IMG/VR virus record: IMGVR_UViG_3300020044_005637
Coordinates: 1 to 45,359 of that record
Length of the DNA stretch: 45,359 bases
Source of the DNA: a virus
Lineage: Duplodnaviria; Caudoviricetes
Reading direction: 5' to 3' (one strand)
This document shows, piece after piece, positions 1 to 45,359 of this stretch. The notes under the pieces were generated by a model. That model saw only the letters and a list, made by a program, of their open reading frames with translations. It searched no databases and was not told where the DNA came from. How positions within the stretch are numbered: the stretch's first letter is position 1; every line of letters starts with the position of its first letter. Made by a program: the position numbers and the translations under genes.

Positions 1-2
1 AA

Positions 3-152
3 CGCACGGGTCGTCTAGTGGTGTACGACGAAAAGCTGCTGGATCTGGGGTACGAGGTCGTTCAGGAAGAAGAAAAGCCGAAGAAGCCGACAGATGATGA
101 AGTGTCTATCCAAGATGACATTCAAGTCAAGCTCCACAAAGAGGCCGCATGA
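3..152 (+). CDS. 3' end of a truncated hypothetical phage protein (...RTGRLVVYDEKLLDLGYEVV...KEAA*)
   Basis: Open frame from the window edge; its TGA overlaps the next ATG (ATGA at 149-152). Confidence 0.7.
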   Translation, partial: RTGRLVVYDEKLLDLGYEVVQEEEKPKKPTDDEVSIQDDIQVKLHKEAA

Positions 153-460
153 AAGCCAAAGACGTTAAAAGAGAGGGCGGCAAGCTCATCTATCACGGCC
201 AAGAGTTCGACGGGTTTAATAAGCCAAAGAATGCGCCAGCAGGAGCGAAGCAAAAGAAGATTGTCCTCGCCAAGAAGGGCGATGAAGTCAAACTTGTGCG
301 CTTTGGATTACGTGGAATGGAAGATTTCACGCAGCATAAAGACCCAGAGCGCAGGAAAAACTACCTTGCTCGGTCAGCAGGAATCAAAAACAAAAGCGGT
401 CAGCCCACCAAGGATGATGTGTTCAGTGCAAATCACTGGGCTAGAAAGGTACTTTGGTAG
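149..460 (+). CDS. Small basic conserved viral protein (DUF5754-like)
   Basis: Motif VRFG..GMEDFTQHKD..RRKNYLAR...SANHWARKVLW recalled from a viral family; Lys/Arg-rich; coupled start. Confidence 0.6.
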   Translation: MKAKDVKREGGKLIYHGQEFDGFNKPKNAPAGAKQKKIVLAKKGDEVKLVRFGLRGMEDFTQHKDPERRKNYLARSAGIKNKSGQPTKDDVFSANHWARKVLW

Positions 461-465
461 TATAA

Positions 466-813
466 ATGGCAACATTTCAAAATGTAATGGACGATGCTCG
501 GGTATTGCTCAATGACCAGATCACTGACTTAAACCCAGACCCTCGATATACGGAGGCCCAGTTGATGAGCTACGCTCGCTCGGCGTTAATCGAGGCTCGC
601 CGAGTCAGGCCAGATCTGTTCTTGTCGAACCTGACCACGTCGTTTGCTGCTTACACAGCGGCATCCACGATTCCAATCTCTGACGACTACCTACTTTCAA
701 TGGTGGACTATGTTGTCCATAGAGCGGAGTTGAGAGATGACGAGTTTGCGGTGGATGGCCGGTCTTCCGCCCTGTACCAGAAATATAAGGCCAGCTTGCT
801 GGGGATTACATGA
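466..813 (+). CDS. Putative head-tail adaptor/head completion protein
   Basis: Helical pattern (RVLLND...RYTEAQLMSY; DDYLLSMVDYVVHRA) typical of adaptor proteins; position in the structural operon. Confidence 0.55.
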   Translation: MATFQNVMDDARVLLNDQITDLNPDPRYTEAQLMSYARSALIEARRVRPDLFLSNLTTSFAAYTAASTIPISDDYLLSMVDYVVHRAELRDDEFAVDGRSSALYQKYKASLLGIT

Positions 814-1460
814 AGACACTTGAATCATTCCTGCCAGAGATTCTTCCAGATGTTCCCGGCTGTCCCTCGGACATGGCAATCCGTGCCCTGAGAAACACGA
901 TCATCGAGTTCTGCGAGAAAAGCCTGATCCATCAGGACACGCTCGATCCTATTACCGTCTATGAGAATGTGACAGATTACGATCTGGAGCCGCCCAAGAA
1001 CTACCGCATTCAGAAGATCATGAAGGCATGGTATCTTGGTCAAGAGCTTTCGCCATTGGCTCCGGACGACATTGGCCTTCCAGATGCCTATAGAACCAGC
1101 ATCTCTGGCTACACAGCCAGCAAAGGCCCACCTGCCGCATACACCCAGAAGGACGTTGACACCTTTACCATCCTGCCAATACCGGATCAGAAGTATGCCA
1201 ACGCTATTACAATGAGAGTGGCGCTTGTTCCCTTGAGAACAGTGACAGAGGTCGCAGACTTTCTGTTTGAAATCTGGGGAGAGACACTTGGATTTGGCAC
1301 AAAAGCAAGGCTCATGCTTACCCCGGGTAAACCTTATTCAAATGCCGAGTCTGCAAACTTCAATCAGGTGCGATACACAGTTGGCCTGAATGATGCAAGA
1401 CAACGTGCTGCTCGTGGCAATGTGAGATCAGATTTGCGAGTAAAGTTGAGGACACCATGA
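810..1460 (+). CDS. Putative adaptor/tail tubular protein A
   Basis: FLPEILPDVPGCP...IIEFCEKS N-terminus and ARLMLTPGKPYSN C-terminus recalled from podophage adaptor proteins; ATGA coupling. Confidence 0.6.
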   Translation: MKTLESFLPEILPDVPGCPSDMAIRALRNTIIEFCEKSLIHQDTLDPITVYENVTDYDLEPPKNYRIQKIMKAWYLGQELSPLAPDDIGLPDAYRTSISGYTASKGPPAAYTQKDVDTFTILPIPDQKYANAITMRVALVPLRTVTEVADFLFEIWGETLGFGTKARLMLTPGKPYSNAESANFNQVRYTVGLNDARQRAARGNVRSDLRVKLRTP

Positions 1461-1789
1461 CAGACAAAATCAAACTCGTTCAAGGCGACACTCGACCAGC
1501 AATTGTCTGCACAATCACTGATGAGACAACTGGTGATCCAGTTAACATCACTGGCGCAACTGTTGTCTTAAAGTTTCGTCCAACTGGTAGTACAACTCTT
1601 CAAGCAACAGTCACTGGCACTGTGACATCAGGCTCTGCTGGGCAGGTTGCTTTCTACCCAGCTTCTACTCCAGCCATGCTGACAGGGGATGCAGGAGATT
1701 ACGAAGGCGAGATTGAGATCACATTCGCTGATGGTCAGATTCAAACTGTCTACGACTTGTTGAAATTCAAGATCCGTGAGGATTTCTAA
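1457..1789 (+). CDS. BppU-like Ig-fold virion protein
   Basis: QGDTRP...DPVNITGATV...GDYEGEIEITFADG.IQTV pattern. Confidence 0.6.
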   Translation: MTDKIKLVQGDTRPAIVCTITDETTGDPVNITGATVVLKFRPTGSTTLQATVTGTVTSGSAGQVAFYPASTPAMLTGDAGDYEGEIEITFADGQIQTVYDLLKFKIREDF

Positions 1790-2542
1790 ATGTCTGGAAA
1801 GGTATCGGCATCTGTTCAGAATGCCAAGCCTAGATTAAGCGTCACGCTAGTTGATGCTGTTGTTGAGTCTGAGCGTGTCCTAGCGAAAGCGGACATATCA
1901 AAGATAACTCCAGTCATCACACGGTCGCAGGTCATCCCAACAGCGGCAGTGGCCTACACGATTCCTGCGGCTGAGATTGCATACATCAGTTTGTTTCTGG
2001 ATGTAGAGATAGATAACACGGGGCTGTATAAGTACATACCAGAATCTGTCGTACTGGTGGATGGAAATGTAATTTCATTTACCAAATCTCCAACAGAGAC
2101 AATCTCCCTTGAAGATTCACAGATAAGAGATACCTCTTTAGGTAAGTCTGAGACAGTATCGTTGTCAGATTTTCTCAGCACGTTACTGATATTTGTTCGG
2201 TTGTTTGAAGAGACAATCTCACTATCTGATGCGGCAAGAAGATCATTCAATAAAAACAATGCCGACAGTGTGGCAACCAGTGAGACTTTGGCGTTTACGT
2301 TTCAAAAGTATCTTGCTGATTCGTTTGCGCTAAACGATTTGTCGGATGTAAATGGAACAACGATTTCATTCAGTGACTTCACAAACAATGTCGTGTCCTC
2401 TTCTGACCTGATATTGTTGTTGAGCAGCAAAACAATTCAAGATTCCGTAACGTCGTCTGACAGCGGGTATCTGTTCTCTCAAAGCTATTGTGACCTGACA
2501 TACTTTGCAGAAGATTACGTCGGCGAATACAGAACTTTTTAA
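1790..2542 (+). CDS. Virion structural protein with E/D-T/S-V/I-S-L-S-D repeats
   Basis: Repeated ETISLED/ETVSLSD/ETISLSD units; C-terminal YFAEDYVG motif. Confidence 0.55.
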   Translation: MSGKVSASVQNAKPRLSVTLVDAVVESERVLAKADISKITPVITRSQVIPTAAVAYTIPAAEIAYISLFLDVEIDNTGLYKYIPESVVLVDGNVISFTKSPTETISLEDSQIRDTSLGKSETVSLSDFLSTLLIFVRLFEETISLSDAARRSFNKNNADSVATSETLAFTFQKYLADSFALNDLSDVNGTTISFSDFTNNVVSSSDLILLLSSKTIQDSVTSSDSGYLFSQSYCDLTYFAEDYVGEYRTF

Positions 2543-2554
2543 CAAGGAAGAAAC

Positions 2555-3001
2555 ATGTTTGATGAATCATTAAAAATCACAGGATCTTTGAAGATTGATG
2601 TCTTTGGTTCTGATGGCATCCTAAAAGACAGCCGTGAAGTAAAGAACTTAGTTGTCACATCCGGTAAGACATTCATTGCTTCACGTATGGTTGGAACGGC
2701 CAGCAACGTGATGAGCCATATGGAGCTAGGAACTGGAACGACTGCGGCTGCTGTTGGCGACACGACACTCGGATCTGTCATTTCTGCTTCACGCACAGCA
2801 TTAACTAGCGGAACAAGTTCTACTAACGTTGTGACATATGTGGCAACCTTCCCCGCCGGAACAGGCACTGGCGCAGTAACAGAGGCAGGTATATTCAATG
2901 CCTCTTCTGGTGGAACAATGCTCTGCCGCACTGTATTCTCTGTTGTCAACAAGGGTGCTGATGATGCAATGAGCATCACTTGGACTATCACCGTATCCTA
3001 A
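2555..3001 (+). CDS. Tail/fibre-associated structural protein
   Basis: KNLVVTSG...GTGAVTEAGIFNA..GGTMLCRTVF motif typical of phage tail proteins; RBS AAGGAAG. Confidence 0.65.
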   Translation: MFDESLKITGSLKIDVFGSDGILKDSREVKNLVVTSGKTFIASRMVGTASNVMSHMELGTGTTAAAVGDTTLGSVISASRTALTSGTSSTNVVTYVATFPAGTGTGAVTEAGIFNASSGGTMLCRTVFSVVNKGADDAMSITWTITVS

Positions 3002-3013
3002 TTGGGGTAGTAA

Positions 3014-3766
3014 ATGTCAACAATCGTCCTTCGCTCGGTTAAAGGATCTCCGTTAACCAATACGGAGGTCGATACCAACTTCAGTAATCTCAATACAGAC
3101 AAGATTGAGACCATCACATCAACAGATGGATCTGTTGCGATTACATCTGCTGGAGCTACTCGTGACCTGAGCGTATCTGTCGCTTCTGCCACAACAAACG
3201 TAATCTGTCAGGTCAAGAACATGACAGGGGCGACAATCACCAAAGGCACGGCTGTTTATATCTCAGGCGCAAATGGGCAGACTCCAACAATCACCAAGGC
3301 GCAGGCTGACATCGATGCCACATCAGCTCAGACGCTTGGACTCATCACAGCAGATATTGCAAACAACGCAACAGGCTATGTAACGATCATTGGCTTGATC
3401 GAAAACATAAACACATTTGGGTATACGGATGGTCAGCAACTCTATCTAAGCCCAACCACTGCCGGAACTTTGACGGCTACCAAACCTTATGGCGGAGATC
3501 ATTTAGTTTATGTAGCTGTTGTAGAACATGCTCACCCAACTCAAGGAAAGTTGTTTGTCAAGGTGCAGAACGGCTACGAGATGGACGAGTTGCACAATGT
3601 TTCTGCTCAATCTCCTATAAATGGAGAGATGCTCGTTTACAGTACAAGTGCAACCTTGTGGCAGAAGGTTTCTGCATCTAGCTCAACAGTGATTGCTGCC
3701 GCACAAGCAAACCTACAAGTCGACCCAGCAGGCACAGCCGTTGCTCTTGCAATTGCACTAGGATAA
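3014..3766 (+). CDS. Tail fibre-like protein
   Basis: KGSPLTNTEVDTNF N-terminal motif; Thr/Ala-rich; ends ALAIALG. Confidence 0.6.
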   Translation: MSTIVLRSVKGSPLTNTEVDTNFSNLNTDKIETITSTDGSVAITSAGATRDLSVSVASATTNVICQVKNMTGATITKGTAVYISGANGQTPTITKAQADIDATSAQTLGLITADIANNATGYVTIIGLIENINTFGYTDGQQLYLSPTTAGTLTATKPYGGDHLVYVAVVEHAHPTQGKLFVKVQNGYEMDELHNVSAQSPINGEMLVYSTSATLWQKVSASSSTVIAAAQANLQVDPAGTAVALAIALG

Positions 3767-3769
3767 AAC

Positions 3770-4096
3770 ATGGCAAATACATTCACATCGTACGCAAACA
3801 AATCTGTCGGGACATCGGCAGCAACTGTTGTAACCATTGGCGCATCAACACAGACAACCATTATTGGCATGTCTTGCGCCAACACAACCTCCAGCCCAGT
3901 GACTGTCGATGTGTACTTTACAAGGTCTGCGGTAGATTACTATTTGGTTGATGGAGCTACCGTCCCCGTAGGTGGTGCGCTAGTTGTTGTAGGCGGAGAT
4001 CAAAAAGTAGTTCTGATAACTGGTGATGTATTGAAGGTAGTTTCCTCTGCCGCAACATCTGTCGATGTCGTAACATCTGTTCTGAATATCACATGA
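3770..4096 (+). CDS. Small virion/tail-associated protein
   Basis: MANTF... beta-rich family that typically follows AIALG-ending genes; RBS AGGA. Confidence 0.55.
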   Translation: MANTFTSYANKSVGTSAATVVTIGASTQTTIIGMSCANTTSSPVTVDVYFTRSAVDYYLVDGATVPVGGALVVVGGDQKVVLITGDVLKVVSSAATSVDVVTSVLNIT

Positions 4097-4962
4097 GCTA
4101 CATAGGTAACACCAACACTACACAGGGGTTTACACCGGCTGTAGATTTCTTCAGTGGAAATGCCTCGACCACAGCATTTACGTTATCTCGCCCAGTAGCT
4201 TCTGTAGCTCAGGTGCAGGCCGTTATCTCCAACGTACCTCAAGCACCGAACGCCGCATTCACAGTGAGTGGCAACACCATCACATTTACTTCTGCCCCAC
4301 CCAGTGGGACAAACAACATTTATGTGTACTACACAAGCCCGATCACTCAAGTGATTGCACCGGGTCAGGGTACGGTTGGGTTAACTCAATTATCAGCAAC
4401 AGGAACACCAAGCTCATCAAACTTTTTGTGTGGAAACAACACTTGGTCTTCGCTTAGCTCAACAAATCTACCATCTGGAACTGTGTTGCAAGTACGAGTA
4501 AATCAAGTGATCGGAAGAGCGACTGGTGCAAATACATTTACTTACACAACAAGTGCTTTAGGCTCGCCATCTTCTACAACAGGCAGCAAATATTTAGAAG
4601 TCGCATCTTTTGCACCAATATCAGCAACGTCCTTAATTGTTATTCAAGTTTATTCTTGCATATCTGAAGCAACTAACACATCAACTTTTGCAGGTGGTGC
4701 GATTTGGAAAAATAACACAGGCGCACCTTTATCCGTTGCCTACAACATAAATTTTACTGTTCCAATAGCTGTAGCTGGGGCTACTACTCAGGGTAATTTC
4801 AGTATGACTTACTCAGAAACAGCAGGGTCAACAACTGCTAGAACCTATAGCTGGTACGCTGGGGTTGACGGTGGGCCAAGTGTAATTAACTCTATTGGTA
4901 CTGACACCAGCTTTGGTGGACAGATGAGTTCAATTATGACGGTTACGGAGATTGCCGCATGA
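4093..4962 (+). CDS. Modular tail fibre/receptor-binding protein (MSYIGN N-domain plus EIAA C-domain)
   Basis: N-terminal part is paralogous to 5463-5849; C-terminal part is paralogous to 4996-5466. Confidence 0.6.
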   Translation: MSYIGNTNTTQGFTPAVDFFSGNASTTAFTLSRPVASVAQVQAVISNVPQAPNAAFTVSGNTITFTSAPPSGTNNIYVYYTSPITQVIAPGQGTVGLTQLSATGTPSSSNFLCGNNTWSSLSSTNLPSGTVLQVRVNQVIGRATGANTFTYTTSALGSPSSTTGSKYLEVASFAPISATSLIVIQVYSCISEATNTSTFAGGAIWKNNTGAPLSVAYNINFTVPIAVAGATTQGNFSMTYSETAGSTTARTYSWYAGVDGGPSVINSIGTDTSFGGQMSSIMTVTEIAA

Positions 4963-4995
4963 TTAGCCATAAAAACAAATATCAGGGGTGCAGCC

Positions 4996-5466
4996 ATGCC
5001 AATAAGCACAATTGATTCGACAGGTATAGCAGCAGCGGGTATAGCGCGGTCTAATATGTACACGGGCGCAATACTGCAAGTTGTAAGCGCCACTTACAAC
5101 ACTGTAACCAGCACAACTTCTACTAGCTTTGTTACATCAAATTTAGCAGCCAGCATTACGCCAACTTCTTCAACAAGTAAAGTTTTAATAATTTTATCAA
5201 CCACAGTTGCGACACTCAACGGAACCACAGGCATACCTGTAACTATATATCGTGGAGGAACTAATGTGGCTGGAGGAACAACACCAATTACTGATTTGGT
5301 TACAAGTGGCAATAATTGGTCGATGAGTTTTAATTACTTAGATTCTCCAGCAACTACTTCGTCAACAACTTATACTTTATATTTTAGAAGTAGTAACGGC
5401 ACTATTGTTTATGCAAACGTTACTGGATATACACCCTCTTTGGTTTTAATGGAGATTGCTGCATGA
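4996..5466 (+). CDS. Tail fibre tip-like module (GAILQVV...EIAA)
   Basis: ITPTSSTSKVLI and LDSPATTSSTTY motifs. Confidence 0.6.
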   Translation: MPISTIDSTGIAAAGIARSNMYTGAILQVVSATYNTVTSTTSTSFVTSNLAASITPTSSTSKVLIILSTTVATLNGTTGIPVTIYRGGTNVAGGTTPITDLVTSGNNWSMSFNYLDSPATTSSTTYTLYFRSSNGTIVYANVTGYTPSLVLMEIAA

Positions 5467-5849
5467 GCTACATCGGTAATCAACCCATCAGTGCTGCATT
5501 CCTTACTGACACTTTCAGCGGGACAGGCTCGGCCACAGCGTTCACTATGACGCTCGCCCCTGCGTCCACAACGTCCCTGCTTGTGGTTGTGACTGGTGTT
5601 GTCCAAGACCCATCAACGTACACAGTGTCAGGGAAAGCCCTTACATTTTCAGCAGCTCCGCCTAGTGGGACAAGCAACATATCTGTTCGCTATCTTGGCG
5701 TACAAACTATCGTAAATCCCATAAATTACAGGTTCCCCTTTTATACTTACACAGGTTCATCCTCACCGATAGCCTTGCCAAATAACCAGTACCTAACGTT
5801 TTATACGCTCACAGGTACTTCCAGCAACATTTCATTGGTGTCATCATAA
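5463..5849 (+). CDS. Tail-associated module (MSYIGN family)
   Basis: Paralog of the 4093 N-terminus: FSG...TAFT...APPSGT.NI.V.Y. Confidence 0.6.
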   Translation: MSYIGNQPISAAFLTDTFSGTGSATAFTMTLAPASTTSLLVVVTGVVQDPSTYTVSGKALTFSAAPPSGTSNISVRYLGVQTIVNPINYRFPFYTYTGSSSPIALPNNQYLTFYTLTGTSSNISLVSS

Positions 5850-6253
5850 TGGTCAGAATCGTTAAATCAATCTACAGTGGAGCCTCTGTAACTTCGTTGG
5901 GTGAGACTACCAACACAGATACATTAGATGGCCCACTCGCTGCAACGGTAACCACATTGACAGATGCAGCCACTATTGCTGTGGATATGTCCTTGTCCAA
6001 TAATTTCACTATTACCTTGGGCGGGAATAGAACACTAGGCAACCCAACAGGTTTGGTGGTCGGGCAGTCTGGATCTATCTTTATTAACCAAGACGGAACA
6101 GGCTCACGAACGCTAGCGTACAGTTCGTACTGGGATTTTCCGGGCGGGACAGCTCCTGCGTTATCCACCGCAGCCGGTGCATCAGACCGCATTGATTACA
6201 TTGTCCGCACATCTACCGCCATCCATGCTGTGTTTACAGCCGCCTACGCATGA
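5849..6253 (+). CDS. Tail-associated beta-sandwich protein
   Basis: TLGGNRTLGNPT...GQSGSIFINQDGTGSRTL motif common in phage tail genes. Confidence 0.6.
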   Translation: MVRIVKSIYSGASVTSLGETTNTDTLDGPLAATVTTLTDAATIAVDMSLSNNFTITLGGNRTLGNPTGLVVGQSGSIFINQDGTGSRTLAYSSYWDFPGGTAPALSTAAGASDRIDYIVRTSTAIHAVFTAAYA

Positions 6254-8664
6254 GCTTACTTAACAACGCAATTATTGGCGCAGCAGGTCAGCAAGGCTAC
6301 AAGATTAGCCGTAGTGTGCGTCTGCGTTCAAGTGCATCTGCATATTTCAACAGGACACCTGCAACTACAACCAATCGCAGAACATGGACGGTTAGCTTTT
6401 GGATTAAAAGAGGAAAATTATTTACAGGAACAGAGCAAGCAATTTTTGGTTCAAACAATGGAACGACTTATACAGAATTAAATTATTTTGCTTCTTCTGA
6501 TGTGTTAAGAGTAAATTTGGCCGCTGGTTCTGCTACTTATACTTTTGATACGACTGCTGTGTTTCGTGACCCCTCTGCTTGGTATCATGTTGTTCTTGCG
6601 GTTGACACAACACAAGCCACATCAACAGATAGAATAAAAATTTATATAAATGGTGTACAGCAAGTAGGTACAAATACACCACCTACTTTAAATTACGATA
6701 CTCAATGGAATGTGGCGCAAGCTGCATTTATTGGTTCAAGGACTGCCAGCACTTGGTTTACTGATTGTTATTTAACTGATTTTTATAACATTGACGGTCA
6801 AGCCCTGACACCATCATCGTTTGGTCAAACAAACTCTGTCACAGGCGTATGGCAACCTATCAAATACGGTGGTACATACGGCACTAACGGCTTCTATCTG
6901 AACTTCTCAGACAACAGCGCAGCCACCGCAGCGGCCATCGGCAAGGACAGCTCGGGCAACGGCAACAACTGGACACCCAACAACATCAGCGTGACTGCTG
7001 GTGCAACGTATGACTCAATGTTGGATGTGCCGACACTGTATGCTGATGGTGGGAATGGGCGAGGTAATTATGCGGTGATGAACCCATTGGATGCCTATGC
7101 GGGTGCTTTTACATTTGCTGATGGCAATCTAAAAGTCACATTTAACAGTGGAACATGGAGGACTTGCATTGCGTCTATGCGAGTGTCTTCTGGAAAGTGG
7201 TATTGGGAATCAACATTCACCTCAATTTCTGGCGCTGGTGGTTATTCGGTTGGCGTTGGCAATGAATCCACTGCTACAGCAAATAACCCATTCACTGTTG
7301 GTAATGGTGCTTTCATGTATGAAGGCATTCAAGGTTTTGTTTACAACAATGGAACACAAGTAGCGACTGTAGCAACGGCAACTACAAACGATGTCATGGG
7401 ATGTGCATTAGATGCTGATGCAAAGACACTTGCAATCTATAAAAATAATTCCTTGCTTTACACCATTACTGGATTAACTGGAAGTCTGTTTGTTCCCATT
7501 TTGGCAGATAGTGCAGTTGGTGCTGCTCATACAACTATCAACTTCGGTCAACGCCCATTCAGCTACACCCCACCCACAGGCTTTGTTGCACTGAACACCC
7601 AGAACCTACCAACGCCAACTATTAGCAATGGCGCTAATCACATGGCGGCTACGACTTACGCTGGGTCAGCATCAGAACAAGTCATAAATTCAAATTTAAC
7701 TTCATTAAATTTTGCGTGGATTAAAGATAGAACTTCTGCTCGTTCTCATGTTTTTGTTGATACAGTCCGTGGCGGCTCTCCAATGCTTACGCTGTATTCT
7801 GACTTAACAGCCGTAGAAGACAATATATCGCCAAATTACAACCCAACATCTATAAGTGGAAGCAGTATTACACTTGCTGGCGCAAAACTTGGAATCAACA
7901 ACTCTGGCGAAAACTATGTAATGTGGGGTTGGTCTGCTGGTTCAAGCAATGTCACCAACACATCTGGCTCTATCACATCAACTGTAAGCGTGAATGCTTC
8001 TGCTGGATTTAGCGTGGTGGGGTATACAGGAACAGCAGCAAATGCCACTATTGGTCATGGTTTGGGCGTGGCCCCAAAAATGATTATTGTAAAAAATAGA
8101 CAAACGGCTACAAATTGGCCTGTTTATCATTCAAGTATTGGACAAGGAAATTATTTATATTTAAATACAACCCTTGTGTCCACGGCTGACACAACCATGT
8201 GGAACAACACCGCCCCAACATCATCAGTCTTTAGTTTGGGGACTAATGGTCAGTCTAATAACTCAGCAAACACTTATGTTGCTTATTGTTTTTCAGAGGT
8301 AGCTGGCTATTCCAAATTTGGCACATGGACAAATAATAATTCCACCGACGGAACATTTATTTATTTGGGATTCCGGCCACGTTGTATTCTGTTAAAGAAT
8401 ACAGATAATGTGGAATGTTGGTACTCTTGGGACTCTAGCAGGCAAACATACAATATGCAGCCGCCATCTAGTAACTGGTTAAGCCCAAATTTTGCATATG
8501 CAGAAGCTGCAAATAATGCAGGTACAGCGGAAATAGACGGTTTATCTAACGGTTTCAAAATTAGAACAACAAACCCAGCCGCAGGAGAGGTTTCGTTTGG
8601 TACTCGTACCTACATCTACGCTGCGTTTGCCGAAAACCCATTCAAAAACGCTTTAGCGAGGTAA
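6250..8664 (+). CDS. Concanavalin A/LamG + SPRY-like lectin-domain receptor-binding protein
   Basis: WTVSFWIKR, RDPSAWYHVVLAVDT (LamG-like); SSGKWYWE, MGCALDAD (SPRY-like); HGLGVAPKMIIVK; ends YAAFAENPFK. Confidence 0.8.
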   Translation: MSLLNNAIIGAAGQQGYKISRSVRLRSSASAYFNRTPATTTNRRTWTVSFWIKRGKLFTGTEQAIFGSNNGTTYTELNYFASSDVLRVNLAAGSATYTFDTTAVFRDPSAWYHVVLAVDTTQATSTDRIKIYINGVQQVGTNTPPTLNYDTQWNVAQAAFIGSRTASTWFTDCYLTDFYNIDGQALTPSSFGQTNSVTGVWQPIKYGGTYGTNGFYLNFSDNSAATAAAIGKDSSGNGNNWTPNNISVTAGATYDSMLDVPTLYADGGNGRGNYAVMNPLDAYAGAFTFADGNLKVTFNSGTWRTCIASMRVSSGKWYWESTFTSISGAGGYSVGVGNESTATANNPFTVGNGAFMYEGIQGFVYNNGTQVATVATATTNDVMGCALDADAKTLAIYKNNSLLYTITGLTGSLFVPILADSAVGAAHTTINFGQRPFSYTPPTGFVALNTQNLPTPTISNGANHMAATTYAGSASEQVINSNLTSLNFAWIKDRTSARSHVFVDTVRGGSPMLTLYSDLTAVEDNISPNYNPTSISGSSITLAGAKLGINNSGENYVMWGWSAGSSNVTNTSGSITSTVSVNASAGFSVVGYTGTAANATIGHGLGVAPKMIIVKNRQTATNWPVYHSSIGQGNYLYLNTTLVSTADTTMWNNTAPTSSVFSLGTNGQSNNSANTYVAYCFSEVAGYSKFGTWTNNNSTDGTFIYLGFRPRCILLKNTDNVECWYSWDSSRQTYNMQPPSSNWLSPNFAYAEAANNAGTAEIDGLSNGFKIRTTNPAAGEVSFGTRTYIYAAFAENPFKNALAR

Positions 8665-8667
8665 CCC

Positions 8668-9111
8668 ATGTTTTTACTCAACGGCAACCCATTACCAATA
8701 GACACACCCTTTGAAACAGAGGGTGTTCGTTATCCAGCCAACTGGCTACGCCTGTCTTCCGCTCAAGAGAAGAGTGCTATTGGAATTGCGGAGGTGGCAG
8801 ACCCAGAGCCATACGATGATCGCTTTTACTGGGGACATGACAATCCAAAAGATTTAAGTATTCTCAAGTCATTATGGACATCACAAGTCAAAGATACCGC
8901 CGGTAAATTATTGGCGGCATCTGACTGGATGGTTATCCGCAAGATTGAAAGAAACGTCGATCTGCCAGCATTTACTGTGACTTACCGTGCAGCAGTTGTG
9001 ACAGAGACGAACAGATTGGAAACAGATATTGCAGCTTGTGCTGATGTTCCAGCACTGATTGCTGTAGTTTCTACACAGGCTTGGCCGGAGGTGAATAATG
9101 GCATTAACTAA
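8668..9111 (+). CDS. Tail fibre assembly/chaperone-like protein
   Basis: YPANWLRL and LLAASDWMVIR...YRAAV motifs; follows the lectin gene. Confidence 0.55.
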   Translation: MFLLNGNPLPIDTPFETEGVRYPANWLRLSSAQEKSAIGIAEVADPEPYDDRFYWGHDNPKDLSILKSLWTSQVKDTAGKLLAASDWMVIRKIERNVDLPAFTVTYRAAVVTETNRLETDIAACADVPALIAVVSTQAWPEVNNGIN

Positions 9112-9307
9112 AGTAGCTTCTTCAATGGTTGGCGATGGCAGCGGACAAGCATTTAATCCGTCAGTCCCAATTTATGAAAACACCAAAGTAGTGGCTATCA
9201 GCTATACCATCACGGCTGGATCATGTGCCCACTCTGTTGGGCCGATCACACTGAATGCTGGTGTCACAGTAACTATTCCAGCGGGATCACGCTGGGTTGT
9301 TCTTTAA
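9098..9307 (+). CDS. Small tail-associated protein
   Basis: SVGPITLNAGVTVTIPAGSRWVVL motif; RBS GGAGGTG. Confidence 0.6.
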   Translation: MALTKVASSMVGDGSGQAFNPSVPIYENTKVVAISYTITAGSCAHSVGPITLNAGVTVTIPAGSRWVVL

Positions 9308-9316
9308 GGAATTGAA

Positions 9317-9727
9317 ATGGCTGGATTTGCTTTAGCAGGAGATACATCAGGGCAGATTGCATTAAATGCTCCTGCCGTTGCGGGTACAAACACAGCAACG
9401 CTACCAGCGGCTACTGGCGAGCTTTCTATGCTCGGAGGTAGCGGTCAAACTTGGCAAGATGTTACTGCAAGCAGGGCTGGCGGTACAACATATACAAACT
9501 CTACCGGAAAGCCAATCCTTGTCATAATTACAGTAGTTAACAATGCGTCATTTCAAACGGATTACACTGTAACAGTTGCTGGGGTTGTGTTATTAAGATC
9601 GTATGTTCTTACCGCAGCTCAACAGACAAGTGCCTATATGCCATCAACCGTTATTGTGCCAAATGGGTCAACCTATTTATTAACAATTACAACAGGCACA
9701 CTCAACAAGTGGGTCGAACTTCGTTAA
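9317..9727 (+). CDS. Tail fibre tip module
   Basis: GQTWQDVTASRA.GTTYTNSTGKPI...WVELR is a recognisable phage fibre C-terminal motif. Confidence 0.65.
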   Translation: MAGFALAGDTSGQIALNAPAVAGTNTATLPAATGELSMLGGSGQTWQDVTASRAGGTTYTNSTGKPILVIITVVNNASFQTDYTVTVAGVVLLRSYVLTAAQQTSAYMPSTVIVPNGSTYLLTITTGTLNKWVELR

Positions 9728-9735
9728 GGATAATC

Positions 9736-10362
9736 ATGTCAGCAATTGTTTTAACCTCTGAGACGCTGATCGCTACACCAGCCGCAGGGAATATTGAGTA
9801 TTCAAGCCCGATCATAACAGCCACAACCATTGGCACACAACGAGGAATTATTCCGACTGAGCAGTATTACAGACTTAACTCAGCAGTTGTCGGCACTCAA
9901 GTCACTACCGCACAAAGCATATTTGGTGTTGGCGTTACGCTGTCAGCAAGCACTGCGTACGAGTTTGAAATGATTTTTGCGTTAAGTAAATCTGCTGGCA
10001 TAACATCAAATACAGTAGGTTTTGGGTTTGGTGGAACAGCAACATTAAATAACATTTTTTATCTTTCTAGTGGAAGCGCAATGACTTCCGTTACATCTGC
10101 CGCATCTATAGGCTCATCTTATGGATCATTTGCAATAGTAGCATCGAATGTAAACACAAATATGGTAACAACAAGTGCTGCTGTAACTTGGACTGTAATT
10201 TTAAAAGGCACAGTATCAGTTAACGCTGGTGGAACATTCATCCCGCAGTACACACTATCAGCTGCACCCGGCGGAGCATACTCAACAGTTGCTGGTAGTT
10301 TTATAAAAATTGCACCAATTGGTGTGGCTGGATCTAATACCCGTGTTGGAACTTGGAGTTAA
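9736..10362 (+). CDS. Tail fibre-like module
   Basis: Ser/Thr/Ala-rich; start reassigned to ATG 9736 after RBS AAGGA. Confidence 0.55.
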   Translation: MSAIVLTSETLIATPAAGNIEYSSPIITATTIGTQRGIIPTEQYYRLNSAVVGTQVTTAQSIFGVGVTLSASTAYEFEMIFALSKSAGITSNTVGFGFGGTATLNNIFYLSSGSAMTSVTSAASIGSSYGSFAIVASNVNTNMVTTSAAVTWTVILKGTVSVNAGGTFIPQYTLSAAPGGAYSTVAGSFIKIAPIGVAGSNTRVGTWS

Positions 10363-10364
10363 TC

Positions 10365-10898
10365 ATGGCAACAGTAATTGATGGTTCAGCAAGTGTCACG
10401 ATAAATAATGGTGCGGTACTGGGGATTAACTCTGGTACTGTCGTTACTCCGACAAGTGGAACAGCGGTTGTTTTTACGGGAATACCATCTTGGGCGAAAC
10501 GTATCACCATCATGATGACTGGTGTTACATATTCAACAACTATTTCAATGAATATGCAGATAGGTTCTGGTTCTGTATCTACTAGCGGGTATACAAGTGT
10601 TGGTTCAGCAGTTTTGCCAGCATCAGTTACTGGTGTATCTACTGGTTCTGGAACAGGTATTGCAACTCATGGTTCGTATACTGGCCCAGTATCCGGTCAG
10701 TTTGTCTTTACTCTATTAAATTCAGCCACAAATTTGTGGTTAGGCTCAGGGTCTATTGCATATTCTGGTCAACCTACTGTACAAACAGCTACAGGATATA
10801 TCGCACTTGCTGGTGCATTAGATAGAGTTCAAATTAACACAGTCGCTGGTACAGCTACTTTAAGTGCTGGCTCAATCAACATTTTTTATGAAGGCTAA
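10365..10898 (+). CDS. Tail fibre-like module
   Basis: FTGIPSWAKRITI motif; start reassigned to ATG 10365 after GGAG. Confidence 0.6.
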   Translation: MATVIDGSASVTINNGAVLGINSGTVVTPTSGTAVVFTGIPSWAKRITIMMTGVTYSTTISMNMQIGSGSVSTSGYTSVGSAVLPASVTGVSTGSGTGIATHGSYTGPVSGQFVFTLLNSATNLWLGSGSIAYSGQPTVQTATGYIALAGALDRVQINTVAGTATLSAGSINIFYEG

Positions 10899-10901
10899 AC
10901 G

Positions 10902-11078
10902 ATGACGCACAGAATCGTAGTAAATGTCCAGACAGGTGAAGTTACTCAAGTTGAGTACACCCCAGAAGAACAAGCAATCCATGATGCGGAAGTAGCGTCT
11001 CAGACAGCCGAGGCGCAGGCCTCAGTAGAAGCGCCACAAACCCAACAGATACCAGATAATCCCCCACAAGGAGAGTAA
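10902..11078 (+). CDS. 58-aa acidic protein (MTHRIVVNVQTGEVTQVEYTPEEQ...), probable fibre chaperone; not in the ORF track
   Basis: Fills the gap exactly; translated by hand. Confidence 0.65.
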   Translation: MTHRIVVNVQTGEVTQVEYTPEEQAIHDAEVASQTAEAQASVEAPQTQQIPDNPPQGE

Positions 11079-11080
11079 CA

Positions 11081-11986
11081 ATGGCTCAACAGAAATTTAC
11101 CAACAATGCAGTAGCCACGCTATCTGCATCTATCAACAGCACAGCCACCACGATTACAGTTGCCTCCGGACAGGGCGCTCTGTTCCCCACTCTGTCAACA
11201 GGCGATTATTTCTACGCCACCATAATTGACTCTAGTAACAATATTGAGATTGTTAAAGTTACAGCCAGATCGACAGATTCATTAACAGTTGTTCGTGCTC
11301 AAGAGGGAACAACAGGTAGATCTTTCATTGGTGGAGACAACATCTCTCTGAGAGTAACAGCCGCTGGCTTGAACAACTTTGCTGGTCAGGACAAGAATAA
11401 TACGTTCTCTGGAACAAACACATTCTCCGGAACAAACACTTTCAGCAGCACCCTTACTATTTCAGGAGCAGCGACTGTTTCTGGGACTCTGGCTGTACCA
11501 ACCCAATCGTTTGGAGACAATGACACGTCAGCCGCATCAACTGCTTTTGTTCAGGCGGCACTAGCGGCAATGTATCCAGTTGGATCTATCTATACAAATG
11601 CAACTGATAGCACCAATCCGGCAACACTACTTGGCTTCGGCACGTGGACTGCATTTGCCGCTGGTCGAGTCATGGTCGGCCTTAACGCAAGTAATTCACT
11701 ATTTGATACCGCAGAAGAAACCGGAGGTAGTGCTGATGCTGTTGTCGTAAGCCACACGCACACTGCGACAGTGACAGACCCGGGACACACCCACACACAT
11801 AATGCCAACATTAGTAGCCAACAGAACTTAGCTGGAGGCGGCTCAAACACTGTCTCCCTTTCACTTGCAACTATCAATTCCGCATTTACAGGCATCTCTG
11901 TTTCAAACAGTACCACTGGTGTAAGTGGTACAAATGCAAATTATCAGCCATACATTACTGTTTACATGTGGAAAAGGACTGCGTAA
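11081..11986 (+). CDS. Tail/baseplate-wedge-like protein (T4 gp10 C-terminal-like domain)
   Basis: YPVGSIY...NPATLLGFGTW...GRVMVG...QPYITVYMWKRTA motif. Confidence 0.7.
   Translation: MAQQKFTNNAVATLSASINSTATTITVASGQGALFPTLSTGDYFYATIIDSSNNIEIVKVTARSTDSLTVVRAQEGTTGRSFIGGDNISLRVTAAGLNNFAGQDKNNTFSGTNTFSGTNTFSSTLTISGAATVSGTLAVPTQSFGDNDTSAASTAFVQAALAAMYPVGSIYTNATDSTNPATLLGFGTWTAFAAGRVMVGLNASNSLFDTAEETGGSADAVVVSHTHTATVTDPGHTHTHNANISSQQNLAGGGSNTVSLSLATINSAFTGISVSNSTTGVSGTNANYQPYITVYMWKRTA
11398..11445 (+). repeat. Imperfect 18-bp tandem repeat coding NTFSGT x~3
   Basis: aatacgttctctggaaca aacacattctccggaaca aacactttcagc. Confidence 0.7.
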
Positions 11987-12180
11987 TGGAAGACCTAGAA
12001 AGAAACTTTGCTGTGCATGAGGCTGTTTGCGCCCAAAGATATGACGCTATACAGAAGTCTCTTGCTGATGGCGATAAACGCATGACAAAGATTGAGTATC
12101 TTTTGTACGCTGTAATTGTCGTAGTTCTGTTTGGGCCGGGTGTTGCTGCTGAGTTTGTGAAGAAATTCTTAGGGGTCTGA
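11986..12180 (+). CDS. Small single-TM protein (XhlA/holin-like)
   Basis: HEAVCAQRY coiled coil followed by a hydrophobic helix; first gene of the lysis block. Confidence 0.55.
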   Translation: MEDLERNFAVHEAVCAQRYDAIQKSLADGDKRMTKIEYLLYAVIVVVLFGPGVAAEFVKKFLGV

Positions 12181-12181
12181 A

Positions 12182-12877
12182 ATTGATCCGATCTCACTCC
12201 TCTTTGCTGCAAATGCTTGCGTTGCCGCCATCAAAGAAGGCTGTGAGTTATACAAGCAAGCAAAGACATCTTTCATGGAGGTTAAGGCTACTGTTGACGA
12301 AGCTATCGGAGTCGGAAAAGAAATCTATGGCTTCTGGGGGAAGCTGGCAAAACTCTTTGGCGGCGCACCAAAACCGTCCCCAGCCAAGCCTGTGGCGAAA
12401 AAGAAAGACAAATACGTCGCTGTTGACGAAACGCAGGTCATGGTTGGAGTTGTCAAGAGTCTTACAGAATTCTTCAAACTACAAGAACAACTAGCCGCAC
12501 ACATTAGGGAGGAAGAGGAGAAAAGCCGTAACGTCTTTAACCCTGACCAGAACCAAATGGAAGCCGCATTGAAGCGGGTCATGGCGATGGATCAGATGGC
12601 GGCCTTGGAAGTGACAATCAGAGAAACGATGGTCTATCAGTCACCGCCAGAGATGGGGGCTTTATATTCCAAAGTGTTTGAGATGCGAGATGTGATTGCC
12701 GCTGAACAAGAGGCGGCCAGATTAGCGCAAGAACAGCGGGAAAGAAGATTGAGATGGCAACGTCACCAAAGGGAGGCGGATCGAAACCTAAAGGCAGGAG
12801 CGGCAATCTTAACCCTAATCCTTATCGCATACCTGTGGACATGGTTCCTGTGGCTCAGCCAGTGGAGGACAGCGTAA
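12182..12877 (+). CDS. Coiled-coil membrane protein of the lysis block, probable ATT start
   Basis: Frame is open from 12173; IDPISLLFAANACVAAIKEG precedes the first ATG (12275); C-terminal TM helix. Confidence 0.6.
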   Translation: MDPISLLFAANACVAAIKEGCELYKQAKTSFMEVKATVDEAIGVGKEIYGFWGKLAKLFGGAPKPSPAKPVAKKKDKYVAVDETQVMVGVVKSLTEFFKLQEQLAAHIREEEEKSRNVFNPDQNQMEAALKRVMAMDQMAALEVTIRETMVYQSPPEMGALYSKVFEMRDVIAAEQEAARLAQEQRERRLRWQRHQREADRNLKAGAAILTLILIAYLWTWFLWLSQWRTA

Positions 12878-13137
12878 TGGGCGTAGTTGGGTGGGTAATG
12901 GCCGTCATTTTGGCGGCTTTCATGCTGCCAATACTTGCATTCTTGTATCTCGATATATTGGAGGCCAAGCATGAAGTAAAGCAACAGACTGAACAGATTG
13001 AAAAACTTAGACGACAGATAGAGAGGAGAGAACGTGACAAGAAGCCTGATACTTTTGCTGACAATCCTTTGTTTGACAGGGTGCGAAGACCGCTTTCGCT
13101 ACCCATGCCAAGATCCAAAGAATTGGGAGACCCCTGA
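12877..13137 (+). CDS. i-spanin-like protein (N-terminal TM plus coiled coil)
   Basis: TAATG-coupled start; MGVVGWVMAVILAAFMLPILAFLYL then a charged heptad segment. Confidence 0.5.
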   Translation: MGVVGWVMAVILAAFMLPILAFLYLDILEAKHEVKQQTEQIEKLRRQIERRERDKKPDTFADNPLFDRVRRPLSLPMPRSKELGDP

Positions 13138-13213
13138 TTGCAAGCCACCAATTTGCACTGCAACAGGCACATGCCCTGAACAACTCACAACCCCAGAAAA
13201 GGAGAAGAAATAA
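13034..13213 (+). CDS. 59-aa Cys/Pro-rich lipoprotein (o-spanin-like) overlapping the previous gene; not in the ORF track
   Basis: GTG start after AGGAG; MTRSLILLLTILCLTG-C lipobox; mature part CEDRFRYPCQDPKNWETPDCKPPICTATGTCPEQL. Confidence 0.7.
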   Translation: MTRSLILLLTILCLTGCEDRFRYPCQDPKNWETPDCKPPICTATGTCPEQLTTPEKEKK

Positions 13214-13533
13214 TGCCAACCGTCGTTATGAATAAATCAAACCGCATGACCGCCGAGGAAATCGAGGTCAGGATTTGGGCAATTGTGATCTTCTCCTTGA
13301 CAATGATCTTGCTTGGATCTGTTGCCATGTTCTTGTACAGCGTTTCATTTGTGACTCAGCCTATGTCAGGTATGGCTGCGATTGACAAAGTCTATACCCA
13401 ACAGATCAATACCATCATGGTATTTATTACTGGCGTATTAGGTGGCGTAGCTGGACGTTCTGCTGTGTCAGCCAGTGCCAAAGCAATTGCTAAGGCTGAC
13501 GCAGACTCTGACAATGAGCCTCCTGCCCCATGA
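13213..13533 (+). CDS. Two-TM holin-like protein
   Basis: Two hydrophobic segments; located in the lysis block. Confidence 0.55.
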   Translation: MPTVVMNKSNRMTAEEIEVRIWAIVIFSLTMILLGSVAMFLYSVSFVTQPMSGMAAIDKVYTQQINTIMVFITGVLGGVAGRSAVSASAKAIAKADADSDNEPPAP

Positions 13534-14009
13534 GCATATTCAATCCATACGTCCTGCTTGGCATTGTTCTGTCCATTCTGTCGGCTTTTGGCGGCGGATA
13601 CTTCAAGGGCAAGCATGACGAGACAGTCAGACAGCAGTTGGAGATTGCCGCCCTTAACGCTCAAGCTCGGGCAAAAGAACAGGCGCTGATCTCCGCTGTC
13701 TCCACTCAAGCATCCAAACTTCAGAAGGCTAACTACGATGCGAAACTTGCTGCAAAAGAGCGTGACACTGCTATTGCCTCTGGCAATCTCAAGCTGCGGG
13801 TTCCTGTCAAAACCCCCGTCTGCCCCATACAAACCGCCGGAGATACCTCCGCTTCCACCGGAAATAGCGTTCAAGCAGGAGCCGAACTTGACCCAGCGAC
13901 TGCTCAATCTCTTGTCGCCATCACCGACCAAGGAGACGCAAACACCCGCCAACTCAACGCCTGCATCGATGCCTACAACACCGTCTACCAAACCCTAAGG
14001 AGTAAATAA
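13530..14009 (+). CDS. Rz-like i-spanin
   Basis: N-terminal TM, coiled coil, LRVPV, and AELDP...ITDQGD...QLNAC C-terminal Rz-type motif. Confidence 0.8.
   Translation: MSIFNPYVLLGIVLSILSAFGGGYFKGKHDETVRQQLEIAALNAQARAKEQALISAVSTQASKLQKANYDAKLAAKERDTAIASGNLKLRVPVKTPVCPIQTAGDTSASTGNSVQAGAELDPATAQSLVAITDQGDANTRQLNACIDAYNTVYQTLRSK
13738..13998 (+). CDS. Rz1-like o-spanin lipoprotein embedded in the +1 frame of Rz
   Basis: Signal peptide with LAISS-C lipobox; very Pro-rich mature region; fully nested as in lambda Rz/Rz1. Confidence 0.75.
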   Translation: MRNLLQKSVTLLLPLAISSCGFLSKPPSAPYKPPEIPPLPPEIAFKQEPNLTQRLLNLLSPSPTKETQTPANSTPASMPTTPSTKP

Positions 14010-14473
14010 TGCAACTCAGCCCCAACTTTTCCCTGCACGAATTGACCAAGTCAGAGACGGCCTTGCGCCTTGGCTTGGACAACACACCAGAAGATGACGC
14101 TATCGAAAACCTACGTGTATTGTGTGAGAAAGTATTACAACCAGTCCGTGACCATTACGGCAAAGGCGTGAAGGTGAACTCAGCCTATCGCAGTCCAGAG
14201 AGTAATGCGGCAGTGGGCGGATCAAAAACCAGTGACCATTGCAAAGGCCAAGCAGCCGATATTGAAATTCCGGGCGTAGCAAATGCTGACTTAGCGCAGT
14301 GGATCATGGATAATCTGGAATATACACAGTTGATTCTTGAGTTCTATACACCGGGAATTCCTGACAGCGGCTGGGTACATGTCAGTTACGATCCAAACAA
14401 CTTGAAGAAGCAGGAATTAACTGCCACCAAAGTTGCTGGGAAGACGACCTACTTGAACGGATTGGTTGCTTAA
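14009..14473 (+). CDS. Endolysin, peptidase M15A family
   Basis: SAYRS...N.AVGG..TSDHCKGQAADI...WVHVS Zn-binding motif. Confidence 0.9.
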   Translation: MQLSPNFSLHELTKSETALRLGLDNTPEDDAIENLRVLCEKVLQPVRDHYGKGVKVNSAYRSPESNAAVGGSKTSDHCKGQAADIEIPGVANADLAQWIMDNLEYTQLILEFYTPGIPDSGWVHVSYDPNNLKKQELTATKVAGKTTYLNGLVA

Positions 14474-16285
14474 ATGGCTGGACTGAAGTTATCTGCTTTT
14501 GCTGGTATAGCCCCGAGGGTTGGCGTAGCTTTGTTGAAAGACAATGAGGCTGAGACAGCAATCAACACCAAGCTATATAGCGGAGAACTTCGCTCATGGA
14601 ATAAGCCAAACGAAGTTGCTGGGGCTAACAACATCGTGGCTAACGCCATGTCAATCTATAAGCACAAAGACGCATCGGGTGGAGATTTGTGGCTTTCATG
14701 GACAACAGATGTGAACGTTGTTCCAAGCCCAATTTTCGATACCGGCCAAAGTCCAATCTATTACACAGGCTCAGGCACACCAAAGAAAACAAACTCAACT
14801 CTATCTGAAACAGGTTCTTCTCCATACCCCGGAGATTATTACGAGATGGGTGTGCCTGCGCCAACATCAGCTCCAAGCGTTTCTGCTGCTGGTGGCTCTG
14901 GCACAGCAGAGAGTCGTGTATATCTGTTCACCTATATATCACTCTTTGGAACAATCGAAGAAGAGTCTGCTCCATCTCCTGCGTCATCTGTTATATCTGT
15001 TCTACCGGGCGGCACTGTGACTGTATCTGGATTGGGGACAACAGCACCTGCTGGCGACTACAACATAACAACAAAGAGAATCTACCGTGCAGTGTCCGGA
15101 ACAAACAGCACTATCTATTTAAAGGTAGCTGATGTCTCCATTGGAACAGCATCGTATTCAGATACAAAAACCGCCACCCAGTTGGGCGTTGCCTTGAGTT
15201 CGTCTAATTACAACCCGCCGCCATCTGACTTGCAGGGCATCTCCTCAATGGCAAACGGCATTTTGGTTGGGTTCAGAGAAAACGAAATTTACTTTTCAGA
15301 ACCGTATATCCCGCATGCTTGGCCTGCTGAATACTCACTAACTGTTGAGTACCCAATTGTTGGTATCGGTTGCTTTGGAGAATCTGTTGTTGTTGCTACG
15401 CAGGGCAATCCATTTGTCATTAGCGGATCAACGCCACAATCAATGTCTCAGGCAAAGATCCCATTGTTTGAGCCTTGCGTCTCCAAGAGATCAATTGTTT
15501 CTGATGACACTGGCGTTATGTATGCATCGCCAAACGGCATTGTAAAAATTGCTCAGGGTTTTGCTGGACTAGCTACAAATGGATTGTTCACTCGTGATGA
15601 GTGGCAGCGCAAGAAGCCATCCACCATGCTTGGCGCTATTCTTGATGGAGCGTATTATCTGTTCTGGGAAGATATAACAAATGAAATTCAACGATGTCTA
15701 ATCCTAGATAGGAATGAAGTAGCCTCTGCACTGACAGAGACATCTGTTTACACAAAAGCATCTTTTGTAGATCCGACATCAGCCCAGTTGTACTTTTCTA
15801 TAAATGATGAGATCAATGAGTGGGAGGGGAACTCAAATAGTTATTTGTCTTACGAGTGGCTATCAAAACTGTTTATTCTCCCAAGGCCTTTGAACTTCTC
15901 TGCCTTGCAGGTAGAAGCAAACTTTGAAGACGTTGACCTTGCTAATGCCTTGATCGCAGAGAACGCAGCAGTAGTCGCAGCAAACCAAGCATTGTTTTCA
16001 TCTGGTGCTGATTTAATGGCGGCATTAAATGCACACGTTGTTAACAGCATGTACGTCAACGGCTCATTGATGGCAGAAACTCCTGATGAGGTTTCTAGTA
16101 GATTCATTCAAATATCTATCTACTGCAATGGGACTTTGGTCACTACAAGACAGATTACAGATAGGAATGCATATCGACTTCCATCTGGCTTCAAGGGTGA
16201 CCGCTGGCAATTCAAGGTAACTGGCAACGTTCCGATCAAAGCAATTAAATTTGCTGAGACCGCAAAGGAGCTTGCCGAGTTATGA
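14474..16285 (+). CDS. Tail nozzle/DNA stabilisation protein (tail tubular B, P22 gp10-like role)
   Basis: 603 aa, beta-rich; FSEPYIPHAWP and RLPSGFK motifs; directly precedes the ejection genes. Confidence 0.7.
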   Translation: MAGLKLSAFAGIAPRVGVALLKDNEAETAINTKLYSGELRSWNKPNEVAGANNIVANAMSIYKHKDASGGDLWLSWTTDVNVVPSPIFDTGQSPIYYTGSGTPKKTNSTLSETGSSPYPGDYYEMGVPAPTSAPSVSAAGGSGTAESRVYLFTYISLFGTIEEESAPSPASSVISVLPGGTVTVSGLGTTAPAGDYNITTKRIYRAVSGTNSTIYLKVADVSIGTASYSDTKTATQLGVALSSSNYNPPPSDLQGISSMANGILVGFRENEIYFSEPYIPHAWPAEYSLTVEYPIVGIGCFGESVVVATQGNPFVISGSTPQSMSQAKIPLFEPCVSKRSIVSDDTGVMYASPNGIVKIAQGFAGLATNGLFTRDEWQRKKPSTMLGAILDGAYYLFWEDITNEIQRCLILDRNEVASALTETSVYTKASFVDPTSAQLYFSINDEINEWEGNSNSYLSYEWLSKLFILPRPLNFSALQVEANFEDVDLANALIAENAAVVAANQALFSSGADLMAALNAHVVNSMYVNGSLMAETPDEVSSRFIQISIYCNGTLVTTRQITDRNAYRLPSGFKGDRWQFKVTGNVPIKAIKFAETAKELAEL

Positions 16286-16482
16286 GAAAGCCAGCCATCC
16301 CCAGCCTGTTACCTATTAAAGATGCATCTCTTGCGGCTGTATTGGCTCCGATGAAAGAGAACATTGAGATCATCAATGGCAGCCGTGAAGGGTTGTTGAC
16401 TACATTACCAACAGATGCGACGCTTGCTCAGGCAGTTGCAAAGATAAACGAAATCATCATCAGGCTGAACTTCCATGAATGA
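16282..16482 (+). CDS. Small hypothetical virion protein
   Basis: Coupled at both ends; KPAIPS...MKENIEIING motif. Confidence 0.6.
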   Translation: MRKPAIPSLLPIKDASLAAVLAPMKENIEIINGSREGLLTTLPTDATLAQAVAKINEIIIRLNFHE

Positions 16483-16915
16483 CATAGAGTTTTTAAGATA
16501 TGCAATGCGTGACGACATGGATGCCGTAGGTCTTGTGCTTTCTGTTGTAAAGATAACTGATATATGGGACAACCTGATTGACAAAGACAAGCCAGTAACA
16601 GACGAGGAAATCAACCAAGTCTTTTGGATGATGCTTGTTGAGATGCCGAGGAACCCAGCATTCCGCAGGTATCAACTGGACATCACCACTGTAATGAGCA
16701 CTGGAATAATTAACTGGCACGTTGCCAATAAATTGCAGACTGGCGACGATCATGCAAAACAGATTGCCCACGTTATTCGCTATTCAATATCAGACATCGC
16801 TTTGTATTTGGCATCAGCAATTGGTGGTGCTGAATGGGCGGCGGAAGTTGGCCCCGAGCTTCGACTACGCTCTCAGAAGGATAAGTTAGAAAACTTTATG
16901 AAGGAAATGAAATGA
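16475..16915 (+). CDS. All-helical protein with a DDxxD-like motif (possible isoprenoid-synthase fold)
   Basis: ITDIWDNLIDKD acidic motif in a helical context; function is inference. Confidence 0.4.
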   Translation: MNDIEFLRYAMRDDMDAVGLVLSVVKITDIWDNLIDKDKPVTDEEINQVFWMMLVEMPRNPAFRRYQLDITTVMSTGIINWHVANKLQTGDDHAKQIAHVIRYSISDIALYLASAIGGAEWAAEVGPELRLRSQKDKLENFMKEMK

Positions 16916-18057
16916 AAGTCAAAACCAAGAAACAGCTTGCTCAAGCAAAACTTGACTTCCTTATAGAACAGGGCGGGGCATGTGCGGCATTAGCTTGCCA
17001 TTTTGATCTTGGTGGAGATAGTCCACCCGACACAAATCCCGGACAGATTGCTGCCGCTGAATCTGCAACTGAAGTAGGCAAGATGCAAAGAGATACTGCG
17101 ATGGAGTATTTGAACTTCTCTAAAGAGCAGTATGCAGATTTCAAAGACGACCTGAAAGAGATTGCTCAGGCTCAAAAGAAGATCATGTCGGATACTGCTG
17201 CCCGTGGTGAGGAGTATGCAGCCTACGAGCGGGAGACATTCCGCCCACTGGAGAAGCGCCTTGTCTCTGAAGCCGAGGCATATGCAACTCCCGCCAAGCA
17301 AGAGGAACTGGCATCTCAAGGTATGGCTGACGTGGCTCAGGCTTATCAGATGCAACGCCAGCAGGCTTTGGACACAATGGCGAAGTACGGCATCAATCCG
17401 AACTCAGCAAGATTTGCAGCCATCAATGCTCAGCTTGGTCAAGGCGAAGCTGCTGCCCGTGCAGGCGTAGCCACAAAGTCAAGGATTGCCGCAGAGGAGA
17501 TGGGCCGTGCCCGTCTGTATGACGCTGCCGCCCTTGGCCGTGGCTTGGCTTCAAACGCCACATCAGCCGCAGGAACCGCAGTGGCCGCTGGAACATCGGC
17601 AGGCGGATCTTTCCAAGCTCCGGGTGAATACATGAGCAAGTCTTATGGACAGACTGGACAGATGCTTGGTGGAGCCTCTTCATCTTTTGGAACAGCAGGA
17701 AACATCTACGGCCAAGAGTTCAACTCTCGCATGCAGGGATATAACGCTCAACAACAAGCCAAAGGCGACATGATGAGTGGAGTAGGTAAGGCTGTTGGTA
17801 TGTGGGCTGGTGGCGGATTTGCAATGCCGTTTGCCGATGGCGGAGAAACAAAACGCCTTGGACGCAAAGGGAAGGTATCTGGCCCCGGTGGGCCTGTCGA
17901 TGACAAGATACCTGCCATGTTATCTGACGGTGAATATGTCTTGCCAGCAGACACAGTTAAGGCCATCGGTACAAAGAAACTAGACAAGCTGGTTAAGAAA
18001 ACACACACGCCTGCCGCAACTCAGCGCCGTCGGGCACTTAACAAAGGGAGCGCATGA
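16912..18057 (+). CDS. DNA ejection/pilot protein 1
   Basis: Ala/Gly/Gln-rich; GINPNSARF motif; C-terminal GPGGPVDDKIPAMLSDGEYV domain. Confidence 0.7.
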   Translation: MKVKTKKQLAQAKLDFLIEQGGACAALACHFDLGGDSPPDTNPGQIAAAESATEVGKMQRDTAMEYLNFSKEQYADFKDDLKEIAQAQKKIMSDTAARGEEYAAYERETFRPLEKRLVSEAEAYATPAKQEELASQGMADVAQAYQMQRQQALDTMAKYGINPNSARFAAINAQLGQGEAAARAGVATKSRIAAEEMGRARLYDAAALGRGLASNATSAAGTAVAAGTSAGGSFQAPGEYMSKSYGQTGQMLGGASSSFGTAGNIYGQEFNSRMQGYNAQQQAKGDMMSGVGKAVGMWAGGGFAMPFADGGETKRLGRKGKVSGPGGPVDDKIPAMLSDGEYVLPADTVKAIGTKKLDKLVKKTHTPAATQRRRALNKGSA

Positions 18058-19361
18058 TGGCAACAGGATTAGGTGCATTGATTTCTGGAGGCGTAGAAGG
18101 CTATCAGACAGTCAAGGAGATGCAACGCAAGGAAGCATTGCAAAAGAGAGAAGATCAACGCTTTGCAATGGAGCAACAGCGTTTTGATATAGAGAAGCAG
18201 AGATCAGAGCGTGAATTGGAGCAGCAGAGATTGGCTGACGAGGCCAAGAAAGAAGCTCTTTCCGTTATGGATGACGCAAAGTATGGACGTGGTGCGTTTG
18301 CAAAACTAGCAGACCCAACAAAAGTTCAGGCAGTCCAGCAGGCTACTCAATCTGTCGAACAGAAAGCAGGTACAAGTTATGACAGAGCGGAGGCCCGAAG
18401 ACTCGGCAGACCTATCGATGAGACCCAGACAGCCTCGGTTACTCCGCAAGAAGAGAACATCTTCAAGCAGGGTGGTGAGGGTTTGTACGCAGACCAGCGT
18501 GCTGCTGACAACTTGAAGTACCAGTTGATTGGCGAAGCAATGAAGAAGTCGCTCATCAATAAAGGTGATTTTGGTCAAGCCATGCTGGTTGACAGAGACA
18601 TCAAGAAGATGGAAGAGGAAGGCTACGAGCTTCAGCGCAAGAAAGCTGCGGCTCTTGTTATGGCTGGCGCTGCTCCAGAGCAGGTGGTTCCTGCACTTCA
18701 AAAGGTCTATGGTTTTATTGATGATGGCAAATCTATCGACCCAAAGAAAACTACCTTTGATGCAAAGACCAACACATACAACATAGCTGTTGTAGATCAG
18801 AAAACGGGCGAGGTTTCGACACGTCCAATGAATCAACAATCTATGCTGTCTGCATTGAATCAACTCAACCCTGCTCAAGTTCTTGATCTGAATATCAATT
18901 CAGCACGTCGTGCTGAAGATCTGGCGACAGCGGCAGCTAACCGCAAAGAAGATATTCTGCTTAAAAATCGTGAGCTTGACATTAAGAATAAAGAAGCTGG
19001 TGCTACGCTGGCATTCAGAAGCGCACAGATGACTGCTTTGCAAGATCAAGTCAAAGGTGCAGATGCAAAAGCCAAGGCAGAGACCATAGACAAGAGCTTC
19101 CCTTATGCTGACAAGGTGTATTCAGCAACCGACTTGGTTGGTAAAACAGATGCAGAAAAAGAACAACTAAAGGGCATGGTTGCAGCGGACACAAGATCAA
19201 GAAACTATGCTGTTGGCTTGGCTTCTCTGAATCCAAAGATCGATCCAAGGATTATCATTGGGGCAGCAAAAGCTGCGTCAACGACATACCCGAATCTTCA
19301 AAAAGACAAGTCAGGTCGCAGCTACTTCAGCTACGGTGGAAGTCAAATCTACATAGATTAA
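18054..19361 (+). CDS. DNA ejection protein 2
   Basis: GLGALISGGVEGY N-terminus then coiled coil; lies between ejection genes. Confidence 0.65.
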   Translation: MMATGLGALISGGVEGYQTVKEMQRKEALQKREDQRFAMEQQRFDIEKQRSERELEQQRLADEAKKEALSVMDDAKYGRGAFAKLADPTKVQAVQQATQSVEQKAGTSYDRAEARRLGRPIDETQTASVTPQEENIFKQGGEGLYADQRAADNLKYQLIGEAMKKSLINKGDFGQAMLVDRDIKKMEEEGYELQRKKAAALVMAGAAPEQVVPALQKVYGFIDDGKSIDPKKTTFDAKTNTYNIAVVDQKTGEVSTRPMNQQSMLSALNQLNPAQVLDLNINSARRAEDLATAAANRKEDILLKNRELDIKNKEAGATLAFRSAQMTALQDQVKGADAKAKAETIDKSFPYADKVYSATDLVGKTDAEKEQLKGMVAADTRSRNYAVGLASLNPKIDPRIIIGAAKAASTTYPNLQKDKSGRSYFSYGGSQIYID

Positions 19362-19370
19362 GAGGCAACA

Positions 19371-22300
19371 ATGGCAACAGGTCTGTCTTTACTTGGGTTG
19401 GATGACAAAGAAGAAAACCCTCTTTTTCTATCCAAAGAGGAGGCGCTGTCCACTGATGTTCTTCCACGCTCAAGAGGTTTTGAGCCTGCGCCAAGAACAG
19501 CTTTGGCCGTCCCATCTTCATCAGCTACTCCAACACCTGCGGGTGAGGAAAGAATGTCACTGGCAAGCATCCTTGATGCAAAGCTGAGTGCGCCTGTACC
19601 TCAGACCACTGGTGATCTAGCTGCTCCTGCTGAAGAAAAACGACAGAGCCTATCCAGTATCTTGGATTCAAAATTTGGAGTGACAGTTCCTTCGACAGAG
19701 CCTGCTGCAAAGCCTGCCGAAGAGACGGGCGACTTCCTTCGGGGTGGCGCAACAGCACTGGGACAGACACCAGCACTGGCATATGGTGCACTTGGACTAG
19801 CCGGAGCCGCTGGTGAGAAGGTCTTTGGAGAGGGTGGGTCAATGTCCTCCCTCAAGAAGTTTGGTCTCAATGAGTACCAGACCAGAATGAAAGAGATTGG
19901 CGCAACAGCCAAAGATACAGATGACGTAACCAAGGCTTGGGCAAGAGCCAAGCAAGGAGACCTTGGTGCGCTGGTTGACTGGGCGCAGTATGGCGTTGGC
20001 TACCTTGGCGGAAATATTGTTGAGACTGTTGCTACATCTGCTCTTGGCGGTCTGGTTGGTGGTTTTGCTGCTGGCCCTGCCGCACCTGCTGGTGCTGTAG
20101 CTGGTGCTGCCACTGGTGTGGTTGCTAGAGATGCTGTCAAGGGTGTGACCAAGAACCTCATCGAGGGCATGGTCGCCAAGGAAGCAGCTCGTCTGGCAGA
20201 AAAGGCTGGCGTTGAGACAGCAACAGATGTAATGCTGAAAGAAGCCACAAAGAATGTGGCAAAGAGCATTGGCTCTGGCGTTGCGCTGGCTGGCTCAAGC
20301 ATCATCAAAGAGACGGGTGGAATCTATGGTGAAGCTGAAGAGCAGGCGACCAAAGAAGGGCGTGAGCTATCGAGTGGAGATTTGGCTCGTGTCTTTGGTT
20401 CCGGCGTACTGGCTGGTCTGTCTGAGTTTGCAACAGATAAGCTGGGTCTTGAAGCTGCGGCTGGAAGGATAAAGATACCGGGTGGCGGTAGAACTGGCCG
20501 GGCGCTGATCGGTGGTGCAGCCGGTGTTGGTGCAGAAGGCGGGACAGAACTGTTCCAGACGGCTGTTGAACGTTTTGGCGCAGGGAAAACCCTGACTGGT
20601 GAAGATGCCATGAACGAGTACATCAATGCATTTGCATTGGGCGGGCTGGGTGGCGGCACAGTCGGCGCAGTAGTTGGCGCATTCCGTGATGGTAAAGCAT
20701 CAGCAGATAGAGTGCGACAGATTCTGGATCAGGCCAAAGCTGACATGACTTCTGACGATGGCCGTCAGGAATTGTTCGACGCAATGTACGACGATCCAAA
20801 GATTGGCGCAATTCTTCAGGCCAACAACATTGAATCTGGAGACGACCCAAGATTCCAAGATGTCATCATCAAGGCACTGGCAACACAGCGCATGTTGGTT
20901 GACTTAGAGGCTCCAACTCCTGAAGTCAGAGCTGAAACCAGAAAGCAGCGTGAGGCAGACATTCTTGCCGCATTTGGTGAGACGGCATCTACGGCAGTGG
21001 GCGGAAACACTGGTGCAATAGAGCCTGTTATCCAACGATCCAGCGTCACTCCTAATGAGGATACACGTACTCTGGAGGGCGAGGCTCAGCCGGTAATTCT
21101 CCCAGAGACAACAGGTGGTCAGGCCGGTACAGTGGCTCTCTCTCCTGAAGATTTGGCTGCCAGACGGGAAGGCTTCGAGCCGCTGGTTGGAATCCAGACA
21201 GAGGCAGGCCCTGTCGCAAACAGATTCTCTTTAGTCATAGATGCCGTGGAGTTTTTGGAAGGAAAGCTAGACCAAAAGACGCAGCAACGCACTGGTGGTT
21301 ACGCTCAGGCCGTCTTAGATAAACAAGGTCTTGAGGCAAGAATTCGTCGGGGTAAGCAATCCGCAGCCGAAGGCGGTAACACGTTCTACTTTATCGAGAC
21401 ACGCAAGAAGCCAACAGAGGCAGCTCCGGTAGTAACAGCTCCAGCTCCGGCGGTAACGCCTGCCGCTCCGGTAGTAACGCCTTCCGTCACCCCAACAAAG
21501 GGCAAGAAAGCCACCATCCCTGCACTTACACCAGAGGAAGAGCAGCAACAGATTCCGCTTCGCACTAGAGCAGAGGAAATAGCAAACGAGTTGGAGACAT
21601 TGGGCGGAGACAAGAATTTAATTCAAGGTATCCGCTCCACTGTAGCCAACAAATCCCGCATTCAGAATAACGATTTCTATGAAAGCAAGCTGGCTGAACT
21701 GAAAGCACTCAAAGGAGTTGGAGTGCAGAAGGTGACAGAGCAGCGTAATCTGTCTGCATACCTCTCCAGCAGCAAACGAGATCAAGGTCGCTACAACGAA
21801 TACATTGGCAATGCAGACATAGGCCCATTCTTGCAGTCGGCCAATGACGCTATTCAACAATTGACCACATTCATCAACAACCTTGGATACGCTGTTGCTG
21901 ATGTGAATAATGCGACTCCTGACAAACGTGCATTGTTTGCCAAGAACCTCATGTCTCAGATTGCTGGCTCAACATCTAGGATGCTGTTGAAGCGGGAGGC
22001 ATTTGACAAGAAATATAAGAGCGCAAACCTTGAGCAGAAGAACAAGTCCCTTGTGGATTTGCAAAAAGATCTTGTCGCAGCGCAAGAGTATTTAACCAAA
22101 CAGGGAGAACCAAATGCCACTCAAACAAGGCAAGTCACAGAAGGTGGTCAGCCAAAACGTGAAGACACTGGTGGAGGACTTCAAACGGTCGGGGAAAATC
22201 GGAACGTCACACCCCAAGAACAAACAAACGGCAGTGAAACAGGCGGTAGCAATAAGCCTGTCGAAGGCGGGGCGCAGCCGCAAGAAGTAAAACCAGCAGT

Positions 22301-25300
22301 CGACCCTGCATTACAGGCTCGCATCAAAGACCGAATCAACAAGGCATACGAAGAGAGTGGCCTTGACTTGGAAGATGTGGTCAAGCTAAACAAGATGGTC
22401 GATGATGGCGATTTGGCTGGGGCAGTCGCACAGATGAAGAAGATTGTTGAAAACAATCTGGGTGCGGGTGCTGGCGCTAGGTTCAGCATGAGCAGGGAGC
22501 AACAGACCACCACTACCGGAAGGGATTTTAGCTATGCCAAGCTCAAAACGGTTGACGATCTCAACAGCGAAGTCAGAGCCTATCTCAAAAGACAAGGCAG
22601 CACCGGAACCTTCACGGCGAAAAGAGTTCCTCTGGGCGATATTGTTGGAAAGGTTCCCGGCATCTCTGCCGTCCAACGAGTTGCCGCTCTGTTCGGAAAA
22701 AAGCCTGTCTATTTTGCAGTGGAGGAAGGAAGTATCAATGACTTCGACGGGGCAGTCCTTTCGGGGTCGGACACCATCTTCATCAACGTAAACAGCAGCC
22801 GTCCACATATCCGTATCTTCGGCCATGAGCTTGTGCATTCACTCCGTGCGTCCAACAACTCGACGTACAGAAGGCTGGTCAACTCACTGACACCTCTGCT
22901 CGATCAGGCTGGAATGCTGGATTACGCAATGGTCATGGGTAAAGAGGGAGTGAAAGATCCCGCACTGATTCTGGAAGAAGCCATCGGAGATATTGTTGGC
23001 GACAGATTCGGTGAGTCTGCCTTCTGGCAAATGCTGGCTGATGACAACCCAACGATGTTTGAGCAGGTTGCTCGCATTGTCATGGACTTCATTGACAATG
23101 TACTTGCGAAGCTGCGTGGAGACCAGAGCCTTGGCTCAAAGAATCTAGTGACAGATTTGAATGCTGTGCGTCGTGCAGTTGCTGATGTTCTCGGAAGCAT
23201 ACAGCAGCCGACACAAGAAGCCGCAGTTCAAGCAGAAGCAGGCATTCAGTTCAGCCGATCAAAAGAAAATGAGACCTTCTACTCTGCAATGGAGCGTGGA
23301 TTTGAGTCTGTCAAACAAGCATCTATGCCTGCACAACAGTGGAAGGCGTGGCTTAATTCAAACAAGTCTAAGCTCGGTATCAAGAACGCTGAGATCGAGT
23401 GGACTGGTATTGAGGAGTGGCTTGATCTACAAGAAGGCAAAGTAGAGAAGCAGGACATTCTGAACTGGATTGCTGGCAACAAAGTCCAACTCAATGACAT
23501 TATTCTTGATGGATCTGGCAAGTATTTAAGTGATGATGATATTCTTGAGATGTATTCACAAAGCACTGGCGAATACATAGAAGACATTACTCTGACAAGA
23601 CAAGAAATGATTGATGAGATGTCTTTGCCTGAGTACATGCTCAAGGGTACTAAACACAACAGGGCAACAGGAAGAACTCCAACTGTTCTCCCTTATGGCA
23701 AAGACTACTTTGAACTTGTTCTGACAGAGCCATCAATAGCTCCGTACAACGACACGGATACGATTCACTTTGGTGACGTTGCTGGAGGAAAGCATATCGG
23801 CTGGATTCGTGCAAATATCAGAAAAGATACTGAAGGCAATGATGTCTTGTTCTTAGAAGAAATTCAAAGTCAACGTGCTCAGTCAGCTAGAGATGTTGGC
23901 ATTGTTGATGGCAAGAACAAAGACATACCAAGTAACTGGACTGTTGAGGAATCTTTCGACAAGTACGGCAACTCTATGGGTTGGGCAGTTCTTAATGACA
24001 GCAAGACCCAAGTTGGCTTGTATGGAGACACAAAAGAAGAGGCAATTCAATCTGCATTGGCGAGCGGTGTACCAAATGCACCATTCATTAAAGAAACAAA
24101 ATCATGGGTTGCATTGCTGATTAAAAGGGCCATTGCTTATGCACAAACAAAAGGCATAGACAGAATCTCTTGGACTACTGGAGATCAGCAAAATCAACGG
24201 TACAGGCTGTCTGAATCTGTTGATGAGATTTATTACGACAAATATGATAATGGCGCTTATGAGGTGTCGGCACAGAAGGATGGAAAAGAAATTGGCATTG
24301 GTTCTGGTCGCCTTACTTTGGGACGCATACGTCAAATCTACGGCAAAGATATTGCCAAGATGATTGAGGATGGATCTGGCGAAAAGACTGATGCAGGCGT
24401 GTCTGTTATTCGAGGAAAAAATCTTGATGCTGGCGGATCTGGAATGCGTGAGTTTTATGATGTCATTGTTCCATCCGTTGCCAGATCAATCATTGGGAAG
24501 TCTGGAACTGTTGATGTCATGTACGCCATCACTAGAGATCCATATATGGATTCTCCAATAAATGTGGTTGGTATTGGTGACGGCAAATATCAGTTGATGC
24601 GTAATGTTGATGGCGAAGAAACACCCGTCAGCAAAAAATTTGATTCTTTTGATGAGGCAAAAAATTCTCGTGTTTCAATGTATGCGGCTGAAGACATGGG
24701 GGCTACACCGCAACTTGGCTTTGTAATTCCTGAATCTCTGCAAGAGCAGGTCGCCAACGATGGCTTCCCAATGTTCAGTCGTCGCCGATACGAGGAACAG
24801 TTCTCTGACCTCGATGACAAAACAAAAGAGGCGGCCATACGTAAGGGCTACTACACTCCTCCGACAATCAAAGAGCGACTCGATCATTTGAAGCCACGCA
24901 TATGGGATCGCATTATCCAAGGAACATTCGACAAGTTCCGTGCAGTAAGAGGCGTTAGCGAGAAGGCATACATGATGTTGCGTATGTCGGCTGGATCACA
25001 AGATGGTGCTGTATCTACACTCCTGCACTATGGTCAGGTGTTCGATGATGACGGCGCATTGAATGTGAAGAAGGGAACGAGTGGATTGCTCGATGTTCTG
25101 AAGCCAGTGGGTGGAGAGGTTGATCGCTTCCTGCTTTGGATCGCAGCTAACCGTGCCGCCAATCTGTCGAAGGATGAACGAGAGCGTTTCTTCAAGCCAG
25201 AAGATATTCGCATGCTTCAGAAGCTGAACATGGGAACCATGAAGGACGGAAGCTCCCGGGTCGGCGTGTACGCTGAGGCCCTGAAGAACATGAATGAGTT

Positions 25301-27377
25301 GAACAGATCTGTCCTAGATGTCGCAAGATCAACAGGGCTTATCGATGCTGAAGCATACAAGCGATTCTCTGCTGACATTTGGTATGTTCCGTTCTACCGC
25401 CAAATGGAAGACGACGGCAGCTTGTCTGCTGCTCAAACATCTTCTGGTGCTGTTGGTCAGTATCTGTCCAAGAAGTTGAAGGGTAGCGACCGCCCATTAA
25501 ATGACCTAATGGAAAACGTCTTGATGAACTGGACGCACATTCTGTCCGCCTCGATGAAGAACAAGGCTGCGGTCGAAACTTTGAAAGCCGCATCAGACAT
25601 GGGCGACATTGTCACCAAACTTCCTGCCCAGATGAAAGGCGCAGTGAAGGTAATGGAGGGCGGCAAAGAAACCTACTACCAGATCGATGATGAATTCCTG
25701 ATGAACTCACTGACCGCAGTGGCTCAGGCTCCAAGTTATGGATTCTGGATGGACACTGCCCGTGGGTTTAAGACTACGCTGACAAGATTTATCTCCTTGT
25801 CCCCCACCTTCAAGATCAACAACTTGATTCGAGACTCAATCCAATCTATTGGCCTGTCTGAGCTGAGCAATAACCCAATGGGTAACGTCTTGCAGGGATG
25901 GAGAGCATACAAGGATGACCGAGCAGAAGCCTTGGCCGGTGGCGGCTTGTTCGCTATGGGCAACGCATTTGATGGAGACCAGTCCGCAGCCGTGAAGCGC
26001 CTGCTTAAGACAGGCGTGAACAAGGCTGACATCCTCGATACCAAAGAAAAGGCAGCGGCATTCTTTGCATCTGTTCAGGATAAGTACGACGAGCTGAGTG
26101 ATGCATCTGAGAATGCCAACCGCCTTGCTCTGTACCAGCAACTCCGAGCAAAGGGTGCATCTCATCTTGAGGCATCGTATGCTGCCAGAGATTTGCAAGA
26201 CTTCAGCTTGCAGGGTGGATGGACAGCAATCAGATACGCATCACAGGTTCTGCCGTACTTCAATGCTCGCTTACAGGGTATGTACAAGTTGGGTAGAGAT
26301 GGCCTCGATCCAACCATGCAGGTACTGACCGGCAAGGCATCCGACACTGAGAGACAGAAGGCAGCAAAGTTTGCTACCGTCACTGGTGCGGTTGTGACTG
26401 TTGCCATGATCTTGTATCTGTCACAGAAAGACGACGACGACTGGAAGAAGCGTGAGGATTGGGATCGTGATGCCTTCTTCTGGTTTAAGTTGCCGGGCAC
26501 AGACAAAGCCGTCCGCATTCCAAAGCCATTCGAGATGGGCGCAATCGCAACTATTGTCGAGAGGGCCTTAGAGCAGATGGTTGACTCCAGTGTAGAGGGC
26601 AAGGTCTTTGGGCAAAGATTGCTCCACGTCCTGACAGACAACTTTGCCATCAACCCAATACCTCAGGCTGTTCGCCCCATCTACGACATCGCTCGCAACA
26701 AGGATGGGTTCACTGACCGCCCAATCGAATCTATGGGTATGGAGCGCATCTCTGTCGAGAACAGAGTCAGCCCCGGAACATCAGGTGCTGCCGTTGCAAT
26801 CGGTACGATCAACAGCATGTTTGCTGAGTTTGCGTCCAAGGTAACGGGCGGCGCAATCAACTCACAATCTGTTCAGTTGTCGCCGATCCAGTACGACTAC
26901 ATGATTAAGGGATACCTTGGTTGGGTCGGCACAGGAATCCAGACAGCGTCGAATGTGATGGCAACCCCATTCAAAGATGGGGCATCATCCAGATACGAGC
27001 GCATCGATGACTACTTGGTTGTCGGCAACTTTGTGAAGACCGTGCCACAGTCACAATCCCGCTACGTCACATCGTTCTACGAGAACGCCAAAGACATAGC
27101 GACGGCATCAGCAGATGTCAGTCACTTCCTAAATGCTGGGCAGTTTGAGAAGGCCAATGAAATCTACTTAGCAAAAGCTGATAAGCTGGCGCTGGCTAAG
27201 CTGTACAACAAGGGCACGAACATGATGTCATCCATCAGCAACCAGATCAAGATGGTTGAAGACGATAAGGTGATGACTGGCGCACAGAAGAGATTGGAGA
27301 TTGAGCGGCTTCAACAGGTACGCATACAGATAGCGAAGGACGTTGAAGACGTTCGCATTTCCTCCAAGAAAAAATGA
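19371..27377 (+). CDS. Giant ejection/internal virion polyvalent protein (2668 aa) with HExxH zincin-like segment and LPD38-like C-terminus
   Basis: Gly/Ala-rich hydrophobic N-region; GHELVH...EEAIGD; LFLEEIQS domain; RIPKPFEMG C-terminal motif. Confidence 0.8.
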   Translation: MATGLSLLGLDDKEENPLFLSKEEALSTDVLPRSRGFEPAPRTALAVPSSSATPTPAGEERMSLASILDAKLSAPVPQTTGDLAAPAEEKRQSLSSILDSKFGVTVPSTEPAAKPAEETGDFLRGGATALGQTPALAYGALGLAGAAGEKVFGEGGSMSSLKKFGLNEYQTRMKEIGATAKDTDDVTKAWARAKQGDLGALVDWAQYGVGYLGGNIVETVATSALGGLVGGFAAGPAAPAGAVAGAATGVVARDAVKGVTKNLIEGMVAKEAARLAEKAGVETATDVMLKEATKNVAKSIGSGVALAGSSIIKETGGIYGEAEEQATKEGRELSSGDLARVFGSGVLAGLSEFATDKLGLEAAAGRIKIPGGGRTGRALIGGAAGVGAEGGTELFQTAVERFGAGKTLTGEDAMNEYINAFALGGLGGGTVGAVVGAFRDGKASADRVRQILDQAKADMTSDDGRQELFDAMYDDPKIGAILQANNIESGDDPRFQDVIIKALATQRMLVDLEAPTPEVRAETRKQREADILAAFGETASTAVGGNTGAIEPVIQRSSVTPNEDTRTLEGEAQPVILPETTGGQAGTVALSPEDLAARREGFEPLVGIQTEAGPVANRFSLVIDAVEFLEGKLDQKTQQRTGGYAQAVLDKQGLEARIRRGKQSAAEGGNTFYFIETRKKPTEAAPVVTAPAPAVTPAAPVVTPSVTPTKGKKATIPALTPEEEQQQIPLRTRAEEIANELETLGGDKNLIQGIRSTVANKSRIQNNDFYESKLAELKALKGVGVQKVTEQRNLSAYLSSSKRDQGRYNEYIGNADIGPFLQSANDAIQQLTTFINNLGYAVADVNNATPDKRALFAKNLMSQIAGSTSRMLLKREAFDKKYKSANLEQKNKSLVDLQKDLVAAQEYLTKQGEPNATQTRQVTEGGQPKREDTGGGLQTVGENRNVTPQEQTNGSETGGSNKPVEGGAQPQEVKPAVDPALQARIKDRINKAYEESGLDLEDVVKLNKMVDDGDLAGAVAQMKKIVENNLGAGAGARFSMSREQQTTTTGRDFSYAKLKTVDDLNSEVRAYLKRQGSTGTFTAKRVPLGDIVGKVPGISAVQRVAALFGKKPVYFAVEEGSINDFDGAVLSGSDTIFINVNSSRPHIRIFGHELVHSLRASNNSTYRRLVNSLTPLLDQAGMLDYAMVMGKEGVKDPALILEEAIGDIVGDRFGESAFWQMLADDNPTMFEQVARIVMDFIDNVLAKLRGDQSLGSKNLVTDLNAVRRAVADVLGSIQQPTQEAAVQAEAGIQFSRSKENETFYSAMERGFESVKQASMPAQQWKAWLNSNKSKLGIKNAEIEWTGIEEWLDLQEGKVEKQDILNWIAGNKVQLNDIILDGSGKYLSDDDILEMYSQSTGEYIEDITLTRQEMIDEMSLPEYMLKGTKHNRATGRTPTVLPYGKDYFELVLTEPSIAPYNDTDTIHFGDVAGGKHIGWIRANIRKDTEGNDVLFLEEIQSQRAQSARDVGIVDGKNKDIPSNWTVEESFDKYGNSMGWAVLNDSKTQVGLYGDTKEEAIQSALASGVPNAPFIKETKSWVALLIKRAIAYAQTKGIDRISWTTGDQQNQRYRLSESVDEIYYDKYDNGAYEVSAQKDGKEIGIGSGRLTLGRIRQIYGKDIAKMIEDGSGEKTDAGVSVIRGKNLDAGGSGMREFYDVIVPSVARSIIGKSGTVDVMYAITRDPYMDSPINVVGIGDGKYQLMRNVDGEETPVSKKFDSFDEAKNSRVSMYAAEDMGATPQLGFVIPESLQEQVANDGFPMFSRRRYEEQFSDLDDKTKEAAIRKGYYTPPTIKERLDHLKPRIWDRIIQGTFDKFRAVRGVSEKAYMMLRMSAGSQDGAVSTLLHYGQVFDDDGALNVKKGTSGLLDVLKPVGGEVDRFLLWIAANRAANLSKDERERFFKPEDIRMLQKLNMGTMKDGSSRVGVYAEALKNMNELNRSVLDVARSTGLIDAEAYKRFSADIWYVPFYRQMEDDGSLSAAQTSSGAVGQYLSKKLKGSDRPLNDLMENVLMNWTHILSASMKNKAAVETLKAASDMGDIVTKLPAQMKGAVKVMEGGKETYYQIDDEFLMNSLTAVAQAPSYGFWMDTARGFKTTLTRFISLSPTFKINNLIRDSIQSIGLSELSNNPMGNVLQGWRAYKDDRAEALAGGGLFAMGNAFDGDQSAAVKRLLKTGVNKADILDTKEKAAAFFASVQDKYDELSDASENANRLALYQQLRAKGASHLEASYAARDLQDFSLQGGWTAIRYASQVLPYFNARLQGMYKLGRDGLDPTMQVLTGKASDTERQKAAKFATVTGAVVTVAMILYLSQKDDDDWKKREDWDRDAFFWFKLPGTDKAVRIPKPFEMGAIATIVERALEQMVDSSVEGKVFGQRLLHVLTDNFAINPIPQAVRPIYDIARNKDGFTDRPIESMGMERISVENRVSPGTSGAAVAIGTINSMFAEFASKVTGGAINSQSVQLSPIQYDYMIKGYLGWVGTGIQTASNVMATPFKDGASSRYERIDDYLVVGNFVKTVPQSQSRYVTSFYENAKDIATASADVSHFLNAGQFEKANEIYLAKADKLALAKLYNKGTNMMSSISNQIKMVEDDKVMTGAQKRLEIERLQQVRIQIAKDVEDVRISSKKK
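21421..21482 (+). repeat. Imperfect tandem repeat (gctccgg(t/c)(a/g)gtaac x3) coding an APVVT/APAVT linker
   Basis: Seen directly in the sequence. Confidence 0.7.
22114..22290 (+). CDS. Nested 58-aa basic protein in the +1 frame of the giant gene (DUF6496-like)
   Basis: GGAG RBS then MPLKQGKSQKVVSQNVKTLVEDFKRSGKIGTSHPKNKQTAVKQAVAISLSKAGRSRKK*; KQAVAI.LSKAG is a recognisable phage family motif. Confidence 0.8.
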   Translation: MPLKQGKSQKVVSQNVKTLVEDFKRSGKIGTSHPKNKQTAVKQAVAISLSKAGRSRKK

Positions 27378-28000
27378 AGGAGTGCAGTAAGTCTATGCTT
27401 CGCAGAGTTCGTGATCCGAACTTTGTGAGGCGCTACTTTGTTGGCGACGGCATAGACATTGGTGGCAAGCCAGACCCCATCTCAGCACATAGGGATATGT
27501 TCAGTGGCATGGGTAAGGTGAGGGTGTGGGATTGGGATGATGGTGATGCTCAGCATATGTCTGGACTCGCAGCCGAATCCTTAGACTTCGTCCACAGCAG
27601 CCACTGCCTTGAGCATCTGGTCAACCCACGTCAGGGATTAAAGACTTGGTTCAATCTGTTGAAGCCAAGCGGACACCTGATCGTGACCGTGCCTGATGAG
27701 GACTTGTATGAGCAGGGCGTATTTCCAAGCACATACAACTCAGATCATAAGTGGACGTTTACTACGTACAAAAAATACTCTTGGTCAGACCAGTCTATTA
27801 ACGTGACAGATTTGGTTGTTGGGCTGGGTGAGCTGGCCGAGGTAATTAAGATCGAGATGATTACTGAGAACTACCAGTACGGCACGAACAGAATAGACCA
27901 AACACTGTTCCCCGGAACAGAGTGTGCGATTGAGTTTATTGTTCGAAAGAGAACAGTTCAAGAGCTTGCCGACAGAGGAAGATGGAGGAGATCGATATGA
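27374..28000 (+). CDS. Class I SAM-dependent methyltransferase
   Basis: GIDIGG motif I; LDFVHSSHCLEHL; LLKPSGHLIVTVPD. Confidence 0.85.
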   Translation: MKECSKSMLRRVRDPNFVRRYFVGDGIDIGGKPDPISAHRDMFSGMGKVRVWDWDDGDAQHMSGLAAESLDFVHSSHCLEHLVNPRQGLKTWFNLLKPSGHLIVTVPDEDLYEQGVFPSTYNSDHKWTFTTYKKYSWSDQSINVTDLVVGLGELAEVIKIEMITENYQYGTNRIDQTLFPGTECAIEFIVRKRTVQELADRGRWRRSI

Positions 28001-28138
28001 CCACATACATGGGATAGCCTGTCGCCCAGTGAGAAGGCCGCAACAAACAAGGCCAAGTCACAGGGCAACAAGCAAGGGAAGCAGTTCGTATCTCAGCCTA
28101 AGAAGATTGCTCAGAAGACGAAGGAGTTTCGCCGTTGA
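28001..28138 (+). pseudogene. Start-less C-terminal remnant of a small basic phage gene (DUF5872-like)
   Basis: In frame after the methyltransferase TGA: PHTWDSLSPSEKAATNKAKSQGNKQGKQFVSQPKKIAQKTKEFRR*. Confidence 0.6.
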
Positions 28139-28316
28139 CAGGTACATTCCGGTGGCGGTCAATCCACTCCGTTATGTCCTCACGGTAAGACTTCCATCTT
28201 CCGTTCTCATCGAACCGGAATGCGGGGATCTTCCCTGACACACACCATTGTCTGGCTGTTTCTGCCGTGACTCCAAGCATCTTGGCAATTTCACCAGCAC
28301 CAATGATTTCTTTCAT
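28098..28316 (-). CDS. Excisionase/MerR-like HTH DNA-binding protein
   Basis: EIAKMLGVTAETARQWCVSGKIPAFR...WK pattern. Confidence 0.8.
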   Translation of the reverse strand: MKEIIGAGEIAKMLGVTAETARQWCVSGKIPAFRFDENGRWKSYREDITEWIDRHRNVPVNGETPSSSEQSS

Positions 28317-28519
28317 ACGTCTAACTCTCCTTGCTCGCCCTCGGTTGCGTTCTCTACAGCAATCTGTCGGCTCAGTGCGTCAACCAATTCGTCTTGGCTT
28401 GCGACCTTGACGTTGATAATTGATCGGGCGACATGACCCAATGCTTGTGAACGATGTGATGCACGAATCAAACGGATAGTCTGGCCGTGTCCTACGATAT
28501 AGATACGCTGCTGTTTCAT
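28313..28519 (-). CDS. Hypothetical protein
   Basis: Coupled ORF; RLIRA...QALGHVA...VASQDELV. Confidence 0.7.
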   Translation of the reverse strand: MKQQRIYIVGHGQTIRLIRASHRSQALGHVARSIINVKVASQDELVDALSRQIAVENATEGEQGELDV

Positions 28520-28836
28520 TTACGGTTTACCTTTTTTGTTTCTCTGTATTCCCACATCCCAGCAAACGCTGGGAACATGAGGTCGAACAGTCGTGCCAAG
28601 TATGGACTGTGGTTGTTGTTGATCTTCCACTCGCTACCTTCTTCTTGGATAGCTGAGTGATGTCTCAACACATGAATGATTGTTCTGGCAGAGTAATGGG
28701 CGAACCCTTTGTGCCGAACCTTCATTGCTTCCCCGACGAATGCATCCCATACGTGGAGATTGTTTGGGAGCCACCCTATGAAATCATCACAGAACAGCTC
28801 CTCATTGTCTTTCATTACCTTGACAATCGGGTGCAT
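28516..28836 (-). CDS. Conserved hypothetical phage protein
   Basis: HYSARTIIHVLR...KINNNHSPYLARLF motif. Confidence 0.7.
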   Translation of the reverse strand: MHPIVKVMKDNEELFCDDFIGWLPNNLHVWDAFVGEAMKVRHKGFAHYSARTIIHVLRHHSAIQEEGSEWKINNNHSPYLARLFDLMFPAFAGMWEYRETKKVNRK

Positions 28837-28838
28837 GG

Positions 28839-29237
28839 TCAGAATGGCAGGTCATCGTCTATGTCTTCAAAGCCGCCTGCCTTGGGCGCAGGCTCCTTCT
28901 TCTCGGCTGGCTTGCGTTGGCCTCCGCTAATAAGCTCAATCTCCCCGACAGATCCAGCCAGTTTTACACTGTTGCTGCCGTCCTTTTTCTTGAACTCTTC
29001 TGTGTGTGGGTCATTGATAACGGCGTACACCAACTGTCCCTTCACCAAGTATTCAGCTAAGGCAGAGGCTCGCTTACCCCAGAGACTTGCATCTACCCAC
29101 TGTGTTGGTCGATTGCCGTCTTCGGCTTTACGACCGTAGCCGTAGGCCAAGGACAGATTGCACACCGCTTCGCCATGCGGAGTCGTTCTGACTTCAGCGT
29201 CACGGCCAATGCGAAAAACACCAGATATATTTGCCAT
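28839..29237 (-). CDS. ssb: Single-stranded DNA-binding protein
   Basis: RIGRDAEVR OB-fold start; acidic tail DIDDDLPF. Confidence 0.9.
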   Translation of the reverse strand: MANISGVFRIGRDAEVRTTPHGEAVCNLSLAYGYGRKAEDGNRPTQWVDASLWGKRASALAEYLVKGQLVYAVINDPHTEEFKKKDGSNSVKLAGSVGEIELISGGQRKPAEKKEPAPKAGGFEDIDDDLPF

Positions 29238-29239
29238 TG

Positions 29240-29860
29240 TTAATCCTTCAATTTAAAAAGAGTTGTTGCAGTTAATTCGAGCTTTGGTGGTTGGGATTTC
29301 TTTTCTCTTGGTGGCTCTACTTGGGCTACCACCCAACACCAAAAGTCAGCCAGCCGCAGATGCAACCAGTCCCAATACTCCTTCGATCTGTCAATCCTTG
29401 TGACAGCCATAACGTCGGGTGTCCAGACTACGAATTCGCAGTAGTCCCTTTGCGTGATTTCCATAAGCCCCTGCATTTGCGCCATGTAATAGGGCGGGAC
29501 TTCTGGGTAGACAATTTGCGAATACGGGCACTTGACCTCACCCATCCCCTTATCCCCAACAAAAAAATCGGGTGAACCGCCAATCCAAGCCATCTCCGGA
29601 TGGGGTATAAATCCCACCAGACTGACAGAAGACGCATCCTCAACGCACCTCTTGCTGTACTCAGCAACTGCCTCAGCCTCATGCTCCTCTCCCCAATGTG
29701 ATGCAGGGTTTCCTTCAAATGGTTCTTCCAATCCCATGATTCTTCTCCAGAGTTGTTGGCGAGAACCCGGGCCGAGGCCAGCGGCCTGTCCGAAAGAGGA
29801 GGCTGTCAGCTTCCCCTCTCTGTCTTTGTGCCATTGCTCTGTTCGCTGGTGCGGGTTCAT
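29240..29860 (-). CDS. YqaJ/lambda-type 5'-3' exonuclease
   Basis: QRTEQW...R.GKLTAS; WG.EHE; GGSPD; EVKCP; YMAQMQ. Confidence 0.9.
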   Translation of the reverse strand: MNPHQRTEQWHKDREGKLTASSFGQAAGLGPGSRQQLWRRIMGLEEPFEGNPASHWGEEHEAEAVAEYSKRCVEDASSVSLVGFIPHPEMAWIGGSPDFFVGDKGMGEVKCPYSQIVYPEVPPYYMAQMQGLMEITQRDYCEFVVWTPDVMAVTRIDRSKEYWDWLHLRLADFWCWVVAQVEPPREKKSQPPKLELTATTLFKLKD

Positions 29861-30093
29861 GCTTCTCCTTTGAACTGGAATGAATTCTTGTACTTGCTTG
29901 GCAAGAGCTTCTTTGCATCGACCAAAAGTTTCTTTGGTATTGGCTTGCCATCCAGATCGATGAGCTGGTCAATGATGCTGTAGGTCATGGGCAAGACAAC
30001 CTCCACAATTACAGCGTCCACTGTTGCGTTGGCTAGTTGCACTTTTGCAGCGTCTAGCTGCATTTTTAGTGAATCTACGGCAGAATCTATCAC
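29857..30093 (-). CDS. Hypothetical protein (GTG start, MIDSAVDSLK...)
   Basis: GTGA overlap with the upstream stop at 30090-30093. Confidence 0.55.
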   Translation of the reverse strand: MIDSAVDSLKMQLDAAKVQLANATVDAVIVEVVLPMTYSIIDQLIDLDGKPIPKKLLVDAKKLLPSKYKNSFQFKGEA

Positions 30094-30872
30094 TCCAGAC
30101 CTTTCGCCAGTGCCTTGCAGAACTCCTCCGTCACAGCCTTCTCCTCGTCGGATAACAGAGCAAACTGTCCACGCAATGTCTCCTTGCTCTTGCACTCAGA
30201 TAGTCTGCGCTTCAATTCATCTACCTGTTCAGCAGTCATCTTGGCCTTGATCTCTGGCTTGGCTGCGCCAGCCTTGGCCGCCTCTGCTTTGCGGTCATTG
30301 ACGTACTTGTTGTCGTCGTACAGGCCGAGGTAGATGTCCGCAGAGAATCCCAGCATTGACAGAGCCTTGCCGATAGCATCTGTTAAGGATTTCTTGGGAG
30401 CCTCTTCGTCCGTGAAGTAGCCGTTCTTGTTCTTGCCGACGAAGGTGGTTTGGCCGAAGTGTTCGACCGTCCCGCTGCCGATATGGATCGGCGTTCCCTC
30501 CCCGTTCTCTAAGAAGATTGGGTAGGTCAGATGGATGCGAACAAAGTGAATAGTCTCGTTGGCGACCGCAACCTTGCGGATCTCTTGCTTTGTTAGTACA
30601 CGCTCACCTTTGCTGTCGAGTGTCCATTCTTCGGTGACCTCTTCGGCAATGATTGGTGTACCCTGCATCAGTCCTTGTTCAACAATCTTGACAGACCAGA
30701 GGTGACCCATTGGCCCCCAAAGTTCTGTCGCTTTGCGGATTTGGTAGGTATGATTGATGGCCGTGCCTGAGAAACCACCGCCTCGGCTGAATGCCTTAAC
30801 GTGCCGTGGGTCTGTTGTGCATGTGGCATTCCACACATTCAAGAAGCTGCTGTTGTTTACTGCGTCTGACAT
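30090..30872 (-). CDS. Rad52/Sak-like single-strand annealing protein
   Basis: ATELWGPMG..W and KKSLTDAIGKALSMLGFSADIY motifs; grouped with exonuclease and SSB. Confidence 0.65.
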   Translation of the reverse strand: MSDAVNNSSFLNVWNATCTTDPRHVKAFSRGGGFSGTAINHTYQIRKATELWGPMGHLWSVKIVEQGLMQGTPIIAEEVTEEWTLDSKGERVLTKQEIRKVAVANETIHFVRIHLTYPIFLENGEGTPIHIGSGTVEHFGQTTFVGKNKNGYFTDEEAPKKSLTDAIGKALSMLGFSADIYLGLYDDNKYVNDRKAEAAKAGAAKPEIKAKMTAEQVDELKRRLSECKSKETLRGQFALLSDEEKAVTEEFCKALAKGLE

Positions 30873-30924
30873 TTGGTTCCTTTCGTTGACAATGTGTAAA
30901 GCACTTACCTTTTAAGGTAGGCAA

Positions 30925-30953
30925 ACTATACATGAATCGCCGATGATTGTACA
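30925..30953 (-). promoter_or_regulatory. Candidate sigma70 promoter of the recombination operon
   Basis: TGTACA-17 nt-TATAGT on the minus strand; an overlapping CTTACA-17-TACAAT lies just upstream. Confidence 0.4.
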
Positions 30954-31014
30954 GTGATTTGACGAATTTGTAAGCAAAGACCAACTAAACCAAATGGATA
31001 ATGGTTTACCCCGC

Positions 31015-31043
31015 TTGCATTTTATTTCCCAATCAACGACACT
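31015..31043 (+). promoter_or_regulatory. Candidate sigma70 promoter of the replication operon
   Basis: TTGCAT-17 nt-GACACT. Confidence 0.4.
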
Positions 31044-31050
31044 CTCGTCC

Positions 31051-31161
31051 GCAGGGTAGGTTCTTGGTCGCTCCGAGGGCTGAAAGCACTGGTAGTTTTT
31101 TCCTTTCGACCAGTGTTCCCTGTCCCTTCGGGGTTTCAAAAGAAAGGCGAGAAAGGACTCC
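31051..31161 (+). promoter_or_regulatory. Structured 5' leader with anti-SD
   Basis: Stems GCAGGG/CCCTGT and GCACTGGT/ACCAGTGT; loop TCCTTTC complementary to SD GAAAGGA; CCC-TTCG-GGG tetraloop. Confidence 0.55.
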
Positions 31162-31821
31162 ATGTTCAGTTATCAATTTCACATCAGGGACTACCTGACA
31201 AAGACAAGGCATCTCAGCCTGACCGAAGACTTGGCGTACCGTCGACTGATGGACGTGTACTACACAGAAGAAAAGCCACTACCTTTTCAACCGGAAGACT
31301 GCGCTCGGCTAATTGCGATGCGTGAGTATTCGGATGACGTTAACCGTGTGTTGCAGGAATTCTTCATCCAGTCGGATGACGGATGGAGGAACGACCGGTG
31401 CGACTACGAGATCGAGAAGTACCACGGTAAAGCTGAATCAGCCAGACGTGCGAACAAAGCCAAGATAGAAAAGAAAACTCTGAAATCAGAACTGAAATCA
31501 GAACCATTTCAGGACGCAACCCAGAAACCCAAGAACCCAAGAACCCAGAAACCCACACCTATCGTTGAGGGCTTTGATTCTTTTTGGTCTGCCTACCCAC
31601 GCAAGGTGGCGAAGGCTGAGGCACAGAAATCTTTTAACAAGATCAGACCAGATACTGAGACGCTGAACCAGATGCTTGCGTCCCTTGCGAAGTCACGCCA
31701 ATCTACAGACTGGCTGAAAGACAACGGCCAATTCATCCCATTCCCAAGTACGTGGCTGAACCAACGTAGATGGGAGGACGAATCCTCCGAGCAACCAATT
31801 CAATTTGAGGGAATGTTATGA
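31162..31821 (+). CDS. Replication initiator, DUF1376/YdaU family
   Basis: YQFHIRDY...HLS..EDLAYRRLMD.YY; C-terminal FWSAYPRKVAK and IPFPSTWLNQRRWED. Confidence 0.85.
   Translation: MFSYQFHIRDYLTKTRHLSLTEDLAYRRLMDVYYTEEKPLPFQPEDCARLIAMREYSDDVNRVLQEFFIQSDDGWRNDRCDYEIEKYHGKAESARRANKAKIEKKTLKSELKSEPFQDATQKPKNPRTQKPTPIVEGFDSFWSAYPRKVAKAEAQKSFNKIRPDTETLNQMLASLAKSRQSTDWLKDNGQFIPFPSTWLNQRRWEDESSEQPIQFEGML
31480..31554 (+). repeat. Iteron-like repeats inside the initiator gene (candidate replication origin)
   Basis: CTGAAATCAGAA x2, then 8-bp units CCAGAAAC/CCAAGAAC x4; lambdoid origins sit at this position. Confidence 0.6.
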
Positions 31822-32036
31822 CCGACTTCAACAGACGAACAGAGATTGAGGACAAGCTGACCAGCCTTGAGGAAAGAATCAGTTCACTGCAAGAAAGACT
31901 GGACAAGTATTACGTGTCTGGCTGGAACAGTGCACTAGAGATGGCGGCCTTCAATATCGAGCATGGATTCGCCAAGGCATTTGGAAAGGACACTCTGTCC
32001 AGTATATCAACCTATATCAGGGAGATGAAGAAATGA
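31818..32036 (+). CDS. Hypothetical protein
   Basis: Coupled ORF; GWNSALEMAA. Confidence 0.65.
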   Translation: MTDFNRRTEIEDKLTSLEERISSLQERLDKYYVSGWNSALEMAAFNIEHGFAKAFGKDTLSSISTYIREMKK

Positions 32037-32266
32037 AATTCAAAAAGAAGCCTGTGGTAATCGAGGCCACCCAATGGTTCAAGATGGGAGACCACCCGAA
32101 AGTTGTTATTGAATTTCAGGGAAAACCGATGCCGCCTTATGTCTGGACTCTTGAGGGTTTAATGCAAGTTACCCCCGGCGACTGGATCATCACTGGCGTG
32201 AAGGGTGAACACTACCCTTGCAAGCCTGACATCTTTGAAATGACATACGAGAGGGTTGAAGAGTGA
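32033..32266 (+). CDS. Conserved small phage protein (KKPVVIEA...PGDWII...YPCKPDIF)
   Basis: Widely distributed phage motif; function unknown to me. Confidence 0.8.
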   Translation: MKFKKKPVVIEATQWFKMGDHPKVVIEFQGKPMPPYVWTLEGLMQVTPGDWIITGVKGEHYPCKPDIFEMTYERVEE

Positions 32267-32619
32267 ATGTTGTGAAACCTCCAACACACAGAGGGAAGAA
32301 GCTAATAAAAATCAATGCCATCTCTCAGGCTCAGCTTATCAAAGCCATGCTAGATGGGGTCTACACCTGTCGTGAACTTGCTGAGGAGACGGGCTTGCAT
32401 TACGTAACCGTACTTCAATACGCAAGAGAACTTCACGCTGCCGGTGCTGCTCACATCTGTGCTTGGGATAAGGACAGTAGAGGAAGAGATGTCATCAAGA
32501 TATACAAGATTGGTGATGGCAAGGATGCCAAGCGCAAGAAGATGACTGCGGCAGAGCGTCAGGCGAAGAGCAGAGAAAGACGATTCAATATGGACATGAT
32601 GCAAAGGATGGCGGCATGA
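32263..32619 (+). CDS. Winged-HTH DNA-binding protein
   Basis: TCRELAEETGLHYVTVLQY. Confidence 0.7.
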   Translation: MNVVKPPTHRGKKLIKINAISQAQLIKAMLDGVYTCRELAEETGLHYVTVLQYARELHAAGAAHICAWDKDSRGRDVIKIYKIGDGKDAKRKKMTAAERQAKSRERRFNMDMMQRMAA

Positions 32620-32714
32620 TGATTGAAATTGCTGTTTTGATTATTAGCCTTGTCTGGACTTACGTGCTTGGCTACGTGCATGGAGCAGAACAAGAGAGGA
32701 ATAAACATGATTGA
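32616..32714 (+). CDS. 32-aa single-TM peptide; not in the ORF track
   Basis: MMIEIAVLIISLVWTYVLGYVHGAEQERNKHD; ATGA-coupled and fills the gap. Confidence 0.5.
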   Translation: MMIEIAVLIISLVWTYVLGYVHGAEQERNKHD

Positions 32715-33165
32715 AGTATTGAAACAGGAGCCTGTGGCGTATATCAATGTTGAAAAACGCATACTTGAGTGGGCTAAATTAACAAGTTGGGAAACGCCAA
32801 CAGTAGTTAATCTGCCAAAGATACCCCTCTACACTCATCCACCACAGCGCACAGAGCCTGTATGCCCCGAATGCAAAGCAGAAGTTCTTTATGAGTGCGT
32901 TGCTTGTAGTCGCAACAACTACCCACCACAGCGCACAGAGCCGCCAGATTGGTTTCCCGCCGTTGAGAATATTCTTAATGAATATGGATTGCAAGCAATA
33001 GATTTTGTTGCTGATTTTAAAGCAGCGATGAAAGACGCGGAAAAATCACAGCGCACATGGGTAGGGCTGACAGATGAGGAGATAGATGGAATTACTTGCG
33101 TCAAATGGGAAGAACGTGGACAAATTCGAGCCATTGAAGCCAAACTCAAGGAGAAGAACACATGA
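32707..33165 (+). CDS. Mosaic hypothetical protein with QRT-delimited modules
   Basis: Start reassigned to 32707 (GAGG RBS); QEPVA, PPQRTEP x2, QRTWVGLTDEE, AIEAKLKEKN. Confidence 0.7.
   Translation: MIEVLKQEPVAYINVEKRILEWAKLTSWETPTVVNLPKIPLYTHPPQRTEPVCPECKAEVLYECVACSRNNYPPQRTEPPDWFPAVENILNEYGLQAIDFVADFKAAMKDAEKSQRTWVGLTDEEIDGITCVKWEERGQIRAIEAKLKEKNT
32839..33057 (+). repeat. 20-bp direct repeat CCACCACAGCGCACAGAGCC (32839, 32923) plus 11-bp core at 33047
   Basis: Seen directly in the sequence. Confidence 0.85.
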
Positions 33166-33632
33166 AGAGACCAATGCCTAGCGGAGCCAGTGAAATTCAT
33201 GACTTACGTGTAAGCAAGAAGATGGTTCCGAACGAAATTGTTTTTGTATCAATGGTTGGAGATTTGGTGGATGGCAACTGGGTTGTTTATGTTGACATAA
33301 ACAAAAACCCAGAAAGCTATGAGTGGATTTGGGCGGTCAATCTACAAATCTGTTTGGTTTACGACACATCTGTTCACCGTGACATAGTCAAGCACTATGC
33401 AGAGACAATCGCAAAAGCCAAACCGAATGGCGGCTACATCGCTGGCGATAATTTTCATGGCTATCTGTATCTGTGGAATGTAGACAAGCAAGCCGGAGCG
33501 CACCTAACTTATACACCTGAGATCAATGGAGACATTGAGCTTGGACTGACAACACATCCAGCAGAAGCCGTCTACAGAAGAGTTTATCCATACGAGATGG
33601 AATTTCTAAAAGGGGTAGACAGTGTCAAATGA
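33162..33632 (+). CDS. Hypothetical protein upstream of the helicase
   Basis: Coupled 156-aa ORF. Confidence 0.65.
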   Translation: MKRPMPSGASEIHDLRVSKKMVPNEIVFVSMVGDLVDGNWVVYVDINKNPESYEWIWAVNLQICLVYDTSVHRDIVKHYAETIAKAKPNGGYIAGDNFHGYLYLWNVDKQAGAHLTYTPEINGDIELGLTTHPAEAVYRRVYPYEMEFLKGVDSVK

Positions 33633-34569
33633 AATGATCTTTACAGCAGACAGCATAGACTTTGCTGAATATGCGAGCGAGCCATACGATAAAGAAAAGA
33701 TAGTTGCACCCAAGGCATACAGGGATGAGACCATCGCCTTATTGTCTGGCGGTGAGATGGTCAAGGGTGCGACGCTTCCTTGGCCGAAGACGCATGACCA
33801 TATCAGGTTCAGGGCGGGAGAGGTCAGCCTGTGGATGGGCATCAATGGACATGGTAAGAGTTTGCTAACCAGCCATGTCATGCTGGACTTCCTTCACCAG
33901 AACCAGAAAGTTTGCATCGCTAGTTTTGAGATGAAGCCACGGGCTACGCTTGCTCGTATGTGTAAGCAAGCGGCTGGCAGTCCTTTGCCTACAACAAGGT
34001 TTGTAGATGGGGTACTTGAGCATGCAACCAATCGGCTCTGGCTATACGACAAGATGGGACAGACAGACCCCAATCATCTGTTGTCGATCATGCGGTACGC
34101 AGCGAAGAAACTTGGCGTACAACATTTCGTTGTTGACTCGTTGATGAAGGTAGTCAAAGGTGAGGATGACTACAACGGGCAGAAGAATTTTGTAGATAGC
34201 GTGTGTGCATTTGCTTTGGATTACAACATCCACGTACACATCATCCACCACAGTCGGAAGCTGGGCGACGAGATGCAGGTTCCGGGGAAGATGGATGCCA
34301 AAGGCAGTGGGTCTATCGTAGATCAGGTGGATCAGTGCTTTACTGTGTGGAGAAACAAACGCAAAGAGCAACAGATTCAGGCAGGTAAAGAGGTAGATGA
34401 GGGAACACCAGACGCAGTCTTGGTGTGCGATAAGAATAGGCATGGGGATTGGGAGGGTAGGGTAGGGTTGTTCTATCGATCAGGCGCATGTTCTTACTCG
34501 CAGTCGCCATCGCAGACAACGTACTACAACTACGACAGATACATGTCAAACGAAGGAGTAGAGATATGA
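33622..34569 (+). CDS. SF4 (DnaB/T7 gp4-like) replicative helicase
   Basis: Walker A GINGHGKS; SFEM; Walker B FVVDSL; HHSRK; KGSGSI; KNRHG. Confidence 0.9.
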   Translation: MSNEMIFTADSIDFAEYASEPYDKEKIVAPKAYRDETIALLSGGEMVKGATLPWPKTHDHIRFRAGEVSLWMGINGHGKSLLTSHVMLDFLHQNQKVCIASFEMKPRATLARMCKQAAGSPLPTTRFVDGVLEHATNRLWLYDKMGQTDPNHLLSIMRYAAKKLGVQHFVVDSLMKVVKGEDDYNGQKNFVDSVCAFALDYNIHVHIIHHSRKLGDEMQVPGKMDAKGSGSIVDQVDQCFTVWRNKRKEQQIQAGKEVDEGTPDAVLVCDKNRHGDWEGRVGLFYRSGACSYSQSPSQTTYYNYDRYMSNEGVEI

Positions 34570-34910
34570 ATCCAATGCAGTTGGAATTACATGCAAAAGA
34601 ACTTGCCGCCCAGCTTGCTGGCTATAAGGCCGCCGTTCACTCTCTGTCGTTCGAGCTGGAGATGCTCAAGGACAAGTCGAACAGATCAATTACCCACAAA
34701 GAAATTACACTCATCAGAAAGCATGCGCTGGATCAAGCATCGGAGTTTGTAATGGACTGGGGTGTTCCAAAATCCGGTGAAGACCTCGTTAATCTGTGCG
34801 ACAAAATTAAAAAGCTGAATGAAAAGAAAGTCGACGCTGTTAACAGAGGGGCTGCGGTCGCATACGAATTTTTTGCAACCGAACACACTAGCGGAGTAAG
34901 AAAGTTATGA
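34566..34910 (+). CDS. Hypothetical protein
   Basis: ATGA-coupled start at 34566. Confidence 0.6.
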   Translation: MNPMQLELHAKELAAQLAGYKAAVHSLSFELEMLKDKSNRSITHKEITLIRKHALDQASEFVMDWGVPKSGEDLVNLCDKIKKLNEKKVDAVNRGAAVAYEFFATEHTSGVRKL

Positions 34911-35167
34911 AAGACATCGCAGATCTTAAAGATCAGTTGCGTGAAGAGCAGCGCAAAAAGAACAGAGAAGAGATGCCGGAGATTGCTAAGTTAATGGATC
35001 AGATTAACGCAAAGTATCCCGGGTCAAAGTTAATCTGGGCGAAAGATTATGCGACAGGCAAGGAGATTGGCAAGAGATCGATTGAGAAGAGCGTGTTTGT
35101 AATTCCAGAAAACTATAGACCATCGGAGGTGACAGATGTACGAAAAGGCAGAAGCAAGACTCGCTGA
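34907..35167 (+). CDS. Hypothetical protein
   Basis: Coupled ORF in the operon. Confidence 0.6.
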   Translation: MKDIADLKDQLREEQRKKNREEMPEIAKLMDQINAKYPGSKLIWAKDYATGKEIGKRSIEKSVFVIPENYRPSEVTDVRKGRSKTR

Positions 35168-35474
35168 GATGCGAGACAAGTCCGCACTGTTTTCAGAAGC
35201 AGTTGCAGAAAAGAACTACCTTGAAAAATTCAGGGAGTCACAGCTCGCAATCCTGATGAAAGAGTACGAGACCTTGGGGCACAAGACCTCGGCAGCGCAG
35301 GAGCGAGAGGCACGTGCTGACAACAGATACATTTCTGTTTTGGAAAGCCTGCGTACAGCGACAGAGATTTCGGAGAAGCTACGCTGGGAACTTGAGATCC
35401 TTAAGTTGGGCGTGGCGGTCTGGCAAACCACACAGGCGAACGAACGGATAGAAAGAAAAGGTTACGGGGCATGA
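35136..35474 (+). CDS. Conserved helical protein (possibly UvsY-like)
   Basis: RBS GGAGGTG; SAAQEREARAD motif. Confidence 0.6.
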   Translation: MYEKAEARLAEMRDKSALFSEAVAEKNYLEKFRESQLAILMKEYETLGHKTSAAQEREARADNRYISVLESLRTATEISEKLRWELEILKLGVAVWQTTQANERIERKGYGA

Positions 35475-35704
35475 CAAACGCATTTGACTGGAAGAAGTTC
35501 ACTGATGAGGAACACGCAAAGAATGGTGATCCATTCAAGGAGATTAAGCACAGCGCAAAGATAAGCAAGATGGTTACGAGCAGTGTTCAAAAACTACAGG
35601 ATAAGAATCCTTATCACGGGACAATCATTGGGCTAAGCACCAAGGCTGATGAATCTATCTTTGCTGACAAGAGACGCAAGATCAACAGATCTCTCATCAA
35701 ATGA
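35471..35704 (+). CDS. Hypothetical protein
   Basis: Coupled ORF. Confidence 0.6.
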   Translation: MTNAFDWKKFTDEEHAKNGDPFKEIKHSAKISKMVTSSVQKLQDKNPYHGTIIGLSTKADESIFADKRRKINRSLIK

Positions 35705-36042
35705 AAGTCATTCCGCCATACCTCACATTCAAACAGGCACTGACCAACGGATACGTTGAGCGCATGGAGTCGCCCGTGTACACACGATGGGTAAAGACAT
35801 TGAGATGCGTGAGTTGCAATGCACCGGCAGACGACCCACATCATCCGCACGGATCTGGGTTCAAGGGCATGGGCACGAAGGTTCCGGACTGGTGGGTGAT
35901 ACCCATTTGTCGCACCTGCCATGACGTACTGCACCATGATGTGCATGCGTGGGAGGATGAGCATGGTATGCAACTTGAACACGTAGCACTGACATTACTG
36001 CAAGCAATAAGAGAGGGAGTGCTTCACTTTGGAAAACAATAA
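35701..36042 (+). CDS. DUF968-like Zn-binding HNH-type nuclease
   Basis: CVSC..ADDPHH...GMGTK...IPICRTCH..LH. Confidence 0.8.
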   Translation: MKVIPPYLTFKQALTNGYVERMESPVYTRWVKTLRCVSCNAPADDPHHPHGSGFKGMGTKVPDWWVIPICRTCHDVLHHDVHAWEDEHGMQLEHVALTLLQAIREGVLHFGKQ

Positions 36043-36556
36043 GCCAGTGCGCCGATGCAGTTTTCTCCACTGCGAACATCCGTCTGGGTTCTATGGCTAC
36101 TGCCTCGGACATGAGCCAGAGTTTGTTCGGACAGAATTCGACAGATTAGTGGCTTCCGGGGTGGCAAATCCTTCCCGGCCACCGTGCTACGAGAGTGATC
36201 GCAAATGGAAAGAGTACGTGGTTGCCTTCGTGTGGAGCAGTTCGACAGAGAGGAGATCGAGTGTTCGTATTGAACACTGCCGTGATTGCACCCCATCGTA
36301 CAGGGATGAGCAGTATGCGCTCGGCAAGTGCGAGCATCCTGAGACAGTATTCGTCAGGCCAGATACCGCCAATGGCGGTGTGGTTGGAATACCGAATAAC
36401 AATAAGAGAGACCCAAGAAGATGGGAACAGGCCATGATGGGAATGCTCGGGACTGTGGTTGCACTGCCAAGTACGAAGGCCATAGAGGAAGTGATGGAGA
36501 AGTACGAGTCGTCAAAGCGCAAGTCCGGTAGGCCGAAGAAGGAACAGACCGCATGA
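36029..36556 (+). CDS. Cys-rich hypothetical protein
   Basis: Several C/H clusters (HCRDCTP, KCEHP). Confidence 0.65.
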   Translation: MENNKPVRRCSFLHCEHPSGFYGYCLGHEPEFVRTEFDRLVASGVANPSRPPCYESDRKWKEYVVAFVWSSSTERRSSVRIEHCRDCTPSYRDEQYALGKCEHPETVFVRPDTANGGVVGIPNNNKRDPRRWEQAMMGMLGTVVALPSTKAIEEVMEKYESSKRKSGRPKKEQTA

Positions 36557-36948
36557 TGCTGCCGTACCCGATTAGCACGAACGTGTACTGGCGAACATTC
36601 CGTGGGCGCATGGTCAGGAGCAGTGCCGCTGTTGCGTATAAGGATGAGGTGGGATGGATCGCCCGATCCAATAAGCTGGAGCTGTTCTCTGTTCCGGTGA
36701 TGGTGATGTTGGTTCTCCACCCAGTGCGACCGGCAGATGCGGAGAAGAGAGAAAAGAAAGACAGGCTATGGGGATTGAGTGTGCGAAGGATAGATATTGA
36801 TAACGCACAGAAGGTAGCGTTAGATGCGCTACAAGGGATAGCCTATGAGAATGATAGGCAGATAACGTATCTGTCCATTAAACTTGGACAGCCCATTGCA
36901 GGTGGTGGGCTTCACGTAACTATTGCAGAGGATAAGGACTGGGCATGA
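36553..36948 (+). CDS. rusA: RusA-like Holliday junction resolvase
   Basis: LPYPISTN.YWR; DIDNAQKVALDAL; ENDRQI. Confidence 0.9.
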   Translation: MMLPYPISTNVYWRTFRGRMVRSSAAVAYKDEVGWIARSNKLELFSVPVMVMLVLHPVRPADAEKREKKDRLWGLSVRRIDIDNAQKVALDALQGIAYENDRQITYLSIKLGQPIAGGGLHVTIAEDKDWA

Positions 36949-37439
36949 AGTTCCACAGTGTCGAACAGGCGATCAGGTTCTCATTCAATGTGAGTGAGAG
37001 GGAGGAATTCAGCCGAACAGATTTGCTTGGCACGAGAGGCACGAGTCAGGACGATCTATCGCCAATGGATCTGCATGCCCAAGCTGCGATGATCCAGTCG
37101 ATGCTGAACAGATTACATCAGGTTGAAAGGGATTCGATTCTGTCAATGTATGGGAGGGGTCGGTCTAGGTCAGATGCGATAAGAGGTTTCGCTGATTACT
37201 TGTACCATCACGTGAGCGGTACTGTGCCTAGTGTCCGTGAGTTGCAGATCATTCTCATGCACTGGTCGACCAAGCGACCCAGTATCAGGAAGATTGCAGA
37301 GGAGAGGGGTGTGAGTTACAGGCAAGTCTGCAACTGGCGCAACGCTGTCCTACGTGCTTGGATGCCAGTGCAGATCAGAGCCATTGAAAGATTACATGGA
37401 CAGATGTTTGCTGAAGGTGGGTTCGAATTAGTTCTTTGA
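36945..37439 (+). CDS. Putative late transcription regulator (Q/sigma-region-4-like HTH)
   Basis: Last gene of the nin-like block; C-terminal HTH SIRKIAEERGVSYRQV. Confidence 0.55.
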   Translation: MKFHSVEQAIRFSFNVSEREEFSRTDLLGTRGTSQDDLSPMDLHAQAAMIQSMLNRLHQVERDSILSMYGRGRSRSDAIRGFADYLYHHVSGTVPSVRELQIILMHWSTKRPSIRKIAEERGVSYRQVCNWRNAVLRAWMPVQIRAIERLHGQMFAEGGFELVL

Positions 37440-37619
37440 CTTCTTGGCGTAACTTGCGTCAGCCATTCCCTCAATCCAACCGTACTCGTATGCTCGGTCG
37501 CTGATGAGCCTGACCAAGTCCTCGTACTCTTTTAGAGAAAGCATGAGCATGAGTGTCCCAGTCTTTGGTCGGAATTCTTCCAACACCTTCTCGATGTAGA
37601 CCTCTCTGTCTGTTGTCAT
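37428..37619 (-). CDS. Hypothetical protein
   Basis: End of the minus-strand operon; coupled. Confidence 0.6.
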   Translation of the reverse strand: MTTDREVYIEKVLEEFRPKTGTLMLMLSLKEYEDLVRLISDRAYEYGWIEGMADASYAKKSKN

Positions 37620-38038
37620 AGCGGAACCTTTCTGTATGTAAGTCCGGATGCAGTTCGAGATGGCAGGTTGTACGCATCATAAGCACCAGTTCGCATGCAT
37701 GTAGTTCGCAGTTCATGCCCCTCGTAAACGCCCCTTGCAAACAGATCATTCTGCTGTGCAAGCACAGTCTTTCGTGGTGCTTTGAACAATTTATCTGTCG
37801 CACCTAACTCGATCTTTGTATCGAGTCCTTTCTGCGTGAGACTGTAGATTGTGTCGGTAATCATCATGACCATACCTTTTGGTATCAGTTCATTCACAAC
37901 TGCATTCTCTATCTCGACCACAGTCTTACCGGCAATGATGCCGGTCTTCTTAATCATTGCCGAACTCATGTTCCCTCTGCTTGCGAGCATGGACAGTACA
38001 CGGTGAGCAATGCCACCAACTCTAATTTCATTTTCCAT
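37616..38038 (-). CDS. Winged-helix-like protein
   Basis: YSLTQKG wing motif; RTGAYDAYNLPSR tail. Confidence 0.6.
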   Translation of the reverse strand: MENEIRVGGIAHRVLSMLASRGNMSSAMIKKTGIIAGKTVVEIENAVVNELIPKGMVMMITDTIYSLTQKGLDTKIELGATDKLFKAPRKTVLAQQNDLFARGVYEGHELRTTCMRTGAYDAYNLPSRTASGLTYRKVPL

Positions 38039-38198
38039 TTTGACTTCCTTTGCATGTATGAAAATAAGCCTCGTCTCTTTCGAGCCAGACTTGTTTGCAC
38101 TTGGCGCAATACCAAGCGACAGATTCGGTCACGACTGTCCGTTTGTTTTCGTGCTGACCACGAATCTTCCCGAAGAATGTGCGAATCTTTTCAATCAC
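38028..38198 (-). CDS. Small Zn-finger-like protein (GTG start)
   Basis: WYCAKC...HTC; GTGA coupling. Confidence 0.5.
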   Translation of the reverse strand: MIEKIRTFFGKIRGQHENKRTVVTESVAWYCAKCKQVWLERDEAYFHTCKGSQNGK

Positions 38199-38326
38199 CA
38201 GACCTTCCCCTTTCTTTTGTTGCGCTTGTATGTTGTTTCGCCTATCCAAATAGCCAATGCCCCAACGACAATGACTATGAATGCGCCCATGAATAGCATG
38301 AATATCACACCAATGAGATCGAGCAT
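38195..38326 (-). CDS. 43-aa single-TM protein; not in the ORF track
   Basis: AAGGAG RBS; MLDLIGVIFMLFMGAFIVIVVGALAIWIG then a basic tail. Confidence 0.6.
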   Translation of the reverse strand: MLDLIGVIFMLFMGAFIVIVVGALAIWIGETTYKRNKRKGKVW

Positions 38327-38517
38327 GGCTTCTCCTTGAGTTTGAGTGAGTTGCGAGGTATGCACCAGATTTCACGACCGTCTCCACAGTCCATGAGGAA
38401 TGCGCCAGCGATGCGCCCAGCCTTGAGTAGCTGATGCACACGCTGACGTGAGACACCCATGATCTGCGATGCAACAGTCAGGGAGACATGACCCCGCTCT
38501 AAGCGGAGGTCAATCAT
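38305..38517 (-). CDS. HTH DNA-binding protein
   Basis: ASQIMGVSRQRVHQLLKAGRI..A...W.IP. Confidence 0.8.
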   Translation of the reverse strand: MIDLRLERGHVSLTVASQIMGVSRQRVHQLLKAGRIAGAFLMDCGDGREIWCIPRNSLKLKEKPCSISLV

Positions 38518-39213
38518 TTATTTACCCTTCTCTTTCTTGAGTATCTCTGCAATACCGTCCACCTCCTGAGACACAATCTGTGCCGCCCATTCCATCAGCT
38601 CATTGGCTTTGTCTTTGTTGTCAAAGTCAAGGCCTGACGCATGACATGCTCTTGAGATTGTGCGGATAGAAAGCTCGGTATCCATCTCTTCGAGAATCCT
38701 TCTCACTCTCTTCGGCATATCTGTTTGCTTTTCCAAAAGCTCGATCACCATCTCCATCAACTGCTTACGCTTCATTGTGAGTATGGTCACCTCTACCAGT
38801 GCCGCATAGGATTCACCCTTGGTCTTGACGATGTTCTCCATCATGGAGAATGCTCCCTCGAATGGGTCTGGTTTCTTCTCCTGTTTGGATTCTCTCTGGA
38901 GATCGACAGCAATCTGTACCAGTACGCATGAGACTTGGCTTAAGCCACCGATGCTCCATGTCTTTATCGACTGAACACTGAGACCTTCGTCTCCCATGTA
39001 TGCCTTGCCGTTCTTCCAGTTATAGATAGACGCAACTGTTCCATCGCTAAACTTAATGACCCAATGCACATCTACCTTACCCTTGTCGTAAGACAATGGC
39101 TTACCGAACAGAGAACAGATCTCCTTATAGGTTGCGTCAATGTTTCCAACATGTGATGAGCCGTTGGTTTCGTTGATGAGAGACTCTCTCTCGTTGTGTG
39201 TGATGAATTCCAT
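38518..39213 (-). CDS. Two-domain hypothetical protein
   Basis: Start reassigned to 39213 (AGGAG); LFGKP...KVDVHW...ASIYNWK...WSIGG motif. Confidence 0.7.
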   Translation of the reverse strand: MEFITHNERESLINETNGSSHVGNIDATYKEICSLFGKPLSYDKGKVDVHWVIKFSDGTVASIYNWKNGKAYMGDEGLSVQSIKTWSIGGLSQVSCVLVQIAVDLQRESKQEKKPDPFEGAFSMMENIVKTKGESYAALVEVTILTMKRKQLMEMVIELLEKQTDMPKRVRRILEEMDTELSIRTISRACHASGLDFDNKDKANELMEWAAQIVSQEVDGIAEILKKEKGK

Positions 39214-39236
39214 TGTGTTTGCTCCTGTGAGTTTGT

Positions 39237-39590
39237 TCAAGCATTTATCCATACGACCTCCCCATTTACTCGTACCGGCATAACCCACTCGATGTCATTC
39301 ACCAACTCTTCCAGAGTCATGGACGCATCAGCGGATTCGCCATTGTTCATGTCACATCCAATCACCAAGCCCTTACCTGCTAGTGGGTTAGGATAGAACC
39401 GATGCAAGAAGAACCTTTGGTCTTCTGCATATAGACCTTCGTCATCGACAAAGATGCCATCGCCCTTTGCATTGAGGCGAGCGACATCGAATGTTTCTGC
39501 GTCGATCAACTTGTATATCTGGTGAAAGTCACCAGAGTATTCGACTTGCTTAACCGTCTGTTGGAACGGGTCAATTAGAAAAGCTCGCAT
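39237..39590 (-). CDS. DUF3846-like protein
   Basis: IFVDDEGL...PLAGKGLVIG. Confidence 0.75.
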   Translation of the reverse strand: MRAFLIDPFQQTVKQVEYSGDFHQIYKLIDAETFDVARLNAKGDGIFVDDEGLYAEDQRFFLHRFYPNPLAGKGLVIGCDMNNGESADASMTLEELVNDIEWVMPVRVNGEVVWINA

Positions 39591-39601
39591 ATGATTTCCT
39601 T

Positions 39602-39820
39602 TCAGTTAGCGAAGAGAACAAAGAATGCAACAGGCATGACCACGATGAGTAGCACACCAAACAAAAGATCTGACAACAAATCCTCAGCCTCATCATATCT
39701 ATCGACAGGATGAGGAGCGTAAAGTTTCTGAGCCAGATCATCTTCGGGAGTCCATCTGTTGACAGACGGGGCTTGGTAATCAGCATCAATGCTGATGTTT
39801 CTTTCAGACGAGGGAGTCAT
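39602..39820 (-). CDS. Small protein with C-terminal TM
   Basis: RBS GAAAGGAAA; hydrophobic end. Confidence 0.6.
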   Translation of the reverse strand: MTPSSERNISIDADYQAPSVNRWTPEDDLAQKLYAPHPVDRYDEAEDLLSDLLFGVLLIVVMPVAFFVLFAN

Positions 39821-40043
39821 TAGATTTTCCTTTCTGGTTACATGCTTGTCTTACCTTGGCTACCACTGCGAGGAGTTGCTTGTCGCCCTTGCCTTTGGAT
39901 TCGAGCAGATTGCATACTGCATCTAAGGCAGACATCATTTCTTTGGGTGCTTGCTTGTTCTCTTTGAGAGCGGCATCTGCCACCTTCTCAATCATAGATA
40001 CCACACCGCTTACAGTAGCCAATTGAATGCTTTGCATTGTCAT
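39804..40043 (-). CDS. Hypothetical protein
   Basis: RBS AAAGGA. Confidence 0.6.
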   Translation of the reverse strand: MTMQSIQLATVSGVVSMIEKVADAALKENKQAPKEMMSALDAVCNLLESKGKGDKQLLAVVAKVRQACNQKGKSNDSLV

Positions 40044-40236
40044 CTTTTTTCCTTTTGAGTCGTTTCTTTTTTCGTTCTAATCTGTCGTTTGCTTTATCTT
40101 TAGAACGCTGCTTTCCAACTTCCTGAAGTTGTTGTGCCGTGAGTTGTGTATCAGGGGTAAGCAGGTTCACGCCAACACCGGCCATCGCCAGTGTCAGCAC
40201 CAACCTACCTACTACCTCATGTGGGCTGAGCCACAT
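39988..40236 (-). CDS. Small membrane protein with basic tail
   Basis: Hydrophobic N-terminus; KR-rich C-terminus. Confidence 0.5.
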   Translation of the reverse strand: MWLSPHEVVGRLVLTLAMAGVGVNLLTPDTQLTAQQLQEVGKQRSKDKANDRLERKKKRLKRKKDDNAKHSIGYCKRCGIYD

Positions 40237-40660
40237 TCTTCTCACCCATACGGTCGATGATGTTCATGTAGTGGATGAGCAGATCACCCAACCCCGCTTG
40301 ATGCTTCGGGTGTAGATAGGATTCTGGAAGTCTCCAGAATGGATTGAGACCAAGCCCGATGGCGGTATCTGTCAACAGAATCAGGCCGACCACATGCTGA
40401 AGACCCCTGCCGTGCATTTGCAGTGGAGTGTCAGCTAATCCTAAGTCACCGAACACCATGCGGAATTTGTGCATGAACGCAGTGTTGTGCTTGAGTTCTC
40501 GCCAGTGTTCATCGCTAACAGCGTCAGCTATCGCCAGTGTTTTCGTCGGGTCGATGTTGACAGTGTCCTCTCTGTCGTTCTCAATAACCTGTGTTCCTTC
40601 ATGGAACAAAAGGTTAATGGGCTTGTCTGTCTGCACTTCGCTCAACTTGATGTGTGTCAT
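40217..40660 (-). CDS. Degenerate miniature ABC-ATPase-like protein
   Basis: GRGLQHVVGLIL (signature-like) and LPESYLHPKHQAGLGDLL (Walker B/D-loop-like); no P-loop; GGAGGAG RBS. Confidence 0.55.
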   Translation of the reverse strand: MTHIKLSEVQTDKPINLLFHEGTQVIENDREDTVNIDPTKTLAIADAVSDEHWRELKHNTAFMHKFRMVFGDLGLADTPLQMHGRGLQHVVGLILLTDTAIGLGLNPFWRLPESYLHPKHQAGLGDLLIHYMNIIDRMGEKNVAQPT

Positions 40661-40917
40661 AGCTCCTCCAGTGTTTCGAAAATTTCCATGTCGGTATCGA
40701 TGTGAACAGATTGACCATCTATCTCGATGACGCACCGCATATGGAGATCACAAAGCACACCACCGGCATGCTCATGTGGCATCGAGAAAAGCACGGGGAA
40801 TTTATCCGATGCCTTCGTGTTCTTCCAGATCAGATCTGTTTCGAGTTGTCTGTTGTAACCCCTCTTCTCTGCGAGAAGGGACGCAACGATGAGTTGCGCT
40901 TGAGAGAAATACTTCAT
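40657..40917 (-). CDS. Hypothetical protein
   Basis: Coupled ORF. Confidence 0.65.
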   Translation of the reverse strand: MKYFSQAQLIVASLLAEKRGYNRQLETDLIWKNTKASDKFPVLFSMPHEHAGGVLCDLHMRCVIEIDGQSVHIDTDMEIFETLEEL

Positions 40918-41150
40918 TCCTCAATCCTTTCAAAGTCATAAGTGAACCGTTCAAAGCTATGCTTTGTGTCCTCGATGAACCCCGCAACGTCAGCCATTGG
41001 GAAATTCTCGACCGCCCCCCACACGGTGACGGTCTCAGCGCACCATGTGTTCTCGGGGTCTCGCATAATGTCCAGCACCTCATCGAATGAGGCATCCTCC
41101 GGATACTCTGTCAGCCACTGTGACAGAGCGAATCGCTCTGATGTTTTCAT
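40914..41150 (-). CDS. Acidic hypothetical protein
   Basis: Coupled ORF; GGAGG RBS. Confidence 0.65.
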   Translation of the reverse strand: MKTSERFALSQWLTEYPEDASFDEVLDIMRDPENTWCAETVTVWGAVENFPMADVAGFIEDTKHSFERFTYDFERIEE

Positions 41151-41344
41151 AATCTGTCCTCCAGAAAGTCGGCCACACCGACACGGTTGCCGTTGATGTC
41201 ACGGATAATGACCACGTCACTGGCCTTCATAGGCTCGGGCTTGTTGGTCAGTTGCTCAATGAGAGACTGCAAGAGACGAATAGTCTCCCAATCTGTTTCG
41301 TTCTCAGCGACATGGCTTAAGCCAAACATGATGTTTACTCGCAT
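41147..41344 (-). CDS. Hypothetical protein (IRDINGNRVG motif)
   Basis: Start reassigned to 41344 after AGGAGG. Confidence 0.65.
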   Translation of the reverse strand: MRVNIMFGLSHVAENETDWETIRLLQSLIEQLTNKPEPMKASDVVIIRDINGNRVGVADFLEDRL

Positions 41345-41682
41345 GATTCCTCCTGTGGTTCGAGAATTGTTTCTGTGTGAAGCGTTATCCATGAAGAGTA
41401 GTGACTCTCATACTCATGACCCATGTCATACATGGGATAGGCTGTGATTTTGTAGACAACAGAACCGTCCATCTGTTCCTCTTTCCAGAACTCTATGTCC
41501 CATGTGTCGGTGTAGTATTCTTTGTCGCCATAGCCATCCATCTTGATGCTCAGCATCAGCCACTCAGACTCTCTGTCACTCTTCGGGTCTCGCACATCTG
41601 ACTGTGGATAGCCCCTGCGGTTGATCTCATTCAACAAAGCCAGCTTCACTGGCTCTGTATCCCAGTTAAAAAAAGCACTCAT
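41335..41682 (-). CDS. Acidic hypothetical protein
   Basis: Coupled ORF. Confidence 0.65.
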   Translation of the reverse strand: MSAFFNWDTEPVKLALLNEINRRGYPQSDVRDPKSDRESEWLMLSIKMDGYGDKEYYTDTWDIEFWKEEQMDGSVVYKITAYPMYDMGHEYESHYSSWITLHTETILEPQEESCE

Positions 41683-41975
41683 ATCTGTCCCTTCTCTGTT
41701 GGTTCGGCGTTAACCCAGCCAGTGTCGCCACAGGCAAAGCATGTATATGGTCGGCCTTGCTCATCCAATTCCGGATTGCATGGGTCACAGCATGGACACT
41801 CGACCTTTGCGTTGTCACTCACCACGGTGAGATCGAACACCTCGCACTCCCCATCGGATTGCTTACATACGAAAGGTGCATCGAGCATCATTCGCTTTGC
41901 TTGCTCTTCGCTTTCAGCGTCGATGGTTACTTGTTGGTAGTACCGAAAGACCACCGTCCCTTTGTAGGTTTTCAT
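41679..41975 (-). CDS. Hypothetical protein with C-terminal Zn ribbon
   Basis: IDAESEEQA; CPCC...CFACGDTG. Confidence 0.65.
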   Translation of the reverse strand: MKTYKGTVVFRYYQQVTIDAESEEQAKRMMLDAPFVCKQSDGECEVFDLTVVSDNAKVECPCCDPCNPELDEQGRPYTCFACGDTGWVNAEPTEKGQI

Positions 41976-41984
41976 ATTCGCTCC

Positions 41985-42245
41985 TTATTTGTAGAACAAA
42001 CCCCAAATCTGTTGCACTGTGGCATGACCTTCGGTGTCATTCGCACCCCATTTGCTGTACTCTTCGAGAGCCTCCTCGATTTTTCCGATTGCCCCACCTT
42101 TGGTGAAGTTATTCAGTGCAGTAGAGACGGCTTGATTCAAGCCGAGAGCAGCATCATCTCTACCATCGATGTGATAAAGCGCCCAGTCATCCGCTGTCAG
42201 AGACAGGTAGACAACCTTTTCAATGTAAACGTGATCGCTAATCAT
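41985..42245 (-). CDS. Hypothetical protein
   Basis: RBS GAAAGGAAA; WGANDTEG motif. Confidence 0.65.
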   Translation of the reverse strand: MISDHVYIEKVVYLSLTADDWALYHIDGRDDAALGLNQAVSTALNNFTKGGAIGKIEEALEEYSKWGANDTEGHATVQQIWGLFYK

Positions 42246-42270
42246 GTGTTTCCTTTCGTGAGTTGCGTCG

Positions 42271-42471
42271 TCAGTCGGTGTATGCAGTAGAGCGCATGAC
42301 TGGCATGTACTCTTCGTTATTCTTGAGCAAGCTCAAGAAAATCTTTGATTGGTGGCGGATAGATCTGTTCGTCTGTCGATGAACATACTTGCCCCAAGTA
42401 GTTGACCGTCCAGTCCGACATGCAAAGCATGAACAGCTTGGATGCTCGTTCTTTTTAGCGTTTGACTGCAT
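42271..42471 (-). CDS. Small basic Cys-containing protein
   Basis: Start reassigned to 42471 after GAAAGGAAA; CSCFACR. Confidence 0.6.
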   Translation of the reverse strand: MQSNAKKNEHPSCSCFACRTGRSTTWGKYVHRQTNRSIRHQSKIFLSLLKNNEEYMPVMRSTAYTD

Positions 42472-42498
42472 GAGTTTCCTTTCATGTGAAGCGGGATG

Positions 42499-42553
42499 CT
42501 TCTGGGTATGCACTCGATTGAATGCACACTCAGAAGAGCAGGGTCGCCCCTGC
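42499..42553 (-). promoter_or_regulatory. Intergenic double hairpin (candidate RNase III/processing site)
   Basis: GCAGGG/CCCTGC stem plus a 17-position stem CUUCUGAGUGUGCAUUC/GAGUGCAUACCCAGAAG with two G-U pairs and one mismatch. Confidence 0.55.
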
Positions 42554-42560
42554 CATTCCG

Positions 42561-43436
42561 TCACGCTACCTGCTGTTCAGGGTTGGCGATCTGTTCGAGA
42601 ACAGATTTCAACCATGCCTCGGCTCCGGTTTGATTCTTAACCGGAGGTTGGATGATTGCATTCTGTGGTATCGGCAGATGCTTGATTGCCTTGGCAATCA
42701 GCGTGTTGTCCGAGTGACCGAGACTGCCACGTGTTTCCTTGCCTAGTTGGTCATTCGACCAATAGATTCCGGCAAACAGGGAGGTTCTAAAGAACCCTGC
42801 CAGTCCGGTGAGAGCCGCCAATCTGTCCATGTCCAGAGGAGAATCCTCTGCCTTGATTTCGACAAACTGTGTCAGGTTCTCGTACCCTTCGATGGACACG
42901 TCGGATGCACCTGCCGCACCGTAGATGGCTACAGAGTAGCCCGCCTTGGTCAGCTCGTCAGCCAGTCGCAGACCGGATGCCCCTCTCCAGAACAGTTGTT
43001 CTGAGGTGACGTTGCAGTTTCCGGCAAGGTCGATCACAATCGAGACAGATCGGACAGATGTTCTGTTCTGTCGCTTGGTTCTAGACCAAGCCCTGCTTAC
43101 GTCGCCACGGTACACGGCCTGCATGTCAAGCTCGTCGCCTTGGTCTGCCTTGACTCGACGACGACGGATGCTTGTCGGTTCGGGCAATTCCCCAAGGGGA
43201 ATCTTGTCGATTCGCTCGACTCCGGCTTGCCAACCTTTGGTTAAGACCTTGCGGAGAGCATCGACAGATGGCACACCGAGCCATGCTGTATCAGCCTTAC
43301 GGCTGAAGTGGCTGAGACCTCCGGTCTTGTTGCTCTGGCTTTTCCAACCGTCGGCATTGAGAACAGATTCGGGTTCGGTGACGCTGTCCCAAAGGACAGC
43401 AGTCAGACTGTTGGATTTATCATAAATGCGGAGCAT
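42561..43436 (-). CDS. VWA-like partner protein of the AAA+ ATPase
   Basis: GDELDMQAV..G; SIVIDLAGN degenerate MIDAS; adjacent to the MoxR-type ATPase. Confidence 0.7.
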   Translation of the reverse strand: MLRIYDKSNSLTAVLWDSVTEPESVLNADGWKSQSNKTGGLSHFSRKADTAWLGVPSVDALRKVLTKGWQAGVERIDKIPLGELPEPTSIRRRRVKADQGDELDMQAVYRGDVSRAWSRTKRQNRTSVRSVSIVIDLAGNCNVTSEQLFWRGASGLRLADELTKAGYSVAIYGAAGASDVSIEGYENLTQFVEIKAEDSPLDMDRLAALTGLAGFFRTSLFAGIYWSNDQLGKETRGSLGHSDNTLIAKAIKHLPIPQNAIIQPPVKNQTGAEAWLKSVLEQIANPEQQVA

Positions 43437-43437
43437 T

Positions 43438-44589
43438 TCAGACCTCTACTTTCTTGATTTCGTCGGCTGACCAACCTTCAAAGAAGGTCGCTTTGATCTC
43501 CTCGACTGTCTCTCCGGCCTTGAGCAACTTCGTTGCATCGAGGAGGAATCGAGTTGACATAACTCGACGGAGTCGAGCTTCATTGATTCGTTTACGAATC
43601 GCCCAACCCCAAGCCAACAGGTCAGGGGCTACGGACTTTCTCTCGAAAGTCTGGTCATAGTCGAGGGAGATAACACCGGCACGGAATCTGTCCAGTGTCG
43701 ACTCATCGAGTCGTTCACGACCGGCATAAGTCTGGTTTGCTCCAGTACCGAAGGTATTGGCGGCGGCAATACAGACGAAGTCTGGATGACGTTTGACCAG
43801 TGACGCTCCCTTTCTGATCGGCAAAAAGAACGATCCATTGGCGAGAGCCTGATTCAGAAACAGCAAGGTATTGCTGTCTGCACCGTCGACTTCGTCGAAA
43901 AGGAACACACCGCCCTCTTCGTACATTCTGACGAAGTCAGATGTAAGGTACTGGAAAGAGCCACCGTCAGAGGGAATCAACCAGCCCTGAAGGGCTGACT
44001 CTGACATTCCGGCAGTACAGGAGACAGATGCAAACGGTCTACCAAGAGCTTCAGCTACTTGGTGACCAAGGTGTGTCTTACCGCATCCGGCAGGGCCAAC
44101 TAACAGAATGTTGATGCCGAGAGATGCTCTGGTCAGAATTTTCTTAAATTCTGGTCGAGTGTGGCCTTCCACTTTGTGGGCTGAACCGTCAGGTCTAACG
44201 ACCTCGATTTTGACAATTGGACTATCGTCCATTGCTTTTTTGACTTCGGCCATGACAATCTGTCGGACAGTTTCCTCATCTACTGTCGGAGACAGTAAGG
44301 CTTGAAGAGCCGCTAAAGCGGCAGTCGCATCAGCCTTGGGAGCCGAAGGCTTGGTAGTAGGTGGCACAGGGCGACCCTCCTCTGAAATTGCAACCCCTTT
44401 AGGGTTGACGGTTGGGATGCCGTTTGACATGGCATCAGTGATCTGACCTTCGGAGAAGGCCAGTAGTAATCTGTCGATCAAGTCCAATTTTTGGACGGTC
44501 TCGAAGTTGAAACCTACGGTTCCACCGTTGAGGTGGCGAAAAATCCAGAGGATTTCGGGTTTGGAGAGGGAAACGAGAGAGTCACGCAT
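43438..44589 (-). CDS. MoxR/CbbQ/CobS-like AAA+ ATPase
   Basis: Walker A GPAGCGKT; Walker B FLFDEVD; AANTFG; LDESTLDRF arginine finger. Confidence 0.9.
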   Translation of the reverse strand: MRDSLVSLSKPEILWIFRHLNGGTVGFNFETVQKLDLIDRLLLAFSEGQITDAMSNGIPTVNPKGVAISEEGRPVPPTTKPSAPKADATAALAALQALLSPTVDEETVRQIVMAEVKKAMDDSPIVKIEVVRPDGSAHKVEGHTRPEFKKILTRASLGINILLVGPAGCGKTHLGHQVAEALGRPFASVSCTAGMSESALQGWLIPSDGGSFQYLTSDFVRMYEEGGVFLFDEVDGADSNTLLFLNQALANGSFFLPIRKGASLVKRHPDFVCIAAANTFGTGANQTYAGRERLDESTLDRFRAGVISLDYDQTFERKSVAPDLLAWGWAIRKRINEARLRRVMSTRFLLDATKLLKAGETVEEIKATFFEGWSADEIKKVEV

Positions 44590-45026
44590 GGGATTTCCTT
44601 TCGAATGCAGTGAGTTGCGATGAACCGGCTTAAAGCCGGAAAGTAGGACAGAGCGTCCAGTGCATAGCAGTCAGAGACTGCCATACCGTTGAAACTCTGT
44701 TGAGTGTTGACAGACTAAAGTCTGTAGTTGATCTCGATGCTCGATGCAACCTCTTCCTTAAGGGAAGCTACCTGCATGAAGTCGAGGCCTCTTGGACACA
44801 GAGCAAAGCTCTGAACCGACCCTTCGGTGTTGTGTTGTTGACGGTTCCCACCGTGCTACAACTCCTCCGGAGTCCGACGCTACATCCCGCCGTTGGGGTC
44901 GAGAGACAGGTTCAGAGCGTCACCGAAGGATTTTGCTTACTCCCTTCTACGAAGGGTCACAGCCTATCTGTCCTACGGTGCTTTAGCACCTACTGAGTCT
45001 GCTTTCGGTTTGTTGCCGAATCGACG
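44590..45026 (-). ncRNA. Candidate large structured RNA (5' leader of the early operon)
   Basis: About a dozen local hairpins, four 9-10 bp long-range complements and G-U pairs that favour the minus strand; no credible ORF. Confidence 0.65.
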
Positions 45027-45032
45027 ATTTGA

Positions 45033-45077
45033 AGTTGACCAGAAAGTTGATGCTGTGTCAAGTCTTTTTTTCGTTTT
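45033..45077 (-). promoter_or_regulatory. Candidate early sigma70 promoter
   Basis: Perfect TTGACA (45061-45056), A-tract UP-like element upstream, TG-N-TCAACT at 17-nt spacing (weak -10). Confidence 0.5.
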
Positions 45078-45359
45078 GGCCGGTATTACTACGTAAAAAA
45101 GTTGAAAATAGGTGTTGTTTTGGGGTTGAGCCGGAAGTTAAGCCGGAAAAGCCTTTGACCCAACGTCCCACACACGACTCCAATAGGAGTTCATGTAGGT
45201 GATAAATAGGCAGGGATAGTCAACACGTGCATTATGCAAGGCATTGAAATGATTGAGATTTTGGGTATCGGAAAAAGAAGTTTCAGTAAATCGCACACGT
45301 TTCCGTAGGAAATACGCACATTTACCCCGATCAGTCCACCACACAATGCACCCCTATCC

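Follow-up and report, generated by a model that had tools for sequence, protein, structure and literature searches.

A putative small basic gene nested in the +1 frame of giant polyvalent-protein genes of phages

Can an 8-kb phage gene hold a complete second gene, which of the two frames came first, and what would the small product do? These questions are raised by a linear viral contig of 45,359 nt, 82% complete, the full length of which is referred to here as the window. A sequence-only reading proposed that a small basic gene with its own GGAG ribosome-binding site (RBS) lies complete in the +1 frame of a giant gene, and the ORF, its frame and its RBS were all confirmed. The ORF at 22114-22290 (+) is intact, with exactly the letters first given, and encodes a basic protein of 58 aa. 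It is in the +1 frame relative to the ORF at 19371-27377, at an offset of 2743 nt, and is the only copy of its family (PHROG 2423) in the record.

Start signals and the giant host gene

The small ORF is a nested gene in that its own start, RBS and stop lie wholly within another ORF in a different frame. A Shine-Dalgarno (SD) motif, GGGAG, stands at 22103-22107 (+), 6 nt ahead of the nested ATG. Across loci the start codon and RBS are conserved, and an SD of at least 4 nt precedes 25 of 30 distinct nested starts, compared with 320 of 3524 +1-frame ATGs in giant host genes. Scanning for internal promoters gave one weak sigma-70-like site against 0.5 expected, and no terminator for the nested gene was found in the promoter/terminator scan. 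Structure in the mRNA around the nested start is no more than mildly weak (in 10 loci, 7-44% of host windows are equally so) and was given no weight. The conserved RBS, together with the selection described below, makes translation from the gene's own RBS on the late mRNA likely.

Alternatively, a programmed +1 frameshift might join the basic module onto the N-terminal part of the host protein and so yield a second, short product in place of a free 58-aa protein. One sequence from one contig (P0178, 785 aa) is such a fusion, and in three loci the +1 frame is open for 84-85 codons upstream. However, P0178 is probably explained by a single one-base indel, and the open stretch 5' of the nested start varies from 4 to 85 codons over 29 loci. 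In the window, a +1-frame stop at 22093-22095 (+), 6 codons 5' of the nested start, restricts any frameshift path from the host into the nested frame. Together with the conserved start codon and RBS, and the N-terminal position of the module in most family members, this makes a frameshift very improbable.

The host gene (19371-27377, +) was identified from its ORF and domain matches as encoding a large polyvalent protein of 2668 aa: it is very large, carries an LPD38 domain at residues 2355-2533 (26433-26969, +; E 9.1e-32) and lies among virion genes. PHROG matches at 14474-19361 (+), 5' of the host, comprise an internal virion protein (phrog_511) and structural proteins (phrog_8003 and phrog_9667). 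LPD38 is listed as specific to phage-type polyvalent proteins in the available text of PMC5512222. It is shared by the window's host with those proteins and with phi24B gp47, which was found in virions and proposed as an ejection protein (bioRxiv 10.64898/2026.04.10.717836, available text). Given the parallel with gp47 and the neighbouring virion genes, the host product is probably a virion-packaged ejection protein.

Terminase and major capsid families had no match among the window ORFs scanned; in a complete relative, the terminase, portal-like and major capsid genes lie upstream of the genes that open the window. Other +1 ORFs in the window's host gene had no real PHROG or Pfam family match. 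Elsewhere in the window, a class I SAM methyltransferase gene (27374-28000) overlaps the host stop codon, and an AAA ATPase of the CobS/'porphyrin biosynthesis' type (phrog_249) is encoded at 43438-44589 (-).

Over the overlap, the host frame had been described as a linker, and its composition agrees: residues about 915-974 (22113-22292, +), the shadow of the nested gene, form a G/Q/E/T-rich, polar and hydrophobic-poor stretch. F, W, Y, I, L and M make up 1.7% of residues there and 22.5% of the whole protein, and 0.4% of the 60-aa windows of the host protein are equally low.

Family membership and recurrence in other contigs

The 58-aa peptide belongs to PHROG 2423, whose profile it matches in two stretches (E 1.8e-12, 48 bits). 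Against Pfam DUF6496 (PF20106) it scores 14.9 bits, under the gathering cut-off of 24, so of the original description as DUF6496-like the likeness to a related family holds and Pfam membership does not. Other family members have precomputed PF20106 matches, as does 17% of one Atlas cluster. Judged by sequence, the small protein is related to DUF6496 yet below formal membership.

The homology check that had been suggested did find free-standing relatives. A profile of 40 sequences matches 3,586 clusters (50% identity), and in cultured phages the homologues include annotated genes of their own. The family match begins at residue 1-5 in 132 of the 150 best profile matches, and the family occurs in myo-, sipho- and podo-type cultured phages and in protease fusions. 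Free-standing proteins such as those of SCUT-S1 ORF22, the post-portal gene of DSL-LC04 and phiEap-2 gene 24, placed in the same family by profile, have N-terminal MPL and KQAxAI motifs, shortness, basicity and an own RBS in common with the nested protein. They differ in that the nested copy is wholly within a giant gene, falls under the Pfam cut-off and is of the long form, which has an internal hairpin absent from the short form.

Nesting recurs widely. Of the 80 best viral loci, 37 have the family gene in the +1 frame within an ORF of 796-3304 codons, a length that contig ends truncate in some of them; this, with the PHROG 2423 match, puts the window's ORF far beyond chance. Two further loci, L088 and L183, bring the total to 39 other viral contigs nested alike. 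Once the cassette is masked, the window's host and the other 37 hosts sort into six clusters with little common sequence. Their C-terminal matches across clusters are to LPD38, DdrB-ParB, glucosaminidase or DarB-like domains, and the host of L050 has no match. In one contig (L019/L114), the giant host gene is broken into parts of 1769 and 1055 codons, the break lying 3' of an intact nested gene.

Since a family-profile search favours intact copies, the host gene alone was also used as a query. The host N-terminus retrieved 24 loci, one of them too short; in the other 23, where broken copies were looked for with stops read through, the nested gene was intact in 19, broken in none and absent from four. 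Frequent +1-frame stops in relatives, which the sequence-only reading had named as counting against a gene, were thus not seen in these host-found relatives. The four without the gene are 57-72% identical in the query region, with no trace of it. Searching with the host C-terminus (41 of 42 loci run, L003 having been analysed earlier) led largely to the same contigs and to no decayed copy. The family is absent anywhere in eight of nine near-complete related records, the ninth being a nested contig, and the nested gene is therefore accessory. The idea that kin without the nested copy carry a free one was rejected, as only one of 21 records matched and this was the contig of nested L007. Among the matches listed for cultured phages (part of 479 matching records, a minority of which were checked for nesting), no nested form was seen.

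Other small +1 ORFs were met in giant genes. Where sister hosts have no copy of the family, another type of +1 ORF, short, basic and helical, stands at a comparable position (L098:10207-10353, L133:6507-6656 and L136:7563-7733). These are 34-43% alike mutually and unrelated to PHROG 2423; in viral contigs the type recovered nothing but itself or tape-measure noise, PHROG and Pfam gave no match, and the L136-type ORF had four weak database matches. Seven more SD-led +1 ORFs (L136:6522-6710, L138:522-797, L140:3315-3518, L144:3906-4034, L049:9512-9688, L040:12047-12226 and L143:5307-5438) matched nothing in PHROG or Pfam below E 0.01. In cultured phages, unannotated +1 ORFs with coding-like codon use were likewise met inside LPD38-type giant genes and are possible bench models. 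These include a strong candidate in Aeromonas phage phiARM81mr (L412:3889-4080), as well as ORFs in Vibrio 1.232.O (L414:5515-5634) and Achromobacter CF418P1 (L411:6825-6929).

This distribution bears on one possible role, in which the small protein would serve the giant one specifically, as its chaperone or loading factor, and nesting would fix their co-inheritance and ratio. Nesting in giant virion genes of six host clusters is in keeping with such a role, as are the other small +1 ORFs of sister hosts. However, the hosts have so little sequence in common that a common binding site is unlikely, orthologous hosts occur in complete genomes without the family, and most family members lie outside any giant-gene overlap. 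A chaperone is accordingly a decidedly improbable reading.

Selection and the relative age of the two frames

A comparison of dN/dS in both frames, also suggested at the outset, favours the nested one. Pairwise estimates of dN/dS from 13 distinct close sequences come to 0.27 for the nested frame, as opposed to 1.50 for the host frame, and a second host group (5 sequences) gives 0.18 and 6.66; the sequences compared here and below are related, so that their counts are not independent and independence is overstated. Free-standing controls give 0.11, lower than the 0.27 of the nested frame, and 1.72 in their stop-ridden -1 frame. Because these controls reach 1.72 where no host protein is read, host values of 1.5-6.7 are a shadow of the inner gene and not adaptation.

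The positions of change tell the same story. Counted in nine genomes that have the 3' flank in common, variable columns at host codon positions 1/2/3 come to 32/14/12 for the overlap, against 12/13/43 for that flank (p 2e-6). On a 22-sequence tree, 100 amino-acid changes fall in the nested frame compared with 211 in the host frame. In contigs from four independent runs, six of the seven listed in-ORF differences are at nested third positions, with 65 further differences over the same stretch lying outside those seven. By these sequence comparisons, purifying selection acts on the small protein while the host stretch drifts.

The outer frame is also maintained across the overlap, only as open and polar. 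All 25 nested copies are free of -1 stops, where 0.14 such copies would be expected; free viral copies have 3.74 stops against 3.99 expected (n=46). T-ending codons are scarce in nested copies even where harmless (13 of 559, against 343 of 1084 in free copies), and their avoidance keeps T-starting codons, and with them aromatic, Leu, Ser and Cys codons, out of the host linker.

These patterns weigh on the proposal that a recent capture left the ORF behind as an untranslated relic, retained only through its position in an essential host gene. Changes fall mostly at the third position of nested codons, the first of host codons; no decayed copy was found among the relatives examined; and nested starts are enriched in RBSs. 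The relic reading is largely refuted, and its chances are slight in the extreme. The 58-codon ORF is, on these sequence grounds, very probably a real translated gene.

Which frame is older is a separate question. A new overprinted frame is expected to have the narrower phylogenetic range, according to the available text of PMC8227390. De novo overprinting of the inner frame does not fit, as that frame matches 3,586 clusters, and the host-frame stretch carries stops in all 13 free controls. The sequence-only reading had the small gene overprinted inside the giant gene; by the range criterion of PMC8227390, the small gene is instead quite probably the older frame and the host linker the overprint. 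Its suggestion that the giant gene absorbed a whole gene as a linker fits the breadth of the family and the sharp borders of the cassette.

Such a capture may be pictured in steps. A free-standing gene would have come to lie within the variable region of a giant gene, the giant frame would then have read through it in the -1 frame, and this frame would have become a polar linker once the small gene lost its T-ending codons. That the -1 frame turns polar when T-ending codons are removed points to the linker as the new frame and the small gene as the old one. Read-through seems an easy route, given how often free copies overlap or lie open in the -1 frame. For example, an IMG/VR sample (3 of 64 parts scanned, the best 80 of 245 loci kept) holds, among those best 80 of 245, two loci nested in giant genes, 26 in which an upstream long ORF, usually portal-sized, enters the small gene by 2-12 codons in the -1 frame, and four more in which the -1 frame spans the whole small gene into its neighbour. 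The -1 frame is open over 42 codons in 31 of 180 distinct free copies. At L211:2-1672, a terminase-like gene, the -1 frame of the small gene and the next gene are all joined in one open frame, which may be a snapshot of read-through fusion or an assembly error.

The borders of the cassette are sharp. Just 5' of it lies a swappable host module (21490-22092, +) where DNA homology breaks in relatives. The point at which homology to the window resumes lies 12-22 nt ahead of the ATG in 11 of 13 close relatives, and six upstream module types occur among 15 loci. Two relatives have insertions directly after the nested stop, and loose ends fall at 22100-22104 in three of four metagenome runs. From this we infer that the doubly constrained cassette acts as a fixed point between swapped host modules. 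A split ancestor, in which gene A, the small gene and gene B were fused, was also considered and rejected: no relative retrieved with the host gene has its host split at the cassette, and that of L114/L019 is split elsewhere.

The direction of movement may not always have been from free to nested. The family tree, built from 53-58 columns, is poorly resolved; an AU test against a single nested clade is borderline (p 0.043), and the grouping of the main nested clade with chromosomal copies of Betaproteobacteria is weakly supported. Nested L050 (L050:10001) is 79% identical in nucleotides to Bacteroidota chromosomal copies, compared with 65% to any nested copy, and its leader is common to them. 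These Bacteroidota copies carry 1.70 -1 stops against 4.47 expected, and 13 of 43 are open against 0.19 expected. Some bacterial chromosomal copies therefore look, by sequence, like escapees from nested ones. Among Bacteroidota-labelled and similar MAG contigs (L260-L306), free-standing copies with an open or nearly open -1 frame were observed.

The shortage of -1 stops in the Bacteroidota copies, with the leader of nested L050, could also be taken to mean that the whole family was born by overprinting in giant-gene linkers and repeatedly escaped to a free-standing state. However, free viral copies hold no such -1 memory, nested copies are a small minority, and the family spans myo-, sipho- and podo-type phages and protease fusions, all of which leaves birth in linkers rather improbable.

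Nested genes and linker-forming overlaps are already known kinds. One parallel is the spacer/pre-S region of the hepatitis B polymerase: in one model, as far as section 8 of PMC8227390 describes it, a short gene between polymerase parts is read through as a linker domain, the same geometry as that proposed here, and the section also cites a study treating pre-S/S as the new frame. Hepatitis B is a single eukaryotic virus lineage, whereas the present case concerns a widespread free-standing family in several dissimilar dsDNA phage hosts. In phage lambda, Rz1 lies wholly inside Rz on the same strand with its own start. The same holds for gene E inside D of phiX174, an inner gene with its own start on the same strand (PMC8227390, available text). 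In both of these pairs the inner gene is held to be new or a partner of the outer; here, it is likely older, the outer gene is 8 kb long, and a partnership between the two is not part of the reading.

The putative product and what it would mean

The AlphaFold model of the 58-aa protein has a helix at residues 9-26, a short hairpin and a second helix at 37-52 (pLDDT 86.7). The C-terminal helix-turn-helix of the P22 scaffold, a capsid-anchoring module, would be a possible parallel to this fold. No match under E 0.24 was found when the PDB was searched with the sequence, and Foldseek found none at E 0.001 in the PDB or BFVD. The top BFVD rows are mostly uncharacterised phage proteins at 30-44% identity. 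A VIA structure search was uninformative (best Z 5.0), with no clear match to a solved capsid-binding helix pair.

Genomic context points to the phage head. Free copies come after the portal gene in DSL-LC04; in Pbunavirus they are flanked by head-morphogenesis and protease genes, and in phiEap-2 the copy (gene 24) belongs to the head region. Prohead-protease-type proteins of BcepB1A, Obolenskvirus NJ02 and Lbo-JY16 also begin with the module at their N-terminus (25-36 bits). In BcepB1A gp26 (L149:4001-4300), the family module is followed by a Nudix-like stretch and then a head protease, all in one protein. ORF22 of Pbunavirus SCUT-S1 is a distant short-form member with a C-terminal extension (28.6 bits to the family profile). 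It was detected by 7 peptides at 77% coverage in LiCl/DNase-treated, DNA-emptied ghost particles (PMC6521218, Table 1), a preparation that, according to the available text of the same paper, also held non-structural proteins, including a helicase and an exonuclease.

On these analogies, the product is somewhat more probably than otherwise an accessory protein of the head interior. In such a model, a helix-hairpin-helix with basic ends would line the inside of the head, on the shell or on DNA, and the same module at an N-terminus would bring proteases and other cargo into proheads. The reading as a whole, a nested gene of a widespread small basic family translated from its own RBS into a head-interior accessory protein, is likewise modestly favoured.

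The main rival also accepts a real gene and places its product in the cell, as a small basic nucleic-acid- or ribosome-binding protein of a general-stress type, acting either in the protection or condensation of phage DNA or in the tuning of late translation. Several observations fit. The net charge of the protein is +0.22 per residue; copies occur on the chromosomes of Betaproteobacteria and Bacteroidota, and the main nested clade's grouping with the former, weakly supported, suits a cellular role. Some of 23 chromosomal loci, surveyed with no control set, adjoin CsbD, YflT, DUF883, OsmC, Usp, GlgB, YegS-like and sugar-metabolism genes. Across these 23 loci, free copies on bacterial contigs have no phage Pfam families among 113 neighbours, and such contexts count against a head role because there is no capsid there. 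Nor are all free copies in cultured phages found in head modules: some stand among tRNA genes or follow the endolysin. Against the cellular role stand the head-module positions, the protease fusions and the homologue in ghost particles, and nucleic-acid binding is equally compatible with a function inside the head. A purely cellular product is therefore considered unlikely.

The claim that standard annotation misses the nested gene was borne out. In an exact look-up among ~15 billion called proteins, only one of ten nested proteins was present, compared with ten of ten free-standing ones, and the seven closest database matches are on short contigs (0.9-2.5 kb) that truncate the host gene. A literature search mainly of freely available papers found no paper on DUF6496, PHROG 2423, PF20106 or the N-terminal motif, and none on genes nested in giant or polyvalent phage virion genes. 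The available text on nesting and overlap in PMC5512222 and bioRxiv 10.64898/2026.04.10.717836 likewise mentions no nested or overlapping genes within polyvalent genes.

A broader picture can be offered only tentatively and is less likely than not. Variable linkers of giant ejection genes could be harbours that repeatedly swallow whole small genes by -1 read-through. The genes would stay functional there, serve as fixed homology islands between swapped domains and later be set free again, even to bacterial chromosomes, and the PHROG 2423 module could be a general N-terminal unit for head loading and DNA lining.

In summary, the nested gene exposes a layer of phage genes that is dropped by gene callers. 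It would provide a clean natural example of overprinting in reverse, with the outer frame as the newcomer and with free-standing ancestors at hand for comparison. Apparent positive selection in such linkers would be accounted for as the shadow of an inner gene, and a family of 3,586 clusters may be linked to the phage head.
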